Positions 1 through 64,000 are shown, counted from the stretch's first letter. The stretch: DNA of 64,000 nucleotides from Alphaproteobacteria bacterium (GCA_039980135.1 JBDXCV010000001.1:74914-138913), one strand, 5' to 3'. The notes: generated from the letters alone by a model not told the origin. A program made the numbers and translations.

Positions 1-759
1 GCCCAGCATCAGGTCGAGGAGTTGCGCGTCGGAGAAACACCTCTCGATCACATGACCCGGCTCCTGCCCGATGCCAAGCCCGGGCTGGTCCGCAGCCAGC
101 TCGGCCGGTTCGGCTTCTCCGGCGACAAGGTGCATCTCGAAGTCGGCAAGCTGTCAGGCGGCGAGCGCGCGCGTCTGGCGCTGGCGCTGATCACCCGCGA
201 TGCGCCGCATATCCTCATCCTCGATGAGCCGACGAACCATCTGGATGTGGATGCCCGCGAATCCCTGGTCCAGGCCCTCAACGCGTTCGACGGTGCGGTG
301 GTGGTGGTCAGCCATGATCGGCACCTGCTGGAGATGACGGCGGATCGTTTGATTCTGATCGACGAAGGCACCGCGCGTGAGTTCGACGGCAGCCTGGATG
401 ATTACCGCGATCACCTGCTGGGGCGGGGGCAGACCAAGGCCCGCGAGGACTCAGCACCCAAGGAAAAGCGCGGGAACAAGAAGGAGGCGCGCCGCGCGGC
501 CGCCGAAGCCCGCGAACGGACCAAGGACCTGCGCGCCCGCGCCCGCAAGGCCGAGGCGGAGATGGGCAAGCTCACCGATCAACGCTCCGCGATCGACCGC
601 GCCATGTTCGACCCCGACAGCGCCGAGGCGCCCTACAAGGATCAGGCGATGACCGACCTGATGAAGAAACGTGGCGAGATCGAGAAGAAGCTCGGCGCGG
701 CGGAAGCGGTCTGGCTGGAGGCGAGCGAGGCGCTCGAGACCGCCGAGGCGGCGGAATAA
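1..759 (+). CDS. ABC-F family ATP-binding cassette protein, C-terminal part (5' end outside window)
   Basis: ABC signature LSGGERARLALA and Walker B ILILDEPTNHLD, followed by a charged Lys/Arg/Glu-rich coiled C-terminal tail typical of ABC-F (Uup/EttA-like) proteins. The frame is open from base 1. Confidence 0.8.
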   Translation, partial: AQHQVEELRVGETPLDHMTRLLPDAKPGLVRSQLGRFGFSGDKVHLEVGKLSGGERARLALALITRDAPHILILDEPTNHLDVDARESLVQALNAFDGAVVVVSHDRHLLEMTADRLILIDEGTAREFDGSLDDYRDHLLGRGQTKAREDSAPKEKRGNKKEARRAAAEARERTKDLRARARKAEAEMGKLTDQRSAIDRAMFDPDSAEAPYKDQAMTDLMKKRGEIEKKLGAAEAVWLEASEALETAEAAE

Positions 760-766
760 TCCGGCG

Positions 767-2161
767 CTAGTCCGCGCCGATATCCCAGAACAACCCGGCC
801 ATGATCTGCAGCCCCTCGCGCGCGACCGACGCGAGCATATGTTCGTTCGGCGCATGCTGGTTGCAGCCCGCGTAGGAGTGGGGAATCCACACGGTCGGCA
901 TGCCGAGATCCTCGGCGAAGATGTCGTTGGGAATGCCGCCGCCGATATTCGGGATCAGCGCGGCGCTGCCGCCGCCGTTCATTTCGAGAGTCTCGTTGAC
1001 TGACTCCAGCGCCCGCTGCACCCATTTGTTGGTCGGGTCCGAGCGGGTCGCGCGCATCCCGGCCATCCGGGTGGGTGTGACGGTCACATTGCGAAAACCA
1101 TGCGCATCCAGATGGCGACGCAGCGCGGGCAGGATGTCATCCGGGTCGGTGCCGACCACGTAGCGGATCTGGCAAACCGCGCGCGCCTCGGGCGCGATCG
1201 CGTTCTGGGGGCGTTCGGGGTTGCCGAGATCGAGCGCGAGCACGGCGAAGCTGTTCCAGCCATAGACCCGTTCTTCGGGACTTAAACCTTCTTCGCCCCA
1301 GTCCAGATCAATGTCGGGGCTGCCGTCGCCACCCGACACTTTCACTTTGGCCAGCAACGCACGGATATCCGGGGTGAGAGAAGTCGGCCGCCATTCGGGG
1401 ATAGCGATCTGGCCGCGCGTGTCGGTTAGGCTGGCAATGGCATGAGACAGAACCACGCCCGGGTCGCGGATCAGCCCGCCCCAGTTGCCCGAATGATGGG
1501 CGCCGTCGCGTAGTTTCAATGCGAGCTCGAAATTTACCAGGCCGCGCGAGCCGAGAACGATTGTCGCCCGCGCTGGGTCGAGGCGCGGCCCGTCCGACGC
1601 GATCAGCACATCCGCGCGCAACCGGTCGGCGTGAATGCGGCAGAATTCGCGCAGACCCCGCGAGCCCATCTCCTCGTCGCTCTCCAGCAGGATCGTGCAG
1701 TTGAAGCCGAGGCGGCCCCGTTCCTCAATCACCGCCCGCAGGCCGCCGATATTGGTCCAGTGCTGGCCCTTGTTGTCGGCGGTGCCGCGGCCATAAAGCC
1801 GGTCGACGTCTTGCGTGACATCCCATGGCGCGAGACCGGTCTTCCAGCGTTCGTCTTGTCCGACGACCACGTCGCCATGGCCGTAAATCAGAACTGACGG
1901 AAGATCGTCGCCTTCATGTCGGGTGGCGAGCAGCACCGGGCCCGCCCCCGGGGCCGGGTTGTCGAGAATGTCGAGCGTGAAGCCAAGTGCGGCGAGCTCG
2001 GGGCCGACGACATCGTCGAAATAGCTCGCGAGAGCCGGATGGGCGTCGGGGATCTGGCTCTGGGTCGGGTGTCCGACCAGGCGCGCCAGCCCCGCGACGA
2101 ACTGACCGGAATCGAAATGACCAGCCGCGCGCGCGACCGCGCCGCCGCGGCTGGCCGTCAT
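767..2161 (-). CDS. M20 family metallopeptidase/dipeptidase (ArgE/DapE/CPG2-like)
   Basis: 464 aa with HGDVV and YGRGTADNKGQ metal-binding motifs and an E-E-x-G region, diagnostic of peptidase M20. Confidence 0.8.
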   Translation of the reverse strand: MTASRGGAVARAAGHFDSGQFVAGLARLVGHPTQSQIPDAHPALASYFDDVVGPELAALGFTLDILDNPAPGAGPVLLATRHEGDDLPSVLIYGHGDVVVGQDERWKTGLAPWDVTQDVDRLYGRGTADNKGQHWTNIGGLRAVIEERGRLGFNCTILLESDEEMGSRGLREFCRIHADRLRADVLIASDGPRLDPARATIVLGSRGLVNFELALKLRDGAHHSGNWGGLIRDPGVVLSHAIASLTDTRGQIAIPEWRPTSLTPDIRALLAKVKVSGGDGSPDIDLDWGEEGLSPEERVYGWNSFAVLALDLGNPERPQNAIAPEARAVCQIRYVVGTDPDDILPALRRHLDAHGFRNVTVTPTRMAGMRATRSDPTNKWVQRALESVNETLEMNGGGSAALIPNIGGGIPNDIFAEDLGMPTVWIPHSYAGCNQHAPNEHMLASVAREGLQIMAGLFWDIGAD

Positions 2162-2179
2162 GATCGTTCCCTCAGACGT

Positions 2180-2755
2180 TTAGGCGCGATCGTAGGAATC
2201 GCGCGACATCTTGGTGACGTCTTTGCCCTCGATTCGGATCAGCCGGGTCTCGCCCTCGCGTTTGGGTGAGTGAAGGCGTCCGATCGGGTAGGCAACCGCC
2301 ATTCCCGGGTCCAGGTCATAGGATTTGATCGGCTTCGCCTTTCCGGGTGCGCCGTCATGCGGTGCTTCGAGTTTTTCATATTCGGTCATGACTGTCTGGC
2401 CTGTCGCCTGGCCATAGATTGCCCACGTTGATCCATGGTCGTGGGGCGGGGCCTCGTTCGTACCTTTGAAGACATGGGCGCAGATGCAGAAACCCAGGTC
2501 CGGATCTTCATACAGGACGTCGCGATTGGCATCGGCTTGCGGCCCGAGATGCTCGTTGATGAATTCCTGATCGGCGAGGAATTTCTCGACAACCTGTCGG
2601 ACCTTCTCGAGTCCGCTTTCGCTTGAATCCTTCGTGAGAATTTGACGGCAATCTTCGGCGAACTGATCGACGGTAAGCGCCATGATGAAATTCCTCCTGT
2701 TACGATGACCGCTGTTGCGACGGTCGTATCTGAATGTCTGACCCCTATCATGCAC
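2180..2755 (-). CDS. cupin-fold thiol dioxygenase-like protein (cysteine dioxygenase / 3-mercaptopropionate dioxygenase family)
   Basis: 191 aa with a cupin HxH motif (PPHDHGSTWAIYGQ) and a downstream His, the right size for bacterial CDO/MDO. Divergent from the multi-rhodanese gene, a known pairing. Confidence 0.5.
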   Translation of the reverse strand: MHDRGQTFRYDRRNSGHRNRRNFIMALTVDQFAEDCRQILTKDSSESGLEKVRQVVEKFLADQEFINEHLGPQADANRDVLYEDPDLGFCICAHVFKGTNEAPPHDHGSTWAIYGQATGQTVMTEYEKLEAPHDGAPGKAKPIKSYDLDPGMAVAYPIGRLHSPKREGETRLIRIEGKDVTKMSRDSYDRA

Positions 2756-2797
2756 CGGACCCGACCCGAATCACAATACACGTGTGTTTACTGTAGA

Positions 2798-4384
2798 ATG
2801 GCAATCATGAAATCCGAGATTCTCCGCGCCGCCCTGTCGGCCAAAAGCGAAACCGCACTCCTCGATCTGCGTGAGCAGGGCGAGTTCGGCGCCTGTCACC
2901 TGTTCTGGGCGGCGAACACGCCCCTGAGCCGGCTCGAATTCGAGGTCTCGAGATTGGTGCCCCGGCAAAGCACGCCCGTCATCGTGACGACCGCCGGTGA
3001 CGCTGACCTGGCCGCACGCGGCGCGGCGGCGCTGGCCGCCCTGGGCTACACCGACGTCGTGATCTGTCCCGATACGCGCGACGAATGGATTGCAGCCGGT
3101 TTCACCGTCTATTCGGGCATCAACGTGCCCAGTAAGGCATTCGGCGAAGCGGTCGAGCATCACTACGCTACACCTGCGCTGCACGCGACCGACCTCAAGG
3201 CGATGCAGGACCGCGGCGACGATTTGGTCGTGCTGGATTCGCGCACTTTCGCGGAATATCGCAACATGAGCATCCCCCGGGGGGTCAGTGTGCCGGGCGG
3301 GGAACTCGCCTATCGGGTGCGCGATCTTGCGCCTTCGCCCGATACCACCATCGTGGTCAATTGCGCCGGCCGCACCCGCAGTATTCTTGGTGCCCAGTCG
3401 GTCATCAACGCCGGCGTGCCCAACAAGGTCATCGCGCTCGAAAACGGCACGATGGGCTGGCACCTCGCCGGGCTTGAGCTGGAACATGGCCGGACAGATC
3501 GATTTTCAGCGGGCGACCCGGAGACCCTGGAGGCCGCAATCGCCATGCGTGACCGGATCGCGTCTGCCCACGATATCGAGACCATCGATATGGCCAGGCT
3601 CGTTGCATGGCGGGGCGATGCCGGCAGCCGCACATTGTATCTGCTCGACGTGCGCGACCCGGAAGAATTCGCTGCCGGGCATCTGCCGGGTTCGCGTTCC
3701 GCGCCGGGCGGCCAGTTGGTGCAGGCGACCGATTTTCACATCGGTGTCCCGAATGGCCGCATCGTTTTGATCGATGACACGGGTGTGCGCGCAACCATGA
3801 CGGCCCACTGGCTGGTGCAGATGGGATATCCAGAGGTGTATGTGCTTGAGGGCGGATTGACGGGTGAACTGGAGAACGGCGGCGCCGCCCCGGCGTTGCC
3901 TTCAGACGCCGCGTCGATCGACCCGGATGATCTCGCAGCGCGCCTGAATGACGGTGATATGCGCGTCCTCGATCTCGGCGAGAGCCGGGTGTTCCGCAAG
4001 GGGCATATCCCCGGTGCGAAATGGGCCATCCGCTCGCGGATCGCCGCGACCGGCCCCGCGTTGCCTGACAGCGGCACACTCGTTCTCACATCCGATGATG
4101 GCCGTCTCGCCGCGCTGGCGGTGGAAGAGGTGCGCGCCCATACGAATGCGGAGATTCTGGTTCTGTCCGGCGGTACGAACGCCTGGGTCGCGGCGGGCCT
4201 TGAGACCGAGGCCGACCCGACATATCCGGCCGACAAAGACTGCACCGATGTCTATCTGCGCGCCTATGACCGCAATACGGATGTGGAAGCCCGGATGCAG
4301 GAATATATCGACTGGGAGGTCGCGCTGATCGAGCAGATCGCCGCCGACGACGACGTGCAATTCAAGATGGGCCCGGCGAGATAA
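2798..4384 (+). CDS. multi-domain rhodanese (thiosulfate/3-mercaptopyruvate sulfurtransferase-like, about 4 rhodanese repeats)
   Basis: Repeated rhodanese-like modules with CxGxxR-type loops (VNCAGRTRS). The listed ORF start at 2642 overlaps the upstream minus-strand gene, so the ATG at 2798 (MAIMKSEIL) is the likely start. Confidence 0.75.
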   Translation: MAIMKSEILRAALSAKSETALLDLREQGEFGACHLFWAANTPLSRLEFEVSRLVPRQSTPVIVTTAGDADLAARGAAALAALGYTDVVICPDTRDEWIAAGFTVYSGINVPSKAFGEAVEHHYATPALHATDLKAMQDRGDDLVVLDSRTFAEYRNMSIPRGVSVPGGELAYRVRDLAPSPDTTIVVNCAGRTRSILGAQSVINAGVPNKVIALENGTMGWHLAGLELEHGRTDRFSAGDPETLEAAIAMRDRIASAHDIETIDMARLVAWRGDAGSRTLYLLDVRDPEEFAAGHLPGSRSAPGGQLVQATDFHIGVPNGRIVLIDDTGVRATMTAHWLVQMGYPEVYVLEGGLTGELENGGAAPALPSDAASIDPDDLAARLNDGDMRVLDLGESRVFRKGHIPGAKWAIRSRIAATGPALPDSGTLVLTSDDGRLAALAVEEVRAHTNAEILVLSGGTNAWVAAGLETEADPTYPADKDCTDVYLRAYDRNTDVEARMQEYIDWEVALIEQIAADDDVQFKMGPAR

Positions 4385-4393
4385 GCCAACAGC

Positions 4394-5215
4394 CTAGTCC
4401 CATTTTCGCCCCGGCATGTGGTTGAAAAGGCTCGTCGACATGCCGCCGTCGATAACCAGTTCGGATGAGGTCACATAGGACGCGGCATCTGACAGCAGAT
4501 AGAGAATGCCCTCGGCGATGTCGTCGGGCTGGCCGACCCGGCCGAGCGGCGTGACATCCGCGCGCGCCTGTTTGACGGCCGGGTCGCGCATGTAGGCGGT
4601 GAGCGGCGTTTCCGTGTGTCCGGGGCAGACCGCGTTGACCCGGATATTGTGCTTCGCCCATTCCAGCCCGAATTGTTTGGACAGCATGATCACGCCGGCC
4701 TTGGTCGTGCTGTAGGCGCCGGCCAGGTTGTAGGGCTGAAGCCCGCCGGTCGAGGACAGGTTCACCACCGCGCCCGGGGTTTTTTTCCCGATCCACCAGC
4801 GGCCGGCAGCCTGGGTCATCAGGAAGGTGCCCGTCAGCCCCACATCGACGACCTTGCTCCAGTCGTCGTGGGACAGATCTTCCAACGGTCCCGGTCCCAT
4901 GCGGATGGCGCTGTTCACCAGAGCGTCGAGCCGACCGAAGGTTTCGACCGCGAAGGCAACGCCGGAAGCGCAGGAATCTGGGTCGGCGACGTCGATGGGA
5001 GCGAACGCCGCCGCATCGCCCATTTCGTCGGCAATGACGCCGCCGAGCGCCGCGTCCACATCTCCGATGACGACCCGACCGCCGTCGCGCACAAACCGGC
5101 GCGCGGTCTCCGCACCGATCCCGCTCGCGCCGCCGGTGATGATGCAGACCCTGTCTTCGAAACGTGACATTTGTTTCTCCCGCGTTTTCCCTGAAACGAG
5201 TGTAGCCACAAACAT
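4394..5215 (-). CDS. SDR family NAD(P)-dependent oxidoreductase
   Basis: N-terminal ITGGASGIGAETAR Rossmann motif, NSA, and catalytic YSTTKAGV (YxxxK). 273 aa. Confidence 0.85.
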   Translation of the reverse strand: MFVATLVSGKTREKQMSRFEDRVCIITGGASGIGAETARRFVRDGGRVVIGDVDAALGGVIADEMGDAAAFAPIDVADPDSCASGVAFAVETFGRLDALVNSAIRMGPGPLEDLSHDDWSKVVDVGLTGTFLMTQAAGRWWIGKKTPGAVVNLSSTGGLQPYNLAGAYSTTKAGVIMLSKQFGLEWAKHNIRVNAVCPGHTETPLTAYMRDPAVKQARADVTPLGRVGQPDDIAEGILYLLSDAASYVTSSELVIDGGMSTSLFNHMPGRKWD

Positions 5216-5288
5216 CGTTGGGTTGCAGGGAAGGGCGAACCATCACGCGCGACTTGATTTCGCGACGAACTCGGCTCCCAATACGACC

Positions 5289-5627
5289 ATGACAGGGAAA
5301 CTGGACCTCGAGAGATGGCGCGCGACGCTCCTGGGCGAACGCGCCGCACTGAGGGAGTCGAGCGCCGCGACATCCGAGAACCGCACACCGGTGACGTTGG
5401 ATCAGCAGAGCGTCGGCCGGCTCTCGCGCATGGATGCCATCCAGGTGCAGGCGATGGCGCAGGCCGAGGAAGACCGGCGTCAGCATCGGTTGCGCCTCAT
5501 CTCGGCGGCGTTGTCCCGGCTCGACGAGGGCGAGTATGGCTACTGCATGACTTGCGGGAACGACATCCCGGAGAAGCGCCTGGAAGTCGATCCGGCGGCC
5601 GCGCAATGCGTCGATTGCGCGAAATGA
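5289..5627 (+). CDS. DksA/TraR family C4-type zinc-finger protein
   Basis: C-terminal CMTCGNDIPEKRLEVDPAAAQCVDC (CxxC-N17-CxxC) and a coiled N-terminal region, about 113 aa from the ATG at 5289. The listed longer ORF from 4827 is an upstream read-through. Confidence 0.75.
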   Translation: MTGKLDLERWRATLLGERAALRESSAATSENRTPVTLDQQSVGRLSRMDAIQVQAMAQAEEDRRQHRLRLISAALSRLDEGEYGYCMTCGNDIPEKRLEVDPAAAQCVDCAK

Positions 5628-5658
5628 TCTGAACGTTAAGTTATCTGGGAAGAGCGAT

Positions 5659-7113
5659 ATGCGGCGTGTGCGAAACGTGAAGGTCCTGGCGACCCTCGGC
5701 CCGGCGAGTTCATCGAAGAAGATGATCCGCGCGCTGTTTCTGGCCGGCGCGGACGCGTTCCGGCTGAATATGAGCCACGGGTCCCACGACGACGTCCGTG
5801 AAATGCATGCGCGTATCCGTGCGGTCGAAGCAGAGCTCGGGCGCCCGATCTGTATCCTTGTCGACCTCCAGGGACCGAAACTGCGGATCGGCAAGGTCGC
5901 CGCGGGTACGGTTTTGAAGGATGGTGCGGCCTTCCGGCTCGAACTCGAACATGGGCCCGGCGATGCTGCCGGTGCGGAGTTGCCCCACAGGGAAATTTTT
6001 CAGGCGATCGGTGCCGGCGCCAGCCTGCTCATCGACGACGGCAAGATTCGGCTTGAGGTGGTCGAGGCGGGGAAGGATTTTGCGGATACGAAGGTGATCG
6101 TCGGCGGGCCGCTCTCGTCCAACAAGGGCGTGAACGTGCCGGACGTGACCCTGCCTGTCCCGGCCTTGTCGCCCAAGGATCGCCGCGATCTCGATTTTGC
6201 CATGACTCTCGACGTGGACTGGGTGGCGTTGTCCTTCGTGCAACGGCCCGACGACGTGGCCGAAACGAAGAAGATCGTCGCCGGGCGCGCGGCGGTAATG
6301 GCAAAAATTGAAAAACCGCGCGCACTCGATTTCCTGGATGAGATAATCGAGGTCGCGGACGGCATCATGGTCGCGCGCGGGGATTTGGGTGTGGAGCTGC
6401 CCATCGAAAAGGTGCCGGGTATCCAGAAGGCGATCACGCGGGCCGGGCGGCGCGCCGGCAAGCCGGTGGTCGTCGCGACCCAGATGCTGGAGTCGATGAT
6501 CGAGGCACCGGTGCCGACCCGTGCGGAAGTCTCGGACGTGGCGAATGCCGTTTTCGAGGGCGCGGATGCGGTGATGCTGTCGGGCGAGTCCGCCGCCGGC
6601 GCACATCCGCTCGAGGCGGTAGAGATGATGGACCGGGTCGCCCGGTCGGTCGAGGGTGACCCGCAGTTCCGGGATGAGATCGACGCGGGACGGATGGCAC
6701 CCGAGACGACTTCGGCGGATGCGATCACCCTGGCGGCGCGGCAGGTCGCCGAAACCCTCAAGGCGGCTGCCATCGTTTGCTATACGGCGTCGGGCTCCAC
6801 TGGGCTGCGCGCCTCGCGCGAACGGCCGGAAGTACCGATTCTCGTGCTGACCCCGGTGGTTCAGACCGCGCGGCGTCTGGCGCTTGCCTGGGGGGTGCAT
6901 TGTGTGGAGACCGAGGACACAACCAGCTTCCTGGACATGGTGGTCCGGGCCAGCCGGGTGGCGGAGACGGAAGAGTTCGCCAAAACGGGTGACAGGTTGG
7001 TCATCACTGCGGGCGTGCCGTTCGGGACTCCGGGCCGCACAAATACCCTGCGGATCGCGACCGTGGGAACGCAAGCGCGCCGCCCGCGCGCAAAGCGAAA
7101 AATGCCCGCGTAG
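5659..7113 (+). CDS. pyk: pyruvate kinase
   Basis: N-terminus KVLATLGPASSSKKMIRALFLAGADAFRLNMSHGSHDD, and MVARGDLGVE active-site motif. 484 aa. Confidence 0.95.
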   Translation: MRRVRNVKVLATLGPASSSKKMIRALFLAGADAFRLNMSHGSHDDVREMHARIRAVEAELGRPICILVDLQGPKLRIGKVAAGTVLKDGAAFRLELEHGPGDAAGAELPHREIFQAIGAGASLLIDDGKIRLEVVEAGKDFADTKVIVGGPLSSNKGVNVPDVTLPVPALSPKDRRDLDFAMTLDVDWVALSFVQRPDDVAETKKIVAGRAAVMAKIEKPRALDFLDEIIEVADGIMVARGDLGVELPIEKVPGIQKAITRAGRRAGKPVVVATQMLESMIEAPVPTRAEVSDVANAVFEGADAVMLSGESAAGAHPLEAVEMMDRVARSVEGDPQFRDEIDAGRMAPETTSADAITLAARQVAETLKAAAIVCYTASGSTGLRASRERPEVPILVLTPVVQTARRLALAWGVHCVETEDTTSFLDMVVRASRVAETEEFAKTGDRLVITAGVPFGTPGRTNTLRIATVGTQARRPRAKRKMPA

Positions 7114-7241
7114 ATCATGCGTCATTTCGCCCCCAGAATAATCCGGGCGAGCGGTTTACATGCCCCGAGTCCTTTGGCTTATAGTTCGATAATTCTCGTA
7201 TCGGAAAACAGGCGGCAAAGATCGCCGGAGGGGACGCAACG

Positions 7242-9071
7242 ATGGGGAAATCGGCAGACAGTCGAACCCGTAATCAGGGGCTGTTGAACTGGGTCGATGA
7301 GGTCGCCGCGCTGACGAAGCCGGCCGACATCTATTGGTGCGACGGGTCGAAGGAAGAATATGACCGCCTGTCCGCGCAGATGGTCGAGTCCGGCATGCTG
7401 ATTCCGCTGAACCAGGAATTACGGCCCGGCTGCTTCCTGGCCCGTTCCGACCCCAGCGATGTGGCGCGGGTCGAGGACCGCACCTTCGTCTGCTGGGACA
7501 ATGAGGAAGATGCCGGACCCAACAATAACTGGGTCGCACCCGACGAGATGCGCGAGACCCTGAACGGCTTATTCGACGGCTGCATGCGCGGCCGAACCAT
7601 GTATGTGATCCCCTTCAGCATGGGGCCGCTCGGCTCCCACATTGCCCATATCGGGGTGCAACTTACAGACTCACCTTACGTCGCCGCGAGCATGCGCATC
7701 ATGACCCGGATGGGGCAGGGCGCACTTGACGTGCTGGGTGATGACGGCGACTTCGTGCCGTGCCTGCATACCGTCGGCGCGCCGCTCGCGGATGGCGAGG
7801 CGGATGTCGTCTGGCCCTGCAACAAGACCAAATACATCGTGCATTTCCCGCAGGATCATTCGATCTGGTCCTATGGCAGCGGCTATGGCGGCAATGCGCT
7901 GCTCGGCAAGAAGTGCTTCTCGCTGCGCATTGCGTCGATCATGGCCAGGGAAGAAGGCTGGCTCGCCGAGCATATGCTCATCCTCGGGCTGGAATCGCCG
8001 AAGGGTGAGAAGACATATGTCGCGGCCGCATTCCCGAGTGCGTGCGGCAAGACGAACCTCGCCATGCTCATTCCGCCTGCCGGTTACGAGGGCTGGAAAG
8101 TCAGTACCGTCGGTGACGATATCGCCTGGATCAAACCTGGCGAGGATGGCCGGCTGCATGCGATCAATCCCGAAGCCGGGTATTTCGGTGTGGTGCCGGG
8201 AACGTCGACGAAGACGAACCCGAATGCCATGACGATGATCGAGCGCGACACGATCTTCACCAATGTGGCGCTGATGGACAATGGCGACGTCTGGTGGGAA
8301 GGCAAGGACGGCGAGGTGCCCGATCATCTGATCGACTGGCGCGGCGACGACTGGACCCCGGACAGTGACACACCTGCCGCCCATCCGAACGCGCGCTTCA
8401 CCGTCGCGTCGGTCAATTGCCCGAGCCTCGACCCGGCCTGGGACGATCCGAACGGTGTGCCGATCGATGCGTTTGTCTTCGGCGGCCGACTGAGCTCAAC
8501 CTTTCCGTTGGTTTACGAATCCACGGACTGGCAGCACGGTGTTTACATGGCCGCGACCATGGGATCGGAAGCGACCGCAGCAGCGGACAATCAGGCAGCA
8601 ATTCGCCGCGACCCGATGGCGATGCTGCCCTTCTGCGGGTACAACATGGCCGATTACTGGAGCCATTGGTTGGGCTTCGCGGAGAAGGGGCTCAAGCTGC
8701 CCAAGATTTTCAGGGTGAACTGGTTCCGCAAGGATGCGGCGGGCAACTTCATCTGGCCGGGCTTCGGCGAGAACATGCGTGTACTCGAATGGGTCTGCGA
8801 CCGGGTGCACGACAATCGCGACGCCATCGAAGGCCCGCTCGGCAATATGCCGCGCTACAGCGATCTCAACTGGACCGGCCTCGAATTCACGGCCGATGCG
8901 TTCAGCGGGATCATGGATCTCGCGCGCGACGCGGGCAGCAACGAGGCTCAAGCCCAGAAGGAACTGTTCGACAGCTTTGCCGGTCGTCTGCCGGCGGCCA
9001 TGGAGGCTGAGCGTCAGGCGTTGCTCGATAGCATGGAGAAAGCGCCGGAGATCTGGCGCGTCGCCAGCTAG
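7242..9071 (+). CDS. pckG: phosphoenolpyruvate carboxykinase (GTP)
   Basis: 609 aa with the P-loop/kinase-1a motif [13 protein letters not shown] and other GTP-PEPCK motifs. GGAGGGGA RBS just upstream. Confidence 0.95.
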
Positions 9072-9097
9072 AATCAGCCCCGGGACCAGATTTGAAA

Positions 9098-9124
9098 GGG
9101 CCGCTCATCGCAGCGGCCTTTTTC
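9098..9124 (+). terminator. rho-independent terminator of pckG (GGCCGC-tcatcgca-GCGGCC + TTTTTC)
   Basis: Perfect 6-bp GC stem, 8-nt loop and T-run, 27 nt after the pckG stop. Also lies between convergent genes. Confidence 0.7.
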
Positions 9125-9504
9125 TATTTGTCGATGACGCTTACATGGGCGGCGACGATGCGCCATCCCTCCGGCATGCGCGCCCAGCTCTGGCTCTGTC
9201 GCCCCACCTTGTCGCCCATGCTTTCGCGATGAAACTCCAGGTTCGCGGTACCGAAATCACGGCCGTATGTGGTTACGATCACCGGCCCGGTGGTGCGGGC
9301 CACGTCGGCCGGGTCACGTGCGGCACGGAACCCGGCGATCTGGTCATGGCCGTAGAGGTTTTCGCCGATGCCGTAGCGCAGGGTCAGATCATGGGTCCAG
9401 AACAGCTCGTTCAGCACGTCGACATCGTTCGTCGTCAGCGCCGCTTCATAGCGGTCATGGGCTGCCGTTACCTCGGCGAGGACTTCGGGGATGTTGATTT
9501 CCAT
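9124..9504 (-). CDS. NTF2-like/SnoaL-like domain protein (DUF3225/AtzH-like fold)
   Basis: 126 aa. N-terminal EVTAAHDRYEAALTTNDVDVLNELFW pattern is typical of NTF2-like small enzymes. No catalytic assignment possible. Confidence 0.4.
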   Translation of the reverse strand: MEINIPEVLAEVTAAHDRYEAALTTNDVDVLNELFWTHDLTLRYGIGENLYGHDQIAGFRAARDPADVARTTGPVIVTTYGRDFGTANLEFHRESMGDKVGRQSQSWARMPEGWRIVAAHVSVIDK

Positions 9505-9631
9505 TTAAATGCTCCAGTCAGACAAGCCATGTTCCCATGCGCAGCCCTTCGGTCCAACCCCCGGGTTCGGCCGCCGGGTCCAGTCCCCGGATCAAACCCG
9601 CCACCGGCCGGGGCGGGTGCCGGGCCAATCT

Positions 9632-10534
9632 ATGCTAGCTTCCGGCGGGAGACGAAATTTGACCAGGCTCGAGATTCACCACCGCACAACCTACCGGTAC
9701 CGGGAGCCCATCCAGTTCGGCACGCACCGCATGATGCTTCGCCCGCGCGAGAGCCGCAATCTGCGTCTCACCGCGCATAATCTGGATGTGTCACCCGGCG
9801 CAACCATTGCCTGGGCGCATGATGTTTTCGGCAATTCCGTTGCGACGGCCACATTTCAGGAACCGTCGGATACGCTCGTCATAGATAGTTTTGCGGCACT
9901 CACACTCGACGTCGACCAGTGGCCCGTTTTCGATATCGCCGCCTCGGCCGCCAATTACCCTTTCCTGCTGACAGAAGACGAGATGACCGACCTCGGGGCA
10001 TTGCGGCTGCAAGCCTATCTCGATTCCGACGGGAGCCTGCGGGCATGGGCCCAGGGTTTCGTTTCCGGGAATCCGACCGATACGCTGTCGCTCCTCAAGG
10101 ATTTGTCGGACGGTGTCGCGGCGCGGGTCACCTATGAAGTTCGCGAAACCGATGATGCCCAGTCGCCGAGGCAGACGCTCAGCCTTGGCCAGGGGTCATG
10201 CCGGGATTTCGCGGTTCTGTTTGTCGATGCCGTACGCAGTTTCGGTTTCGGTGCGCGGATTGTATCGGGATATCTGTACGATCCGGACAATGATGCCGTG
10301 GGGTCCCAGGGGGCGGGGTCGACCCACGCGTGGGCCGAAGTCTACGTGCCCGGTGCGGGCTGGATCGTGTTCGATCCGACCAACCGAAGTGTCGGCGGAT
10401 TCAATCTGATTCCGGTCGCCGTGGCCCGCCATATCCGTCAGACGATGCCCGTATCGGGAAGCTTCATCGGTGACGGAAACGCATTCGAGGGAATGGATGT
10501 GAAAGTCGAGGTCGCGTCGTCGGAACAGTCCTGA
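9632..10534 (+). CDS. transglutaminase-like family protein (N-terminal Bact_transglu_N domain + transglutaminase core)
   Basis: RLEIHHRTTYRYREP N-terminal signature, and core GSCRDFAVLFVDAVRSFGFGARIVSGY with a Cys-containing transglutaminase-like motif. Start is ATG 9632 or TTG 9659. Confidence 0.75.
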   Translation: MLASGGRRNLTRLEIHHRTTYRYREPIQFGTHRMMLRPRESRNLRLTAHNLDVSPGATIAWAHDVFGNSVATATFQEPSDTLVIDSFAALTLDVDQWPVFDIAASAANYPFLLTEDEMTDLGALRLQAYLDSDGSLRAWAQGFVSGNPTDTLSLLKDLSDGVAARVTYEVRETDDAQSPRQTLSLGQGSCRDFAVLFVDAVRSFGFGARIVSGYLYDPDNDAVGSQGAGSTHAWAEVYVPGAGWIVFDPTNRSVGGFNLIPVAVARHIRQTMPVSGSFIGDGNAFEGMDVKVEVASSEQS

Positions 10535-10567
10535 ATACCCGTCGCGCCCGTTTACGTTTTCGAACGT

Positions 10568-12253
10568 CTAGCCTTTTGCCTTCGCCCCGCCATCGCGCAG
10601 GCTCACCGTGCGGTTGAACACGAGTGCGCCGGGGGCAGATCCCGCATCGGGCGCGAAATAGCCAAGCCGCTCGAACTGGACCACCGCATCGTCCTTCGCG
10701 AGGGTCGGCTCCAGGTAGCATTCGGTGCGCAGGTCGAGTGAGGACGGGTTGAGGTCTTCGAGCCAGTCGCGCTCCTTGCCCGGTTCCTCGGCGGTGAACA
10801 GATGATCGTAAAGGCGGACTTCTGCGGTCTCGGCGTGGGCCGCCGAGACCCAATGGATCGTCCCGCGGACCTTGCGGCCGTCGGGTGATTCGCCGCCACG
10901 GCTTTCCGGGTCATAGGTGCAGCGCAGCTCAGTCACATTGCCGACGGCGTCCTTGATTACATCCGTGCAAGTCACGAAATATGCGAAGCGGAGCCGCACC
11001 TCCCGCCCGATGGTCAGGCGGCGGAATTTCTTGGGTGCGTCGTCCATATAATCGTCACGCTCGACCCAGAGTTCGCGCCCGAACGGAATTTTGCGCGTGC
11101 CGGCACTTTCGTCGGTCGGGTTGTTCACCCCGTCCAGTTCTTCTGTCTCGCCCTCGGGATAGTTCTCGATCACCAGCTTGACCGGATCGAGTACGCCCAT
11201 TCGGCGCGGGGCGGTCTGATTCAGATGCTCGCGGATCGTGTTCTCGAGATACGACATCTCGACCAGTCCGTCGGCCTTGGTAATGCCCAGGCGGGTGATG
11301 AAATCGCGGATCGCCTCGGGGGGCACACCGCGGCGGCGCAGCCCGGCCACGGTGGGCATGCGCGGGTCGTCCCAGCCGGCGACATGGCCTTCCTCCACGA
11401 GGTGGATCAGGCGACGTTTCGACAGCACCGTGTGACCGAGGTTGAGGCGTCCGAATTCATACTGGCGGGGCCGGGCGGGCACCGGGAGGTTTTCGATGAA
11501 CCAGTCATACAGAGGGCGGTGATCCTCGAACTCCAGCGTACACAGGGAATGAGTCACATGTTCGATGGCGTCCGACTGGCCGTGGGCGAAATCATAGGTC
11601 GGGTAGATGCGCCACGCATCGCCCGTGCGCGGATGATCGGCGCGAAGTATCCGATACAATACGGGGTCGCGCAGGTTGATATTGCCTGAGGCCATGTCGA
11701 TCTTGGCGCGGAGCACCCGTGCACCATCCTCGAACTCGCCGGCGCGCATGCGCGCGAACAGATCGAGGCTTTCTGCGGCCGGCCTCTCGCGGTAGGGGCT
11801 CGGTCGGCCGGGTTCGGTCAGGGTGCCGCGATACTCGCGGATTTCATCGGCCGTCAGATCGTCCACATAGGCGAGGCCGCCTTCGATCAGATGCTGCGCC
11901 CAGGCGTAGAGTTGCTCGAAATTATCTGACGCGTGGAAGAGATTCTCGCCCCAGTCGAATCCGAGCCAGCGCACGTCGTCCTGTATGGCGCGAATATAGG
12001 CGGCGTCCTCGCGGGCGGGGTTGGTATCGTCGAAGCGCAGGTTGCAGGTGCCGCCGAACTCCGCCGCGACGCCGAAGTTCAGGCAGATCGACTTGGCGTG
12101 TCCGATATGAAGGTAGCCGTTCGGTTCCGGCGGGAAGCGGGTGACGATCGTATCGGTCTGGCCGGATTCGAGATCGGCACGAATCCGGTCGCGGATGAAA
12201 TCGCGCGGCGCCGTTTCGGTGTCGTGGGAATCGGGGTTGTCAGAATCTGTCAT
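10568..12253 (-). CDS. glnS: glutamine--tRNA ligase
   Basis: Strong colinearity with GlnRS: [24 protein letters not shown] (HIGH), VLSKRRL (KMSKS-like), C-terminal anticodon-binding beta-barrel region. 561 aa. Confidence 0.9.
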
Positions 12254-12335
12254 GAAATATCACGGCCCTGGGATGATGGCTCTGTCTGCCAGAAAACTGG
12301 CTGTGCGCCAAGTCGGGTGCCGCAATAAACGCAAA

Positions 12336-12360
12336 CGGCCCGGCATTGGCTGCCGGGCCG
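12336..12360 (-). terminator. 10-bp perfect hairpin (CGGCCCGGCA-ttggc-TGCCGGGCCG) downstream of the VOC dioxygenase gene
   Basis: Seen directly. On the minus strand it is followed by UUUGCGUUUAUU, so it is a candidate intrinsic terminator. It sits between the stop of the 12383..13369 gene and the glnS start. Confidence 0.5.
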
Positions 12361-12382
12361 CACATCACAAGGCAGAAACCGC

Positions 12383-13369
12383 CTAAGGGCTGACGTGATG
12401 GATGAATTCCATGGGAGCAGGCTCGCCCCACTGGGACCTGAGCCCTTCATCGGCGGGGATGTAGCGGGTTTCGTAGTCCGCATTGAGCGTGTCCGAATCC
12501 GCCCAATGTTCGTGCACCCGACCCCACGGGTCCTTCCAATAGTCGTAAATCTGGCTGCCGAGAACGTGACGGCCAATGCCCCAGACATGGTCGTAATTAC
12601 CGGCATCACGCAGATGTTCGTGACCCATCATCACGTCGTCGAAATCGGGCACCTCGAACGAGAGGTGGTTCAGCCCGGCATTCTCGTTGCCGATGTAGAG
12701 AAACACATGATGGTCGACGAATTGCTTGCCGCCGTCGATACGGTTGAAGCTGGCAATTATCTTGTCTTTGTCATCCTCGACATAGACCTCGTCCGAAGCG
12801 ATGAGGCCGATATGGTGGCGCACCCAGGCCGTGCATTCGTGCATCTTCGGTGTGCCGATCACGCCATGGCCGATCCGCATGACCGTGGCCGGGCCGGGGG
12901 CCTTGCGCCAAAGTTCGTTGGCGCGCTTGTACTTGTCGATATTGCCGAGGTTGTAGGATTGACGCTCGACGGGCATCTCGTCGACGGCTTCAATACCGTG
13001 GACGACTTCGATGGTGTAGCCGTTGGGTTCTGTGAGGCGGACCCTTTTGCCGCCGCCGGGCTCGTCGATATTCTCGACATCTGACGCGCCTTTGGCTTCC
13101 GCAGCGAGTTTGTGCAGATCGTCTTCGCTAACAGCACGGAAGGCGAGGCTGATGAAACCGGGGTCGCCCTTTTCCGTCACGTGAATATGGTGGCTGGCAC
13201 CGGTGCCGCGCATGAACAGTTTGTCGTTGGTGCGCTCGACCGTGATCATACCGAAATTGGTCAGGAACTCTTCCTGGACGTCCAGATCGGGTGACCTGAT
13301 GCGGCCCCATTCGAGATCGGCGACCTTGATAATGGGTTCAGTCATGGGGATTTCCTCCTGCCCTGCCAT
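12383..13369 (-). CDS. two-domain VOC family protein (extradiol ring-cleavage dioxygenase / glyoxalase-like)
   Basis: 328 aa with two tandem VOC modules and His/Glu metal-ligand pattern (HHIHVTEKG... HHVFLYIG... E at C-term), typical of type I extradiol dioxygenases. Confidence 0.6.
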   Translation of the reverse strand: MAGQEEIPMTEPIIKVADLEWGRIRSPDLDVQEEFLTNFGMITVERTNDKLFMRGTGASHHIHVTEKGDPGFISLAFRAVSEDDLHKLAAEAKGASDVENIDEPGGGKRVRLTEPNGYTIEVVHGIEAVDEMPVERQSYNLGNIDKYKRANELWRKAPGPATVMRIGHGVIGTPKMHECTAWVRHHIGLIASDEVYVEDDKDKIIASFNRIDGGKQFVDHHVFLYIGNENAGLNHLSFEVPDFDDVMMGHEHLRDAGNYDHVWGIGRHVLGSQIYDYWKDPWGRVHEHWADSDTLNADYETRYIPADEGLRSQWGEPAPMEFIHHVSP

Positions 13370-13454
13370 TCGCGGCGGTGTTGCTGGATACTCTAGACGG
13401 AACAGGCTTGGCTCGGAAAGCCTCTAACCCGGTGTCACGCGCTCGGTATTTGGC

Positions 13455-13472
13455 CCATACGCAACCGTATGG
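13455..13472. promoter_or_regulatory. palindromic operator CCATACG-caac-CGTATGG (putative TetR binding site) followed by TATTAT -10-like hexamer
   Basis: Perfect 7-bp inverted repeat in the divergent intergenic region between the VOC gene and the TetR gene. A related second copy is at 13497..13514. Confidence 0.5.
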
Positions 13473-13496
13473 TATTATGCTGGTGTGCGGGTGTCA

Positions 13497-13514
13497 ATAC
13501 GCGTGCGTATGGGG
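13497..13514. promoter_or_regulatory. second related near-palindrome CAATACGC-gt-GCGTATGG (putative TetR operator 2)
   Basis: Shares ATACG...CGTATGG arms with the site at 13455, 36 bp upstream of the tetR start codon. Confidence 0.45.
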
Positions 13515-13549
13515 CCGAGCCTGGTCTGGCAGATATTGTAGGCGGACGA

Positions 13550-14134
13550 ATGACGAGCAAACGAGAACAGTCCCAGGATCGAGACTCCTGGCTCGCGGAA
13601 GCGCTTGAAATGCTGCGAGAGCGCGGGGTCGATCATGTGAAGGTCGAGCCTCTCGCGCAGCGCCTCGGGGTGACCAAGGGGAGCTTTTACTGGCACTTCA
13701 AGGATCGTCAGGACCTGCTGAACTCGCTTCCGGAATTCTGGGCGCGTCGCCAGACGGATCCGGTACTTGCCCATGTGCAGGCCACGTCGGGAGGTCCGAT
13801 CGAAAAGATGCGGGCCATTCTCGAATTCATCGCGCACGAGGACCCCGACCAATACGACAATGCCATGCGTGCCTGGGCTCAGTTCGATCCGGACGTCGCG
13901 GCCGCGGTGGCGGCGATTGACGAACGCCGGATGGCAACGGCGCGGTCATTGTTCGAGGAGGCGGGACTCAGCTCGTCCGATGCGGCCTTTAGGGCCCGGC
14001 TCTGGTATTTCTATGATGTGGGCGAGCATGTGACCCGCGATACGCCGGACACGGTCGAGGAGCGGCTGGAACGCGCGTCCCACCGGCTGAAGCTGCTGAC
14101 GTCGGATCTAAAGTCGGATCTGGCGTCGGATTAG
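13550..14134 (+). CDS. TetR/AcrR family transcriptional regulator
   Basis: HTH signature VKVEPLAQRLGVTKGSFYWHFKDRQDLL. About 195 aa from the ATG at 13550. Confidence 0.85.
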   Translation: MTSKREQSQDRDSWLAEALEMLRERGVDHVKVEPLAQRLGVTKGSFYWHFKDRQDLLNSLPEFWARRQTDPVLAHVQATSGGPIEKMRAILEFIAHEDPDQYDNAMRAWAQFDPDVAAAVAAIDERRMATARSLFEEAGLSSSDAAFRARLWYFYDVGEHVTRDTPDTVEERLERASHRLKLLTSDLKSDLASD

Positions 14135-15330
14135 CTGGCGATCAGCATGTCGGCGGCTTGCGGCTCGACCCCGAACACGCCAAGCATGCAATCGAGCAAC
14201 TCGCGGTGCTGGTCGCTCGTAATCTGCGGGCCCGTGCGTCCGAGCTGGTCCTGCAGCAGATTGATCGCGTGGGAGTTGCTGCTCAGGCAGGCTGCCAGTT
14301 CGACATAGTGCGTGTCGGCCTGGCCGAGGAAATCCTTGAACGGTGCCGGATTGCTTTCCTCGATAAACTGCCGATAGCTGTTTTCATAAGCCTCCAGCAT
14401 ATTGACGATGCTGAGATAATTTTCGCGAAACAGGGCGCGGAGTTGCTTGAGGTCCCGCTTGATCAGGCCCTGAACCTCCGTGCGCAGACCGCCGTAATCG
14501 ACCGGCAGCGCGGTCTTCGCGTCGCCGATCCAGGCGAAGAGGCGGCGTAGTGCCGGCTCCACTTCCGAAAACTGCACCTGATAATAGCAAATCGCTTTCC
14601 AGGCGAAGAATAGCTCCGGCGCGCGCTCGGGCGGCATTTCCATGCCGTAGACGAAATCCTCAATGCCGTCGATGTCGCGCGCTTCCCAGATTTTCTTCAG
14701 GAATTTGGAGATGTTCTCTTCGATCCTGATCTTGAGGTCCGGGTCGGTGTCGACGTCGTCGTCTTCCATGCCCAGCGCCTTGCGGACCAGCGCGTCGATT
14801 TTTTCGCGGATGGGCTTCTGGATGCGGGTCCATTCCTCGATGCTGATGTTGAAATAGGCGGGGTTCAACTGGTCCTCGATGCCCTGCTGTTGCGCCTTAC
14901 ATTTCAGCAGGAACGGGTCGAGGGTGGGCAACTGGTCGATCATTTCCATGATCTGAATGTCCCAACGGCCGTCTTCAGCCTTGTCCTCGCGATTCGTATC
15001 GAGACCACATTTGTGCAGCAGTTTCTCGGCCCGGCGGGGGTCGCTTACCAGAATGGAGTCGCCACCCTCATACATATTCTGATGGTTGTAGGGAAAATAG
15101 ACGAGGGTCTCGACACCGTGCTGGCGTTTGCCGCGAATGGTGACGGTATCGACGACCTTGAAAATGATCGAATCATTCAGATAGCGGTTGCGAAACAACG
15201 GCCCGAACGGGTCATCGTCGGCGATTGTCGCCGCGATGCCGGCGATGTCCTTCGTGGTTTCGAAGCAATTCAGGGTCGAGGAACGACCCACATCGATAGC
15301 GCGGGAAAGCTGTTGCCGGTTCATGGACAT
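14131..15330 (-). CDS. hypothetical protein, compositionally atypical (Lys/Glu/Asp/Ile/Phe/Tyr-rich), no recognisable motifs
   Basis: 399-aa uninterrupted ORF with clear coding periodicity. GC is visibly lower (about 55%) than neighbours (about 65%). Converges on tetR with a 4-nt overlap and is divergent from the SCNase-like operon. Confidence 0.5.
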   Translation of the reverse strand: MSMNRQQLSRAIDVGRSSTLNCFETTKDIAGIAATIADDDPFGPLFRNRYLNDSIIFKVVDTVTIRGKRQHGVETLVYFPYNHQNMYEGGDSILVSDPRRAEKLLHKCGLDTNREDKAEDGRWDIQIMEMIDQLPTLDPFLLKCKAQQQGIEDQLNPAYFNISIEEWTRIQKPIREKIDALVRKALGMEDDDVDTDPDLKIRIEENISKFLKKIWEARDIDGIEDFVYGMEMPPERAPELFFAWKAICYYQVQFSEVEPALRRLFAWIGDAKTALPVDYGGLRTEVQGLIKRDLKQLRALFRENYLSIVNMLEAYENSYRQFIEESNPAPFKDFLGQADTHYVELAACLSSNSHAINLLQDQLGRTGPQITSDQHRELLDCMLGVFGVEPQAADMLIAS

Positions 15331-15498
15331 CGAGACGAGACTCCGGGAGTTCTGATCCGTCCCATTCTGAATTGGAAATATTGAAGAAATCTAAAGGGAT
15401 AGAGCGAAACCCGGTATTTATGTGTGTCGGTCGACGAAGTCCTTGCCTTGTCCGGGCTGGACCCTGAAAATGGCGTCCGCACCACGCGGGGGGAGAGA

Positions 15499-15825
15499 AT
15501 GCGCGGTCCACAGGATTACGGAGGGATGCCGGCAGGCCCGGTCGATCCCGAAAAGCACGAGCATGTCCCGACCCATTGGGAAAAGACGGTCGATGCGATG
15601 ATGATGCTGCTGTTCGATCAGCGCCGTCGCCTGGCCCGCGTCGATGAATCGCGGCGCATGCAGGAAGCGCTTGGCGAGGATTATCACAAATATCCTTATT
15701 ACGAGCGTTGGCTGCAGGCGATCTCCTGGTTGATGCTGGAGAAGGGCGTCTACACCCAGGAGGAACTCGAGGCGAAGCAGGCCGAGGTCCGTGCGCGTCT
15801 GGAGGCGGAAGGCCATGGATCCTAG
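15499..15825 (+). CDS. nitrile hydratase beta-subunit N-terminal-half homologue (thiocyanate hydrolase beta-like, scnB-like)
   Basis: MRGPQDYGGMPAGPV ... WEKTVDAMM ... YYERWL ... LEKGV matches the NHase-beta N-terminal half (MNGxHDxGG..GPV, WEKT, YYEHWL, LEKG). Strong GGGGGAGAG RBS before the ATG at 15499. The listed ORF begins at GTG 15424. Confidence 0.7.
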   Translation: MRGPQDYGGMPAGPVDPEKHEHVPTHWEKTVDAMMMLLFDQRRRLARVDESRRMQEALGEDYHKYPYYERWLQAISWLMLEKGVYTQEELEAKQAEVRARLEAEGHGS

Positions 15826-16099
15826 GTTCCAGCCGGGCGACAAGGTCCAGGTGTTGCATCGCGACCAGCCGGGCCATGTACGAACGCCGATGTATGTGCG
15901 GGGCAAATCCGGCGTGATCGAACGCATCGTCGGTTCATTTCCCAACCCCGAACTGTTGGCGGTCGGCCATTCGGGGCTGCCCTACAAGATGCTCTACCGT
16001 GTGAACTTCCGGCAGGGTGAGCTGTGGGAAGACTATGACGGGGCACCCGACGACACGCTTGAGATCGAAATTTACGAACATTGGCTGGCGCCAGTTTAG
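15815..16099 (+). CDS. nitrile hydratase beta-subunit C-terminal-half homologue (thiocyanate hydrolase alpha-like, scnA-like)
   Basis: FQPGDKVQVL ... MYVRGKSGVIERIVG ... YRVNFRQGELWEDYDG ... LEIEIYEHWLAPV parallels the NHase-beta C-terminal barrel domain. The ATG at 15815 overlaps the upstream stop (ATGGATCCTAG). Confidence 0.7.
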   Translation: MDPRFQPGDKVQVLHRDQPGHVRTPMYVRGKSGVIERIVGSFPNPELLAVGHSGLPYKMLYRVNFRQGELWEDYDGAPDDTLEIEIYEHWLAPV

Positions 16100-16124
16100 G
16101 CGCGCGCGGAAAGCGGTGACAATT

Positions 16125-16799
16125 ATGAGCGAAACCCACGATCACTCGCATGATCATTCCCACGACCACCCGACGCATACCCATGACGGCAAACCGATCC
16201 AGGAGGATCCGTTGCCGTCGCTCGAGGCGCAGATTCTCGAGGCCGCGGTGCGCGAACTCCTGATCGAAAAGGGGGTCATCTCGTCGGATGATGTGCGCCG
16301 CGCAATCGACCAGGTCGAAAGCCGCAATCCGGCGCTCGGCGCCAAGATCGTGGCCCGTGCCTGGGACGATTCCGAGTTCAAGTTGCTGCTCATGTCTGAC
16401 AGTGACGAGGCGCTGAAGGATTTCGGCATCAACATGAGCCCCATGGAGCTGTGTGTCGTCGAAAATACCGAGGACGTCCACAACATGGTCGTTTGCACCC
16501 TGTGTTCCTGCTATCCGCGCCCGGTGCTCGGCATTCCGCCGGCCTGGTACAAGCGCCGCGACTATCGCGCGCGTGCGGTCCGTGAGCCGCGCGCGGTCCT
16601 GCGCGAGTTCGGCACGGAGATTCCTGAGAAAAAACAAGTGCGTGTACATGACAGCAACGCCGATTTGCGCTATCTGGTACTGCCGCAGCGCCCGGAAGGC
16701 ACCGACGGCTGGGATCAGGACAGGCTTGCGCGCCTGGTAACGCGAGACGCCATGATCGGGGTCAGCGATGCGCTGGCTCCGGAGGACCTTGAGGGTTGA
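16125..16799 (+). CDS. nitrile hydratase alpha-subunit family protein (thiocyanate hydrolase gamma-like, scnC-like) with His/Asp-rich N-terminus
   Basis: Metal-binding claw VCTLCSCYPRP (16494..16520; Arg where Co-NHases have Trp, as in SCNase gamma-Arg136). His-rich N-terminal tract HDHSHDHSHDHPTHTHD. About 224 aa from the ATG at 16125. Confidence 0.8.
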   Translation: MSETHDHSHDHSHDHPTHTHDGKPIQEDPLPSLEAQILEAAVRELLIEKGVISSDDVRRAIDQVESRNPALGAKIVARAWDDSEFKLLLMSDSDEALKDFGINMSPMELCVVENTEDVHNMVVCTLCSCYPRPVLGIPPAWYKRRDYRARAVREPRAVLREFGTEIPEKKQVRVHDSNADLRYLVLPQRPEGTDGWDQDRLARLVTRDAMIGVSDALAPEDLEG

Positions 16800-16803
16800 T
16801 TTC

Positions 16804-16995
16804 ATGAAGATCGGACAACGCGCGTTTTGGCTGATTGTTGCCGGTTTGGTGGCGGTGAATTACGCCTATCTCCATGACATTATCTGGCAGTCCCACAGGG
16901 GCCTGGTTGTCATGGGGTTGAAGAGTTACGGGCTGGCCATTCTGGGCACGGTTATGATTCTGGCGGGTGTCGTAATGGCCAGGTCTGGCGACTAG
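16804..16995 (+). CDS. small membrane protein (64 aa, two predicted TM helices), translationally coupled to the gamma-like subunit
   Basis: ATG 4 nt after the scnC-like stop. Two hydrophobic stretches, FWLIVAGLVAVNYAYL and YGLAILGTVMILAGVVMA. Function unknown. Confidence 0.45.
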   Translation: MKIGQRAFWLIVAGLVAVNYAYLHDIIWQSHRGLVVMGLKSYGLAILGTVMILAGVVMARSGD

Positions 16996-17081
16996 TGCGC
17001 CGCATCGAATAGGCCGGAAATGAACCCGGCGGGGTAAACAGGACAGGTTCGCCGCTGGACGCGGCGTGGGGGAGTTCACGA

Positions 17082-18524
17082 GTGATCGCAGCACGAAAGA
17101 TGCTGGGCAGACTGTTCCCGGAACAGCGCGAACTGATCGTGCGCGCCGGCGGTCGTGTGCGCTATCTGCGGGTCGGCCGGCATGTCCAGGTCGGTGTGGT
17201 CACGCTGGTGGCGACAGCGTTTGTCTGGACGGCCTTCTCGACGGCCAAGTTTGCGTCGCACAACAGCATCGTATCGGGTCAGAAAACCCAGATTTCAGAG
17301 CTTCGCGACCATAATGCACGGATTGCGCAAGAGCTCGAGCGGGTGCGTGATCGCGTGGATATTCAGCGACGCTCATTGACCGCAACCCAACAAACGACGG
17401 TCGATCTCGAAACATCAAACCGGTCCCTGAAGGATGAGATCGGCGCGCTGCAGGGCGCCCTCGATGAGCAAAAGCTGCGGGGCGACGCGCTCGCGCTTTC
17501 GTATCTGAGCGAGGTCGAATCAAAGGCGCGGATCGCGGCCGAAGCGGAAAGCCTCACGGTCTCGCGCGAAGAGATGCGGCAGCGGCTCGTCGACCGGGGA
17601 CAAAAACTTGCAGCGGTCGAGGAGTCACGCCTGGCGCTGGAGACACAACTCGCAGAGTCGCGCGGTGCTCTTGCCGCGCTCAAGTCGGATGTTGTGGCGA
17701 TCGAAATTGCGCGCGCGGATCTCCAGGCGAACCTCGATGCGAGCGACCAGAAGCTGCGCAGCACAGTGGATGAGAAGCTTGCGGTCGATAACCAGCGACA
17801 GGCACTTGGTGAACAGGTCGCGGATTTGTCGGCGCGGCTTGTATCACTGGAGACCGCGCAGGTCGGCATCGTTTCCCGGCTGGGCGAGACTGCCGACCAG
17901 GGCGGCGAAGCCCTGCGAAAAACCCTGGACCTGGCCGGACTTGACGTCGACCGTCTGCTGGACCGGATGGCGCGTGCGGCGGGCGAAGGTCGCGGCGTGG
18001 GCGGGCCTTTCCTCGCGATCGAGAACAGTCCGGGCGGCGGTCTTGCGCAACAGATTGCGACAGTCGAGCGGCGGATTGACGACCTGCACAGCCTGCAGTC
18101 CCTGATGGAACACCTGCCGCTGGCCGCACCGCTCACCGAATATCGCGTGACGAGCAATTTTGGCCGTCGCCTCGACCCATTCACCAAACGCCTGGCGTTT
18201 CATTCCGGCATGGACATGGCCAGTCGCCGCAAGGCGCCGGTTCGCGTGACATCACCGGGGGTCGTGACCTTCGTGGGCTGGAAGGGCGGCTTCGGCAAAA
18301 TGGTCGAGGTCGATCACGGGCTGGGCGTACGCACGCGTTATGGTCACCTGTCGGCGATTTTCGTGAAACGCGGCCAGGAACTGGATTTCCGGGAAAAAGT
18401 GGGCCTTATCGGCAGTACGGGTCGGAGTTCGGGCGAACATTTGCACTATGAAATCCTGGTCGATGGACGGCAGAATGATCCGTCGAATTTCATCAAGGCA
18501 GGACAGTATGTTTTCAAAAACTGA
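17082..18524 (+). CDS. M23 family peptidoglycan DD-metalloendopeptidase with long N-terminal coiled-coil
   Basis: N-terminal TM then an extended Glu/Arg/Leu-rich coiled coil. C-terminal LytM domain HSGMDMA ... DHGLGVRTRYGHL ... GEHLHYE. Start is GTG 17082 or ATG 17100. Confidence 0.85.
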   Translation: MIAARKMLGRLFPEQRELIVRAGGRVRYLRVGRHVQVGVVTLVATAFVWTAFSTAKFASHNSIVSGQKTQISELRDHNARIAQELERVRDRVDIQRRSLTATQQTTVDLETSNRSLKDEIGALQGALDEQKLRGDALALSYLSEVESKARIAAEAESLTVSREEMRQRLVDRGQKLAAVEESRLALETQLAESRGALAALKSDVVAIEIARADLQANLDASDQKLRSTVDEKLAVDNQRQALGEQVADLSARLVSLETAQVGIVSRLGETADQGGEALRKTLDLAGLDVDRLLDRMARAAGEGRGVGGPFLAIENSPGGGLAQQIATVERRIDDLHSLQSLMEHLPLAAPLTEYRVTSNFGRRLDPFTKRLAFHSGMDMASRRKAPVRVTSPGVVTFVGWKGGFGKMVEVDHGLGVRTRYGHLSAIFVKRGQELDFREKVGLIGSTGRSSGEHLHYEILVDGRQNDPSNFIKAGQYVFKN

Positions 18525-18900
18525 CCGACAGGGTTTGGGCAACGGTGTGCCGTCGATTATCAGCGCAGACTTGAGCGTGTCTGGTGACCTTTCCGGCGAT
18601 GGCGTGATGCAGATCGATGGAACGGTCAATGGTGATATCCGCTGCGCGGAGGTGACGATCGGGCAGGGTGCCCAGGTATATGGTCAGCTTGAGTGCGACA
18701 CCGTGCATGTACATGGCACGGTCACCGGCGAAATTCGCGCCCGCGCCGTGAGCCTCTCGTCGACCGCGCGGGTCATTGGCGATATCCAGCATGAAGAGCT
18801 TTCGATCGAGGCGGGCGCGTATATGGAAGGCCAGCTTCTGCGCCGCGACGCGCAACAGTCACGGTTGAATCTGGTCGTCGGCGAGCGCGAGAAAGCCTAG
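18508..18900 (+). CDS. bactofilin (polymer-forming cytoskeletal protein, CcmA/BacA family)
   Basis: 131 aa with repeated beta-helix rungs (VSGDLSGDGVMQIDGTVNGDIRCAEVTIGQGAQVYGQLECDTVHVHGTVTGEI). Start overlaps the 3' end of the M23 peptidase gene by 17 nt. Confidence 0.85.
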   Translation: MFSKTDRQGLGNGVPSIISADLSVSGDLSGDGVMQIDGTVNGDIRCAEVTIGQGAQVYGQLECDTVHVHGTVTGEIRARAVSLSSTARVIGDIQHEELSIEAGAYMEGQLLRRDAQQSRLNLVVGEREKA

Positions 18901-19877
18901 CCGATACAGGCGTTGAAAAGCGCCGCGTCCACGTTGCCGCCGGATAGAATGGCGACGATCGTCCGACCCTCCGTTTCGATGTTGTTCGACAATATGGCAG
19001 CCAGCGCCACGGCACCCCCGGGTTCCAGCACGAGTTTGAGGGTGCGCCACGCGTAGGCCATGGCCGCGCGCACGTCGTCGTCGTCTACCGCGATGCCCGT
19101 TACACCGTGCGCGTGCATGGCGGCGAAGGTCAGGTCACCCGTGCTTGGTGACAGCAGCGCGTCGCAGATGGAGGCCGCGCCGGTCTCGTTCGAAAGACGC
19201 TGGCCGGCGGCGAGGGAGCGCATGGCATCGTCGAACCCGGCCGGTTCGACCGCTGTGACCCGGGATGCGGGACAGCGATCCGCCAGCGCGATGGCGATCC
19301 CGGACGTCAGCCCGCCGCCGCCGCAACAGACCAGCACTTCATCGGGCGGGGCTTGCAATGCCGCGCATTGCGCGGCGATCTCGAGTCCCACGCTGCCCTG
19401 CCCCTCGATGGTCCAGGGGTGATCGAAGGGGGGAACCAGGGTCGCACCGAACTCATCGGCGATGGCCGCGGCGATATCCTCGCGGGATTCGGTCTGGCGA
19501 TCATATGTGACCACCTCCGCACCATAACCACGCGTGTTGTCGTTCTTGGCGCGGGGCGCGTCGGCGGGCATCACGATCGTCGCGGGAACGCCGAAGATTT
19601 CCGCCGCCGCGGCAACACCCTGGGCATGGTTGCCTGACGAATAGGCGACGACCCCGTTCGTGCGGACATCGGACGGAATCTGGGACAGGAAATTATAGGC
19701 GCCGCGAAACTTGAACGACCCGGTCCGCTGCAGGGTTTCCGCCTTCAGCAGCACGCGTCCGTTGGTGCGGGCATTGAGGGCGGGGTTCTCGATCAGCGGG
19801 GTGCGGACCGCGACGCGGGCCAGTCTTTCTGCCGCCGCCTCGATGCCGGCAAGGGTGGGCCGGGCCTGCGTCGTCAT
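18897..19877 (-). CDS. PLP-dependent threonine/serine dehydratase (fold type II)
   Basis: ETLQRTGSFKFRGAYN lysine motif and glycine-rich GGGGL loop. 326 aa, so the catabolic type without regulatory domains. Confidence 0.8.
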   Translation of the reverse strand: MTTQARPTLAGIEAAAERLARVAVRTPLIENPALNARTNGRVLLKAETLQRTGSFKFRGAYNFLSQIPSDVRTNGVVAYSSGNHAQGVAAAAEIFGVPATIVMPADAPRAKNDNTRGYGAEVVTYDRQTESREDIAAAIADEFGATLVPPFDHPWTIEGQGSVGLEIAAQCAALQAPPDEVLVCCGGGGLTSGIAIALADRCPASRVTAVEPAGFDDAMRSLAAGQRLSNETGAASICDALLSPSTGDLTFAAMHAHGVTGIAVDDDDVRAAMAYAWRTLKLVLEPGGAVALAAILSNNIETEGRTIVAILSGGNVDAALFNACIG

Positions 19878-20569
19878 GCCGGGTCGAGACCCAGAATGGT
19901 GGGCAGCGGTGCCAGTGTGTCCAGGATGATTTCGGGCTTCGCGGGGAGATGTTCCACCGGCTGGCCGTAGCGGTTCACCCAGACGACACGGAAGCCGAAC
20001 GCGCCGGCCCCGGCGGCGTCCCAGCCGTTCGACGACATGAAGCAGATATTTCCCGCGGCCACGCCCAGCCGGTCGACCGCCAGCCGATACACGCGCGGGT
20101 CGGGCTTGTAGACACCGACCTCCTCGACGCTCAGCACGGCGTCGAGCAAGGCGTCGATTCCCGACGCGGCGGCCGCCGCGTTCAACATATCCGGGGATCC
20201 GTTCGACAGGATCGCGGTCTTCATCCCCGCGGCCTTGAGGCGAGTCAGCGTGTCCGTCACTTCGGCGAAGGTGTCGAGCTCACGGTAAAGCGCCATCAGG
20301 CGTTCGTGCAGATCGGGATTGTCGATCCGTGTCGCAGCCAGGGCAAAATCCAAGGCCTCGCCGGTGACCTGCCAGAAATCCGCATGGGTCCCCATCAGGC
20401 TGCGCAGCCAAGTGTATTGCAGTTGTTTCTGACGCCAGATTTCCGAAAGGGTCTCGGCACTGTCGCCGATCTCCTCGCGGCAATGCATGACGGCGGAATT
20501 GAAGTCGAGCAGCGTGCCATACGCGTCGAAAACGCAAGCCTCGATAGCGTCGATATGCTGATCGGTCAT
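19874..20569 (-). CDS. haloacid dehalogenase type II (HAD superfamily, (S)-2-haloacid dehalogenase-like)
   Basis: N-terminal CVFDAYGTLLD nucleophile motif and SSNGWD motif. 231 aa. 4-nt overlaps with both neighbours. Confidence 0.75.
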   Translation of the reverse strand: MTDQHIDAIEACVFDAYGTLLDFNSAVMHCREEIGDSAETLSEIWRQKQLQYTWLRSLMGTHADFWQVTGEALDFALAATRIDNPDLHERLMALYRELDTFAEVTDTLTRLKAAGMKTAILSNGSPDMLNAAAAASGIDALLDAVLSVEEVGVYKPDPRVYRLAVDRLGVAAGNICFMSSNGWDAAGAGAFGFRVVWVNRYGQPVEHLPAKPEIILDTLAPLPTILGLDPA

Positions 20570-22554
20570 TGGCTTTTCAGCGCGCTGAAGATCGGGTTGG
20601 CGCCGGTCTCGGCGAGTTGCGTATCGCTCAGGAGATGGCGGTACACGGGCACGGATTCGAGAACGCGCTGGACGTAGTTGCGGGTCTCGCTGAAGGGGAT
20701 TGTCTCGATCCAGTCGAGCATGTCGATTTCGCCGGTCCGCGGATCTCCATATTCGCGCACCCAGCGAACGACCCGGTGTGGCCCGGCATTGTAGGCGGCG
20801 AGCGCGAGGGGCGACGAACCGTCGAACCGCTCCAGCATCTGCTCCAGATAGCCGCCGCCGAGGCGGATGTTGTAGCCGGGATCGGTAAGCAGCCGCGACC
20901 GGCTATAGGGCTCGGACAGGCCCTTGGCGATTTGTTTGGCGGTGGCCGGCATCAATTGCATCATGCCCCGCGCGCCCGCCCGGCTGATGGCGGTCCGGTC
21001 GAAGCCGCTTTCCTGCCGGATCACCGACAGCACCAGTGCGTCTTCGAGCGGCGTATCCGCCTCGCGTTTCGGGAGGGGCCATAGCGGATAGCCTGCCGCA
21101 CCGATAATGTTATCGAGTTGATTGGCGCGTTTTGCGGCCCGTACGGCCTCGCGGGGCCTGTCGGCCTCATGGGCAAGCTGGGCGACGAGCAGGCGTTCGT
21201 CGGCGGTTTTTGCCTGGCCGGAAAGCTGCAAAAGGAATGTCCGCAGGCTGGCGTCGGCGCCCAGCGCATGCAGGCGCTGCACCAGGACAACAAGCTCGTG
21301 CGAGACAAAGGCCTCGCGGATAGCCGGATCGGACGGCCGTGCAAACGCGATCCGCGGCGCCGGCGACCCGAGCGACAGCAGCGCCTGCTGGCCATAGAAG
21401 GTCGATGGATGCTCGGCGGCTCGCTGCCACCATTCGCGCGCATGTTCATGCTCGCCACGCGCGTCCGCGGCGCGGCCTTTCCAGAACGCGCCGCGTGCCC
21501 GGCTAATCGGGTATCGCACGCCTTCATACAGGGTGGCGAAATGGTCCTCGGCGGTGTTTGGTGCGCCCAGGAACGAAAGTTGTATCCAGCCGGCGAGAAA
21601 CTCCGATTCCGCGAAGGCGGCACCCGAGGACAGGCCGTGGCCTGTCACCAGTCGCGCGGCTTCGGAGTAATGCCCGTCCGCAAGGGCGCGCCGCGCAAGG
21701 ATCTGGCTCTCTGCTGCCCATTTATGCGGATGGGGGCGCAAGCCCGTAAGTTCGAACAGGATGTCGCGCGCGTCAATATCCTTGCCTTTGCGGCGGCGCC
21801 AGCGCAGGCGCTCGAACCAGAGTTCCGGCGCGTCACGCATCGCCTCCGGTACCCGCGCGATCGCACCGTCTACCCCGCCGCTTCTGCGCAGCAAGGCGAT
21901 GCGGGCCCGGCCCAATGCGGCTGTGGCCGGGTCTACACGACGCAACATGCGCTGCGCGGCGCCATGATTCTGCGTCCAGATCAGATGGTCGAGCCGGGCG
22001 CGGTGATCGTCCTTGCCGAGATATGCACCGTGGCGTTTAAGCAGCGCGGTTTCCGTATGCCGGTCGATGCCGAGTGTGCGCCAGTAACGCGGGGTCAGTT
22101 CGGCGAGGCGGTCGCGTTCGCCGTTCGTGCGCAGCGCGTCGAGATGGGCCAGCGCGCCGGCCCCCGAGATGGGCGGGTGCGCGTCGAACCATTCACGAAC
22201 GGCCGCGCCGGTGACTGTCTCGTCGATGGCCGCCTCGGCATTGCGGCGCAATTCACGCGCGCGCGGCCAGTCCGGGTTCGCGGCGAGGAATGCCGTGATT
22301 TCGGCGAAACTGCTTTTCCCGGCGGCGCGCTGATGGTCGAGCCAGGCGGCGTATTTGGCGATGAGAGGTTCGACGCCCCGGTCGCGGTACAGGCGCACCG
22401 CCGGCCAGTTTTCCTTTTCCGCGGCGGCGATCAGGTCGCGGGCGTTTTTATCCGACGCATAGGCGGGCCCGATATATCCGCTCGTCACACCCCATGCGAG
22501 CGCGACCGCAGTGAACAGGGCAAATATGCATCGGTTGGCGGGTCGAACAAACAC
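20566..22554 (-). CDS. soluble lytic murein transglycosylase (Slt70-like, superhelical U-domain + SLT catalytic domain)
   Basis: C-terminal SLT domain [39 protein letters not shown] at 22554 gives the signal peptide ([22 protein letters not shown]). The listed ORF runs on to 22782 but would overlap dapA. Confidence 0.8.
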
Positions 22555-22732
22555 GTGCAGATCCAGGGTGATTCTCAGGCCTGCGAGTGTAGGGATACCG
22601 CTTGCACCTGACCAGTATCGTATCGATCCGCAGAGTTGGTTCGCGCGGTTTGCGCCTTGTTCGGGCACAGCCGAGCCGTTATCTTCCGCGCGAATATCCG
22701 CACGTTCCGCAATTCGCGGGCAGGAGGGCGAT

Positions 22733-23611
22733 ATGTTCAAGGGATCGATGACCGCACTGATTACGCCGTTCCGCGACGGCAAGGTCGACGAGAAAGCATA
22801 TCAGGGTCTTGTCGAGTGGCAGATCGACGAGGGCACCGACGGCGTGATTCCGGTCGGAACGACTGGGGAATCGCCCACCTTGAGCCATGGTGAGCATGAA
22901 CGCGTCGTCGAGATGTGCGTTGAGGCCGCAGCCGGTCGTGTCCCCGTGATCGCGGGTGCGGGTTCCAATTCGACCGCGGAATGTGTCCGCCTGACCGAGC
23001 ATGCGAAGACCGCAGGCGCGGATGCGGCTCTGATCGTGACGCCCTATTACAACAAGCCGTCGCAGGATGGCCTGTATGCGCATTTCAAGACTGTCGCCGA
23101 TGCCGTCGATATTCCGATCATCATCTACAACATCCCGCCCCGTTCGGTGATCGACATGTCCACCGCGACCATGGCGCGGCTGGCGAAGGACTGCCCGAAC
23201 ATCATCGGTGTGAAGGATGCGACGGCCGACCTGACCCGGCCGCTGGCGATGCGCCAGGAGATCGGCGAGGATTTCTGCATGTTGTCCGGCGAAGATGCGA
23301 CGGTCATGTCGTTCCTGGCCAATGGTGGGGACGGCTGTATCTCCGTCACCTCCAATGCCGCTCCGCGCGCGTGTGCCGAGATGCATGACGCGTGGCAGGC
23401 CGGCGATGCGAAGGCTGCGATGGCGATCAACGCCCGCCTGTTCCCGCTGCATTCCGCGTTGTTCGTCGAGCCGAACCCGGTGCCGGTCAAGTATGCGGCC
23501 TCGCTGCTCGAGAAATGCACGATGGATGTCCGCCTGCCGCTGACGCCGGCGAACGAGAACACCCAGAAGCTGGTCCGCGACGCGATGGTGTCGGCGGGGC
23601 TGCTCAACTAG
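22733..23611 (+). CDS. dapA: 4-hydroxy-tetrahydrodipicolinate synthase
   Basis: [13 protein letters not shown] start. GTTGES, the YYNKP motif and the active-site Lys region are all present. 292 aa from the ATG at 22733. Confidence 0.9.
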
Positions 23612-23632
23612 CGGCGCGGTATCGCAGGATCG

Positions 23633-24109
23633 ATGGCCGGAAAAAAACACGCGCCGCCAGGCACGATCGCCGCGCAGAATCGCAAGGCGCGCCATGACTA
23701 TTCGATCGAGGACAATATCGAGACCGGGCTCGTCCTGACGGGACCCGAGGTAAAATCCCTGCGCGAAGGCAAGGGCAGCCTCGTGGATGCCTGGGCCGGC
23801 GAGCGCGACGACGAGTTGTGGATGTTCAACTGCTACATCCCGAAATACGCCCCGGCGAAAAATTTACCCCATGAGGAACGCCGGCCGCGCAAATTGCTGG
23901 TGAACCGTCGCGAGATGGACCGCTTGTTTGCGGAGATCCATCGCGACGGCGTGACCCTCGTGCCGCTCTCGATCTATTTCAACAAACGTGGCATCGCCAA
24001 GGTCGATCTCGGCATCGCATCGGGCAAGCGCAAATACGACAAGCGTCAGGCTGAGAAGCAGCGCGACTGGGACCGTCAGAAGGCCCGTCTACTTCGCGAC
24101 CACGGTTAA
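23633..24109 (+). CDS. smpB: SsrA-binding protein
   Basis: AQNRKARHDYSIEDNIETGLVLTGPEVKSLREGK is the canonical SmpB N-terminus. 158 aa. Confidence 0.95.
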   Translation: MAGKKHAPPGTIAAQNRKARHDYSIEDNIETGLVLTGPEVKSLREGKGSLVDAWAGERDDELWMFNCYIPKYAPAKNLPHEERRPRKLLVNRREMDRLFAEIHRDGVTLVPLSIYFNKRGIAKVDLGIASGKRKYDKRQAEKQRDWDRQKARLLRDHG

Positions 24110-24153
24110 ATGACTATGAAACAAGGGGTTGTGCAGGTTTTTTGTCGCCGCTC

Positions 24154-24180
24154 TTGACTAACGTTTACGTTAACGTAAAC
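24154..24180. promoter_or_regulatory. TTGACT -35-like hexamer followed by a perfect 18-bp palindrome GTTTACGTTAACGTAAAC (putative MerR/LiuR operator)
   Basis: Seen directly. The palindrome at 24163..24180 sits immediately upstream of the MerR-family gene that heads the liu cluster. Geometry is typical of MerR-type operators placed inside the promoter spacer. Confidence 0.6.
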
Positions 24181-24188
24181 TATTGGGT

Positions 24189-24587
24189 ATGGAGCAGACA
24201 TTCTCGATATCCGACCTCGCGCAGGAGTTCGACATCACCCCGCGGACCATTCGTCACTACGAGGCGGAGGGGTTGATCAAGCCGGACCGAGACGGCCAGC
24301 GACGCATCTATTCCGGACGCGATCGGGTGCGCCTCGCGCTTGTGCTCCGCGGCAAACGGCTGGGTTTCTCGCTGGCCGAGGCGAAGGAGATCATCGACCT
24401 CTATGCCGCCCCACAGGGCGAGGCCTTCCAGCTTCGGACCCTGCTGGAGAAACTCGACGAGAAACGCGGGTTGCTGGAAGACAAGCACCGTGACCTGGAT
24501 GCGGCGATCTCGAACATGGACAAGTATGCGGCCCGTTGCCGGGACCGCCTGGCGGAGCTCGAGTCCCGCCGGGAGGCGGCGGAGTAA
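24189..24587 (+). CDS. liuR: MerR family transcriptional regulator (LiuR-like, leucine/isovalerate catabolism regulator)
   Basis: HTH FSISDLAQEFDITPRTIRHYEAEGL, plus a C-terminal coiled-coil dimerisation helix. Immediately upstream of ivd. Confidence 0.75.
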   Translation: MEQTFSISDLAQEFDITPRTIRHYEAEGLIKPDRDGQRRIYSGRDRVRLALVLRGKRLGFSLAEAKEIIDLYAAPQGEAFQLRTLLEKLDEKRGLLEDKHRDLDAAISNMDKYAARCRDRLAELESRREAAE

Positions 24588-24647
24588 AATTCCCGCTATT
24601 GTCTGAAAACATTGGGGGCGGCGAACCCGCCCGGGTGGAGGCGACAC

Positions 24648-25820
24648 ATGATTCCCAACGAGTATCCGAGCCTGAGTTTCGATTTGGGCGATACCGCCGA
24701 CATGCTGCGCGATTCGGTACGCAGCTTCGCATCCGACAGGATTGCGCCGCGCGCGGAAGCCATCGACAGGGACAACGAGTTCCCGATCGATCTCTGGCCC
24801 GAGATGGGCGAACTCGGCCTGCACGGCATTACGGTAGATGAGGCATATGGCGGGTCGAACCTCGGCTATCTGGAACATTGCGTGGCGATGGAGGAGGTCA
24901 GCCGCGCGTCGGCGTCGGTCGGCCTGTCCTACGGCGCCCACTCGAATCTTTGCGTCAACCAGATTCACCGCAACGGCAGCGACGCGCAAAAGGCCCGCTA
25001 TCTGCCCGATCTTGTCTCCGGCAAGCATGTGGGCGCGCTGGCGATGAGCGAGCCGGGTGCCGGCTCCGACGTGGTCGGCATGCGCACCCGGGCCGAAAAG
25101 AAGGGTGATCGGTACATCCTCAACGGCACCAAGATGTGGATCACCAACGGGCCGGTGTCCGAGACCTATGTAATCTATGCCAAGACCGACCCCGACGCCG
25201 GCCCCCGGGGAATGACGGCCTTCATCGTCGAGCGCGGCTTCAAGGGATTCTCCACGGCACAGAAGCTGGACAAGCTGGGCATGCGCGGGTCCGACACCTG
25301 CGAACTGATATTCGAGGATTGCGAAGTACCCGAGGAGAACGTGCTGGGTGAGGTCGGCAAGGGTGTCAACGTCCTGATGTCCGGCCTCGACTATGAGCGC
25401 GCGGTCCTCGCCGCCGGGCCGCTGGGCATCATGCAGGCCTGCATGGATATCGTCGTGCCGTATGTCCATGAACGTGAACAGTTCGGCCAGCCAATCGGCA
25501 CGTTTCAGTTGATGCAGGGCAAACTGGCCGACATGTATGTCACCATGAACGCCTGCAAGGCCTATGTGTATGCCGTCGCGCAGGCGTGTGATCGGGGCGA
25601 GACAACCCGCAAGGATGCCGCCGGCGCCATTCTGTACGCCGGTGAGAAGGCGACCTGGATGGCGCTCGAGGCGATCCAGACGCTGGGCGGCAACGGCTAC
25701 GTCAACGAATTCCCGACCGGTCGTCTGCTGCGCGATGCCAAGCTCTACGAGATCGGCGCGGGCACGTCGGAGATCCGGCGTATGCTGATCGGCCGCGAAC
25801 TTTTCGACGAGACGGCCTGA
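24648..25820 (+). CDS. ivd: isovaleryl-CoA dehydrogenase
   Basis: 390 aa acyl-CoA dehydrogenase with very high colinearity to IVD ([15 protein letters not shown] ... [10 protein letters not shown] ... [12 protein letters not shown]). Context includes MCCase, MG-CoA hydratase and HMG-CoA lyase. Confidence 0.85.
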
Positions 25821-26227
25821 TGCGCCGTATTTCCACCAATTCCAAATTCGAAAAAGCCGTTGGCTATTCCCGCGCGGTCGTCGACGACGACTATGTCCAC
25901 GTCTCCGGTACGACCGGTTTCGACTACGAGACGATGGAGATATCCGACGATGTGGTCGCGCAGGCCCATCAGGCGTTCGGCAATATCGCGCGCACGCTTG
26001 CCGCGGCGCGTGTTTCCTTCGCCGATCTGGTGCGGGTGACCTACTACATCGCCGACGCCGATGACTACGAGGCGCTGATGCCAGTCTTCAAGCAGTATCT
26101 CGGACCCAACCCGCCCGCGGCCACGGCGCTAATAGCGCAGCTGATCGATCCACGTATCAAGATCGAGATCGAGGCGACCGCGCGGCGCCCGGGCCCGAAC
26201 CGCGGCATGCCCCAGGGAGAAGAGTGA
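25820..26227 (+). CDS. RidA/YjgF family reactive-intermediate deaminase
   Basis: 135 aa. AVGYSRAVVDDDYVHVSGTT ... RVTYYIAD pattern of the YjgF/chorismate-mutase-like fold. Confidence 0.75.
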   Translation: MRRISTNSKFEKAVGYSRAVVDDDYVHVSGTTGFDYETMEISDDVVAQAHQAFGNIARTLAAARVSFADLVRVTYYIADADDYEALMPVFKQYLGPNPPAATALIAQLIDPRIKIEIEATARRPGPNRGMPQGEE

Positions 26228-26877
26228 TGGCGTCGGTCGTGATCATCGGCGCGAGCCGGGGTATCGGCCTGGCATTCGCGCAAGGGTTTGCCGCGGATGG
26301 CTGGGAGGTTCATGCGACGACCCGGACGCCGGACAGCCCGGGCGAACTGGGTGCGGTCGGCGGCGATGTGTCCCTTTACAGTCTCGATGTCCGGAACACG
26401 GAGCAGATCGCGGCGCTCGGGCACGCGTTTGAAGGCAGATCCATCGATCTGCTGATCCACAGTGCCGGCGTCCTGCGCGGCGTGGACCGCGACGAGATGA
26501 TGGCGGTCAACGCCGACGCGCCGTTCAACGTGGTCGGCGCGTTGTTCGATGCGGTGACGCGTGGCGAACACAAGAAAATCGCGATTCTGACCAGTCAGAT
26601 GGGCGCGCGCCATGGCGGCGGCACCCCGTCGAGCCCCTATGGGGAATCGAAGTGCATCCTCAATGACAGGTTCCGGGAGATCGAGCCCGTATGGCGTGCA
26701 GCAGGCGTGACATCGGTCGTGTTCCATCCGGGCTGGGTGGCGACCGAAATGGGCGGCAGCGGTGCGCCGGTGAGCATCGATGAGAGCGTCACCGGGATGC
26801 GCCGGGTGATCGCGGGACTTTCGCCCGCCGACAGTGGCAAGTTTCTGACATGGAAGGGAACCGAGCATCCGTGGTGA
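26224..26877 (+). CDS. SDR family oxidoreductase (CsgA/C-factor-like short SDR), paralogue 1
   Basis: VVIIGASRGIGLAFAQ Rossmann motif. 217 aa. About 55% identical to the next gene, so a tandem duplication. Confidence 0.7.
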   Translation: MMASVVIIGASRGIGLAFAQGFAADGWEVHATTRTPDSPGELGAVGGDVSLYSLDVRNTEQIAALGHAFEGRSIDLLIHSAGVLRGVDRDEMMAVNADAPFNVVGALFDAVTRGEHKKIAILTSQMGARHGGGTPSSPYGESKCILNDRFREIEPVWRAAGVTSVVFHPGWVATEMGGSGAPVSIDESVTGMRRVIAGLSPADSGKFLTWKGTEHPW

Positions 26878-26905
26878 ATGAATGCACGAACATACCGGGT
26901 CGGAT

Positions 26906-27574
26906 ATGACGACCGTCGCGGTCATCGGCGCAAGCCGGGGCATCGGCCTTGAACTCGTACGCCAGTATGCGGCTGACGGTTGCCGGGTTCATGCCACCAC
27001 GCGCACGCCGGGTGCGCCCGGTGAATTGGGTGCCGTCGGCGGCGATGTCCGTCTGCATCGGCTCGACGTGGTCGATGATGAACAAATAGACGCGTTGGCC
27101 GGCGCATTGTCCGGTGAGCCGATCGATATCCTGATCCATAATGCCGGTATCAACGCCGGGCGGGGCGCGGGCGATGCGGAGACCACCGCGCGTTCCATGC
27201 GGATCAACGCCGAGGCGCCCATCGCCACAGTCGCGGCCCTGCTCGACAGCGTGGCGGCGAGCGACGAGAAAAAGGTCGCCGTCATGTCGAGCGTTCAGGG
27301 GTCGGGGCAATCTCGCGCGGGAAGTCCGGATTTGTATGGCGACAGCAAGCGTGAACTGAACAAGCGGTTCCGTGCGATCGAGCCCGATTGGCGCGCGCGC
27401 GGCGTCACCGCCGTGGCACTACATCCGGGGTATGTGCGCACCGACATGACCGGCGCGCACGCATCGCTTTCACCCGACGAAAGCGTTCGCGGCATTCGCA
27501 ATGTATTGGCCGGATTGATTGTGAAGGACAGCGGCCGGTTTCTGGATTATCGAGGTAAAAACGTCGCATGGTAG
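26906..27574 (+). CDS. SDR family oxidoreductase (CsgA/C-factor-like short SDR), paralogue 2
   Basis: VAVIGASRGIGLELVRQ, and colinear with the upstream paralogue throughout (HATTRTP..PGELGAVGGDV.., DxLIHNAG). Confidence 0.7.
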   Translation: MTTVAVIGASRGIGLELVRQYAADGCRVHATTRTPGAPGELGAVGGDVRLHRLDVVDDEQIDALAGALSGEPIDILIHNAGINAGRGAGDAETTARSMRINAEAPIATVAALLDSVAASDEKKVAVMSSVQGSGQSRAGSPDLYGDSKRELNKRFRAIEPDWRARGVTAVALHPGYVRTDMTGAHASLSPDESVRGIRNVLAGLIVKDSGRFLDYRGKNVAW

Positions 27575-28224
27575 AATCTGTTCATCGCCTGATCGCCGGG
27601 TTCAAGGGCTTCCGCGCGCGCTACTACGAGCAGCGCCCCGAGCGGATGAAGGAGCTGGCGGAGCAAGGCCAACACCCTGACGTGTTGCTCATCGCATGTG
27701 CGGACTCTCGCATCGATCCGGCGCTGTTGTTCGACAGCGAGCCGGGCGAATTGTTCGTTGTACGAAACGTTGCGAACCTGGTTCCCCCCTACGGCCCCGA
27801 CGAAAATCCACACGGCACCAGCTCGGCGATCGAGTTTGCGGTACGCGACCTCGGCGTTCGCCACATCGTCATTCTCGGGCATTCTGCCTGCGGCGGTATC
27901 CAGGCGCTTCGTGCCACCAGTGCCGGCGAGGAGTTTCCGCGCGATTTCATCGCACCCTGGATGCAGATCGCGGCGGATGCCTGCCCGTGCGATGCCGACG
28001 GAAACGTGCCGGACCAGGAAACCGTGGAGCATTCCTGCATCCGGGTTTCCCTGAATAACCTTATGACCTTTCCGTGGATCACGGAGAGGATCGACGCCGG
28101 CGATCTGCTGCTGCATGGCTGGTGGGTCGACCTGCAGGCCGGGCGGTTGTGCGCTGTCGATCACAAGGGCGACGGCATTCGCGATCTCGTAGCCGGGGAG
28201 GGAGAGCTCGGCGTTGCTGACTGA
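27568..28224 (+). CDS. beta-class carbonic anhydrase
   Basis: [17 protein letters not shown] (Cys-Asp-Arg triad) and ILGHSACGG zinc-ligand motifs. 218 aa. Confidence 0.85.
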
Positions 28225-29347
28225 CGTACAGGTCATGGTCCGCGACATGGCGCGGAGCTTCGCGGCCGAACAGCTCGCGCCGAACGCGGCTGCGTGGGAC
28301 CGGGACTCCCACTATCCGGCAGGCGCCGTGCGCGGCATGGCCGAGCTCGGCTTGCTGGGCATGGTCGTGCCAGAGGAATGGGGTGGTTCCGGTGCCGACA
28401 CGCTCACCCATGCGCTGGCGATTGAGGAGATCTCGGCCGGTGACGGCGCCTGTTCGACGATCATGGCGGTGCATAATTCGGTCGCCTGTTTGCCGGTCCT
28501 CAATTTCGGCAGCGACGAACAAAAGGAGCGTTTCCTGCGCCCGCTGGCGACCGGCGCGATGCTGGGCGCATTTGCGCTGACCGAGCCGGGCGCGGGATCG
28601 GACGCCGGTGCGATCCGGACCCGGGCCGAGAAGCGCGGCAACAAATATGTGCTCAACGGTACCAAGCAGTTCATCACCTCGGGCAAGAATGCCGACGTGG
28701 CGATCGTTTTCGCCAAGACCGACCCCGAGGCGGGCGGCAAGGGCATGAGCGCCTTCATCGTGCCGACGGACACACCCGGTTACCGGGTCGCGTCGGTCGA
28801 GGCCAAAATGGGCCAGCGGGCCTCGGACACCTGCCAGCTCGTATTCGAGGACATGGAGCTGACGCCGGATCTGCTGCTCGGAGAGGAGGGGCAGGGTTAC
28901 CGGATCGCGCTCTCCAATCTCGAGGGCGGGCGCATCGGCATAGCGGCCCAGGCCATCGGCATGGCACGGGCGGCCTATGAACATGCGCTGGCCTACGCAA
29001 AGGAACGCGAGACCTTCGGCCAACCGATCATTGAGCATCAGGCCGTGATCTTCCGGCTGGCGGACATGCGAACCAAACTCGAGGCGGCGCGCCAGCTCAC
29101 CCACAACGCCGCGCGGATGCGCGATGCGGGCAAACCCTGCCTGACCGAGGCGGCAATGGCCAAACTCTATGCGTCGGAAATCGCGGAACAGGTCTGCTCC
29201 GACGCGATCCAGATTCACGGCGGTTACGGCTACCTGCAGGACTTCCCGGTCGAGCGCATCTATCGCGACGTCCGGGTCACGAAAATCTATGAAGGCACCA
29301 GCGATATCCAGCGGCTGATCATCGGCCGCGATATCGCGGCGGCCTGA
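28214..29347 (+). CDS. acyl-CoA dehydrogenase (short/branched-chain type)
   Basis: 377 aa ACAD with [19 protein letters not shown] ... GTKQFITSG ... C-terminal [10 protein letters not shown]. Confidence 0.85.
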
Positions 29348-29376
29348 CGAAACAATCCGAGAGGGGAGCAAACAGT

Positions 29377-29976
29377 ATGTCCGACGCACCGGTCGAGTTC
29401 TTTTTCGACTTCAACAGCCCGTACGGCTACATCGCGGCCCACAAGATCGGCGATATCGCGGTGAAGCATGGTCGCACCGTCGATTGGAAACCTTTCCTGC
29501 TGGGAGCCGTCTTCAAGGTGACGGGCGCGCAGCCGCTGCCTCATGTTCCGATGAAGGGAGACTACGCGAAGCATGATTTTGCCCGCTCGGCGCGGTTTCA
29601 CGAGGTGACCTACAACCCGCCGGAGAGCTTCCCTTTCTCGCCTGTCGCGGCTTCGCGCGCCGTCTATTGGGCGAAGGCCGACGGCAAGGCCGGAGAGATG
29701 ACACTGGCGCTCTATAATGCGGCGCTCGGCGAAGGCCTGGACATCGCCGCGCCGGATGCGGTTGTTGCCGTGGCGGCGAAGGCGGGTTTCGATGGCGACG
29801 CCGTGGCGGCGGGTATCCAGGACCCGGCGATCAAGGAAGCGCTCAAGACCGCGACCGACGAGGCCATCTCGCGGGAGATTTTCGGCTCGCCGTTCATGGT
29901 CGTGGACGGCGAAGCCTTCTGGGGCGCCGACCGGCTCGACATGGTCGAACGCTGGCTCGAGACCGGCGGCTGGTAG
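29377..29976 (+). CDS. 2-hydroxychromene-2-carboxylate isomerase family protein (DsbA-like thioredoxin fold)
   Basis: VEFFFDFNSPYGYIAAHKI N-terminus characteristic of the HCCA isomerase/DsbA family. 199 aa. Confidence 0.7.
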   Translation: MSDAPVEFFFDFNSPYGYIAAHKIGDIAVKHGRTVDWKPFLLGAVFKVTGAQPLPHVPMKGDYAKHDFARSARFHEVTYNPPESFPFSPVAASRAVYWAKADGKAGEMTLALYNAALGEGLDIAAPDAVVAVAAKAGFDGDAVAAGIQDPAIKEALKTATDEAISREIFGSPFMVVDGEAFWGADRLDMVERWLETGGW

Positions 29977-29981
29977 GCGGC

Positions 29982-30950
29982 TCAATCGGTGGAGATGATG
30001 TCCTGGTAGACCGCGCGATCGATATTCCCGCCCGACAGCACGACCCCGACGGTCCGGCCGGCCATGGCGTCACGTTCCTGGATCAGTGCGGCGAGTGCGG
30101 CAGCACCCGCACCCTCGGCCAGGTTATGGGTGGCGGTGTAGTAGAGCCGGATCGCGGCCTTGATCTCGTTCTCGCTGACGGTGACGACACGCGACGCGTA
30201 TTTACAGATGATCGGCACCGCGTCGGCGGCGGGCACCCGGCAGGCGAGTCCGTCAGCAAACGTGTCGGCGCTGTTGGTCGAGACGGCTTCGCCCTTGGCA
30301 AACGACAGCGCATAGGCGGGCGCGTTCTCCGCGACCACGCCGACGATCTCCGTATTCAGGCCGAGTGCTTCCCGCGCGGCGATGCAGCCCGTGATCCCGG
30401 AACCAAGGCCAATTGGCACATACAGAGTCTCGATATCCGGCGCGGCGGCGAGCAGCTCCATCCCGTAGGTTGCCACACCATGGGCGAGCGCGACGTCGAA
30501 GGACGGAACCATCTCGAGACCGTGTTCGTCGGCCAGCCCCTCTGTGTATTCGAGTGCGGCCTGAAAATCATGGCCGTGGACGACCAGTTCCGCGCCGAAG
30601 GCCTGCATGGCCGCGTTCTTCTCGAGCGAGTTGCCCTCGGGCACGACGATCACCGCATCGATGCCGTTGGTCCGCGCGCCGTAGGCGATCGATTGCCCGT
30701 GGTTGCCGCGTGTCGCCGCGATCACACCCTTGATGCCGGGCTTCTGCGCGCGCAGGTTGGCCATATGCACCAGCCCGCCGCGCACCTTGAAGGCGCCGGT
30801 GGGCGTGTGGTTCTCATGCTTCACCCAGACATTCGCGCCGGTCGCCGCGGCGAGCAGGGGCCAGGCATATTGCGGGGTCGAGGACATCGCCGCATACACC
30901 GTCCCGGCGGCAGCCTCGATCTCGGATTTGGTCGGCAATTCTGCGGCCAC
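29982..30950 (-). CDS. PLP-dependent threonine dehydratase / hydroxy-amino-acid ammonia-lyase-like (fold type II), second paralogue in window
   Basis: HTPTGAFKVRGG PLP-lysine motif, and GNHGQS. 322 aa. Confidence 0.75.
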   Translation of the reverse strand: MAAELPTKSEIEAAAGTVYAAMSSTPQYAWPLLAAATGANVWVKHENHTPTGAFKVRGGLVHMANLRAQKPGIKGVIAATRGNHGQSIAYGARTNGIDAVIVVPEGNSLEKNAAMQAFGAELVVHGHDFQAALEYTEGLADEHGLEMVPSFDVALAHGVATYGMELLAAAPDIETLYVPIGLGSGITGCIAAREALGLNTEIVGVVAENAPAYALSFAKGEAVSTNSADTFADGLACRVPAADAVPIICKYASRVVTVSENEIKAAIRLYYTATHNLAEGAGAAALAALIQERDAMAGRTVGVVLSGGNIDRAVYQDIISTD

Positions 30951-31015
30951 TCTGGATTCTCCTCACGTCGGCCCAACACGGCCCGTATGGCACCGCGACC
31001 GAATGAGCGCGGGCT

Positions 31016-31870
31016 GTGAGTTTATATTACTGGATATTGCTTGGCGCGTTCGCCGCCGGATTGCTGATGATGGGCTGGGCGGTGTTTGTCGAGCCGCGTC
31101 TGTTGATCGTTCGGGAGGTCAGCGTTGAGAGCGTTAGTTGGCCCCGCGACCGGCCACCGTTGCGAATCGCGCTGGTCGCAGACCTGCATGTCGGCAGCCC
31201 ATTCAATGACCTCGATCGGGTGGACAAGATCGTTGATGCGGTCAACGCGGCTTATCCGCAAATTGTGCTGTTGCTCGGGGATTACGTTTCGGTCTGCGTT
31301 GTGGGGGGGCGAGCGGTTTCACCGGAGCTCATTGCGCCGCGTCTGTCCCGGCTCCACGCGGAGATCGCTATTGTGGCGGTGCTCGGCAATGCGGATTGGC
31401 TGTTTGACGGGGAGCGGATCCGGCGCGCCTTTGCGGAATCAGGCATCCCAGTTCTTGAGAACGCGGTCACCAGCCTCGATACCGAACATGGTCCTGTTGC
31501 CCTTGCCGGGATTGCCGACGATTCCACCCGAACCCCTGATGTCGCCGGAACACTTGCAACCGTGCCGGACAATCAGCCTGTGATTGTGGCCGCCCATGAT
31601 CCCGCGACATTCCTTGAAGTTCCGTCCACCGTTGTCGCAACTTTCGCCGGGCACACCCACGGGGGGCAGGTGTCTTTGCCATTTATCGGCGCGCTGAGAG
31701 TTCCCGGCCGCGCGCCGCGGGCTTGGGCGCATGGACATGTGTTGGCGGGCAAATGCCGGATGTATGTCAGCGCCGGTTTGGGAACGAGTTTTCTGCCGAT
31801 GCGTTTCAATATGCCGCCCGCCATTGAAATCGTCACGCTGCGGTCCGCCGCGATCATGGAGCAGGTTTGA
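31016..31870 (+). CDS. metallophosphoesterase (YkuE/calcineurin-like) with N-terminal TM helix
   Basis: [12 protein letters not shown] ... LLLGDY ... GNAD ... GHTHGGQ metal-binding motifs. Confidence 0.8.
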
Positions 31871-31871
31871 T

Positions 31872-33479
31872 ATGACCGTATTGAACTCCAGCCTAGACAC
31901 CCGATCCGAATTATTCGTGGAAAACACCGCGGCGATGGATGCCGCCGTGGACGATCTGCGCGCGAAGGTCGGGCAGATCGAGCAGGGCGGCGGCGAAAAG
32001 TCCCGCGCCCGGCATCTGAGCCGGGGCAAGCTGTTGCCCCGTGATCGGATCGATACGCTGCTGGACGGAGGCGCGCCCTTCCTGGAATTCTCCCAGTTCG
32101 CCGGGTGGGAGATGTATGAAGACAACATCCCCGCCGGCGGCATCCTGACCGGCATCGGGCGCGTATCGGGCCGCGAATGCGTGATCGTTGTGAATGACGC
32201 GACAGTCAAGGGCGGGACGTATTTTCCGATCACCGTGAAGAAGCATCTTCGTGCCCAGGAGATCGCCCGCCAGAACAACCTTCCGTGCATCTATCTGGTC
32301 GATTCCGGGGGCGCCAACCTGCCGCAGCAGGACGATGTATTCCCCGACCGCGAACATTTCGGACGGATTTTCTACAATCAGGCGACCATGTCGTCGGCGG
32401 GCATTCCGCAGATCGCCGCGGTGATGGGCTCTTGCACGGCGGGCGGTGCCTATGTGCCGGCCATGTCGGACGAGGCGATCATCGTCAAGGATCAGGGCAC
32501 CATATTTCTGGCCGGGCCACCGCTTGTGAAGGCGGCCACCGGGGAAATCGTCTCGGCCGAAGACCTCGGCGGGGCCGATGTCCATACGCGAATCAGCGGT
32601 GTCGCCGACCACCTGGCCGAGGACGATACACACGCGCTGTCGCAGGTGCGCCAGATCGTCGCCAACCTGAACCGGCCCAAGCATGTGGACCTGGAACTGA
32701 CCGAACCGCGCGACCCGCTTTATTCGGCGGAAGAGTTGTATGGCGTCGTGAACGCCGATATCCGCAAACCTTATGACGTGCGTGAAGTGATCGCCCGCAT
32801 CGTCGACGGCAGCGAATTCGACGAGTTCAAGCCGCGTTACGGCGAGACGCTGGTCACAGGCATCGCCCATATTCACGGCTACCCGGCGGGGATCATCGCG
32901 AACAACGGCATTCTCTTCTCGGAATCGGCCCAGAAGGGCGCGCATTTCATCGAGCTGTGCAGCCAGAGGGGCATTCCGCTGGTCTTCCTGCAGAACATCT
33001 CGGGTTTCATGGTCGGGCAGAAATACGAGGCCGGCGGCATCGCCAAGGACGGCGCGAAGATGGTGATGGCCGTTGCCTGCGCCAACGTGCCCAAGTTCAC
33101 GGTCATCATCGGCGGCAGCTTCGGGGCGGGCAATTACGGCATGTGCGGCCGCGCCTACGGCCCGCGGTTTCTTTGGATGTGGCCGAACGCGCGCATCTCG
33201 GTGATGGGCGGTCCCCAGGCGGCGAATGTGCTGGCCCAGGTGACGCGCGATAATATCGAGGGCCGCGGCGAGACCTGGTCCGACGATGACGAGGCGGCTT
33301 TCAAGCGGCCGATCGAGGAACAATATGAGACCCAGGGTCACCCCTATTACGCCAGCGCGCGGTTGTGGGACGACGGGATCATCGACCCCGCGGATACGCG
33401 GCGCGTGCTGGGGCTGGGCCTGTCGGCGGCGCTGAACGCACCGATTGAGGAAACGCGTTTCGGCGTGTTCAGGATGTGA
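31872..33479 (+). CDS. mccB: methylcrotonyl-CoA carboxylase carboxyltransferase (beta) subunit
   Basis: 535 aa carboxyltransferase with two crotonase-fold halves. The ATG at 31872 sits 1 nt after the upstream stop. The listed ORF from 31731 is a 5' over-extension. Confidence 0.85.
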
Positions 33480-34279
33480 CCATGAGTGAGAATTCGATCA
33501 ATGTGAATGTCGCCGGCGGGGTTGCCCGGGTCACCATGGCCCGCCCGGACAAGCACAATGCGTTCGATGACGTGCTGATCACGGACCTGACCGATGCGTT
33601 CGAGGCTGTCGGCCGGGATGGCGCGGTGCGGGTGGTTGTGCTGGAGGGCGAGGGCAAGAGCTTTTCTGCCGGGGCGGACCTCGGTTGGATGCAGCGGATG
33701 GCCGACTATTCGGCGGCCGAGAACCTCGCCGATGCGCGCAAGCTGGCGGGCATGGTTCGCACACTTAACGAGTTGCCGCGTCCGACGATCGCCCGGGTTC
33801 AGGGGGCGGCATTCGGTGGCGGGGTCGGGCTGGTGGCGGCCTGCGATATCGCATTGGCATCCCAGGCGGCCAGTTTCTGTTTGTCGGAAGCCAGGCTGGG
33901 GCTGATCCCGTCGGTCATCAGCCCCTATGTGGTCGAGGCGATCGGCGCGCGCGCGGCGCGGCGCTATTTCCAGACGGCCGAGCGGTTTGATGCCGAGACA
34001 GCCCATGTGCTGGGACTGGTTCACGAGGTGGTGCCCCGCGAGCGGCTCGATGGGCGGATAGATGAGTTGATCGGTGTTCTGCTCGACAACGGACCCGCGG
34101 CGATGGCGGCGTCGAAGGAATTGATCCGCAGGGTCGCGTCGGGACCGGTCGATGACGCTATGGTCGAGTATACCGCTCAGCGCATCGCCGACATCCGCGC
34201 GACCGCTGAAGGACGCGAGGGCGTGCAAGCCTTTCTGGAGAAACGGGGGCCGAATTGGCGGACGACGACAAAAGCGTAA
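33476..34279 (+). CDS. liuC: enoyl-CoA hydratase family (methylglutaconyl-CoA hydratase)
   Basis: Crotonase fold with [11 protein letters not shown] ... [14 protein letters not shown] ... catalytic Glu region. 4-nt overlap with mccB. Confidence 0.8.
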
Positions 34280-35205
34280 GCGTCGGGATCAGCCATCAGG
34301 GCTGGCTGAGCGCGGTCGGATTTTCCGCCGTCATCGTGTTGCTGGTGGCGGTGGGTGTCACCGATTTCTTCGGGCTGCACACGATCATCATTCTCGGTGC
34401 CGTCTTCGGTGCGGTGGGCCTGTTTCTGTGGATGTTCCCGGGCAGCCGCTTCTTCGTGCTGGCGTTTGCAAACTCATTGGCGATCTACACGAGCGTCTAT
34501 TCCTTCCTGCAGCTGACCAATTTTGCGGGTGCGGAGACGTGGGCGATTGCCGTTGGCTATCTTGTACCGATCTTTGTTTTCATGGCCGCCGTCGCCTTGA
34601 ATCGAAACAATATCCATCAGCTTTCGCGGGTCGAGGAGTTGCGGCGGGCGCATCTGTCGGGCCGTAAATTCCTCTGGACCCTGCCGATCTTCGCAATCGC
34701 CGCGGCAACATTTGCGTTGCCCCGTCTCGGTTTTGAGGGGGGCACAATCAGCCTGGTGCTTGTGGGGTCGATGGGGGTCATCGCCCTCCTTGTGGCGGGG
34801 GTCAGTCGGCAAATTTGCCTGTTCCTGATCGACACCGGGCTGCTGTTCGATCAGTTCTTCGTGCGGACCGGCCGTCTATTCCGGCCGGCCTTCGCATTTT
34901 TTACCCTCTATTCGTTCATCGTGATTGTGTTCGCGATGATATTTCGGATCATGGACCGCCTCGCGGCGGAGCCCATTTTCTTCGTCGAGGGTGCGCGGTC
35001 CGCCATCAGTTTTTCCGATGGCCTGTATTTTTCACTCATCACCATGTCCACGGTCGGCTATGGCGATATCACGCCGGCGGGCGAAGCCGTGCGGGTTGTG
35101 GCGGCAATCGAAGTGATGTTCGGAATTCTGCTGTTCCTGTTCGGGTTCGCCGAAATCATGCGTTACGTCCGCGAAGCGGACGGCAAATCCGGAGCAGATC
35201 AATGA
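34255..35205 (+). CDS. potassium channel family protein (Ion_trans_2 pore domain, TVGYGD selectivity filter)
   Basis: Several N-terminal TM helices, pore helix and filter LITMSTVGYGDITP, then inner helix. Overlaps the liuC 3' end by 25 nt and the mccA start by 4 nt. Confidence 0.7.
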   Translation: MADDDKSVSVGISHQGWLSAVGFSAVIVLLVAVGVTDFFGLHTIIILGAVFGAVGLFLWMFPGSRFFVLAFANSLAIYTSVYSFLQLTNFAGAETWAIAVGYLVPIFVFMAAVALNRNNIHQLSRVEELRRAHLSGRKFLWTLPIFAIAAATFALPRLGFEGGTISLVLVGSMGVIALLVAGVSRQICLFLIDTGLLFDQFFVRTGRLFRPAFAFFTLYSFIVIVFAMIFRIMDRLAAEPIFFVEGARSAISFSDGLYFSLITMSTVGYGDITPAGEAVRVVAAIEVMFGILLFLFGFAEIMRYVREADGKSGADQ

Positions 35206-37181
35206 TCGAACGCCTGTTGATCGCCAACCGTGGTGAAATCGCGGTTCGTGTTGCGCGCACGGCGCAACGCATGGGCATTCACGTGATCGCGGTCTACTCC
35301 GACACGGATGTGTCCGCGATGCATGTCGCCGTGGCGGATGAGGCCGTGCGCATCGGCCCCGATGCGGCGGCGGAGAGCTACCTGAACATCGATGCCGTGA
35401 TCAAGGCGGCACGCAGCACCGGCGCCGATGCGATCCATCCCGGCTACGGGTTCCTGTCGGAAAATGCGGATTTTGCCGATGCCTGTGTGGCGGCGGGCAT
35501 CCGGCTGGTCGGGCCGAGCGCCGCGGCGATGCGTGCGATGGGCGACAAGGCGGCCTCGAAGGACGTGATGTCCAAAGCGGATGTGCCATTGGTGCCCGGC
35601 TATCACGGCGCGGACCAGGACCTCGCGACCCTGGCGGCCGAGGCCGTGAAAATCGGCTTTCCGGTTCTGATCAAGGCATCCGCCGGTGGCGGCGGGCGGG
35701 GCATGCGGATCGTCGAGAATCCGGGAGGGTTCGATGAGGCGCTCGCCGCGGCGCAACGCGAAGCGCGTGGTGCTTTCGGCAATGACCGCGTGTTGATCGA
35801 GAAATACCTGACGACGCCCCGGCATATCGAGGTTCAGGTTTTCGGCGACGATCACGGTCATGTGGTGCACCTGTTCGAGCGTGATTGCTCGTTGCAGCGT
35901 CGCTATCAGAAGGTGGTGGAAGAGGCACCGGCGCCGGGGATGTCCGAAGAACGCCGGGGGGAGATCGGTGCCGCCGCGGTCGCCGCGGCGCGGGCCATCG
36001 ATTATTCGGGCGCGGGTACGGTCGAGTTTATCGTCGACGCGGCGAATGGCGGCGCCAACGGGCCGTTCTATTTCATGGAAATGAACACCCGTCTGCAGGT
36101 CGAGCATCCCGTCACCGAGTTCATCACGGGGCTGGATCTCGTCGAGTGGCAACTGCGTGTCGCCGATGGCGAGGCGTTACCGCTGGGGCAGGGTGATATC
36201 AGGCTGAACGGTCACGCGATCGAGGCGCGGCTCTATGCCGAAGACCCGGAGCGCGATTTTCTGCCTTCCCCCGGCCATGTCGTTGCGTTCGATGCGCCGG
36301 AGATGGGGCCCTCGGTGCGCATCGACACGGGTGTCGCGACGGGCGACGACATTGCGGTTTCCTACGACCCGATGATTGCCAAGATCATTGCTCATGGCGC
36401 CGACCGGGAGGCCGCGATCTCGGCGCTTGACCGGGTGTTGGCCCAGCTTGCTTGTGTCGGGCCGGTGACCAATCAGGCTTTCCTGCGCCGGGCGATCACG
36501 CATCCTGCGTTTGTCGCCGGCACGGTGGATACGAGTTTCATCGACCGGCACCGCGACGCGCTTATCCCGTCTCGTGACGGCGTGCCCGATGATGCGCTCG
36601 CGGCGGTCGTGACGCGACTCCTCGCGCAACGCCGGACCGACGCTTTGGCGCGGGCCGTCGCGCGCGGCGAGGCGAATTCGCCCTGGGCGGCATCTGACAG
36701 CTGGCGCACCAACCTTCTGAATTCGGAGACACTTCTGTTTCGCGATGGCGAGACGGAAATTTCGGTTGCCGTTGTTCATGACGCGGAACGGGTCTCGCTG
36801 ACATTGCCCAACGGGCAGGTCATCGATGCGCAGATCGGGCACGGCGGCTGGTCTGCTTATCTGTCCGGCAACCTTTTCTTCGCCGTTGCGGAAGGTACGC
36901 AGTTGCGGCTCGAGCGTGTCGTTGCGGTCGACGAGGCATCGGAACGGGCGGGTGCATCGGGCGGGCTGAACGCGCCGATGCCGGGTAAGGTCGTCCGGGT
37001 GATGGTCGCGGCGGGTGACCGCGTCAGCCGGGGGCAAGCCCTCATGGTGCTTGAAGCGATGAAGATGGAACATGCCATCACCGCACCGGGTGATGGCGAG
37101 GTGGCAGTCGTGTTTTTTGCCGAGGGCGATCAGGTGCCCGAAGGTGCGGAACTGTTGCAACTCGAACCCCTGGATGGCTGA
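35202..37181 (+). CDS. mccA: methylcrotonyl-CoA carboxylase biotin-carboxylase/BCCP (alpha) subunit
   Basis: [17 protein letters not shown] biotin carboxylase N-terminus, ATP-grasp, and C-terminal biotinyl domain EAMKMEH. 660 aa from the ATG at 35202. The listed ORF 34815 is over-extended. Confidence 0.9.
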
Positions 37182-38085
37182 GATGACGCGACCGAACAGG
37201 GTGGAGATTGTCGATGTGGGGCCGCGCGACGGGCTGCAGGCGGAGCCGGGCATGGTCTCGACGGCAGACAAGATCACACTGATCGACATGCTTTCGGATG
37301 CCGCGGTTCCGGCGATCGAGGCCGGCGCTTTTGTATCGCCGAAATGGGTGCCGCAGATGGCCGATGCGGCGGAGGTTCTGGCCGGCATACGGCGCCGGCC
37401 GGGAACGCGTTACCCGGTGCTTGTGCCCAATGCGCGAGGCCTGGAGGGCGCAATGGCGGCCGGGGTCGAGGAAATTGCGATTTTCGGCGCCGCCTCGGAG
37501 ACGTTTTCCCAGAAAAACATCAATTGCTCGATCGACGAGAGCCTTGAGCGGTTCCGCCCCGTGGCCGCCGCCGCGCTGGCGGCCGGGATGAAAGTGCGCG
37601 GCTATATCTCCTGCGTGCTCGGCTGTCCCTATGAAGGCGATGTGGCGATTGAGAATGTGGTGCGTGTCGCCCGGGCGCTGGACGACATGTCGTGCTACGA
37701 GATCAGCCTGGGCGACACCATCGGAGTCGGCACGCCGACGCGCGCGCGGGCCATGGTGGACGCGGTTTCGGCGGTTGTGCCGGTTGCGCGGCTCGCCCTG
37801 CATTTCCACGACACCTATGGCCAGGCGCTCGCGAACATCTTGTCCTGTCTCGATGCCGGCGTCGCGACAGTGGATTCCGCTGTTGCCGGTTTGGGAGGAT
37901 GCCCGTACGCGCCTGGCGCTTCGGGAAATGTCGCCACGGAAGACGTGGTCTATATGCTGCATGGCATGGGAATCGAAACCGGCGTGGATATGGCGAAACT
38001 GGTGGATGCCGGGCAGTTCATCTGCGATGTGCTTGGGCGCGCGCCGACTTCGAAGGCCGCGCAGGCGTTCCGCGCGAATAGGTAG
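37174..38085 (+). CDS. liuE: hydroxymethylglutaryl-CoA lyase
   Basis: [13 protein letters not shown] ... TIM-barrel DRE-TIM motifs and C-terminal [22 protein letters not shown]. The start overlaps the mccA stop. Confidence 0.9.
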
Positions 38086-38204
38086 AATCCCGGATTAAAG
38101 ACGCTGATCTAAACCTTTCGGTAACCAGTGGATTCTAGTCTGGTTCTGCACCGGCGACTGCCCGATGCGCCCCTATCCCGTTTGGGTATCCAGAGGAATT
38201 TCCC

Positions 38205-38789
38205 GTGAGCTACCAGCTCGAAGGCCTGCGCATACTGATCATCGACGACAACGCCCACATACGGCAGTTGTTGCGGACGATCCTCTATGCCGTCGGTATT
38301 CGGGCCATTGATGTCGCCGAGGATGGCGTGACGGGGTTCGATTCATTCTGCCGGCTCGAATATGACCTCGTTTTCACCGACTATGAGATGGAGCCGATCA
38401 GCGGCCTCGATCTGGTCGATATGATCCGGACATCGCGCAAGAGCCCCAATCCCTATGTGCCGGTCATCATGATCTCGTCATACTCGGATGGAGAGCGTGT
38501 CCAGAGCGCGCGTGACCGTGGTGTGACGGAGTTCCTGGCAAAGCCGTTTACGGTCGATGTTCTGATGTCGCGCCTGGAATCGGTGATTGAGGAGCCGCGG
38601 CCGTTTGTGCGTACCGATAGCTATTTCGGTCCCGACCGGCGCCGAAAACAGGATCCCCGTTATTCCGGACCCGAACGCCGGACGGCTGACCTTGAAAAGG
38701 TCGATGTTTCGGTTCGTGATCTGTCCAAGCAGCAGCGTGAAGCGCTTCAGGCTAGCCAGGCCAACGCAACCAAGATTGCCAGCGACTAA
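38205..38789 (+). CDS. response regulator, receiver (REC) domain with about 70-aa Arg-rich C-terminal tail, no output domain
   Basis: ILIIDDNAHIRQLL ... FTDYEM (phospho-Asp) ... PVIMISSY ... TEFLAKPF (conserved Lys). Confidence 0.8.
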   Translation: MSYQLEGLRILIIDDNAHIRQLLRTILYAVGIRAIDVAEDGVTGFDSFCRLEYDLVFTDYEMEPISGLDLVDMIRTSRKSPNPYVPVIMISSYSDGERVQSARDRGVTEFLAKPFTVDVLMSRLESVIEEPRPFVRTDSYFGPDRRRKQDPRYSGPERRTADLEKVDVSVRDLSKQQREALQASQANATKIASD

Positions 38790-38854
38790 CCTTCCCTTAA
38801 CCTGACTTCGATAATTTGTGATGACGTGAAGTTCGTCGCAACGATGGGGCTGTC

Positions 38855-39355
38855 ATGGCTGAGGAAAGCCACCAAAACGGTGCGTATCAGTTGATCACGC
38901 CGCCCAACCTTCTGAAAGCGAAGGTGGGCAAGGGTGGCATGGGCGGTATTGACCCTGACCTGATAAAGCATGCCGAGACGGTGATCGGCGCGATGGGTGA
39001 CGAGTTCGCGGAAACGGTGTCAAACGAGATTCTGCGCGTGCTGGAACTGGCGATGGACCTGGAGGCGGCGCCCGACGAGGCCGAGAGCGTCATGAAAAAG
39101 GTCCGAAAGGTCGCAAACGAACTTCGCGGCCAGGGTGGCACATATGGCTATGACCTGATTTCCGATGTCTCCGATTGCCTCTTTCGCTATACGGACCGCC
39201 TTTCGAGCGCTGCCGAATTGAACCCGGATGTGCTGCGCGCGCATGCGGACGCCATGCGCGCCGTGGTCAAGAATGATGTCCGCGGGGATGGTGGTCAGGT
39301 GGGGATCGATCTTGTCGAATCCCTCAAGGCGCTCGTTGCGCGCATGACGGGTTAA
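38855..39355 (+). CDS. hypothetical helical protein, HPt-like (degenerate histidine phosphotransfer motif ANELRGQGGTYG with Asn at the His position)
   Basis: 166 aa predicted all-helical. The motif resembles the HxxKGxxxxxG of HPt domains. Sits immediately downstream of the orphan receiver. Confidence 0.35.
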   Translation: MAEESHQNGAYQLITPPNLLKAKVGKGGMGGIDPDLIKHAETVIGAMGDEFAETVSNEILRVLELAMDLEAAPDEAESVMKKVRKVANELRGQGGTYGYDLISDVSDCLFRYTDRLSSAAELNPDVLRAHADAMRAVVKNDVRGDGGQVGIDLVESLKALVARMTG

Positions 39356-39405
39356 CCACAGGCCACCCAGTTCACCTGTGTGGGGGCCGCTGCTATTGTG
39401 CGGCC

Positions 39406-39846
39406 ATGTCCGTTCATCTTGTAAAGCTCGCTGTTGGCATCGATTCCATCGACCATCTGCGCGAACGTCAGAAACAACGCATCGCTGATCGCAAGGCCGC
39501 CGGAGACGGGCCGGTATTGCGCATTCTCACCCGCAACACGCCGCGGCGTGGCGACGAACTGTTGGCCGATGATGGGTCGCTCTACTGGGTGATCAAGGGC
39601 CGAATTCTGGTGCGCCAGAAGATCATCGCGATCGAGCCGGCCACGGCCGCGGACGGAACACCGCGCTGTGCGATACATCTTGAGCGCAAGCTCATTCGCG
39701 TCCAGTCGAAACGCTCCCGCCCGTTCCAGGGCTGGCGCTATCTGGAGCCGGAGAATGCGCCGTCGGATCTGCCGGCCGGTGCGGCAGCCGAACGGGAGCC
39801 GCCGCCGGAGATGGCGGCTGAACTGCGCGAGCTCGGCCTGATCTGA
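39406..39846 (+). CDS. DUF1489 family protein (alphaproteobacterial conserved hypothetical)
   Basis: N-terminal VHLVKLAVGIDSIDHLRERQ, which resembles the DUF1489 N-terminus as I recall it. 146 aa. Confidence 0.45.
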   Translation: MSVHLVKLAVGIDSIDHLRERQKQRIADRKAAGDGPVLRILTRNTPRRGDELLADDGSLYWVIKGRILVRQKIIAIEPATAADGTPRCAIHLERKLIRVQSKRSRPFQGWRYLEPENAPSDLPAGAAAEREPPPEMAAELRELGLI

Positions 39847-39853
39847 ACACGTC

Positions 39854-41599
39854 CTATGACGGGATGGTTGGCGGCACCGGCGGCGCGGGTGTCGGCAGGG
39901 CGTCTGCTACGGCGAGTCTGCCCTCGCGTGTGCCGGGGCGCGACTGGCGCAATGCCCGGCTCAGGATGATGACGGGCAGAATCCCGGCAAGCACAATCGT
40001 CAGCGCCGACAGGGCGCTCTGTTCCAGAAGTTCGTCCGATGCGAACTGATAGACATGGGTCGCCAGCGTGTCGAAGTTGAACGGTCTCAGGATGAGGGTC
40101 GCGGGCAACTCTTTCATGGAATCGACGAAAACGATGGTGCCGGCGGCGATCAGGCTGCCGCGCACGAGGGGCAGGTGGATGCGCCACAGGGTGCGCCCCG
40201 GCCCGGCCCCGAGGCTGCGGGCGGCCATGTCCATGGTGGGGCGAATCTTGCCGAGGCTGGCTTCGACGGCGCCGAATCCCACCGCGAGAAACCTCACCAC
40301 GTAGGCGAATACCAGGGCGAAGATCGTGCCGCTCAGGATCAGCCCGGTCGACACGCCGAACATGTCGCGTGCGATGGCGTCGATCGCGTTGTCGAGGCGT
40401 GCGAAGGGGATCAGTACGCCCACGGCGAGCACGGCGCCCGGCACCGCATAGCCGAGCAGGGCGATGCGTGACAGGACGCCGAATCCGCGCCCCGAGAGGC
40501 GCCTGCCATAGGCCAGGAATACCGCGATGGAGACGGCGAAGAGCGCGGCCGTCGCGGACAGGGTCAGGCTGTTGCGCGCGAACGCGAAGAAGGCCTGATT
40601 CCAGGATTCGTCGAAGAATATGATGGCGTGGCGCAGCAGGACACCGGCGGGGATCAGGAAGCCGAGGACGATCGGCACGGCGCAGACGAGGAATGCGGCC
40701 ACCATGCGGGCGCCATGCAGGCGCACGCGCGGCGATGTCTGGTAGCGTGAGGATGTGTGGTGATATTGGCGGCCATGTCGCCCGATGCGCTCCAGCGTGA
40801 TCAACAGGACCACGAATCCGAGCATCACCAGCGCGATCTGTGCCGCGCCGCCCGCATTGCCCATGCCGAGCCAGACATTGAACACGGCGACGGTCAGCGT
40901 GTTGACGGCGAAATAGTCAACGGTGCCGAAATCCGCCAGCGTTTCCATCATGGCCAGTGCGATCCCGACGACGATGGCGGGGCGGGCCAGCGGAAGGGCG
41001 ACTGTGAGGAAGGTCTGCCAGGGCCCGCGGCCGAGCGTGCGGCTTACTTCGAGGACGCTCGAGGATTGCTCGTGAAAGGCCGCGCGGGCGAGCAGATAAA
41101 CATACGGATAAAGGACGAAGGACATGACGAAGATCGCGCCGCCCATGGAGCGGATTTCCGGAAACCAGTAGTCGCGCGAGGTCTGCCATCCGAACAGATC
41201 GCGCAACAGTCCCTGTACCGGCCCGGCGAATTCGAGGATGTCCGTGTACACGAAGGCCACGATATAGGCCGGCACCGCGAGCGGCAGGAGCATGGCCCAC
41301 TCGAACAGCCGGCGACCGGGAAAATCACAGGTGCTGACCAGCCACGCCGATGCGGTGCCGATGAGAAACACGCCGATGCCGTTCCCGAACATCAAAACGA
41401 GCGTGTTCCAGCTGTGCCGGGGCAGGACCGTCGACACGAGATGGGGCCAGATATTCTCGGTCGGGAACAGGGCGATCCAGGCAATCGCAATGAGCGGGGC
41501 GGCCACGATGAGTGCGACCAGCAGGCCACCCAGAATCCACACGCGCCCCTGGGTGGGGCGCGTGTTTGACGACAGGGAGGAGAGGGTCGTCACGGACAT
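39854..41599 (-). CDS. iron(III)/thiamine-type ABC transporter permease, fused two-domain (FbpB/AfuB-like)
   Basis: 581 aa with two repeats of 6 TM, each carrying an EAA-like loop (ALGAGPWQTFL..., SLGAGPGRTLWRIHLPL). Confidence 0.8.
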   Translation of the reverse strand: MSVTTLSSLSSNTRPTQGRVWILGGLLVALIVAAPLIAIAWIALFPTENIWPHLVSTVLPRHSWNTLVLMFGNGIGVFLIGTASAWLVSTCDFPGRRLFEWAMLLPLAVPAYIVAFVYTDILEFAGPVQGLLRDLFGWQTSRDYWFPEIRSMGGAIFVMSFVLYPYVYLLARAAFHEQSSSVLEVSRTLGRGPWQTFLTVALPLARPAIVVGIALAMMETLADFGTVDYFAVNTLTVAVFNVWLGMGNAGGAAQIALVMLGFVVLLITLERIGRHGRQYHHTSSRYQTSPRVRLHGARMVAAFLVCAVPIVLGFLIPAGVLLRHAIIFFDESWNQAFFAFARNSLTLSATAALFAVSIAVFLAYGRRLSGRGFGVLSRIALLGYAVPGAVLAVGVLIPFARLDNAIDAIARDMFGVSTGLILSGTIFALVFAYVVRFLAVGFGAVEASLGKIRPTMDMAARSLGAGPGRTLWRIHLPLVRGSLIAAGTIVFVDSMKELPATLILRPFNFDTLATHVYQFASDELLEQSALSALTIVLAGILPVIILSRALRQSRPGTREGRLAVADALPTPAPPVPPTIPS

Positions 41600-41625
41600 G
41601 GGTGCATTCCGGCTCGCGGCTGCGG

Positions 41626-42669
41626 CTAGTCGTTGTAGCCGACCTTGTCGACCAGCTTGAACGCATCGGCCCGGAGCGCGGCGATACGGTCGAGCGCCAG
41701 TGTGTCGGGATGCAGGTCACCCATTGAGCGCAGCAAACCGGCCTGTGGGACACCCGCCACGATCGGGTATTCGAAGTTCTGCTCCGAATACATCTGCTGG
41801 GCCAGATCGCCGGTCAGAAACTCCATGAGTTTTACGGCATTGTCCCGGTTCGGGGATGCCTTGGTCATCGCCATGCCCGAAATGTTCACATGGGTGCCCT
41901 TGCCGCCGATGGCCGGGAAGACCGGATAAACCGACTGGGCCCAGCCGAACTGCTCTTCATTCTGCAGCATCAGACCGAAGTAGTAGTTGTTGCCCAGTGA
42001 GATATCGCACTCGCCCTCGTTGATTGCCTTGACCTGCGCGCGATCGTTGCCCTGGGGCTTGCGGGCCAGGTTCGACTTGAGGCCCCGGAGCCATGCCTCG
42101 GCCTTCTCTTCGCCGTGATGCGCGATCATCGCGGCTGTCAGCGCGACCTGATAGACATGGTTGCCCGAGCGGGTGCAGATACGCCCGGCCCACTTCGGAT
42201 CGGCGAGCTCCTCATAGGATTTGGGGGCTTCGTTCTGTGGCACCCTGTCCTTGGAGGCATAAACGATACGCGCGCGCTGGGTGAGCCCATACCAGTGACC
42301 TTCACCCTGACGGAATGCGGCGGGGATGCTCGTGGTCAGCTGCGCGGTCTCGACCGGTGCGGTGACGCCGGCTTCGTAAGCGTCGTTCAGGCGTCCGATA
42401 TCGACCGTAAAGATCAGATCGGCAGGGGAGTTGCGGCCTTCCTGCTTCAGACGTTCGACGAGGCCCTTGTTGGCGAAGACCACGTTGACCTTCACGCCGG
42501 TGTCGCGGGTGAAGGCGTCGAACATGGGCTGGATCAGAAAAGGCTGACGGTAGGAATAAACGTTGACCTCGCCGGGATCCACGGCAGCCTGCTCATCAGC
42601 GGTAGCGCCCGGGCCGATCAGGAGAGCCGCGAGGCCGGCAGCGGCGAGGGCGTAAGTACTTTTGCGCAT
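41626..42669 (-). CDS. Fe(3+) ABC transporter periplasmic substrate-binding protein (FbpA/AfuA-like)
   Basis: Signal peptide MRKSTYALAAAGLAALLIGPGATA. 347 aa type II SBP with Tyr-rich iron-binding region. Confidence 0.75.
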   Translation of the reverse strand: MRKSTYALAAAGLAALLIGPGATADEQAAVDPGEVNVYSYRQPFLIQPMFDAFTRDTGVKVNVVFANKGLVERLKQEGRNSPADLIFTVDIGRLNDAYEAGVTAPVETAQLTTSIPAAFRQGEGHWYGLTQRARIVYASKDRVPQNEAPKSYEELADPKWAGRICTRSGNHVYQVALTAAMIAHHGEEKAEAWLRGLKSNLARKPQGNDRAQVKAINEGECDISLGNNYYFGLMLQNEEQFGWAQSVYPVFPAIGGKGTHVNISGMAMTKASPNRDNAVKLMEFLTGDLAQQMYSEQNFEYPIVAGVPQAGLLRSMGDLHPDTLALDRIAALRADAFKLVDKVGYND

Positions 42670-42695
42670 TTTTTACTCCGAAGATTCTGTTTGCG

Positions 42696-42714
42696 AATGA
42701 GAATGGTTCTCAAA
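42696..42714. promoter_or_regulatory. palindrome aatGAGAATGGTTCTCaaa (Irr/ICE-box-like iron-responsive operator candidate) about 30 bp upstream of the Fe(III)-SBP start
   Basis: Perfect 5-bp arms GAGAA/TTCTC with a 3-nt spacer and A/T flanks, which resembles the alphaproteobacterial ICE motif TTTAGAA-N3-TTCTAAA. A second palindrome TGCAA-N11-TTGCA is at 42747..42767. Confidence 0.45.
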
Positions 42715-42845
42715 GGAGGCGAAACATATTCGCCCGTGATTCTAATTGCAAGTCATTCTCAATTGCAGGGGAGCAAGCGCATTGATCTGCGTCAAAACAG
42801 GCTGATAGCGATCAGATAATTTCGGAACAACGGCCAGAAACTGGC

Positions 42846-43922
42846 CTACGCTGCGTGGAATCGTTCTTCGGCCATCTGATCCGCGACAAAGTTTGTCGCC
42901 GCACCCTCTGTATCCGCGCGTTCGAATATCTCAATCAACGTGTCGTGGATTCGGTCGAGATGTTCATAGATCGTGGAGTCGTCGTGGGCGCCGCCGAAGT
43001 CGGTCCCGTGGGCGATCTCGATAATGCCGCCGGCGTTGATCACATAGTCGGGCGCGTACAGAATGCCGCGCGCGGCCAGTTCGGCACCGTGCCTCTCTTC
43101 GGCGAGCTGGTTGTTGGCCGAGCCCGCGACGATCTTTGCGCCCAGTTCTCCCACGGATTTATCGTTGATCACGGCGCCCAGAGCGCAGGGTGCGAACACG
43201 TCGGCGTCGGCGCGATGCACGTCGTGGGTATCGACGGGCATCGCGCCGTATTCGTCAACCGCACGCGCAACGACGTCGTTGTTGATGTCCGCGACCTGCA
43301 AACATGCGCCGGCTTCATGCAGGCGCCGCGCCAGGTCGAAGCCGACCGAGCCGAGGCCCTGGATCGCGACCTGCACATCGGCGAGCCCGTCATTGCGCCC
43401 GAGCTTGTGGGCGACAGCGGCGCGAATGCCCTGGAAGACGCCGTAGCCGGTATACGGAGAGGGGTTGCCGCTGGTCGCGCTTGTTCCGGTGACGTGCTTC
43501 GTCACTTTTGACATCTCGTCCATATCCGCGACCGTCATGCCGATGTCTTCGGCGGCGATGTAGCGACCCGCGACGCTGTCGACGATCCGTCCCATGGCGC
43601 GCATCAGGGCCGGGGTCTTGTCGGTCCGTGCGTCGCCGATGATGACCGACTTGCCACCCCCGAAAGGGAGACCCGCCAGGGCCGATTTATAGGTCATGCC
43701 ACGCGACAGCCGCAGCGCATCTTCGAGTGCGGCCGCCTCGTCGGCATAGGGCCACATGCGGCAACCGCCGACGGCCGGCCCGAGATTGGTGTTGTGGATC
43801 GCGATGATCGCGCGCAGTCCGGTCTCCCGGTCGAATCCGAACAGGACATTTTCATGCCCGTCAAAGGCAGGTGCGGCATACACGGACATGCGGTCCTCCA
43901 GAGCGGCGGGATGACTTAACAT
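42846..43922 (-). CDS. leucine dehydrogenase (Glu/Leu/Phe/Val dehydrogenase family)
   Basis: [10 protein letters not shown] substrate-lysine motif and GLGSVG NAD Rossmann motif. 358 aa, the size of Leu/Val dehydrogenases. Confidence 0.8.
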
Positions 43923-44139
43923 CCATTAACCAACTTCTAGGATTTTGCATCTGCGGTGTTAAACATCAATGAACATCAAGGGCTTGTATCCTGTTTGAAA
44001 GATACCGGACCGCAGCAGGGTTAATGTGAGGTGGAATAGGACGCCTTGCCCGAGCGCACTATAATAATATTTCAATGCAAGCCGGATCGATTCGACCCGG
44101 CATCATCAGGATCAATCGACGGGAGCGAAGGCGACGCAA

Positions 44140-44376
44140 ATGCCCGAGTCCAAGCAGCGTGCGAAGGTCGAACCGGAAAAATGGGAACAGCCCAGTGGCG
44201 AGGCCATGAGCTGTGAAGAGTCGATTCTCGTTCTGCGCGAGAATCTCGTCGAAATCCAGGACGTCTGCCAGGAAGCACTCGAAGACGCCGTCCTGATGGA
44301 TGTCTCGGAAGCGCAGTTCCGCAAGGTCTTGCACGCGCTCGTCGATGAACTGGCGAACCCCTACAAAAAGGGATAG
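44140..44376 (+). CDS. small acidic hypothetical protein (78 aa)
   Basis: ORF preceded by a relatively AT-rich 215-bp region containing TATAAT. No motifs recognised. Confidence 0.3.
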   Translation: MPESKQRAKVEPEKWEQPSGEAMSCEESILVLRENLVEIQDVCQEALEDAVLMDVSEAQFRKVLHALVDELANPYKKG

Positions 44377-44392
44377 GGCAAACAGGCTTCCC

Positions 44393-45592
44393 CTAGCCCA
44401 GGTCTCCGGCGTGCGCGGCCGCGAAGAGTTCGCGAAACCCGGTGGCGTCGAGCGCGACGGGATTGGCCAGCGCGGTTGGGTCCGCTGCCGCCATTTCCGC
44501 GAGCTCGTCATAGCGTGACTGATCGATGCCGAGATCGGACAGTGTATGGGGTATCTCGAACTGCGTGCGTAGTTCCAGCGTCCAGTCGAAGAAAGCATCG
44601 AACCCGGCGGTGGCATTGTCTGCATGTTGCGTCAGGCCGAGATAGGCGGATACCCGGGCGAGCCGGGTTTCGATCGCCGCCCGGTTCCGTTTGAGCACGT
44701 AGGGCATTACCACCGCGTTGGTGAGACCGTGATGGGTGTCATACAGCGCCCCGATGGGGTGACTCATCGCATGGATGGCCCCGAGGCCCTTCTGGAAGGC
44801 GGTTGATCCCATGGCGGCGGCGGCGAGCATGTTGGACCGCGCCGCGAGGTTCGCACCATTCGTGACGGCGGTTTTCAGGTGTTCGTGAACCAGGCGCATC
44901 CCCTCGAGCGCGACCCCGTCACATAGCGGGTTGTCGAAGGGCGAACAGTAGGCTTCCAGACAATGGGCGAGGGCATCCATGCCGGTGGCCGCCGTGATGT
45001 GGGGTGGCAGACCAAGGGTCAATTCCGGGTCGGCGATCACAATGCCGGGCATCATGCCGGGATGGGTGATGATCACCTTGCGGTTGGTCGCCTCGTTCAG
45101 CACGACCGTCGAGCGGCCCGTCTCCGACCCGGTGCCGGCGGTCGTGGGAACAGCGACAACGGGCAACGGCGCTGCCGCTCGAAGCCAATCGTTGCGGCCT
45201 TCCTCGAAGTCCCAGAGGTCGAGGCCGTCATCGGGTTGAGCGGCGGCGAGGGCAATCGTCTTGCCTGCATCGAGAGACGAGCCGCCACCGAATGCGATCA
45301 CCCCGTCGCAGCCGGCGGCGCGCATGGCCTCGATGCCGGAACGGATATTGGCACTCACCGGGTTGGGCTTGATGTTCGAAAACAATGTCGGCGTCGCACC
45401 GTCGGTCGCCGCCTGCGCCAGAGCCGACGACACCATGTCGAGGCCGGCCAGTCCCGGGTCGGTCACGAACAGGGGTCGGGCTATACCCAGTGTCTTGCAG
45501 GCGCGCGCCAGCATCGAGACCTTGCCCGCGCCGAACCAGATCGTGGTCGGGAAACTCCAGGTGCCGCGCAGCACGGCCGGGTCGTTGGTCAT
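44393..45592 (-). CDS. iron-containing (group III) alcohol dehydrogenase
   Basis: GGGSSLDAGK NAD-binding motif and His-rich iron site. 399 aa. Start overlaps the upstream gene's stop. Confidence 0.85.
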   Translation of the reverse strand: MTNDPAVLRGTWSFPTTIWFGAGKVSMLARACKTLGIARPLFVTDPGLAGLDMVSSALAQAATDGATPTLFSNIKPNPVSANIRSGIEAMRAAGCDGVIAFGGGSSLDAGKTIALAAAQPDDGLDLWDFEEGRNDWLRAAAPLPVVAVPTTAGTGSETGRSTVVLNEATNRKVIITHPGMMPGIVIADPELTLGLPPHITAATGMDALAHCLEAYCSPFDNPLCDGVALEGMRLVHEHLKTAVTNGANLAARSNMLAAAAMGSTAFQKGLGAIHAMSHPIGALYDTHHGLTNAVVMPYVLKRNRAAIETRLARVSAYLGLTQHADNATAGFDAFFDWTLELRTQFEIPHTLSDLGIDQSRYDELAEMAAADPTALANPVALDATGFRELFAAAHAGDLG

Positions 45593-47925
45593 GTGTTGGC
45601 CTGGCCGGAAAGGGCGCGCCAGATTTTCTCGGGTGTCGCGGGCATGTCGAAATCGAGCGCGCAGCCGCGCGTGGCCAGCGCGTCGGCGATTGCATTCATC
45701 ACCGTGGGGAGGGCGCCGACAAGCCCGGCCTCGCCGATGCCCTTGACCCCGAGCGGGTTGGCCGGCGACGGGACGGGATGAAAGTCCGTGACCAGATTCG
45801 GAACATGCCGCGCACGTGGCAGAGGATAGTCCATCAGCGACCCGGTCAGCAGCTGGCCCGATTTGTCGTAGACGCTGTTTTCCAGCAGTGCCTGGCCGAT
45901 TCCCTGCACCACACCGCCATGCACCTGGCCGTGGACGATCATGGGGTTCACGACCGTGCCGACATCGTCGACCGCGACGTAGCTCTCAACCTCGATTTCG
46001 CCCGTACTCGGGTCGATCTCGACTTCGCAGATATGGCAGCCGTTCGGGAAATACTGGTCCTGCGCCCGAAATTCCTCCTCGCTGTCGAGGCTGTCGGGAA
46101 CGCCCTCGGGCAGGCTGTCCGGCGCGGCACGCAGCGTGCGCACGGTCTTGGCCAGCGCCAGCAATTCGATTTTCCTGTCAGTGCCCGTTACCCGGAACTC
46201 GCCATCCGCGAATTCGATATCCGCTGTGGCCGCCTCCAGAATATGCGCGGCGAGTTCGCGGCCTTTTTCGATCACGGCGTCGCAGGTGTTCGCGATGGCG
46301 GAGCCGGTCATGATCATGGAGCGCGATCCGATGGTCGCCAGGCCGATCGGCACATCGTCGCTGTCGCCCTGATGCAGGGTGATCGCATCGAATGGCAGGC
46401 CGAGGCGGTCGGCCACGACCTGCACGAAGCTGGTCTCATGTCCCTGGCCCTGGCTTTGGCTTGCGACCACAAGGTCGAGATTGTCCTCGCTGTTGAACCG
46501 GAGAATCGCGCCTTCGAACGGTACCGCGCCGACGCATTCCAGGCAGCTTGCCAGGCCGCGCCCGCGAACCTTGCCGGCGGCCTCGCTGGCCGCGCGGCGA
46601 GCCGGAAAACCGGCCCAGTCGGCCGCTATGAGCGCCTTGTCCAGGACGGCCTCGAACTCGCCGGAATCGTAGGTCCGGCCCGCCGGGGTCTCATAGGGCA
46701 TGGCCGTGGACGGAACATAGTTTATGCGCCGCAGTTCGAGCGCGTCGCGCCCGGTCTCGCGGGCGGCTTCGTCGATCAGCCGCTCGACGATCAGGGCCGC
46801 CTGCTCGCGGCCCGCGCCGCGGTACGGCCCGACCGACCCGGTGTGGGTGAACACAAGCCGCACCGTGATGTCCAGGACCGGTGTCCGGTACACAAGCGGC
46901 AGACCGTTCGTCATGTTGCGGACCGAAATGAAGGGGCCGTGGCCGGCGTAGTAGGCGCCCATTGCGTCGTCCACGGTGACCCGGATCGCCAGGAAGTTGC
47001 CGTCATCATCGAGCGCAAGCGCGGCGTCGATATCGGCGTCGCGTGCCTGGTTGTCCGACAGGAAATGCTCGGCGCGGCTGCCGGTCCATTTCACCGGGCG
47101 GCCGAGCACCTTGGCGGCGAACAGGATCGCGACGTCTTCCGGGTAGGGCTGTTCCTTGACGCCGAACCCGCCCCCCACATCATGGGTGCGGATGCGCAGC
47201 TTGTCGCCGGGGATACGGAGAATCTGCTCGCTCAGGACTTCATGCATGTAGTGCACGCCCTGGCTGGAACAGGTGAGGGTGTAGCGGTCGGCGGCGGCGT
47301 CATGCTCGGCGAGGCTCGTACGCACTTCCATAGGGTTCACGACGACCCGGTTGTTGCGCAGCTTCAGCCGTGTGACATGTGTCGCGTCGGCGAAGGCGCG
47401 GTCGGCTGCATCGCGGTCGCCATGGGTCCATTCCTGACAGACATTGCCGGGCGCGTCGGGCCACACGACGGGCGCGCCGGGGGTGCGCGCGTCGGTGATC
47501 TCGATGGCGGCGGGACGCTCTTCGACATCGACCGCGACGAGGTCGGCTGCGTCATCGGCCTGGGCGCGCGTTTCCGCGATCACCACGGCGACGGGTTCGC
47601 CGACATGGCGCACGACAGTATCGGCGAGACCCGGGCGCGGTGTGGGAGTGGTCACGAAACCGGGAAGCAGGGCACGCGGGAGTTGGCCATGCATGCCGGC
47701 CGCGACGAGGTCGGCGCCGGTAAAAATGCCGACAACGCCCGGTGCGTTGGCGGCGGCGGTGGTATCGATGCCGCGGATGCGGCCATGCGGTACCTGCGCA
47801 CGGACGAAGCTCGCATAGGCCTGTCCGGCATGATTGATATCGTCGGCAAACGTGCCGCGCCCGGTGAGGAACCGTGTGTCCTCGCGGCGTCGGACCGGCT
47901 GTGAGATTCCGAATTTTTCGACCAT
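45589..47925 (-). CDS. xanthine dehydrogenase/CO-dehydrogenase family molybdopterin-binding large subunit (CoxL/XdhB-like)
   Basis: N-terminus [19 protein letters not shown] and the Mo-cofactor binding regions. 778 aa. No small or medium subunit genes nearby. Confidence 0.85.
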
Positions 47926-47970
47926 CGTCTTCCCCCTTTTTTGGTGATGTTACACCAGTGCGGCGGATTG

Positions 47971-49362
47971 TCAGATCAGTTCGAAATACCGGTCCATTTC
48001 GGCCTTGCCGATCGTCGGTTCCATCGGAAGTTGGCGGGCCTCCCAGTCGCGTGACGCGGCGAAGTGATCGACGAAAACGTCGCCGAACCATTCCCGCGCC
48101 ATCTCCGAGTCCGCGAAGCGTTTGCCGGCATCCGCAAGGCTTGAAGGGAGGCGAAGACTCTCGGGATGCGTCCTGTCATAGGCGTTGCCGGTTTGCGGTT
48201 CGGTTGGCGCGATCCGCTGTTCAATGCCGTGCAGGCCGGACGCAATGGCCGCGGCCGCGACCAGGTAGGGGTTCGCGTCGGCCCCGGGAACCCGGTACTC
48301 GATGCGATGTGATTTCGGGGTGCCCGGCAGGGCCCGGATCGCACAGGTGCGGTTGTCGATACCCCAGGTGGCGTCGGTGGGTGCCCACATTCCGGGGATC
48401 AGGCGGCGATAGGAGTTCACCGTCGGCGCGACCATGGCCGTCAGCTCGGCCATACGGGCCTGCTGTCCGCCGATGAAGTGGCGCATGGTGTCGCTGATTG
48501 CGTTTTCAGCCGCGGGGTCGTGGAAGGGACTGGCATCCCTGTCTCCGGATGACAGAGACAGGTGCAGGTGGCCCGACTGCCCGGCCTCGTCCAGACTCCA
48601 TTTCGCCATGAAGGTGGCCACCAGTTCGCGGTTCTGTATGAGCGCCTTCGTGTAGGTTTTGAACAGGCTGGCCTTGTCGGCCGCCACCAGCGCGCCGTCG
48701 GCCTGGATGGCGGCCTCGATCACGCCGGCCCCCATTTCCTCGTGTATTCCTTCAAGTCCGATACCCATCGCCGCCATGCTTGAGAAAATGTCGGTGTAGA
48801 GCGGGCTCAGCGTGGATTGGCGAAGCAACGAGTAGCCCGTGTTGCCGGAGGCGACGGGTACCATGTCGCGATAGTCCTTGGCCGCCGCACTTGCCGGCGT
48901 TTCCGCGAAGACGAAGAATTCATACTCGAAGCCTGCGCTCACGCCGAAGCCCATACCGGCGGCTTTTTCGAGCACCCTGCCGAGCACCCCGCGCGGGCAG
49001 ATTTCTGACGCGGGGTCAGCGAACTCGCACAAGAACATCCAGCAGTCGTCTTCGAACGGAATCTGGCGACCGGTTTCGGGGATGATCCGCACCGGCGCGT
49101 CGGGGAACCCGGTGTGCCAGCCGGTGTAGTGGCTGTTGTCATAGAGTTGATCGTTGATGTCCCAGCCGAGGACCACGTCGCAAAAGCCGAAGCCTGAATC
49201 CAGTGCTGTGAGAAATTTCTCCCGGTGCATGTATTTGCCGCGCATCAGGCCATCGATATCGGTGAGGCCGACTTTCACGAAGGGATGGGCACTCTCGCGC
49301 ACCCGGTCGGCGGCGTCCTCGATACTGCTGATCGGCTTGTGGGCCGATGGTTCCTGGTTCAT
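47971..49362 (-). CDS. glutamine synthetase family protein (type I-like, gamma-glutamyl-amine ligase/PuuA-like)
   Basis: 463 aa with GS catalytic-domain motifs (NAYDRTHPESLRLP, ATP-binding region) and a beta-grasp N-domain. Confidence 0.75.
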   Translation of the reverse strand: MNQEPSAHKPISSIEDAADRVRESAHPFVKVGLTDIDGLMRGKYMHREKFLTALDSGFGFCDVVLGWDINDQLYDNSHYTGWHTGFPDAPVRIIPETGRQIPFEDDCWMFLCEFADPASEICPRGVLGRVLEKAAGMGFGVSAGFEYEFFVFAETPASAAAKDYRDMVPVASGNTGYSLLRQSTLSPLYTDIFSSMAAMGIGLEGIHEEMGAGVIEAAIQADGALVAADKASLFKTYTKALIQNRELVATFMAKWSLDEAGQSGHLHLSLSSGDRDASPFHDPAAENAISDTMRHFIGGQQARMAELTAMVAPTVNSYRRLIPGMWAPTDATWGIDNRTCAIRALPGTPKSHRIEYRVPGADANPYLVAAAAIASGLHGIEQRIAPTEPQTGNAYDRTHPESLRLPSSLADAGKRFADSEMAREWFGDVFVDHFAASRDWEARQLPMEPTIGKAEMDRYFELI

Positions 49363-49538
49363 TCAGACATCCTTTGGTGCGACGAAATCGAGGTGATCGC
49401 GGCGCGATACTACGTTTCTGCGGAAGAGCCGCCAACGCCTTCCGTGTTCGCCGCACCGCTCTCCGGGAGTTGAATTCCCCCTGGATGCGATTCTGTGTCA
49501 GATTGCATGAACCACGGCATTAAGGACGGAACCGAACC

Positions 49539-49766
49539 ATGAGTATGGAAGTCATTGTGATCCTGGCCCTGATCGCCATCTGCATTGTCCTCGGTACCTG
49601 GTCGGCGCTGGTCACCAAGGACAGCTGGGATACCAAGTCCGCCGAGGGCGAGGATGGATTCGACTATCACAAGGCCACACTGGGCATCCATCAGCCGCCA
49701 GGCGAGGAGGCGTGGGAAAAGGATCTCGACGCCCTGCGGATGGATCAAAAGCACCGGCTTTGCTGA
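49539..49766 (+). CDS. small membrane protein (75 aa, one N-terminal TM helix)
   Basis: AAGGACGGA RBS-like sequence precedes the ATG. Hydrophobic VIVILALIAICIVLGTWSALV. Confidence 0.35.
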   Translation: MSMEVIVILALIAICIVLGTWSALVTKDSWDTKSAEGEDGFDYHKATLGIHQPPGEEAWEKDLDALRMDQKHRLC

Positions 49767-49787
49767 GCAGGCGCTCCGGGTCCACGC

Positions 49788-50819
49788 CTAGTCCCAGTCT
49801 TCGGCGTAGGCGAAGTTCCGCGCCGCATAGTCTGCGTGAAATTCTCCGAATGTGACCGGCGGGTACTTCGCCGGATGTTCGGAGTCCGTGCAACTGGGCA
49901 AACACTCCATCACGGCATCCACATTCGGATAGAGAAAGAAGATGTTCGAGTGGCGGTCGGTGTCGGATGCCGCGCGAACCCGGTGGGGAGTCGCCTGATA
50001 CACATCGTTGGACCAACGACTCAGGGTGCTGCCGGTGTTGAACAGCAGACCCTCGGGCACGACCGGTTGCGCGATCCATTCATCCGACGGTGTGAGAATT
50101 TCCAGGCCCGGATGGGTGGCCGGTGGAATAAGTGACAGGAACGACAGGTCCTTGTGACCGGGCAGGGAGATTTCTTCATTCCTGTCGGGGACCTGCGGGT
50201 AGTGGGCGATCCGGGTCATTGAACTTGAACGCTCGAAAAACGGCGTGAAAAACTCCGGCGCCATTCCCAGGGCGACGGACAGGACCGGCAGCAGTTTCCG
50301 GGCGAAGCTCTCGAATGTCTCATGGAATTCCATGAACGCGCGTCGCACGCCGGGCGCCGTCGCCTCTTCCGGCCATTTGTTGTGGCCGCGAAATCGACGG
50401 TTTTTTCCGAAATCCGGATCGTCGGGTGAGAGATCGAAGGTGAATTTATACGCCTCGCTGACCTGCGCCTTCTGTGCCATCGCGTGGGTCTCGAAGGTGT
50501 CTTTGTGCACGGATACGTTCGGCGGCATGTAGCCGCACTGGTGACGGTTCATCCGCACCTTCAGTTTCTCGTCCATCGGCAGGGCATGGAACCGGCGCGC
50601 GGCATCGAACGCCCGCCTCACGACTCCCCGATCGATCCTATGGTTGATCAGAAACAGGAAACCTATGCCCGTGCAGGCCTCGTGGAACGCTGCCGCGGCA
50701 AGCTCGACGGCGCCTGGATCGCGGGCGAGCACCGGCCCGATATCCACAATTGGTATCTCGTTGGAGTCGATGCCGGCGGTCGGTCGGGCGCTGGCGCTGC
50801 GGCGGGGCATCGTCGTCAT
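49788..50819 (-). CDS. 2-oxoglutarate/Fe(II)-dependent oxygenase (isopenicillin N synthase-like family)
   Basis: IPIVDIGPVL ... GFLFLINHRI N-terminal DIOX_N pattern, and HxD...H facial triad region HKDLSFLSL. 343 aa. Confidence 0.75.
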   Translation of the reverse strand: MTTMPRRSASARPTAGIDSNEIPIVDIGPVLARDPGAVELAAAAFHEACTGIGFLFLINHRIDRGVVRRAFDAARRFHALPMDEKLKVRMNRHQCGYMPPNVSVHKDTFETHAMAQKAQVSEAYKFTFDLSPDDPDFGKNRRFRGHNKWPEEATAPGVRRAFMEFHETFESFARKLLPVLSVALGMAPEFFTPFFERSSSMTRIAHYPQVPDRNEEISLPGHKDLSFLSLIPPATHPGLEILTPSDEWIAQPVVPEGLLFNTGSTLSRWSNDVYQATPHRVRAASDTDRHSNIFFLYPNVDAVMECLPSCTDSEHPAKYPPVTFGEFHADYAARNFAYAEDWD

Positions 50820-50822
50820 CCC

Positions 50823-51308
50823 CTACAGATGGGCCACGTTCAGCGACCGGCCCCACCTGTCCTCCAGATATTCGACCACGAGGCGGCGATGGCAATTGTG
50901 GGGCTTGTCCTCGCTGCACAGCAGGCACGCGCCTTCGAGCTCTTCCGGCTTGAACTGTTTCTCGATCTTCCGGGCGCGCATGATTTCGAGGAAGCGGGGT
51001 TCGAAGGCATCCCATCCGAGACCCTTCTTGCGATAGTCGGAGAACAGGGTCTCATCGGGGGCAAGTTCCGGCGCGTGCCGATACTCGATGCCACCGATGT
51101 GACCGAGAAAGTAGGCGAGGTCGGTGGCTTTGGCGAACCCGGCGAGCTGGGATGTATTCTGCAACCGGACATCGATCACCGAGCGCACGCCCGCATCGTT
51201 CAGGCGGCGGAAGAAATTTTCCGCACTGGTCTTCGTGAACCCGATAGTGAACGTCGCCATGCCTGGAAGTACTCCCGTTGCCGGCCGGTCTGCTTGGCCT
51301 GAACTCAA
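50823..51308 (-). CDS. DUF488 family protein
   Basis: FTIGFTKTSAENFFRRLNDAGVRSVIDVRL pattern of DUF488. 161 aa. 3-nt gap to the 2OG oxygenase gene. Confidence 0.6.
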   Translation of the reverse strand: MSSGQADRPATGVLPGMATFTIGFTKTSAENFFRRLNDAGVRSVIDVRLQNTSQLAGFAKATDLAYFLGHIGGIEYRHAPELAPDETLFSDYRKKGLGWDAFEPRFLEIMRARKIEKQFKPEELEGACLLCSEDKPHNCHRRLVVEYLEDRWGRSLNVAHL

Positions 51309-51402
51309 TTCGGCAAGTCCGCCAATTCTCTCACAAATACGTGACGCAGAGTGACTTTATGCGAAGCGGCGGATCATCATCTAATGCCCATGATCATCGT
51401 GC

Positions 51403-51463
51403 TTCTCCATTCAAATCACGCTTGGAGAAAACTGAACGGCGGCGGAGACGCCGCTGTTTTTTT
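51403..51463 (+). promoter_or_regulatory. structured 5' leader: hairpin TTCTCCA-N13-TGGAGAA followed by an intrinsic terminator (GCGGCG-GAGA-CGCCGC + T7)
   Basis: Seen directly, 50 to 110 nt upstream of the first DUF3179 gene start. The GNRA-looped GC stem is followed by TGTTTTTTT. TGATCAT elements flank it. Confidence 0.5.
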
Positions 51464-51510
51464 CCCCGCCATGATCATGCGAACTTTAAACTGAACACGA
51501 AAGCGACGGG

Positions 51511-52512
51511 ATGTTCGTCATGCCATTTCTCACCACTCAAAAATGGGGCCGCGTCGGTGCCATCATCGGCGCCGGCCTGCTGTTCCTCGCCGTGTCCGCC
51601 AGCGGTCAGGCCAACCCGGCGTTCTGGAAGCTTGAATGGCCACAAACGGATTTCTCGAAATCGAGCGTACCGTTTGACGAAATTTTCTCGGGCGGAGTCC
51701 CGAAGGACGGCATTCCCCCGATCTACGAACCGCGCTTTGCGTCCATCGCCGAGGTGGACCGGTTGTATACGGGAACCGAGCCGGTGATCACCGTGTCGAT
51801 CAATGGCGCGGCCCGCGCTTATCCGCTGGGTATCCTGATGACCCATGAGATCGTCAATGACGAACTCGGCGGCAAGCCGATTGCGGTCACCTTCTGTCCG
51901 CTGTGCAATTCGGCGGTTGTCTTCGAACGCGACGTCAACGGCCAGACCCTTACATTCGGTGTGTCCGGCAAGCTTCGCTTCTCCGATCTGGTGATGTGGG
52001 ATCACGAGACCAACAGCTGGTGGCAGCAGTTCATCGGCGAGGGGATCGTCGGTGAGATGACCGGCACCCAGCTGACCATGCTGCCCGTCCGTGTCGAGGC
52101 GTTCGACCTGTTCAAGGAGCGGTTCCCCGAGGGCGAGGTGCTTTTGAGCCCGCGCGGCGGTCCTGGTTTCAACCCCTATGCCGGTTACGACAGCGCGTCG
52201 CGTCCGTTCCTGTATCGCGGTAGCTTCCCCGAGGGTATCCGCCCGCTTGACTATGTGGTTGCCGTCGGCAGCGAAGCCTGGTCGATGGAGCTCCTCAGCA
52301 AGGAAAAGCGGGTCGAGACCGACAACCTGGTTATCACTTGGGAATCCGGCCAGAACTCGGCGATGGATGCCCGCAATATCTCCCATGGCCGAGACATCGG
52401 TAACGTGACAGTGCAGCGCAAGGAAGGCGACAAGCTCGTCGATGAAGTTCATGACGTGACCTTTGCGTTCTCGTTCCATGCGTTCAACCCGGACAGCACC
52501 ATCAACAAGTAA
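51511..52512 (+). CDS. DUF3179 family secreted protein, paralogue 1
   Basis: Signal peptide. Conserved blocks YPLGILMTHEIVNDE, TFCPLCNSAVVFER, SWWQQFIGEGIVGEMTG shared with the next two genes. Confidence 0.7.
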   Translation: MFVMPFLTTQKWGRVGAIIGAGLLFLAVSASGQANPAFWKLEWPQTDFSKSSVPFDEIFSGGVPKDGIPPIYEPRFASIAEVDRLYTGTEPVITVSINGAARAYPLGILMTHEIVNDELGGKPIAVTFCPLCNSAVVFERDVNGQTLTFGVSGKLRFSDLVMWDHETNSWWQQFIGEGIVGEMTGTQLTMLPVRVEAFDLFKERFPEGEVLLSPRGGPGFNPYAGYDSASRPFLYRGSFPEGIRPLDYVVAVGSEAWSMELLSKEKRVETDNLVITWESGQNSAMDARNISHGRDIGNVTVQRKEGDKLVDEVHDVTFAFSFHAFNPDSTINK

Positions 52513-52542
52513 CTCGACGGACAGAGACCCGGACGCGCAACC

Positions 52543-53595
52543 ATGATGCTGAAAAGATTCCTGAGCAGGCATCTCGGCGATGGAGAGGGCCGGTCCCGGT
52601 CGGGGCTGGCCTTCGTCGTTTTTGCAATCGCCGGGTTGTCGCTCTGGTCGGCGTTGCCGGGCGCCTTCGCGCAGGGTGTGTCGAAATGGCAGCGAGAGTT
52701 CCCGGCGACCAATTTCGCGAGCCGGATCGTCGAACTCGATGAAATCGACGATGACGGCAATACGCGGGATTCAATCCCGCCGGTGCGCGAGCCGAAATAT
52801 GTGCCCGCCTCCGAGGTCAGGGATATCGGCCCGCTCGAGCCCGTTTTGTCGGTCGGCATCAACGGTGATTTCCGTGCTTACCCGCTCCGCATCCTGCTGT
52901 GGCACGAGATCGTCAACGAGGTTATCGGGGATACACCGGTGCTGATCAGCTACTGCCCGCTTTGCAATTCGGGTGTGGTGTTCGACCGACGGTTGGGAGA
53001 GCGGCTGCTGGAGTTCGGCAACACCGGCCGGCTGCGCCATCGCGATATGGTCATGTATGACAAGGAGACCGAGAGCTGGTGGCAGCAATTTACCGGTGAA
53101 GCAATTATCGGCGACCTTTCGGGCAAACGCATGACGCCGATCCCGGCCCGGCTGGAATCCCTGGCGCGTTTCCGCGAACGCGCGCCGGACGGCCAGGTGC
53201 TGGTGCCCGAGGACGAGGGCGCGCGACCCTATGGCGCCTCGCCCTATGTGGGAATGGACACCCAGCGTATCCCGCGCGCGCTGCAGGCGGTTCACTTTCC
53301 TTATCCGCTACCGGACGGGGTGAGCCCGATGGACCGGGTCGTGGTCGTCGGCGATGAAGCCTGGACGCTTTCGGCACTGCGCGAGAGGTCGCCGGTCACG
53401 GACGATGACCTGGTGCTGAGCTGGCAGGCCGGTCAGAACTCCATCCATGACACGCAACTGATCTTCCGGGGCCGCGACGTCGGCAATGTCGTGGTTCAGC
53501 GGAAAACAGCCGACGGCGCCGAGGATGTGCCCTATGACGTTGTGTTCGCCTTTTCGTTCCGCGCCTTCAATCCGGATGGCACGCTTCACCGCTAG
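52543..53595 (+). CDS. DUF3179 family secreted protein, paralogue 2
   Basis: YPLRILLWHEIVNEV, SYCPLCNSGVVFDR, SWWQQFTGEAIIGDLSG. About 45 to 55% identical to its neighbours. Confidence 0.7.
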   Translation: MMLKRFLSRHLGDGEGRSRSGLAFVVFAIAGLSLWSALPGAFAQGVSKWQREFPATNFASRIVELDEIDDDGNTRDSIPPVREPKYVPASEVRDIGPLEPVLSVGINGDFRAYPLRILLWHEIVNEVIGDTPVLISYCPLCNSGVVFDRRLGERLLEFGNTGRLRHRDMVMYDKETESWWQQFTGEAIIGDLSGKRMTPIPARLESLARFRERAPDGQVLVPEDEGARPYGASPYVGMDTQRIPRALQAVHFPYPLPDGVSPMDRVVVVGDEAWTLSALRERSPVTDDDLVLSWQAGQNSIHDTQLIFRGRDVGNVVVQRKTADGAEDVPYDVVFAFSFRAFNPDGTLHR

Positions 53596-54577
53596 CGTGT
53601 TGGCGCTTGTGGCCGCGTTGCTGTCCGGTGCGCCGGAAGCGTCCGCCGATCCGGATCTGTGGAAGCGCGAGTTTCCGCTGACCGATTTCGCGCGCACCGA
53701 GGTGCCGCTCGAAGAGATCGAGGATGACGGCAACTACCGCGATACGATTTCTCCCATCGATAATCCCGTCTTTCAGCCGGTGGCCGCGCTGACGGCGATG
53801 GGACCGCTCGAGCCCGTACTCTCCCTCATCATCGACGGAGATGCGCGGGCCTATCCGCTGCGCATGCTGCTGTGGCATGAGATCGTCAACGATACGGTCG
53901 CCGGCGTGCCGGTGCTCGTCAGCTACTGTCCGTTGTGCAATTCCGGCGTCGTCTACGACCGACGGGTCGACGGGCAGACCGTCTCGTTCGGGAACACCGG
54001 CCGCATCCGCCACATGGACATGGTGATGTATGACCGCGCGACAGAGAGTTGGTGGCAGCAATTTACCGGCGAGGCGATCGTGGGATCACGGGCAGGCATG
54101 CTGTTGCGTACATTGCCGGCGCGGCTCGAATCTCTGGCGCGATTTCGCGAACGGGCACCGGACGGCAAGGTCATGATCCCGGCCGATGTGATGCGTCAGC
54201 CCTATGGCGAGACGCCTTATTTTCATATGGATACCCTGTGGGATACCCAATCGCGGAATATGGTGCGCGAGCGGTATCCTTCCGGCCTGCCTGACGGGAT
54301 ATCGCCTTTGACCCGGGTTGTCGCCGTCGGTGAGCGGGCATGGACGGTCGATCTCGTGCGCGCGCGTGGCCGGGTGGAGGCCGACGGCCTGACCCTGACC
54401 TGGCATCCCGGACAGAACTCGATCCATGATAGTCCGTGGATTCCGGCGGGGCGCGATGTGGGGAACATCATTGTCCAGCGAGCGGGCGCAAATGGCGCGT
54501 TGCGTGATGTCCCCCATGACGTGACGTTTGCGTTTGCGTTCCGGAATTTCCGGCCGGACGGTGAGATCGTGTTCTGA
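53576..54577 (+). CDS. DUF3179 family secreted protein, paralogue 3
   Basis: Start MARFTASVLALVAALLSGAPEASA overlaps the paralogue 2 stop by 20 nt. YPLRMLLWHEIVNDT, SYCPLCNSGVVYDR, SWWQQFTGEAIVGSRAG. Confidence 0.7.
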   Translation: MARFTASVLALVAALLSGAPEASADPDLWKREFPLTDFARTEVPLEEIEDDGNYRDTISPIDNPVFQPVAALTAMGPLEPVLSLIIDGDARAYPLRMLLWHEIVNDTVAGVPVLVSYCPLCNSGVVYDRRVDGQTVSFGNTGRIRHMDMVMYDRATESWWQQFTGEAIVGSRAGMLLRTLPARLESLARFRERAPDGKVMIPADVMRQPYGETPYFHMDTLWDTQSRNMVRERYPSGLPDGISPLTRVVAVGERAWTVDLVRARGRVEADGLTLTWHPGQNSIHDSPWIPAGRDVGNIIVQRAGANGALRDVPHDVTFAFAFRNFRPDGEIVF

Positions 54578-54649
54578 CGCCGCGGAATTCGCCGGAAGAT
54601 CGACGATTCCGGGCATTTCCGTTATAGTGCGCCTCTGGAGATACACAAG

Positions 54650-56788
54650 ATGCCACTCGACCAAACCGGACCGAATCAACCCGCCGATGGCACGGAGGCG
54701 GGGCACAAAGATGGCCATGAGTTTCGCGGCGAGGTGCAGGTTTTTCACTCGGCCTGCCCGCATGACTGCCCGAGCACTTGTGCGCTGGAGGTCGAGCGCC
54801 TGACGCCGCAGACGATCGGTCGGGTGAGGGGTGCAAGCGCCAACACCTACACGGCGGGTGTGATCTGCGCCAAGGTCGCGCGCTATGCAGAGCGGGTACA
54901 CCATCCCGACCGGCTCACCAAACCCTTGCGGCGTGTCGGCAAAAAGGGCGTCGGTCACGAAGCCTTCGAGGAAATTTCCTGGGACGACGCCCTCGACACC
55001 GTCGCCGCGGAACTGACCCGCGCTGCGGACAGGCACGGCTCCGAAACGGTCTGGCCGTTCTTCTATGCCGGCACAATGGGGCTGGTGCAGCGCGACGGGA
55101 TCGAACGCCTGCGCAACACGATGGGTTATTCGCGCCAGCATTCGACATTCTGCAATGCATTGTCGGATGCCGGCTGGATGGCCGGGGTCGGCGCGAAATG
55201 GGGTGTGGACGCGCGCGAGATGGCGGAATCGGACCTGATCGTCATCTGGGGATGCAACCCGGTGAGCACCCAGGTCAATGTGATGAGCCATGCCACCCGC
55301 GCGCGCAAGAATCGCGGCGCGAAGATTGTGGTCGTCGACCCCTATGTGACCGAGACCGCCAAGCAGGCCGACATTCATATCATGCCCAACCCGGGTACCG
55401 ACGGGGCGCTGGCATGCGCCGTCATGCATGTCCTGTTCCGCGACGGGCTGGCGGACCGGGCGTATCTGGCGAAGTACACGACAGACGCCGACGCGTTGGA
55501 GGCGCATCTGCAGGCGCGAACACCGGAATGGGCCTCGGCGATCACCGCGATCCCGGTCGAGGAGATCGAGGCGTTTGCGAAAATCTATGGCGCGAACAAG
55601 CGCAGCTATCTTCGGCTGGGGTTCGGATTCACGCGGTCGCGCAATGGTGCCGTACAGATGTTCTCGGCGAGTTGTCTGCCGGCCGTAACCGGTGCGTGGC
55701 AATATCCGGGCGGCGGTGCGCTCTATGCCCATGGCGGCATCTACAACATCGATAAAACCCTGATCGAGGGGCAGGACGCGCGCGACACGGGTGTGCGGCT
55801 GCTCGACCAGTCACGCATCGGTCCGATCCTGACCGGTGACCCGCGCGATCTTGGCGACGGCCCGCCGGTAACCGCGCTGTTCATCCAGAACACCAATCCG
55901 ATGAATGTGGCGCCCGACCTCGGAAAAGTGCGCGAGGGCTTCATGCGCGAGGACCTGTTCGTGTGTGTGCATGAGCAATTCATGACCGAGACCGCGCAGA
56001 TGGCCGATATCGTGCTGCCGGCGACGACATTCCTGGAACATGATGATTTCTACGTCGCAGGCGGGCACACCCATCTCCAGGTCACACGCGCGGTGATCGA
56101 ACCGGTGGGCGAGGCGCGCTCCAACCATGATGTGCTGTGTGCGCTGGCGGAGCGTCTGGGGGCAGCCCATCCGGGTTTCGACATGAATGCGTGGGAACTG
56201 ATGGACGAGACCCTGCGCCGATCCGGCTACGAGGGCGCGCAGGCCATATGGGAAGGGCACTGGGAAGATCGGGCGCGATCCTTCGAAGATTCCCACTTCA
56301 TCAACGGTTTCGGACATCCCGACGGCAAGTTCCACTTCGCGCCCGACTGGTCGAAGATCGGCGGCAACCATCAGGGCATGCCGCGCCTGCCGGACCATGA
56401 TGCGAACATCGACAACCGTGATGACGCGCACCCCTTCCGGCTGGTGACGGCGCCGTCGCGAAACTATCTGAACACAAGCTTCACCGAGACCGCGACGAGC
56501 CAGGCGCGGGAGGGCCGTCCCGAGGCGCAAATTCATCCCGATGTGTGTGTCGAACTCGGCCTGGAGGCCGGGGGACTCGTGCGGATCGGTAACGCACAAG
56601 GCACGGTCCTGGTCCATGTGCGTCCGACCGAGGGACTGCGCCGCGGCACGGTCATCGTCGAGAGCGTTTGGCCGAACCGGGCCTTCGTCGAGGGGATCGG
56701 CATCAATTTGTTGATCAGCGCGGATGCGGGCCGTCCGAACGGCGGCGCGGTCTTCCACGATACCGCCGTGTGGCTGCGTGGCGCATGA
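54650..56788 (+). CDS. molybdopterin (Mo-bisPGD) oxidoreductase family protein with N-terminal Fe-S motif C-x3-C-x3-C...C
   Basis: 712 aa. N-terminus HSACPHDCPSTCALEV...GVICAK, molybdopterin-binding regions, C-terminal MopB_CT beta-barrel. No Tat signal, so predicted cytoplasmic. Confidence 0.8.
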   Translation: MPLDQTGPNQPADGTEAGHKDGHEFRGEVQVFHSACPHDCPSTCALEVERLTPQTIGRVRGASANTYTAGVICAKVARYAERVHHPDRLTKPLRRVGKKGVGHEAFEEISWDDALDTVAAELTRAADRHGSETVWPFFYAGTMGLVQRDGIERLRNTMGYSRQHSTFCNALSDAGWMAGVGAKWGVDAREMAESDLIVIWGCNPVSTQVNVMSHATRARKNRGAKIVVVDPYVTETAKQADIHIMPNPGTDGALACAVMHVLFRDGLADRAYLAKYTTDADALEAHLQARTPEWASAITAIPVEEIEAFAKIYGANKRSYLRLGFGFTRSRNGAVQMFSASCLPAVTGAWQYPGGGALYAHGGIYNIDKTLIEGQDARDTGVRLLDQSRIGPILTGDPRDLGDGPPVTALFIQNTNPMNVAPDLGKVREGFMREDLFVCVHEQFMTETAQMADIVLPATTFLEHDDFYVAGGHTHLQVTRAVIEPVGEARSNHDVLCALAERLGAAHPGFDMNAWELMDETLRRSGYEGAQAIWEGHWEDRARSFEDSHFINGFGHPDGKFHFAPDWSKIGGNHQGMPRLPDHDANIDNRDDAHPFRLVTAPSRNYLNTSFTETATSQAREGRPEAQIHPDVCVELGLEAGGLVRIGNAQGTVLVHVRPTEGLRRGTVIVESVWPNRAFVEGIGINLLISADAGRPNGGAVFHDTAVWLRGA

Positions 56789-57684
56789 CGATCGGGGAAA
56801 CAGACCCGCGAAAGCCGGATCGGGAAAGCCTTGCCGGAACCGACACGACTGTCATCGTGCTCGGCAACGAAAAGGGCGGGACCGGCAAATCGACGACGGC
56901 GATGCACATCATCGTCGGGCTGTTGCGCGAAGGCTATGCGGTCGGCGCAATTGATCTGGACGCGCGACAAGGCACTCTGGCCCGATATTTCGACAATCGC
57001 CGAATCTACGCCGCGAAGATGGGCCTGCAGCTGCCACACCCGACCTACCGGGCGATCGGACGCAGCGAACTGGCTGATCGTTTTGCGGCGGAAGAGGACG
57101 AGCGCGCCCGGCTTGCGCAGGCCATGTCCGAGCTGGCCGGTGTTTGCGATGTGGTCGTGCTGGATACGCCCGGCAGCGACAATCCGCTGTCGCGCGCAGG
57201 CCATTCCTATGCCGATATCCTGATCACACCGATGAATGACAGCTTTGTCGATCTGGACCTGCTTGGCCGGATCGACCCCGAAACCAATGCGGTTCTCGCC
57301 CTCAGCGACTATTCGGAAATGGTCTGGGAACAGAAGAAGGCACGCGCCTTGCGCGACGGCGGTTCGATGGACTGGATCGTGATGCGCAACCGGCTTGCCA
57401 CGCTGGATACGAAAAACAAGCGCAATATGGATGCCGCGCTGGAGGGGCTGTCCCGCCGGCTTGGGTTTCGTCTCGCACACGGCTTCAGCGAGCGGGTGAT
57501 TTTCCGTGAATTATTCCTGAAAGGCCTGACCCTACTTGACGTTCGCGAGGAAGGTGCCGATGTCACATTGACCATGTCTCACATGGCGGCCCTGCAGGAA
57601 GTTCGCAATCTGTTGCAGGCTATTGGCGTACCCGAAGCAGCCGCCGCGCCCGAGGTTGTGCCCGGCGTTGCGGCGGTACAATAG
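56785..57684 (+). CDS. mipZ: ParA/MinD-like P-loop ATPase MipZ (division-plane positioning)
   Basis: VIVLGNEKGGTGKSTTAMH deviant Walker A, then DLDARQGTL, ILITPMNDSFVDLD, WIVMRNRLAT and RVIFRELF, colinear with Caulobacter MipZ as I recall it. The ATG overlaps the upstream stop (ATGA). Confidence 0.75.
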   Translation: MTIGETDPRKPDRESLAGTDTTVIVLGNEKGGTGKSTTAMHIIVGLLREGYAVGAIDLDARQGTLARYFDNRRIYAAKMGLQLPHPTYRAIGRSELADRFAAEEDERARLAQAMSELAGVCDVVVLDTPGSDNPLSRAGHSYADILITPMNDSFVDLDLLGRIDPETNAVLALSDYSEMVWEQKKARALRDGGSMDWIVMRNRLATLDTKNKRNMDAALEGLSRRLGFRLAHGFSERVIFRELFLKGLTLLDVREEGADVTLTMSHMAALQEVRNLLQAIGVPEAAAAPEVVPGVAAVQ

Positions 57685-57698
57685 GAGGCGATGGCGTC

Positions 57699-58424
57699 GT
57701 GACTGGAACCGACCGCGACCCGAAACTGCCCGCCGACGGCTCGTCACGCGCGGACATCGACGCGTTCCTGCAGAAGGTCGCGGCCACGCCGCCGACCAAG
57801 CCCGCCGGACGACCGGGGCGCCTGCTTTTTGCGATCGATGCCACGGCCAGCCGCGAACCCACCTGGGACATGGCCTGCCAGATCCAGTCGGAGATGTTCG
57901 CTTCGACCGACGATATCGGCGGGCTGGAGGTGCAACTCGCCTTTTATCGGGGCTTCGGCGAGATGAAGGTAACGGACTGGCTTGAATCACCCGACGATCT
58001 GGTGCGCCGCATGACGAAGGTACGCTGCCTCGCCGGCCGTACCCAGATACGCAAATTGCTGCGTCATACGCTCAAGGAGACCAAGCGCCAGAAGGTGGAT
58101 GCGCTGGTCTTTGTCGGCGATGTGGTGGAAGAGGACATCGATGAGCTGGGGCATTTTGCCGGCCAGCTCGGCCTCGTGGGAACGCCGGTGTTCATTTTTC
58201 ATGAAGGCGGGGAGCCAGTTTCGCGGCGCGCGTTCGAGCAGATTGCCAAATTGTCGGGGGGCGCATATTGCGGCTTCGACGCGGGCAGCGCGCAGCAGCT
58301 GCGTGAATTGCTCGCCGCCGTCGCGGTCTTCTCTGCCGGTGGCCGGCGCGCCCTCGAGGATCTGGGGAAGCGCAAGGGTGGCCGGGTACTCCAGATAGCC
58401 GACCAGATGCGCGGCGCGAAATAG
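57699..58424 (+). CDS. von Willebrand factor A (VWA) domain protein, cytoplasmic
   Basis: MIDAS motif LLFAIDATASREPT (DxSxS), with downstream T and D ligand positions. 241 aa. Confidence 0.6.
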   Translation: MTGTDRDPKLPADGSSRADIDAFLQKVAATPPTKPAGRPGRLLFAIDATASREPTWDMACQIQSEMFASTDDIGGLEVQLAFYRGFGEMKVTDWLESPDDLVRRMTKVRCLAGRTQIRKLLRHTLKETKRQKVDALVFVGDVVEEDIDELGHFAGQLGLVGTPVFIFHEGGEPVSRRAFEQIAKLSGGAYCGFDAGSAQQLRELLAAVAVFSAGGRRALEDLGKRKGGRVLQIADQMRGAK

Positions 58425-58433
58425 GATCGATCC

Positions 58434-59180
58434 ATGTTGCCGCTTCTCGTTCTCGCAATCTTCGTCCTGGTAGGCCTGTATTTCGTGGCGCGCTGGTTCG
58501 TTAGCGCGCAGCCGGCGCAGATATTGCGCGCCCTGCGCTGGACGGGCGCCATCCTGCTGGTGGCCGGGCTGATCGCGATCGTGCTTTCGGGACGATGGAA
58601 TTTCATCTGGGCTTTGCTCTTCCCCGCGATGCCGTTCCTGATGCGCCTGCGCGCCATGAACACGATGCGCAAGAACGCCCGCGGGCCGCGCAGCGGCCAG
58701 ACGAGCCAGGTCGAGACGCGAATCTTGCGGATGGAACTCGATCATGACACCGGCGATATGGACGGCGAGGTTCGCGAAGGACCGTTGGCCGGGCGGATGC
58801 TCTCGGCGCTGAAACTCGGTGAGCTTGTCGAACTCTGGCGGCTCTGTGCGGTGGAGGACGAACAGTCCCGCAGCGTGCTTGAGAGTTACATGGACCGCAA
58901 TCATCCCGAATGGCGTGATGTTGCGGGAGGAGAGGCGCAAGACGGCGCTGAAACGGGTGGAAATGCCGGGGGCGGATCGGGCGGTCCGAGTCCCTGGACG
59001 CAGACGGGCATGAGTGCGGCGGAGGCCCGGGAGATACTGGGCGTGGACGAAAATGCGTCGGATTCCGACATCGAAACGGCTTATCGGACCGAAATGAAGC
59101 GCGCACACCCCGACCAGGGGGGGTCCGATTGGATGGCCGCGAAGGTCAATCAGGCCAAGGATACGCTACTCGCGCGGTAA
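58434..59180 (+). CDS. membrane-anchored J-domain protein (DjlA-like co-chaperone)
   Basis: Two to three N-terminal TM helices, a Gly-rich linker, and C-terminal J-domain AREILGV...YRTEMKRAHPDQGGS (HPD motif). Confidence 0.7.
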   Translation: MLPLLVLAIFVLVGLYFVARWFVSAQPAQILRALRWTGAILLVAGLIAIVLSGRWNFIWALLFPAMPFLMRLRAMNTMRKNARGPRSGQTSQVETRILRMELDHDTGDMDGEVREGPLAGRMLSALKLGELVELWRLCAVEDEQSRSVLESYMDRNHPEWRDVAGGEAQDGAETGGNAGGGSGGPSPWTQTGMSAAEAREILGVDENASDSDIETAYRTEMKRAHPDQGGSDWMAAKVNQAKDTLLAR

Positions 59181-59268
59181 CCACGCACGCTTGCGGGCAC
59201 CCCGGCGCTATGGCAAAAGTCGGACATGCGCTCGTCGGCGCTCCTCAAACGGATTTCCGGCCCTTTTC

Positions 59269-60150
59269 ATGACCCATCGCGTCCGCAAGGCGATTTTCCC
59301 CGTCGGTGGCATGGGAACCAGGTTCTTGCCTGCGACCAAAGCCATGCCCAAAGAGATGCTGCCGGTGGTTGACCGGCCGTTGATTCAGTACGCCGTCGAT
59401 GAAGCCCGGGCGGCGGGCATCGAGCAGTTCATTTTCGTGACGGGCCGCGGCAAGAGTGCAATCGAGGACCATTTCGACCGCAGCATCGAACTCGAGGCGC
59501 TCCTGGCGGCAAAGGGTAAATCGGCGGAACTGGACGATATACACGGCTCTCTGCTGCAACCGGGCAACATCGCCTATGTCCGCCAACAGGAACCGCTGGG
59601 CCTGGGACACGCGGTCTGGTGCGCGCGTCATTTGGTCGGTGATGAGCCGTTCGCCGTGCTGCTGGCCGACGATCTGATTCAGGCCGAGACGCCGTGTCTG
59701 CGTCAAATGGTCGATGTTTTCGAGACGACGGGCGGTAGTGTCATCGCCGCAATGGAAGTGCCCGACGCGCACACCTCGCGCTACGGCATCATCGATTCCG
59801 GGGGCGCGGAAGGCCGTGTCCGGCCGGTGACCGGGCTGGTCGAGAAACCGGCCCAGGGCAGCGCCCCGTCTAATCTTGCCGTGATCGGCCGCTACATCCT
59901 CACGCCCGAGGTGTTTTCGGAACTGGAACGCGGCGAAACGGGTGCGGGCGGCGAGATCCAGCTGACGGACGCGATGGCCAAACTGATCGGCCGGCAGCCG
60001 TTCCATGGCCTCGCCTTCGAGGGCCGGCGGTTCGACTGCGGCGACAAGCTCGGATTTCTCGAGGCGAATGTGGCATTCGCGCTCCAACGCGACGATCTGG
60101 GGCCGGGAACACGCGAGATGCTGGCGCGCATAGGAGGGCTGTCCGAATGA
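59269..60150 (+). CDS. galU: UTP--glucose-1-phosphate uridylyltransferase
   Basis: KAIFPVGGMGTRFLPATKAMPKEMLPV N-terminus and VEKP motif. 293 aa from the ATG at 59269. Confidence 0.9.
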   Translation: MTHRVRKAIFPVGGMGTRFLPATKAMPKEMLPVVDRPLIQYAVDEARAAGIEQFIFVTGRGKSAIEDHFDRSIELEALLAAKGKSAELDDIHGSLLQPGNIAYVRQQEPLGLGHAVWCARHLVGDEPFAVLLADDLIQAETPCLRQMVDVFETTGGSVIAAMEVPDAHTSRYGIIDSGGAEGRVRPVTGLVEKPAQGSAPSNLAVIGRYILTPEVFSELERGETGAGGEIQLTDAMAKLIGRQPFHGLAFEGRRFDCGDKLGFLEANVAFALQRDDLGPGTREMLARIGGLSE

Positions 60151-61469
60151 AGATCGCGATGGTGGGAACGGGATATGTGGGCCTCGTGTCGGGCGCATGT
60201 TTCTCGGAGTTCGGCTGGGATGTGGTCTGCGTCGATCTCGATGCGGACAAGATCAAGATGCTTGAGGCGGGCAAGATGCCGATCTACGAGCCCCGGCTCG
60301 ATGATCTGGTCGCGCGCAACGTGGCGGGCGGCCGGCTGAGCTTCACGACCGACCTGGCGGGCGCCGTTTCCGATGCCGATGCGGTCTTCATTGCGGTGGG
60401 GACACCATCGCGCCGCGGTGACGGCCATGCCGACCTCAGCTATGTGTTTCAGGCCGCCGAAGATATTGCGCGCAACGCCAAGGGCTACACCGTCGTCGTG
60501 ACCAAATCGACGGTTCCCGTCGGCACGGGCCGCGAGGTCATGAAACGCATCCGTGCCGCAGCTCCGGATGCCGACATCGATATCGCCTCGAACCCGGAAT
60601 TCCTGCGCGAGGGTTCCGCGATCGAGGACTTCATGCGCCCTGACCGGGTGGTGATCGGTGCGGATACGGAGAAGGCGCGAGAGACCGTCGCGAGCCTCTA
60701 TCGGCCTCTTTTCCTGCGCGACACGCCGATCATCCAGACGAGCCTCGAGACAGCGGAGCTCATCAAATATGCCGCCAACACATTTCTGGCGACCAAGATC
60801 ACCTTCATCAACGAGTTCGCGGATTTGTGCGAGAAGGTCGGTGCGGACGTCCAGGAGTTGGCCAAGGGGATCGGCCTCGACGGGCGGATTGGCGGCAAGT
60901 TCCTACACCCCGGTCCGGGTTATGGCGGGTCTTGTTTTCCGAAAGATACCGAGGCTCTGGTCCGATCGGCCCAGGATGCCGGGGCGCCCGTCACGATCGT
61001 CGAGCAGGTTGTCGCGGTCAACGCCGAACGCAAGGAGGCAATGGCGCGCAAGATCATCGCGGCCTGTGGCGGCAGCGTCGAGGGCAAGACGATCGCCGTG
61101 CTCGGGCTCACATTCAAGCCCAACACCGACGACATGCGCGATTCGCCCAGTCTGATCATCGTGCCGCGTCTCATGGAGGCGGGGGCGACCGTACGGACCT
61201 TCGACCCGGTCGGCATGGATGAAGCGAAGAAACTGCTGGAAGGACCGGTCTGGTGCCAGGATGCCTATGACGCGATGGACGGGGCGGATGCGGTGGCGAT
61301 CCTGACAGAGTGGAACGAGTTCCGCGGGCTTGATTTCCGGCGCATGCAATCACTCCTGAAGGCCCCCATCATGGTCGACCTCAGGAACATTTACCGACCC
61401 GAAGAAATGGCCGCCGCCGGCTATCACTACACATCCGTGGGCCGTGCTTCCGTAACCCCAGCCAGCTAG
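60147..61469 (+). CDS. ugd: UDP-glucose 6-dehydrogenase
   Basis: MKIAMVGTGYVGLV Rossmann motif, catalytic GGSCFPKD, and C-terminal UDP-binding domain. 440 aa. Confidence 0.9.
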   Translation: MKIAMVGTGYVGLVSGACFSEFGWDVVCVDLDADKIKMLEAGKMPIYEPRLDDLVARNVAGGRLSFTTDLAGAVSDADAVFIAVGTPSRRGDGHADLSYVFQAAEDIARNAKGYTVVVTKSTVPVGTGREVMKRIRAAAPDADIDIASNPEFLREGSAIEDFMRPDRVVIGADTEKARETVASLYRPLFLRDTPIIQTSLETAELIKYAANTFLATKITFINEFADLCEKVGADVQELAKGIGLDGRIGGKFLHPGPGYGGSCFPKDTEALVRSAQDAGAPVTIVEQVVAVNAERKEAMARKIIAACGGSVEGKTIAVLGLTFKPNTDDMRDSPSLIIVPRLMEAGATVRTFDPVGMDEAKKLLEGPVWCQDAYDAMDGADAVAILTEWNEFRGLDFRRMQSLLKAPIMVDLRNIYRPEEMAAAGYHYTSVGRASVTPAS

Positions 61470-61478
61470 AGGTTCCGC

Positions 61479-62864
61479 ATGGCGGATGCCCATTCGTTCG
61501 ATCTCACGATTCTGCGTGAGTATGATATCCGCGGGATCGTCGGTGAAACCCTGACGTCGCAGGATGCCTACGCCGTCGGCCGCAGTTTCGGTACCTGTGT
61601 GGTCGAGCGCGGGGGCGACCAGGTCGCGCTGGGGTTCGACGGGCGCCTGACGTCGCCGGAACTGGCGCAGGCCGTGCTCGAGGGTCTCATGGCCTGCGGG
61701 CTTGCGGTGAAACGGATCAACATGGGGCCGACACCCATGTTGTCCTTCGCGATCCGCCATCTGGAAACCGGTTCCGGCCTGATGGTCACGGGAAGCCACA
61801 ACCCGGCGGACTATAACGGGTTCAAGATGACCCTGGCCGGCAAGCCGTTCTTCGGCGACGACATCCAGCGCCTCGGTGAGATTGCACATTCTGCCGCCTA
61901 TGCCGAAGGCAACGGCAGCGTCGAGGATATCGACGTGCGCGAGGACTATGTGGCGGTCCTGGCGAAGGAACATGAGCCGATGCGCATGGCGCGCATCGCC
62001 TGGGACCCGGGCAACGGGGCCGGGGGCGAAGTCCTCAACATGCTCTGTTCGCGCATGCCCGGCCATCACCATGTGGTTAACGGCATCGTCGACGGCACGT
62101 TTCCCGGGCACCATCCCGACCCGACCGTGGCGGCTAATCTGGTCGACCTGCAAAACCATGTCGCGGAGCATGATTGCGAACTGGGGATCGCCTTCGACGG
62201 GGATGCCGACCGTATCGGTGTGGTTGACGGCAAGGGGCGTATCCTTTGGGCCGACCAGCTCATGATGCTGTTCGCCGAGGATGTTCTGCTCGACAATCCC
62301 GGCGCCACGATCATCGCCGATGTGAAGTCGAGCCAGGCCCTTTTCGACGAGATCGCCCGGCTTGGCGGCGTGCCGACGATGTGGAAGACGGGGCATTCGC
62401 TGATCAAGTCGAAGATGACCGAAACCGGTGCGCCGCTGGCCGGTGAAATGAGCGGTCACATTTTCTTCGCCGACCGCTATTTCGGCTTCGATGACGGCCT
62501 GTATGCCGCCGTCCGGCTGTTGTCGCTGCTGGAACGCAAGCGAGAGGCCCTGGCCGACCTTCTCGACAAGCTGCCCGTGGTTTGCAACACGCCCGAACTG
62601 CGTTTTCCCTGTGCCGAGGACCGGAAATTCGCGGTGATCGGCGAAGTCGAAGCCCGCCTGTCCGAGGCCGGGGCCGATGTATCGGGTATCGACGGCGTGC
62701 GTGTGAGCACTCCTGACGGCTGGTGGCTGTTGCGTGCATCGAACACCCAGGATGTATTGGTGGCCCGGTGCGAAGCGCGCGACGAAACGGGTCTTGCCCG
62801 GCTGAAACAAGACTTATCCGACCAGCTCGCGGCGAGCGGCATCGAGGCGCCGGAAGACCTCTGA
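61479..62864 (+). CDS. algC: phosphomannomutase/phosphoglucomutase
   Basis: Active-site TGSHNP (phosphoserine), FDGDADR metal loop, and sugar-binding GEMSGH. 461 aa. Confidence 0.9.
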   Translation: MADAHSFDLTILREYDIRGIVGETLTSQDAYAVGRSFGTCVVERGGDQVALGFDGRLTSPELAQAVLEGLMACGLAVKRINMGPTPMLSFAIRHLETGSGLMVTGSHNPADYNGFKMTLAGKPFFGDDIQRLGEIAHSAAYAEGNGSVEDIDVREDYVAVLAKEHEPMRMARIAWDPGNGAGGEVLNMLCSRMPGHHHVVNGIVDGTFPGHHPDPTVAANLVDLQNHVAEHDCELGIAFDGDADRIGVVDGKGRILWADQLMMLFAEDVLLDNPGATIIADVKSSQALFDEIARLGGVPTMWKTGHSLIKSKMTETGAPLAGEMSGHIFFADRYFGFDDGLYAAVRLLSLLERKREALADLLDKLPVVCNTPELRFPCAEDRKFAVIGEVEARLSEAGADVSGIDGVRVSTPDGWWLLRASNTQDVLVARCEARDETGLARLKQDLSDQLAASGIEAPEDL

Positions 62865-63004
62865 TTTCCGGGGTTTCGCTTGCCCGGCATGCGGTCAATT
62901 ATTTGCTCAGTATGCAAGATTGCCGGCGCATTTTGGATCGCCGCAGGCGTATCGAGCGCATACCCTGTTCTGATCGATAAGGTCGGACTATTCAGGTAGA
63001 GATC

Positions 63005-64000
63005 ATGACCGCCATGAAATTAGGTTACTTCGCCATGCCGGTGCATCCGCTGCACCGAGACTACACTCAGGTGCTGCGCGAGGACCGCGAGGCGGTCATT
63101 CTCTGCGATGAACTGGGGTTCCACGACGCGTTCATCGGCGAACATCTGACCGACAAGGCCGAGAGCATCACCAACTCGATGATGTTCCACGCGACGCTGA
63201 TTCACTCGACCAAACAGATCAAGCTCGCAACCGGGACGACGAACCTGTCCCACATGCACCCGGTCCTGGTCGCTGCCCATGCCGCCATGTTCGATCATCT
63301 CGCCGAAGGCCGGTTCATCATGGGCATCAGCCCCGGCGCGCTGCGGTCCGATGCGGAAGCGCTGGGAATGATCGACGAGGATCGCAACCAACTCTTCGCC
63401 GAAGCGATCGACGTGATTCTCGAAATCTGGGAACGGGACCCGCCCTACAACATCGATCTGCCGGACAACCGGTTCAAGGTCTCGACCGAGGTTTCGATTT
63501 ACGAGGAAGTCGGCGTCGGGATCATGCCGAAGCCCTACCAGCAGCCGCGGCCTGAAATCGTCGGTACGGTCGTCGCGCCCTTCTCAAAGGGCGTCATCGC
63601 CATGGGCGCACGGGATTTCCACCCCCTGTCGGCAAACTTCCTGATCGACAAATGGGCGGCGACCCACTGGGCAAACTACAAGCAGGGCAAGGAGAGCGCC
63701 GGTCAGGACGCCGACCCGGCAGACTGGCGCGTGGCAAGGACATTGTTTGTGGCCGACGATGACGCGACGGCGAAGCGTTATGGCAGGGACGATGCAAACA
63801 GCCCGTACCGATTCTACTACAGCCAGCTCTACAAGAAATTGAAGCGGTCGAACCGGCACACGGTCTTCGCGCATGATCGCGACGAGCCGGAATCGGCGAT
63901 TACGCTCGATCGCATCCTTGAGGACCTGGTGATCTGCGGCACCGTGAACGAGGTCGTCGACCAGATTCTCGCCCTGCGCGAGGTGACCGGTGATTTCGGC
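63005..64000 (+). CDS. LLM class (luciferase-like) flavin-dependent monooxygenase, 3' end outside window
   Basis: Open frame from ATG 63005 to the window end: MTAMKLGYFAMPVH...GEHLTDKAESITNSMMFHA...GTTNLSHMHPV, the typical LLM TIM-barrel N-terminus. Absent from the supplied ORF table because it has no stop. Confidence 0.7.
   Translation, partial: MTAMKLGYFAMPVHPLHRDYTQVLREDREAVILCDELGFHDAFIGEHLTDKAESITNSMMFHATLIHSTKQIKLATGTTNLSHMHPVLVAAHAAMFDHLAEGRFIMGISPGALRSDAEALGMIDEDRNQLFAEAIDVILEIWERDPPYNIDLPDNRFKVSTEVSIYEEVGVGIMPKPYQQPRPEIVGTVVAPFSKGVIAMGARDFHPLSANFLIDKWAATHWANYKQGKESAGQDADPADWRVARTLFVADDDATAKRYGRDDANSPYRFYYSQLYKKLKRSNRHTVFAHDRDEPESAITLDRILEDLVICGTVNEVVDQILALREVTGDFG

Follow-up and report, generated by a model that had tools for sequence, protein, structure and literature searches.

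The thiocyanate hydrolase (SCNase) of Thiobacillus thioparus, in which beta Arg90 and gamma Arg136 are both said to control thiocyanate selectivity, is built from the three subunits ScnB, ScnA and ScnC (gamma). Its reaction (EC 3.5.5.8) turns SCN- + 2 H2O into COS + NH3 + OH-. The toyocamycin nitrile hydratase of Streptomyces rimosus, ToyJKL, is encoded inside a deazapurine biosynthetic cluster with the alpha gene first (toyJ-toyK-toyL). PMC7329996 cites ToyJKL as a three-subunit nitrile hydratase, in which two small subunits derived from beta accompany a single alpha that can mature alone. ScNHase of S. canus CGMCC 13662 is a genuine cobalt nitrile hydratase with the gene order anhD-anhE-anhA, encoding betaN, betaC and alpha (PMC7329996). 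Its genome holds no activator; cobalt insertion is activator-free, the chaperone role falling to AnhD, and acetamiprid, thiacloprid and benzonitrile are substrates for hydration (PMC7329996; PMC13243292). Activators accompany almost all nitrile hydratase clusters (review, PMC7193024), and genuine scn operons adjoin activator, cobalt-uptake, ABC-transporter, cyanase and sulfur-oxidation genes (PMC5328954).

Here, a window of 64,000 nucleotides of alphaproteobacterial DNA (the whole stretch analysed; GCA_039980135.1) was studied for a locus of this kind. Our main reading, to which we give a probability of roughly 60%, is that the locus is a four-gene operon for a predicted cobalt-type, three-polypeptide enzyme of the nitrile hydratase superfamily.

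Layout of the operon and its surroundings

Positions 15499-16995 of the window hold an intact operon of four genes, all on the plus strand, in the order betaN, betaC, alpha and a small predicted membrane protein. The betaN gene (15499..15825) encodes the N-terminal half of a beta subunit (108 aa; PF21006, E 9e-19; positions 1-99 of 226 in the single-beta model TIGR03888). Its ATG at 15499 is preceded by a Shine-Dalgarno-like run seen in the sequence, GGGGAGAG, and the identical contig has this start in its public gene call as well; an upstream GTG at 15424 is therefore not the betaN start. Gene calls in relatives likewise give this 108-aa gene. The betaC gene (15815..16099) encodes the SH3-like C-terminal half (94 aa; PF02211, E 1e-20; TIGR03888 positions 137-226 of 226). 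Read directly, the two genes overlap by 11 nt from the betaN stop to the betaC start (15815..15825, ATGGATCCTAG), and this overlap is likely a translational-coupling junction. The metal-binding alpha subunit (16125..16799, 224 aa; PF02979, E 8e-80) begins with a His/Asp-rich N-terminal tail (16125..16187, MSETHDHSHDHSHDHPTHTHD) that presumably captures cobalt. The metal claw VCTLCSCYPRP was read directly at 16491..16523; it comprises Cys124, Cys127, Ser128 and Cys129 along with Thr125 and Tyr130, the cobalt-type signature, and then Arg132 (codon 16518-16520). Between them, the three products span the whole of a nitrile hydratase alpha and beta except for a beta middle linker of ~35 residues. 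A chance origin is excluded by E-values of 1e-19 to 1e-80 and by conservation in dozens of loci. The first-pass annotation had described two overlapping beta ORFs, three subunits in the order betaN-betaC-alpha, this claw and a minimal, cleanly split beta, all of which are borne out by the PF21006 and PF02211 matches, the domain assignments of the three ORFs, the reading of the claw itself and the missing TIGR03888 positions 100-136.

In a neighbour-joining tree of 217 alpha cores (100 bootstraps), the query falls into a syntenic alphaproteobacterial clade of its own with 95% support. The fourth gene of the operon (16804..16995) starts 4 nt past the alpha stop codon. Its 63-aa product is predicted to have two hydrophobic helices and belongs to no known family, giving no Pfam, NCBIfam, PADLOC or PHROG match. 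This gene lies within the range that the first-pass annotation had assigned to the enzyme and was absent from its description. The protein is 61% identical (E 6e-15) to a small ORF at the same position in the related locus L092, the alpha of which is only 60% identical to the window alpha. Its only database homologs, P0407 and P0408, are both encoded directly after alpha. Several clade members (L001, L002, L089 and L090) have lost the gene, which is thus dispensable. As judged from these comparisons, the predicted membrane protein appears to be a clade-specific accessory.

The neighbours of the operon are GlnRS, a VOC-family dioxygenase-like gene, TetR, an unknown 399-aa gene, an M23 peptidase and bactofilin, and further a PALP enzyme, a HAD hydrolase and SLT. 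For the divergent 399-aa neighbour, no Pfam, NCBIfam, PADLOC or PHROGs match was obtained, PDB matches were non-significant (E above 0.3) and a single-sequence AlphaFold2 model, with its mean pLDDT of 38.5, was too poor to use. Public gene calls contain no activator, cobalt-transporter or sulfur genes within ~8 kb upstream and 2.5 kb downstream, and no ABC-transporter genes occur in the flanking region. An activator of the TIGR03889 type was found neither in the window neighbourhood, the ORFs checked there included, nor beside the operon in clade relatives, and in the query clade no amidase or cobalt-transporter genes adjoin it. Clustering of neighbour genes over the fetched related loci gave no conserved partner beyond the three subunits, with crude ORF calls that in high-GC DNA produced antisense artefacts. 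An Rfam scan of the window found nothing, and a promoter/terminator scan of the operon found nothing exceeding shuffled expectation. No island stands out in the composition profile, in which GC stays at 0.55-0.65 and dips slightly at the 399-aa gene.

Active site and candidate substrate

By analogy with described enzymes, alpha would bind a non-corrin Co(III) via Cys124, Cys127 and Cys129 plus backbone amides, and oxidation would turn Cys127 into a sulfinate and Cys129 into a sulfenate. The oxidised cysteines would be hydrogen-bonded by betaN Arg52 and the Arg of the betaC motif YVRGK, and betaN Tyr68 would help catalysis. The C-N triple bond of the substrate would bind the metal and then be hydrated. 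Maturation would proceed without a separate activator, with the His-rich alpha tail and/or betaN serving as metal chaperone in the manner of AnhD. The betaN subunit carries the motifs DESRR (Ser51, Arg52, Arg53) and PYYERW (Tyr68, Trp71), and betaC carries GHVRTPMYVRGK. Arg52, Tyr68 and YVRGK align with the beta subunits of Pseudomonas putida and Pseudonocardia thermophila. We take the Arg of YVRGK to be PtNHase beta Arg157. With the nitrile hydratase alpha model TIGR01323, the window alpha scores 252.6 against a cut-off of 249.85, a pass by less than 3 bits. In the PDB it is matched best by alpha chains of cobalt nitrile hydratases, while SCNase gamma gives 8e-58.

Alpha Arg132 and betaN Ser51, Arg53 and Val48 occupy the pocket positions that are Trp, Phe, Phe and Leu in classical enzymes. 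All six clade members that were aligned carry the betaN pocket motif RLARVDESRRMQE unchanged, and Arg132 is retained by the alpha sequences of the query clade and by 119 of 120 close homologs. Most of the 120 closest homologs also have the His-rich tail; those without it are mainly shorter or truncated gene calls. From these residue identities the pocket is predicted to be cationic and polar, so that the substrate is more likely a cyano compound that is small and polar or anionic than a nitrile that is bulky and hydrophobic. The most likely reaction would be the conversion of an organic nitrile to its amide by hydration, with thiocyanate hydrolysis as a minority possibility. Several observations weigh against the main reading. 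A nearby amidase gene, common in nitrile-assimilation operons, is missing; the likeness of Arg132 and of the His-rich tail to SCNase gamma is real; the overall distance to SCNase is about the same as that to the one classical nitrile hydratase included; the margin over the TIGR01323 cut-off is small; and deep nodes of the alpha tree have bootstrap support of 0-13%. Among Arg-type members, activity data were found for SCNase only.

The clade-conserved pocket (betaN Val48, Ser51 and Arg53, alpha Arg132) differs from that of SCNase (Arg90), of most Arg-type relatives (Leu) and of classical enzymes (Phe and Trp), and would also fit an isofunctional family acting on another cyano or related substrate that is not thiocyanate and not one of the typical organic nitriles. 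This could be a cyano-carboxylate, for example beta-cyanoalanine, or some other C-N compound that is small and anionic, and the 63-aa predicted membrane protein would serve uptake or localisation. The operon is vertically inherited in a conserved core-genome neighbourhood, not in a catabolic island, and the fourth gene, private to the clade, occurs there only immediately after alpha, which is consistent with such a family. However, the case is drawn purely from residue identities, no pathway is suggested by any linked downstream enzyme or transporter, and the fourth gene is dispensable. We regard this alternative as tentative and rather unlikely. The same doubt applies to its fullest form, a separate isofunctional family marked by VDESRR, alpha Arg132, the His-rich tail and the 63-aa protein, which would be a self-maturing cobalt enzyme, retained in the core genome and not as a catabolic accessory, for a small polar or anionic C-N compound not favoured by any nitrile hydratase or SCNase so far characterised.

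Likeness to thiocyanate hydrolase and the split beta

A genuine SCNase of minimal form, converting SCN- to COS + NH3 as a nitrogen or sulfur source for a heterotroph, is a rival reading with several alignments in its favour. SCNase (PDB 2DD4) is likewise made of three pieces, and its beta is divided at roughly the position seen here. The betaN subunit aligns to ScnB (34% identity, ScnB residues 45-147) and betaC to ScnA (36%, ScnA residues 36-123) as separate overlapping ORFs, and alpha is 49% identical to gamma. The claw VCTLCSCYPRP(V/I)LG is essentially identical to that of gamma. A BLASTP alignment with the gamma chain, whose sequence was checked against PDB 2dd4_C, pairs Arg132 with gamma-Arg136, at a position that is Trp in classical cobalt nitrile hydratases. 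The His-rich N-terminus resembles the gamma tail, MSADHDHDHDHDHDHK, the RR pair of betaN is like ScnB Arg91 and Arg92, and by distance the query is among the nearest neighbours of SCNase gamma within the sequences sampled.

Nevertheless, this reading is quite unlikely. The window alpha fails the curated equivalog model of SCNase gamma, TIGR03887 (217.2 against a cut-off of 291.45), with which ScnC, the positive control, scores 400.6. Other Arg-type alphas reach 187-236 bits and a classical Trp-type alpha 212; TIGR01323 gives the classical alpha ~303 and ScnC 200. ScnB Arg90 is replaced by Ser51 in betaN (DESRR versus EERRR in ScnB). This position is Ser in six aligned clade members and Leu in 53 of the 80 sequences of a wider alignment, Leu being the residue of most Arg-type relatives. 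Pairwise and multiple alignments further showed that additions confined to SCNase are absent from the window proteins: N-terminal extensions of 44 aa in ScnB and 35 aa in ScnA, a 12-aa gamma insertion before the claw and a 25-aa gamma C-terminal tail. ScnB and ScnA are accordingly longer (157 and 126 aa) than betaN and betaC (108 and 94 aa). None of the genuine scn neighbour genes (PMC5328954) is near the operon, the flanks of which, unlike those of scn operons, lack activator, cobalt-uptake and sulfur genes. In a genome scan, Arg or Lys stood at the Arg132 position in 78 of the 80 best genomic relatives, which come from very diverse organisms; Arg132 is therefore not an SCNase marker. Nor is the split beta, since it was split at all 73 loci where both halves were found.

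The trees lend SCNase no supported sister relationship. In the neighbour-joining tree alpha is not inside the classical Trp-type cobalt nitrile hydratases, but this is weak evidence because the deeper nodes, including the positions of SCNase and of the Trp-type clade, have 0-13% support. A concatenated betaN+betaC+alpha tree (77 taxa, 200 bootstraps, one classical nitrile hydratase included) grouped SCNase with the P. thermophila nitrile hydratase as two long branches (53.5%), an uninformative result, each lying ~1.0 substitutions per site from the query. Taken as aligned, the operon resembles SCNase only in part. The first-pass annotation had correctly placed Arg at the gamma-Arg136 position, likened the His-rich N-terminus to that of gamma (MSETHDHSHDHSHDHPTHTHD versus MSADHDHDHDHDHDHK) and noted beta ORFs shorter than ScnB and ScnA without their N-terminal extensions. 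Clustering of alpha firmly inside ordinary cobalt nitrile hydratases, which it had named as refuting its view, was not seen in the tree, at the low deep-node support given above. Its title, SCNase-like rather than nitrile hydratase, is not supported in view of the TIGR03887 score, the Ser at Arg90 and the absence of the SCNase additions and scn neighbours; its hedge of an intermediate or novel member is nearer the evidence.

The split itself was followed through related genomic loci. Separate betaN and betaC ORFs occur at 73 of 73 loci where both halves were located, reaching down to 50% alpha identity and into other phyla; the groups represented include Alpha-, Beta- and Gammaproteobacteria, Binatia, Dehalococcoidia, Nitrospinota, Actinomycetota and Methylomirabilota. 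Split, gene order and overlapping start and stop codons are conserved across phyla. In clade members the overlap is also 11 nt with varying sequence (GTGCAGCCTAA, ATGGAGCCTAG, GTGGATCGTAG, ATGGACGCTAG), and in more distant relatives it is 4 nt (ATGA/GTGA). The junction is thus conserved in position and not in sequence, its reading-frame logic being kept while the nucleotides vary. With TIGR03888, betaN scores 57.8 and betaC 66.4 bits against a cut-off of 152.2, and positions 100-136, the beta linker, are cleanly missing with no frame shift. The three-piece split-beta architecture is widespread, and was already published for S. canus AnhD-AnhE-AnhA (PMC7329996). By these comparisons the beta split is ancient and no frameshift; a recent frameshift, which the first-pass annotation had named among the findings that would refute it, was not seen. 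The notion of an inactive enzyme, its beta a recently frameshifted pseudogene of an ordinary two-subunit nitrile hydratase, matches superficially the two overlapping ORFs where classical operons have one beta gene, but is rejected as having virtually no probability, given the 73 loci with separate halves in this and other phyla, the conserved junction, the cleanly absent linker, the intact catalytic motifs and the activity of a characterised enzyme with the same split (PMC7329996).

Comparison with characterised nitrile hydratases

Within a very large, environmentally widespread and mostly uncharacterised three-subunit group, having this Arg together with the split is the commonest state, and an Arg in place of Trp or a split beta is a poor ground for annotating thiocyanate degradation. 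Two or three characterised members of this group were found. Neither a homolog search seeded with P0186, a 195-aa Arg-type alpha, nor two cluster look-ups returned any named Streptomyces or Monosiga proteins. On the main reading, a three-polypeptide cobalt enzyme, the query clade would represent a compact, probably activator-free enzyme with an unusually polar predicted pocket. Such a clade could extend the range of substrates open to nitrile hydratases in biocatalysis and could help show how cobalt insertion proceeds chaperone-free; if it were an ordinary nitrile hydratase, the finding would be routine.

The best PDB matches are the classical cobalt nitrile hydratases of Pseudonocardia thermophila (1IRE), Bacillus/Geobacillus (2DPP) and Pseudomonas putida (3QXE). 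They share with the window alpha ~55-60% core identity, identical metal ligands and the Thr/Tyr cobalt signature, and their beta Arg and Tyr motifs are conserved in the window. They are alpha2beta2 enzymes and differ in having a single beta of ~220-230 aa where the operon has two ORFs, Trp after CSCYP, Phe at beta positions 51 and 53, and TIGR01323 scores of ~300 compared with 252.6. A dedicated activator gene lies downstream in classical enzymes (PMC7193024), whereas the operon has no adjacent activator. The deazapurine biosynthetic cluster that surrounds ToyJKL is absent here.

Compared by its published description, ScNHase agrees with the operon in gene order, in small subunits that are each part of a beta and in its cobalt type, predicted here. 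The S. canus genome has no activator, and here none was seen within ~8 kb upstream and 2.5 kb downstream. Its key residues AnhD-Glu56 and AnhE-His21 carry the same numbers as betaN Glu56 and betaC His21 of the window (PMC7329996; PMC13243292). The ScNHase alpha is smaller (21.3 kDa) than the window alpha (224 aa, ~25 kDa), the extra part of which is the His-rich tail. No fourth membrane-protein gene has been reported for ScNHase, and organism and gene neighbourhood also differ.

Organization of the operon

Four tightly packed genes on the plus strand were read from the sequence at window positions 15499-16995. The first two, betaN (15499-15825, plus strand, 108 aa) and betaC (15815-16099, plus strand, 94 aa), overlap by 11 nt (ATGGATCCTAG). 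Pfam assigns betaN to NHase_beta_N (E 9e-19) and betaC to NHase_beta_C (E 1e-20); on the 226-position NCBIfam beta model the two align with positions 1-99 and 137-226, respectively. Together, these matches cover a full nitrile hydratase beta subunit except for a middle linker of ~35 residues. The alpha gene (16125-16799, plus strand, 224 aa; NHase_alpha, E 8e-80) encodes the N-terminus MSETHDHSHDHSHDHPTHTHD and the metal claw VCTLCSCYPRP (16491-16523, plus strand). A 63-aa ORF (16804-16995, plus strand) starts 4 nt past the alpha stop codon. The split beta subunit, the overlap, the claw and the N-terminus described in the first-pass annotation were all borne out by ORF reading and domain matches. 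Its region began at 15424, where an in-frame GTG is indeed found, but betaN starts at the downstream ATG at 15499, which is preceded by a GGGGAGAG run and is also used by the public gene call. Positions 6804-19301 are 100% identical to contig JBDWYK010000154.1 of the NCBI MAG assembly GCA_039982435.1.

Active site, substrate and relation to thiocyanate hydrolase

The ligands Cys124, Cys127, Ser128 and Cys129 of alpha are intact, as are the cobalt-type residues Thr125 and Tyr130, betaN Arg52 and Tyr68 and the arginine of the betaC YVRGK motif. By analogy with nitrile hydratase and thiocyanate hydrolase (SCNase) chemistry, the enzyme would hold a non-corrin Co(III) centre with Cys-sulfinate and Cys-sulfenate ligands, and the C-N triple bond would bind the metal before being hydrated. 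In the pocket, Arg132, Ser51, Arg53 and Val48 take the places of the classical Trp, Phe, Phe and Leu, which favours as substrate a cyano compound that is small and polar or anionic. We consider it probable (roughly 60%) that the enzyme is of the nitrile hydratase family and has an organic nitrile as its substrate. The same pocket residues, being clade-specific, would also suit a distinct substrate class, neither organic nitrile nor of the SCNase type, although this is unlikely.

The three chains of the Thiobacillus thioparus SCNase were checked residue by residue against PDB 2DD4 and then aligned to the window proteins (identity of 49% between the gamma subunit ScnC and alpha, 34% between ScnB and betaN, 36% between ScnA and betaC). 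In this alignment alpha Arg132 falls exactly on gamma-Arg136, and the claws (VCTLCSCYPRP) are essentially identical, whereas classical cobalt nitrile hydratases of the PDB have Trp here; the correspondence proposed earlier was thus correct. Nevertheless, Arg after CSCYP is non-diagnostic for SCNase, since it is present in 119 of the 120 closest database homologs and in 58 of 150 cluster representatives at 50% identity (Trp in 20), and 78/80 genomic loci have Arg or Lys. His-rich N-termini are common among these alphas as well, including some with Trp after CSCYP. Hence both features, taken initially as SCNase marks, are real likenesses but widespread among relatives. The sole Trp among the 120 closest homologs occurs in P0023. 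This protein and P0092, which contains two claw regions, are apparent assembly chimeras of an Arg-type N-terminal and a Trp-type C-terminal part (VRVWDSTAE...).

On model TIGR03887, alpha scored 217.2, below the cut-off of 291.45 (control ScnC gamma, 400.6). TIGR01323 was barely passed (252.6, cut-off 249.85); a classical Trp-type alpha reached 303 and SCNase gamma 200. As other Arg-type three-subunit alphas scored 248-268 on TIGR01323 and 187-236 on TIGR03887, the group as a whole is intermediate and leans to nitrile hydratase. ScnB Arg90 is reportedly, from work by Yamanaka et al. in 2013, a second arginine controlling thiocyanate selectivity. At this position betaN has Ser51 (DESRR versus EERRR in ScnB), and Ser is found in all six aligned members of the query clade, the syntenic alphaproteobacterial group containing the window alpha; Leu occurs in 53/80 aligned sequences, Lys in a small subgroup and Arg in ScnB only. 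The equivalent in the P. thermophila nitrile hydratase is presumably Phe51. The SCNase-only additions are missing from the window proteins, namely the N-terminal extensions of ScnB (44 aa) and ScnA (35 aa), whose absence had been pointed out before, as well as the insertion (12 aa) and the tail (25 aa) of gamma. Around published scn operons lie genes for cobalt uptake, ABC transporters, cyanase and sulfur oxidation (PMC5328954), and such operons also bear an activator gene (PMC7193024); none of these lies near the window operon. In spite of Arg132 and the near-identical claws, a true SCNase is therefore quite doubtful: the sequence observations behind the SCNase-like reading stand, but membership fails on model score, Arg90, additions and context.

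Lys at the ScnB-Arg90 position (TEEKRRGVE) characterizes Arg-type three-subunit enzymes of a Streptomyces sp. NBC_01176 plasmid (L086, 4230-8002), Rhizobium leguminosarum pRL3b4 (L087, 3422-5902) and an Azospirillum brasilense plasmid (L088). Cobalt transporters (NiCoT or CbtA/CbtB) are encoded in linkage with them, in two cases together with an aquaporin-family channel, and the Rhizobium and Azospirillum loci have the order betaC-alpha-betaN. In its pocket charge and its linkage to cobalt transporters, this subgroup seems to resemble SCNase more than the query clade does.

Age of the split and phylogeny

Among the best 80 related loci from one-genome-per-species contigs, plus a few metagenome look-ups, betaN and betaC were in different ORFs in 73/73 loci with both halves locatable. 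These span Alpha-, Beta- and Gammaproteobacteria, Binatia, Dehalococcoidia, Nitrospinota, Latescibacterota, Actinomycetota and Methylomirabilota. Throughout the query clade the 11-nt overlap is constant in length and frame while its bases differ (GTGCAGCCTAA, ATGGAGCCTAG, GTGGATCGTAG, ATGGACGCTAG); more distant members have 4-nt overlaps (ATGA or GTGA). This pattern is compatible with translational coupling. A recent frameshift, the origin that would have undermined the first-pass annotation, is ruled out by the ubiquity of the split and the frame-preserving junction. Retention of separate ORFs across phyla likewise leaves a pseudogene reading of the operon with next to no probability.

Natural fusions occur among many cluster representatives (P0125-P0129, P0132, P0144, P0163, P0253 and others), as betaN-alpha (~320-335 aa), betaC-alpha (~316-328 aa) or full beta-alpha proteins (450-530 aa), the last including eukaryotic examples, e.g. 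Chromera velia. Their post-CSCYP residue is highly variable (R, K, T, S, L, V, A, I).

The query clade comprised 21 sampled alphas (95% bootstrap). Deeper alpha nodes, including the SCNase position and Trp-type monophyly, had 0-13% bootstrap, and no sister relation of the window alpha to SCNase was demonstrable in this tree. Alpha fell outside the ordinary cobalt nitrile hydratases, in line with the earlier expectation, but says little because the nodes are so weak. With concatenated subunits, the distance between the query and either SCNase or the P. thermophila nitrile hydratase was ~1.0 substitutions per site; the nearest relatives of the query (~0.6) are other uncharacterised three-subunit enzymes.

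Genomic neighbourhood and closest described system

Gene order is strongly conserved in the query clade: GlnRS, a VOC-family dioxygenase-like gene, TetR and sometimes a flavin reductase or ~395-aa gene are followed by betaN-betaC-alpha, M23 peptidase, bactofilin, PALP enzyme, HAD hydrolase, SLT and DHDPS. This synteny reflects vertical inheritance within the core genome and not a catabolic island. In the clade the operon has no linked gene for an amidase, an activator or a cobalt transporter. The divergent pair just upstream, encoding the extradiol-dioxygenase-like VOC protein (328 aa, minus strand) and TetR (plus strand; 12383-14134), keeps its place in nearly all fetched clade members, except for L092, the most divergent one. 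A 399-aa gene (14131-15330, minus strand), divergent from betaN and slightly lower in GC than its neighbours, has 376-399-aa homologs at this position in L001, L091, L093 and L094 and fragments in L002 and L003; L090 has a flavin reductase there, L092 a YDMC-domain gene and L089 no gene. Its product matched nothing in Pfam, NCBIfam, PADLOC or PHROG and only non-significant PDB entries; AlphaFold2, run on the single sequence, gave no usable model (pLDDT 38.5).

The 63-aa ORF, encoding two predicted hydrophobic helices, is a real gene, because L092 has a 61% identical ORF (E 6e-15) at the same position (the alphas are 60% identical) and its only database homologs directly follow alpha. A search of 5.8 billion proteins returned three clusters only, the exact match and two homologs, all adjoining the clade's alpha. 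No known family was matched in Pfam, NCBIfam, PADLOC or PHROG; its NCBI annotation is hypothetical protein ABJ215_10730, from an alphaproteobacterial MAG. It follows alpha in the window's own MAG, L092, L093 and L094 and is absent from L001, L002, L089 (degenerate remnant) and L090, a distribution that reflects loss in several members.

The betaN-betaC-alpha architecture has already been published for the nitrile hydratase of Streptomyces canus CGMCC 13662, with the order anhD-anhE-anhA, AnhD being the N-terminal and AnhE the C-terminal part of beta (PMC7329996). Its genome lacks an activator gene; cobalt is bound and inserted without activator, AnhD serving as metal and subunit-swapping chaperone, and acetamiprid, thiacloprid and benzonitrile are substrates (PMC7329996; PMC13243292). 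A further nitrile hydratase of three subunits, cited in PMC7329996, is ToyJKL of S. rimosus. The window enzyme may similarly self-mature, helped by its His-rich tail and/or by betaN in the manner of AnhD. AnhD-Glu56 and AnhE-His21, published as key residues (PMC13243292), share their numbers with betaN Glu56 and betaC His21, and this numbering suggests colinear small subunits. Judged by sequence, the window enzyme probably belongs to this known kind of three-subunit, activator-less cobalt nitrile hydratase and is distinguished by its clade-specific pocket and a private small predicted membrane protein.

Follow-up and report, generated by a model that had tools for sequence, protein, structure and literature searches.

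What do three consecutive genes for DUF3179 proteins do in an alphaproteobacterium, and does the structured RNA leader in front of them decide whether they are expressed? The genes lie within a 64,000-nucleotide stretch of DNA (the window), on the plus strand, as do all features described here unless stated otherwise. D1 (51511-52512), D2 (52543-53595) and D3 (53576-54577) encode paralogues that match PF11376 over the full length of the profile (positions 1-292) with 255, 241 and 234 bits (E 9.5e-76, 1.8e-71 and 3.5e-69, respectively), all above the gathering cut-off of 27 bits, and their pairwise identities are 46 %, 47 % and 58 %; they are thus neither less than 30 % identical nor unrelated to DUF3179. 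The sequence blocks YPL..HEIVND, CPLCNS, SWWQQF and RF.ER.P, on which the initial annotation had based its description of three consecutive signal-peptide paralogues, are invariant in D1, D2 and D3, and all positions that are invariant across the family (P105, H112, D164, W171, G181, N116/D117 and Q172/Q173) are kept, which bears out that description. By inspection, each N-terminus has a basic n-region, a hydrophobic core and an AxA-type end (SGQA/N, AFA/Q and ASA/D), signal-peptide-like features that point to Sec-type export, and in the AF2 model of D1 (pLDDT 92) residues 10-31 form a low-confidence N-terminal helix. For D1, an alternative start at 51520 corresponds to the public gene call, which is on record in GCA_039982435.1. 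The 20-nt overlap described between the second and third paralogues depends on the start chosen for D3: it is present with ATG 53576, which yields an N-terminus (MARFTAS...) conserved in the related loci L001, L002 and L004, and absent with the alternative start GTG 53597, used in the public gene call for the contig. The proposed in-situ expansion of the family likewise stands as far as tandem paralogy is concerned, but not as a recent event. Orthologues in other genomes, for example of the D2 lineage common to L001, L005, L006, L012, L014 and L015, indicate that D1, D2 and D3 are old paralogue lineages and rule out a recent in-situ burst; the number of DUF3179 copies ranges from one to six across loci, through loss, pseudogenisation and recombination between paralogues.

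As had been noted, the array continues after 72 nt into a gene for a Mo-bisPGD oxidoreductase (54650-56788; PF04879, PF00384 and PF01568), and it had been suggested that the DUF3179 proteins are periplasmic binders or electron or metal shuttles working with this enzyme, all being expressed from one leader-controlled transcript. The shared strand, the short gap and the lack of a terminator between D3 and the Mo gene are consistent with this suggestion, as is the same adjacency in 12 of 79 related loci, among them L020 and L068, which are more distant. In addition, the best PDB matches in a Foldseek search are Rieske ferredoxins (2qpz, probability 0.91, TM 0.58 on target), and the spacing His112-x16-Cys129-x2-Cys132 resembles the Rieske CxH...CxxH pattern. 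This match is weak (E 0.085) and spans about 120 of 333 residues. Unlike Rieske-type domains, DUF3179 has three of the four ligand positions and no sequence-level relation to any PDB chain: sequence and profile searches of the PDB with D1 and with an alignment gave no match, even at E 10. Several observations also argue against the partnership itself. The N-terminus of the Mo enzyme (MPLDQTGPNQPADG...FHSACPHDCPSTC) contains no RR motif and no twin-arginine (Tat) signal, so that the enzyme is probably cytoplasmic, whereas the DUF3179 proteins appear to be exported. A promoter scan places a promoter-like element, TCGACG-17-TATAGT (54600-54628), before the Mo gene and outside the DUF3179 unit; L001-L009 have all kept it, even those among them that have lost both D2 and D3. 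The stop codon of the Mo gene overlaps the start of mipZ by 4 nt. Neither L012, L014 nor L015, all of which have leader-bearing arrays, contains the gene, and 67 of the 79 loci overall lack it. The enzyme reaches no equivalog cut-off in NCBIfam. We consider the partnership highly improbable and have set it aside on the strength of the 12/79 adjacency, the conserved promoter-like element and the mipZ overlap; the Mo gene would use a promoter of its own and share its transcript with mipZ, outside the DUF3179 system.

A different kind of redox chemistry is suggested by the family itself, which comprises 9,463 clusters at 50 % identity with no assigned function and no solved structure; published mentions of DUF3179 (PF11376) are confined to tables of selenoproteomes, a single genome table and an unrelated preprint. 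This literature lists DUF3179 selenoproteins that carry UxxC/T, and the CPLC motif of D1, D2 and D3, which use Cys, occupies the same position, beside the invariant His and Asp and the WWQQ site. Family members fused to Redoxin, Trx or DsbA-like domains (P0134, P0264, P0198 and P0212) make up only 4 of 150 representatives, and genes for TlpA-like redoxins, DsbD and DUF1223 adjoin DUF3179 genes in Alphaproteobacteria, Chloroflexota and Actinobacteria. Export, a CxxC motif and thioredoxin-fold fusions and neighbours of this sort are typical of the clients of pathways that run from DsbD/CcdA to TlpA/ResA/CcmG, such as ScoI, CcmH and PilB-type MsrAB with its fused thioredoxin domain; the folds of DUF3179 and thioredoxin are unrelated. 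The three proteins of the array are therefore probably extracytoplasmic thiol-redox (CxxC) proteins that are serviced by TlpA/DsbD-type thiol-disulfide systems, with the reservations that, when diverse members of the family are compared, only about 75 % carry the CxxC motif, the remaining 25 % or so lacking one or both cysteines, and that no TlpA or DsbD gene adjoins the present array. Of the redox role first proposed, the periplasmic part is thus retained, backed by the fusions, neighbours and Sec variants, while the tie to the Mo enzyme is not.

Upstream of D1 lies a leader RNA of about 74 nt (51390-51463), which is composed of an invariant 5' tail (AUGAUCAUCGUGC), a hairpin, H2, and an intrinsic terminator. 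It is present in 27 instances (24 distinct sequences) in marine alphaproteobacterial MAGs and metagenomes. All 27 are located directly upstream of a D1-type DUF3179 gene, that is, a D1 orthologue, and none away from one. A covariance model places the leader only ahead of such genes, and 18 of the instances came from a DNA pattern that took no account of what lies downstream; there is also no plus-strand gene upstream of the leader that the terminator could serve. The terminator (51434-51463, terminator scan) has an 11-bp G+C-rich stem (51434-51459), a GAGA loop and a U7 tract that runs to 51463. Its helix is 97.6 % paired across the 24 distinct homologues, with four pairs changed on both sides in a compensatory manner across three clades, and its covariation score was reached by none of 500 shuffles. 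H2 (51403-51429, MFE folds) pairs UUCUCCA with UGGAGAA; it is 79 % paired across homologues, with a conserved core of 5 bp and limited covariation. Conservation of the tail, the H2 arms and the terminator far exceeds that of the flanking spacer. Over the first 20 nt not even synonymous sites vary, a pattern that indicates a constraint at the RNA or DNA level rather than on coding. No Rfam 15 family matches anywhere in the window at the gathering score, and a search of 50800-55000 at E values up to 10 returned nothing relevant, the sole match to the leader being the terminator-like sroD (E 7.6). The leader is a conserved RNA element, previously undescribed and matching no Rfam family; the structured leader with an intrinsic terminator reported ahead of the first gene is thereby confirmed, and found to be specific to D1-type genes.

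Because a leader with a terminator specifically precedes the first gene, attenuation-type control is plausible. The proposal of ligand- or condition-dependent attenuation is plausible to the extent that the terminator leader is conserved and specific; it finds neither a match to a known riboswitch nor a conserved antiterminator. The predicted fold of the nascent RNA always engages the 5' arm of the terminator, an observation dropped as evidence for an antiterminator since shuffled tails do equally well, and pairing of the upstream sequence with this arm is no better than for shuffled tails (p 0.09-0.77). A second possible interaction is a long-range helix, P0, between the leader 5' tail and a segment behind the terminator (CAUGAUCAUG, 51470-51479) that precedes the D1 start by 31-56 nt. 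Duplex energies are better than those of shuffles in most clades (p 0.0005-0.27), with L014 failing, and give a weak to moderate indication that P0 forms. These features bear on the idea of a factor-dependent attenuator that works without translation, in which the choice between termination and read-through would be made by a factor (protein, small RNA or metabolite) bound to the invariant tail and H2. Such an arrangement would account for a tail that is invariant as nucleotides when the peptide it encodes is not conserved, for an H2 stem that is kept while its loop varies in length and sequence, and for the consistent position at which the tail can pair behind the terminator. However, neither a relevant Rfam match nor a conserved alternative structure accompanies it, tail pairing with the terminator arm being at shuffle level, and the unpaired conserved positions are too few for a typical ligand pocket; we regard it as unlikely.

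The leader is preceded by a putative operator/promoter element, block A (51331-51357), with the sequence TCAC-N5-CGTGA-N7-TGACTT, in which there is both a TCAC/GTGA palindrome and a direct repeat of GTGAC with an 11-bp period. It occurs once in the window, against 0.03 occurrences expected, and 18 of the 79 loci of the genome collection have it ahead of DUF3179 genes, some of these loci being without the terminator leader. In 20 of 23 leaders block A lies 33 nt from the ATG although the sequence in between varies, so the promoter geometry is fixed. Between the two lies a -10-like hexamer, CATCTA (51378-51383), 6 nt upstream of the putative transcription start; among the leaders compared, this position, which precedes a purine at +1 by 6-7 nt, is occupied by TATCTA, CATCTA, TATTTA, TATCTT or TAATAT. 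The ATG of the DUF3179 gene itself is at the place equivalent to the leader ATG in L021 and L026, without a Shine-Dalgarno sequence. No good -35 hexamer is present at 17±1 nt. Transcription likely starts at or next to ATG 51390. Readings of block A, made by eye, as a sigma-54, Pho-box, ECF or MerR-type site were rejected, as its spacing fits none of these; the window contains no -24/-12 element, only L012 and L015 have a sigma-54 activator gene upstream, and the neighbourhood search revealed no conserved regulator gene adjoining block A.

Alternatively, 51390-51463 could be an independent small RNA gene, complete with promoter, conserved 5' seed and terminator, that acts in trans, D1 being transcribed from a separate downstream promoter. 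Both rnTrpL of Sinorhizobium and the riboswitch-derived SreA are 5'-UTR-derived small RNAs released by premature termination, and a leader terminated at about 70-110 nt that has a conserved single-stranded stretch could, like these, act in trans. The layout of the element recalls an Hfq-type sRNA, with a conserved, CU-rich 5' end that is unpaired, followed by a hairpin, an A-rich linker and a U-tailed terminator, and the reverse complement of its seed resembles a ribosome-binding site followed by AUG. The seed is strongly complementary (-25.2 kcal/mol) to the start region of a CoxL-like gene on the minus strand (47925) in the window, and also in L001 and L004. Unlike rnTrpL and SreA, no conserved trans target was found for the leader by sequence analysis in the window, the CoxL-like start being the best non-self site and confined to three closely related genomes, with the pairing absent in L005 and L008. 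The gap between terminator and D1 measures only 47 nt, with no conserved promoter seen in it, and the element never occurs away from a D1 gene. Moreover, a natural variant, L007, has kept block A and the ribosome-binding site and lost hairpin and terminator, yet block A there directly serves D1. Taken as an independent small RNA gene, the element is quite unlikely.

The origin of the leader can be traced. An nhmmer profile built from the 5' coding end of D1 matches the leaders of L012 and L014 (profile positions 1-75; E 0.005 each in 1.7 Mb, the next match being at E 1.3). This homology indicates that the leader is a diverged duplicate of the D1-type gene's own, ancestrally leaderless, 5' coding end, in which the former signal-peptide region became the terminator while the start codon was kept at +1. 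From this putative +1 ATG, a stub ORF of 34 codons (51390-51494) reads through the terminator and, by the same comparison, is a relic of the ancestral DUF3179 start. Its start is ATG in 24 of 27 instances (ACG in L006, GUG in L008 and L010). No stop occurs before codon 11 in any of the 27; in 14 the stop falls 3-12 nt before the terminator stem, clustering at 3-7 nt, and in the others it lies beyond. Only MIIVLLH is conserved in the peptide; beyond codon 7 it diverges, since not all clades use the same frame. A leader peptide as the selected product was ruled out on account of these frame differences, a 1-nt insertion in the L015 leader and the ACG start in L006. Such an origin invites the view that the leader is a mere scar of partial gene duplication, its terminator constitutive or inactive and nothing being regulated. 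In line with this, recombination and decay are frequent in the array, the leader shares homology with the 5' end of D1, and L007 manages without a terminator. A scar would, however, hardly preserve tail, H2 arms and terminator so far above the spacer around them, or maintain the terminator by compensatory changes across three clades, and we give this view little likelihood.

The best explanation, to which we assign slightly less than an even chance, is a leader-attenuated operon of three old, Sec-exported thiol-redox DUF3179 paralogues in which a ribosome relieves the attenuation, with the Mo gene standing apart. In the proposed model, block A and the -10-like hexamer direct transcription to start at or next to ATG 51390, and the first 74 nt or so of the RNA would fold into the hairpin and the strong intrinsic terminator, so that premature termination would be the default; D1, D2 and D3 would be made only from read-through transcripts. 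The stub ORF has no Shine-Dalgarno sequence and its translation would therefore have to be leaderless. A ribosome initiating on the 5'-terminal AUG would translate the stub and either end 3-12 nt before the terminator stem or read through the stem, thereby occluding the 5' arm of the terminator and allowing RNA polymerase to continue. The arrangement is similar to the trp and pyrBI leaders of E. coli, in which a short ORF, a hairpin and an intrinsic terminator precede the structural genes, and a ribosome that follows the polymerase closely could, as it does in pyrBI, keep the terminator from forming. In contrast to both, the present leader has neither a regulatory codon run nor a conserved antiterminator hairpin, its ORF would need a leaderless, 5'-terminal AUG and encodes a peptide that is not conserved, and it duplicates the start of the very gene it would regulate. 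A more far-reaching version, which we hold to be rather doubtful, is that the leader represents a new kind of attenuator, in which 70S translation of a stub derived from a duplicated leaderless start decides whether the one-time signal-peptide region forms the terminator, and that DUF3179 is a new family of clients of the periplasmic DsbD/TlpA reducing pathway.

With the misleading Mo-enzyme lead discarded, the locus offers a candidate new regulatory RNA that is conserved, gene-specific, outside Rfam and traceable in its evolutionary origin. If the model is correct, it would be a clear example of an attenuator that arose from a gene's own 5' coding end and possibly of regulation by leaderless translation. 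For a large orphan family it yields a definite and testable proposal, that the CxxC motif carries out thiol-redox chemistry outside the cytoplasm, which, if true, would be the first functional assignment for DUF3179, a family of more than 9,000 clusters.

The three consecutive plus-strand genes D1 (51511-52512), D2 (52543-53595) and D3 (53576-54577) match the whole PF11376 (DUF3179) profile, with E values of 9.5e-76, 1.8e-71 and 3.5e-69, respectively, which bears out the initial annotation of a triple DUF3179 tandem, and the conserved blocks quoted there are common to all three. Pairwise identities of 46 % (D1/D2), 47 % (D1/D3) and 58 % (D2/D3) agree with their description as paralogues, an NCBIfam search returned no model for any of them, and by inspection their N-termini look like Sec signal peptides. 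The 20-nt overlap claimed for D2 and D3 is conditional, because an independent, publicly available gene call on this contig (GCA_039982435.1, JBDWYK010000163.1) has D3 begin at GTG 53597 (and D1 at 51520): it holds if D3 starts at ATG 53576 (MARFTAS...), a start kept in the DUF3179 loci L001, L002 and L004 of other genomes, but is lost with the GTG. Antisense to D1 runs a minus-strand ORF of 365 aa (51475-52572) that exceeds it in length; this is a shadow ORF of GC-rich sequence, and in several relatives it is called by a length-based gene finder.

A scan with one genome per species yielded 79 related loci, each of them in an uncultured bacterium; the nearest belong to marine MAGs labelled 'Rhodospirillaceae' or Alphaproteobacteria. 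DUF3179 copy number at the orthologous position ranges from one (L007, L008, L009) through two (L006, L010) and three (L001, L002, L004, L005) to between four and six (L012, L014, L015). In a neighbour-joining tree, D1, D2 and D3 form separate old lineages, each with orthologues in other genomes, and the triple arrays of Chloroflexota formed independently. Decay and recombination are visible in the gene sequences: D2 of L010 (L010:9008-9637) is a pseudogene with four stop codons, L003 (9039-10081) has a single, frameshifted D2/D3 hybrid and in L009 (3940-4424) only a 3' stub of D3 is left. Because the lineages are old, the copy number varies and decay and recombination can be seen, the array is an old paralogue set with turnover, and the in-situ family expansion first suggested is rejected as a recent local burst.

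D1 is preceded by a leader of about 74 nt (51390-51463), composed of a 5' tail, a hairpin (H2) and an intrinsic terminator. The terminator, noticed from the outset as canonical, is indeed present at about 51434-51463, and on the plus strand it cannot serve an upstream gene, because the sole gene adjoining D1 upstream, a DUF488 gene on the minus strand, is divergent. Alignment of the upstream regions of close relatives gave four conserved blocks, namely an operator/promoter element on the plus strand (block A, 51331-51357), the invariant plus-strand stretch ATGATCATCGTGCTTCTCCA from 51390, the hairpin with the terminator, and the D1 ribosome-binding region. The leader was also located 5' of the multi-copy arrays in L012, L014 and L015, by a covariance model made from the upstream regions of the close relatives. 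Metagenome contigs were covered by a pattern scan blind to the downstream gene, which returned 84 stretches; the model confirms 18, and all 18 lie directly 5' of a D1 orthologue. In total, there are 27 instances of the leader with 24 distinct sequences, and in the alignment of the latter pairing in the terminator helix stands at 97.6 %, four pairs have been altered on both sides and the covariation score is reached by none of 500 shuffles; pairing is 79 % in H2, whose core is invariant and whose loop varies in length. As a new element, the terminator leader is both conserved and gene-specific, and Rfam does not contain it: no match was found for the region at permissive E-values or for the window at gathering score. 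Neither a tRNA gene nor, at that score, an Rfam family occurs anywhere in the window (1-64000).

Block A has the consensus TCAC-N5-CGTGA-N7-TGAsTT, with a single occurrence in the window where 0.03 would be expected, and stands 5' of DUF3179 genes at 18 of the 79 genome-collection loci; it is present without the terminator leader in L007, L011, L021, L025 and L026. In 20 of 23 leaders it lies at a distance of exactly 33 nt from the leader ATG, the intervening 21 nt not being conserved, a -10-like hexamer (CATCTA, TATCTA, TATTTA, TATCTT or TAATAT) is found 6-7 nt 5' of the ATG, and a purine stands at +1 throughout. Because of this fixed spacing, the hexamer and the purine, we infer that transcription starts at or beside 51390. 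No convincing -35 hexamer was found in the leader promoters, and the leader promoter is therefore likely to depend on a factor. The equivalent position in L021 and L026 is taken by the ATG of the DUF3179 gene itself, without a Shine-Dalgarno sequence, and these genes look leaderless. A gene for a sigma-54-dependent activator (AAA+ and HTH_8, no receiver domain) lies directly 5' of the leader-bearing arrays in L012 (4582-5658) and L015 (6631-7737); the leader in the window showed no recognisable -24/-12 promoter. A pseudo-palindrome (CAyGAT-C-ATCGTG) is located at the putative transcription start (51390-51402) and a second palindrome, ATGATCAT, just 3' of the terminator (51470-51479); the two could be paired DNA operators and not RNA partners.

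With the terminator placed between D1 and the only promoter that can be recognised, expression of D1 would need read-through. A natural control, and one more sign of array turnover, is provided by L007 (953-1084), which has lost the hairpin and terminator and kept block A and the ribosome-binding site. In the relief mechanism that we favour as a proposal, a ribosome on a short stub ORF, which runs from the leader ATG over 34 codons in the window (51390-51494, plus strand), would occlude the terminator's 5' arm. The ORF starts at +1 with ATG in 24 of 27 instances (GTG in two, ACG in one), has no stop before codon 11 in any instance and ends 3-12 nt 5' of the terminator stem in 14; the others read through the terminator. 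What counts against a purely translational explanation is that the peptide is not conserved beyond codon 7, that the L015 leader has a 1-nt insertion and that the first 20 nt of the leader are invariant, synonymous sites included. Pairing is possible between the 5' tail and a segment located 31-56 nt 5' of the D1 start (p 0.0005-0.27 per clade; about 1e-4 in a combined Fisher test done by hand; L014 fails). A search of the 24 leaders for an antiterminator found none: the nascent fold engages the 5' arm of the terminator in all of them, but to no greater extent than with shuffled tails. The leader might act in trans: in the window, L001 and L004 its invariant tail is strongly complementary (-25.2 kcal/mol) to the start region of a CoxL-like molybdenum hydroxylase gene on the minus strand (47897-47952, comprising the Shine-Dalgarno sequence and the AUG at 47925), a complementarity that L005 and L008 lack. 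The CoxL-like gene itself lies downstream of a glutamine-synthetase-like gene. The control exerted by the leader would be a variant of transcription attenuation. The earlier claim of leader control was partly right.

The origin of the leader was addressed with a profile covering nt 1-81 of D1 genes, searched against 1.7 Mb. It matches the leaders of L012 and L014 over profile positions 1-75 (E 0.005 each), with the next unrelated match at E 1.3, and the D1 start MFVMPLLTTQKWGR is mirrored in the stub peptides MVIMPLLTTNAWSD and MSVMPLLTTDAWS. Because of these matches and mirrored peptides, the leader is a duplicate, since diverged, of the coding sequence at the 5' end of a D1-type gene. This gene start was ancestrally leaderless, and the terminator stem and U-tract derive from the G+C-rich signal-peptide region and the Leu/Phe codons that follow.

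As first described, a gene for a Mo-bisPGD oxidoreductase begins 72 nt after D3. The protein has 712 aa, carries domains for Fe4S4, molybdopterin and dinucleotide binding, falls below every NCBIfam equivalog cut-off and has formate dehydrogenases and DMSO/TMAO reductases as its nearest solved relatives. The coupling to the DUF3179 proteins that had been proposed did not hold up: the enzyme has no twin-arginine signal, its stop has a 4-nt overlap with the start of mipZ according to the public gene call, and the spacer after D3 has, besides a strong GGAGA ribosome-binding site, a promoter-like element of its own (TCGACG-17-TATAGT, 54600-54628), kept in L001-L009, including loci without D2 and D3. 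Functional coupling is unsupported because the Mo gene lies 3' of DUF3179 in only 12 of the 79 loci and is absent from the leader-bearing arrays of L012, L014 and L015, where mipZ or a VWA-like gene comes directly next. A 241-aa protein encoded at 57699-58424 has a weak VWA_2 match and a DxTxS-like motif, with no Pfam family above cut-off; its gene forms a conserved order with mipZ and the gene of a J-domain membrane protein, and in relatives it often comes right after DUF3179.

DUF3179 is a large family, with 9,463 clusters at 50 % identity (E <= 1e-3), appearing in the literature solely as a family of selenoproteins whose UxxC/T stands at the position of a CxxC motif. A sequence search for solved structures found no relative, and the confident AF2 model of D1 (pLDDT 92) gave only weak Foldseek matches in the PDB, the best being Rieske ferredoxins (E 0.085). 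Across 40 diverse members, P105, H112, D164, W171 and G181 are invariant and N116/D117 and Q172/Q173 near-invariant; CxxC is found in about 75 %, with the variants SxxC, CxxT, CxxS, SxxS and SxxT. Four of the best 150 family representatives are fusions to a thioredoxin fold, in differing domain orders: an N-terminal Redoxin (Redoxin/AhpC-TSA) domain in P0134 and P0264, a C-terminal Trx domain in P0198 and a DsbA-like domain in P0212. The representative P0122 has fn3 domains followed by five DUF3179 domains. Recurrent neighbours are genes for TlpA-like redoxin, DsbD, DUF1223, sulfatase and arylsulfotransferase, across Alphaproteobacteria, Chloroflexota and Actinobacteria and including second-locus D1-like paralogues. 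The latter, L011:8001-8999 and L013:8001-8831, share their MAGs with L005 and L002, adjoin DsbD, TlpA-like redoxin, DUF1223 and sulfatase genes, and have block A without the terminator leader. The redox process first envisaged therefore loses its link to the Mo enzyme but keeps its redox flavour, given the thioredoxin-fold fusions and the TlpA-like, DsbD and DUF1223 neighbours, and DUF3179 proteins may have an extracytoplasmic thiol-redox role, as clients or partners of TlpA/DsbD-type systems.
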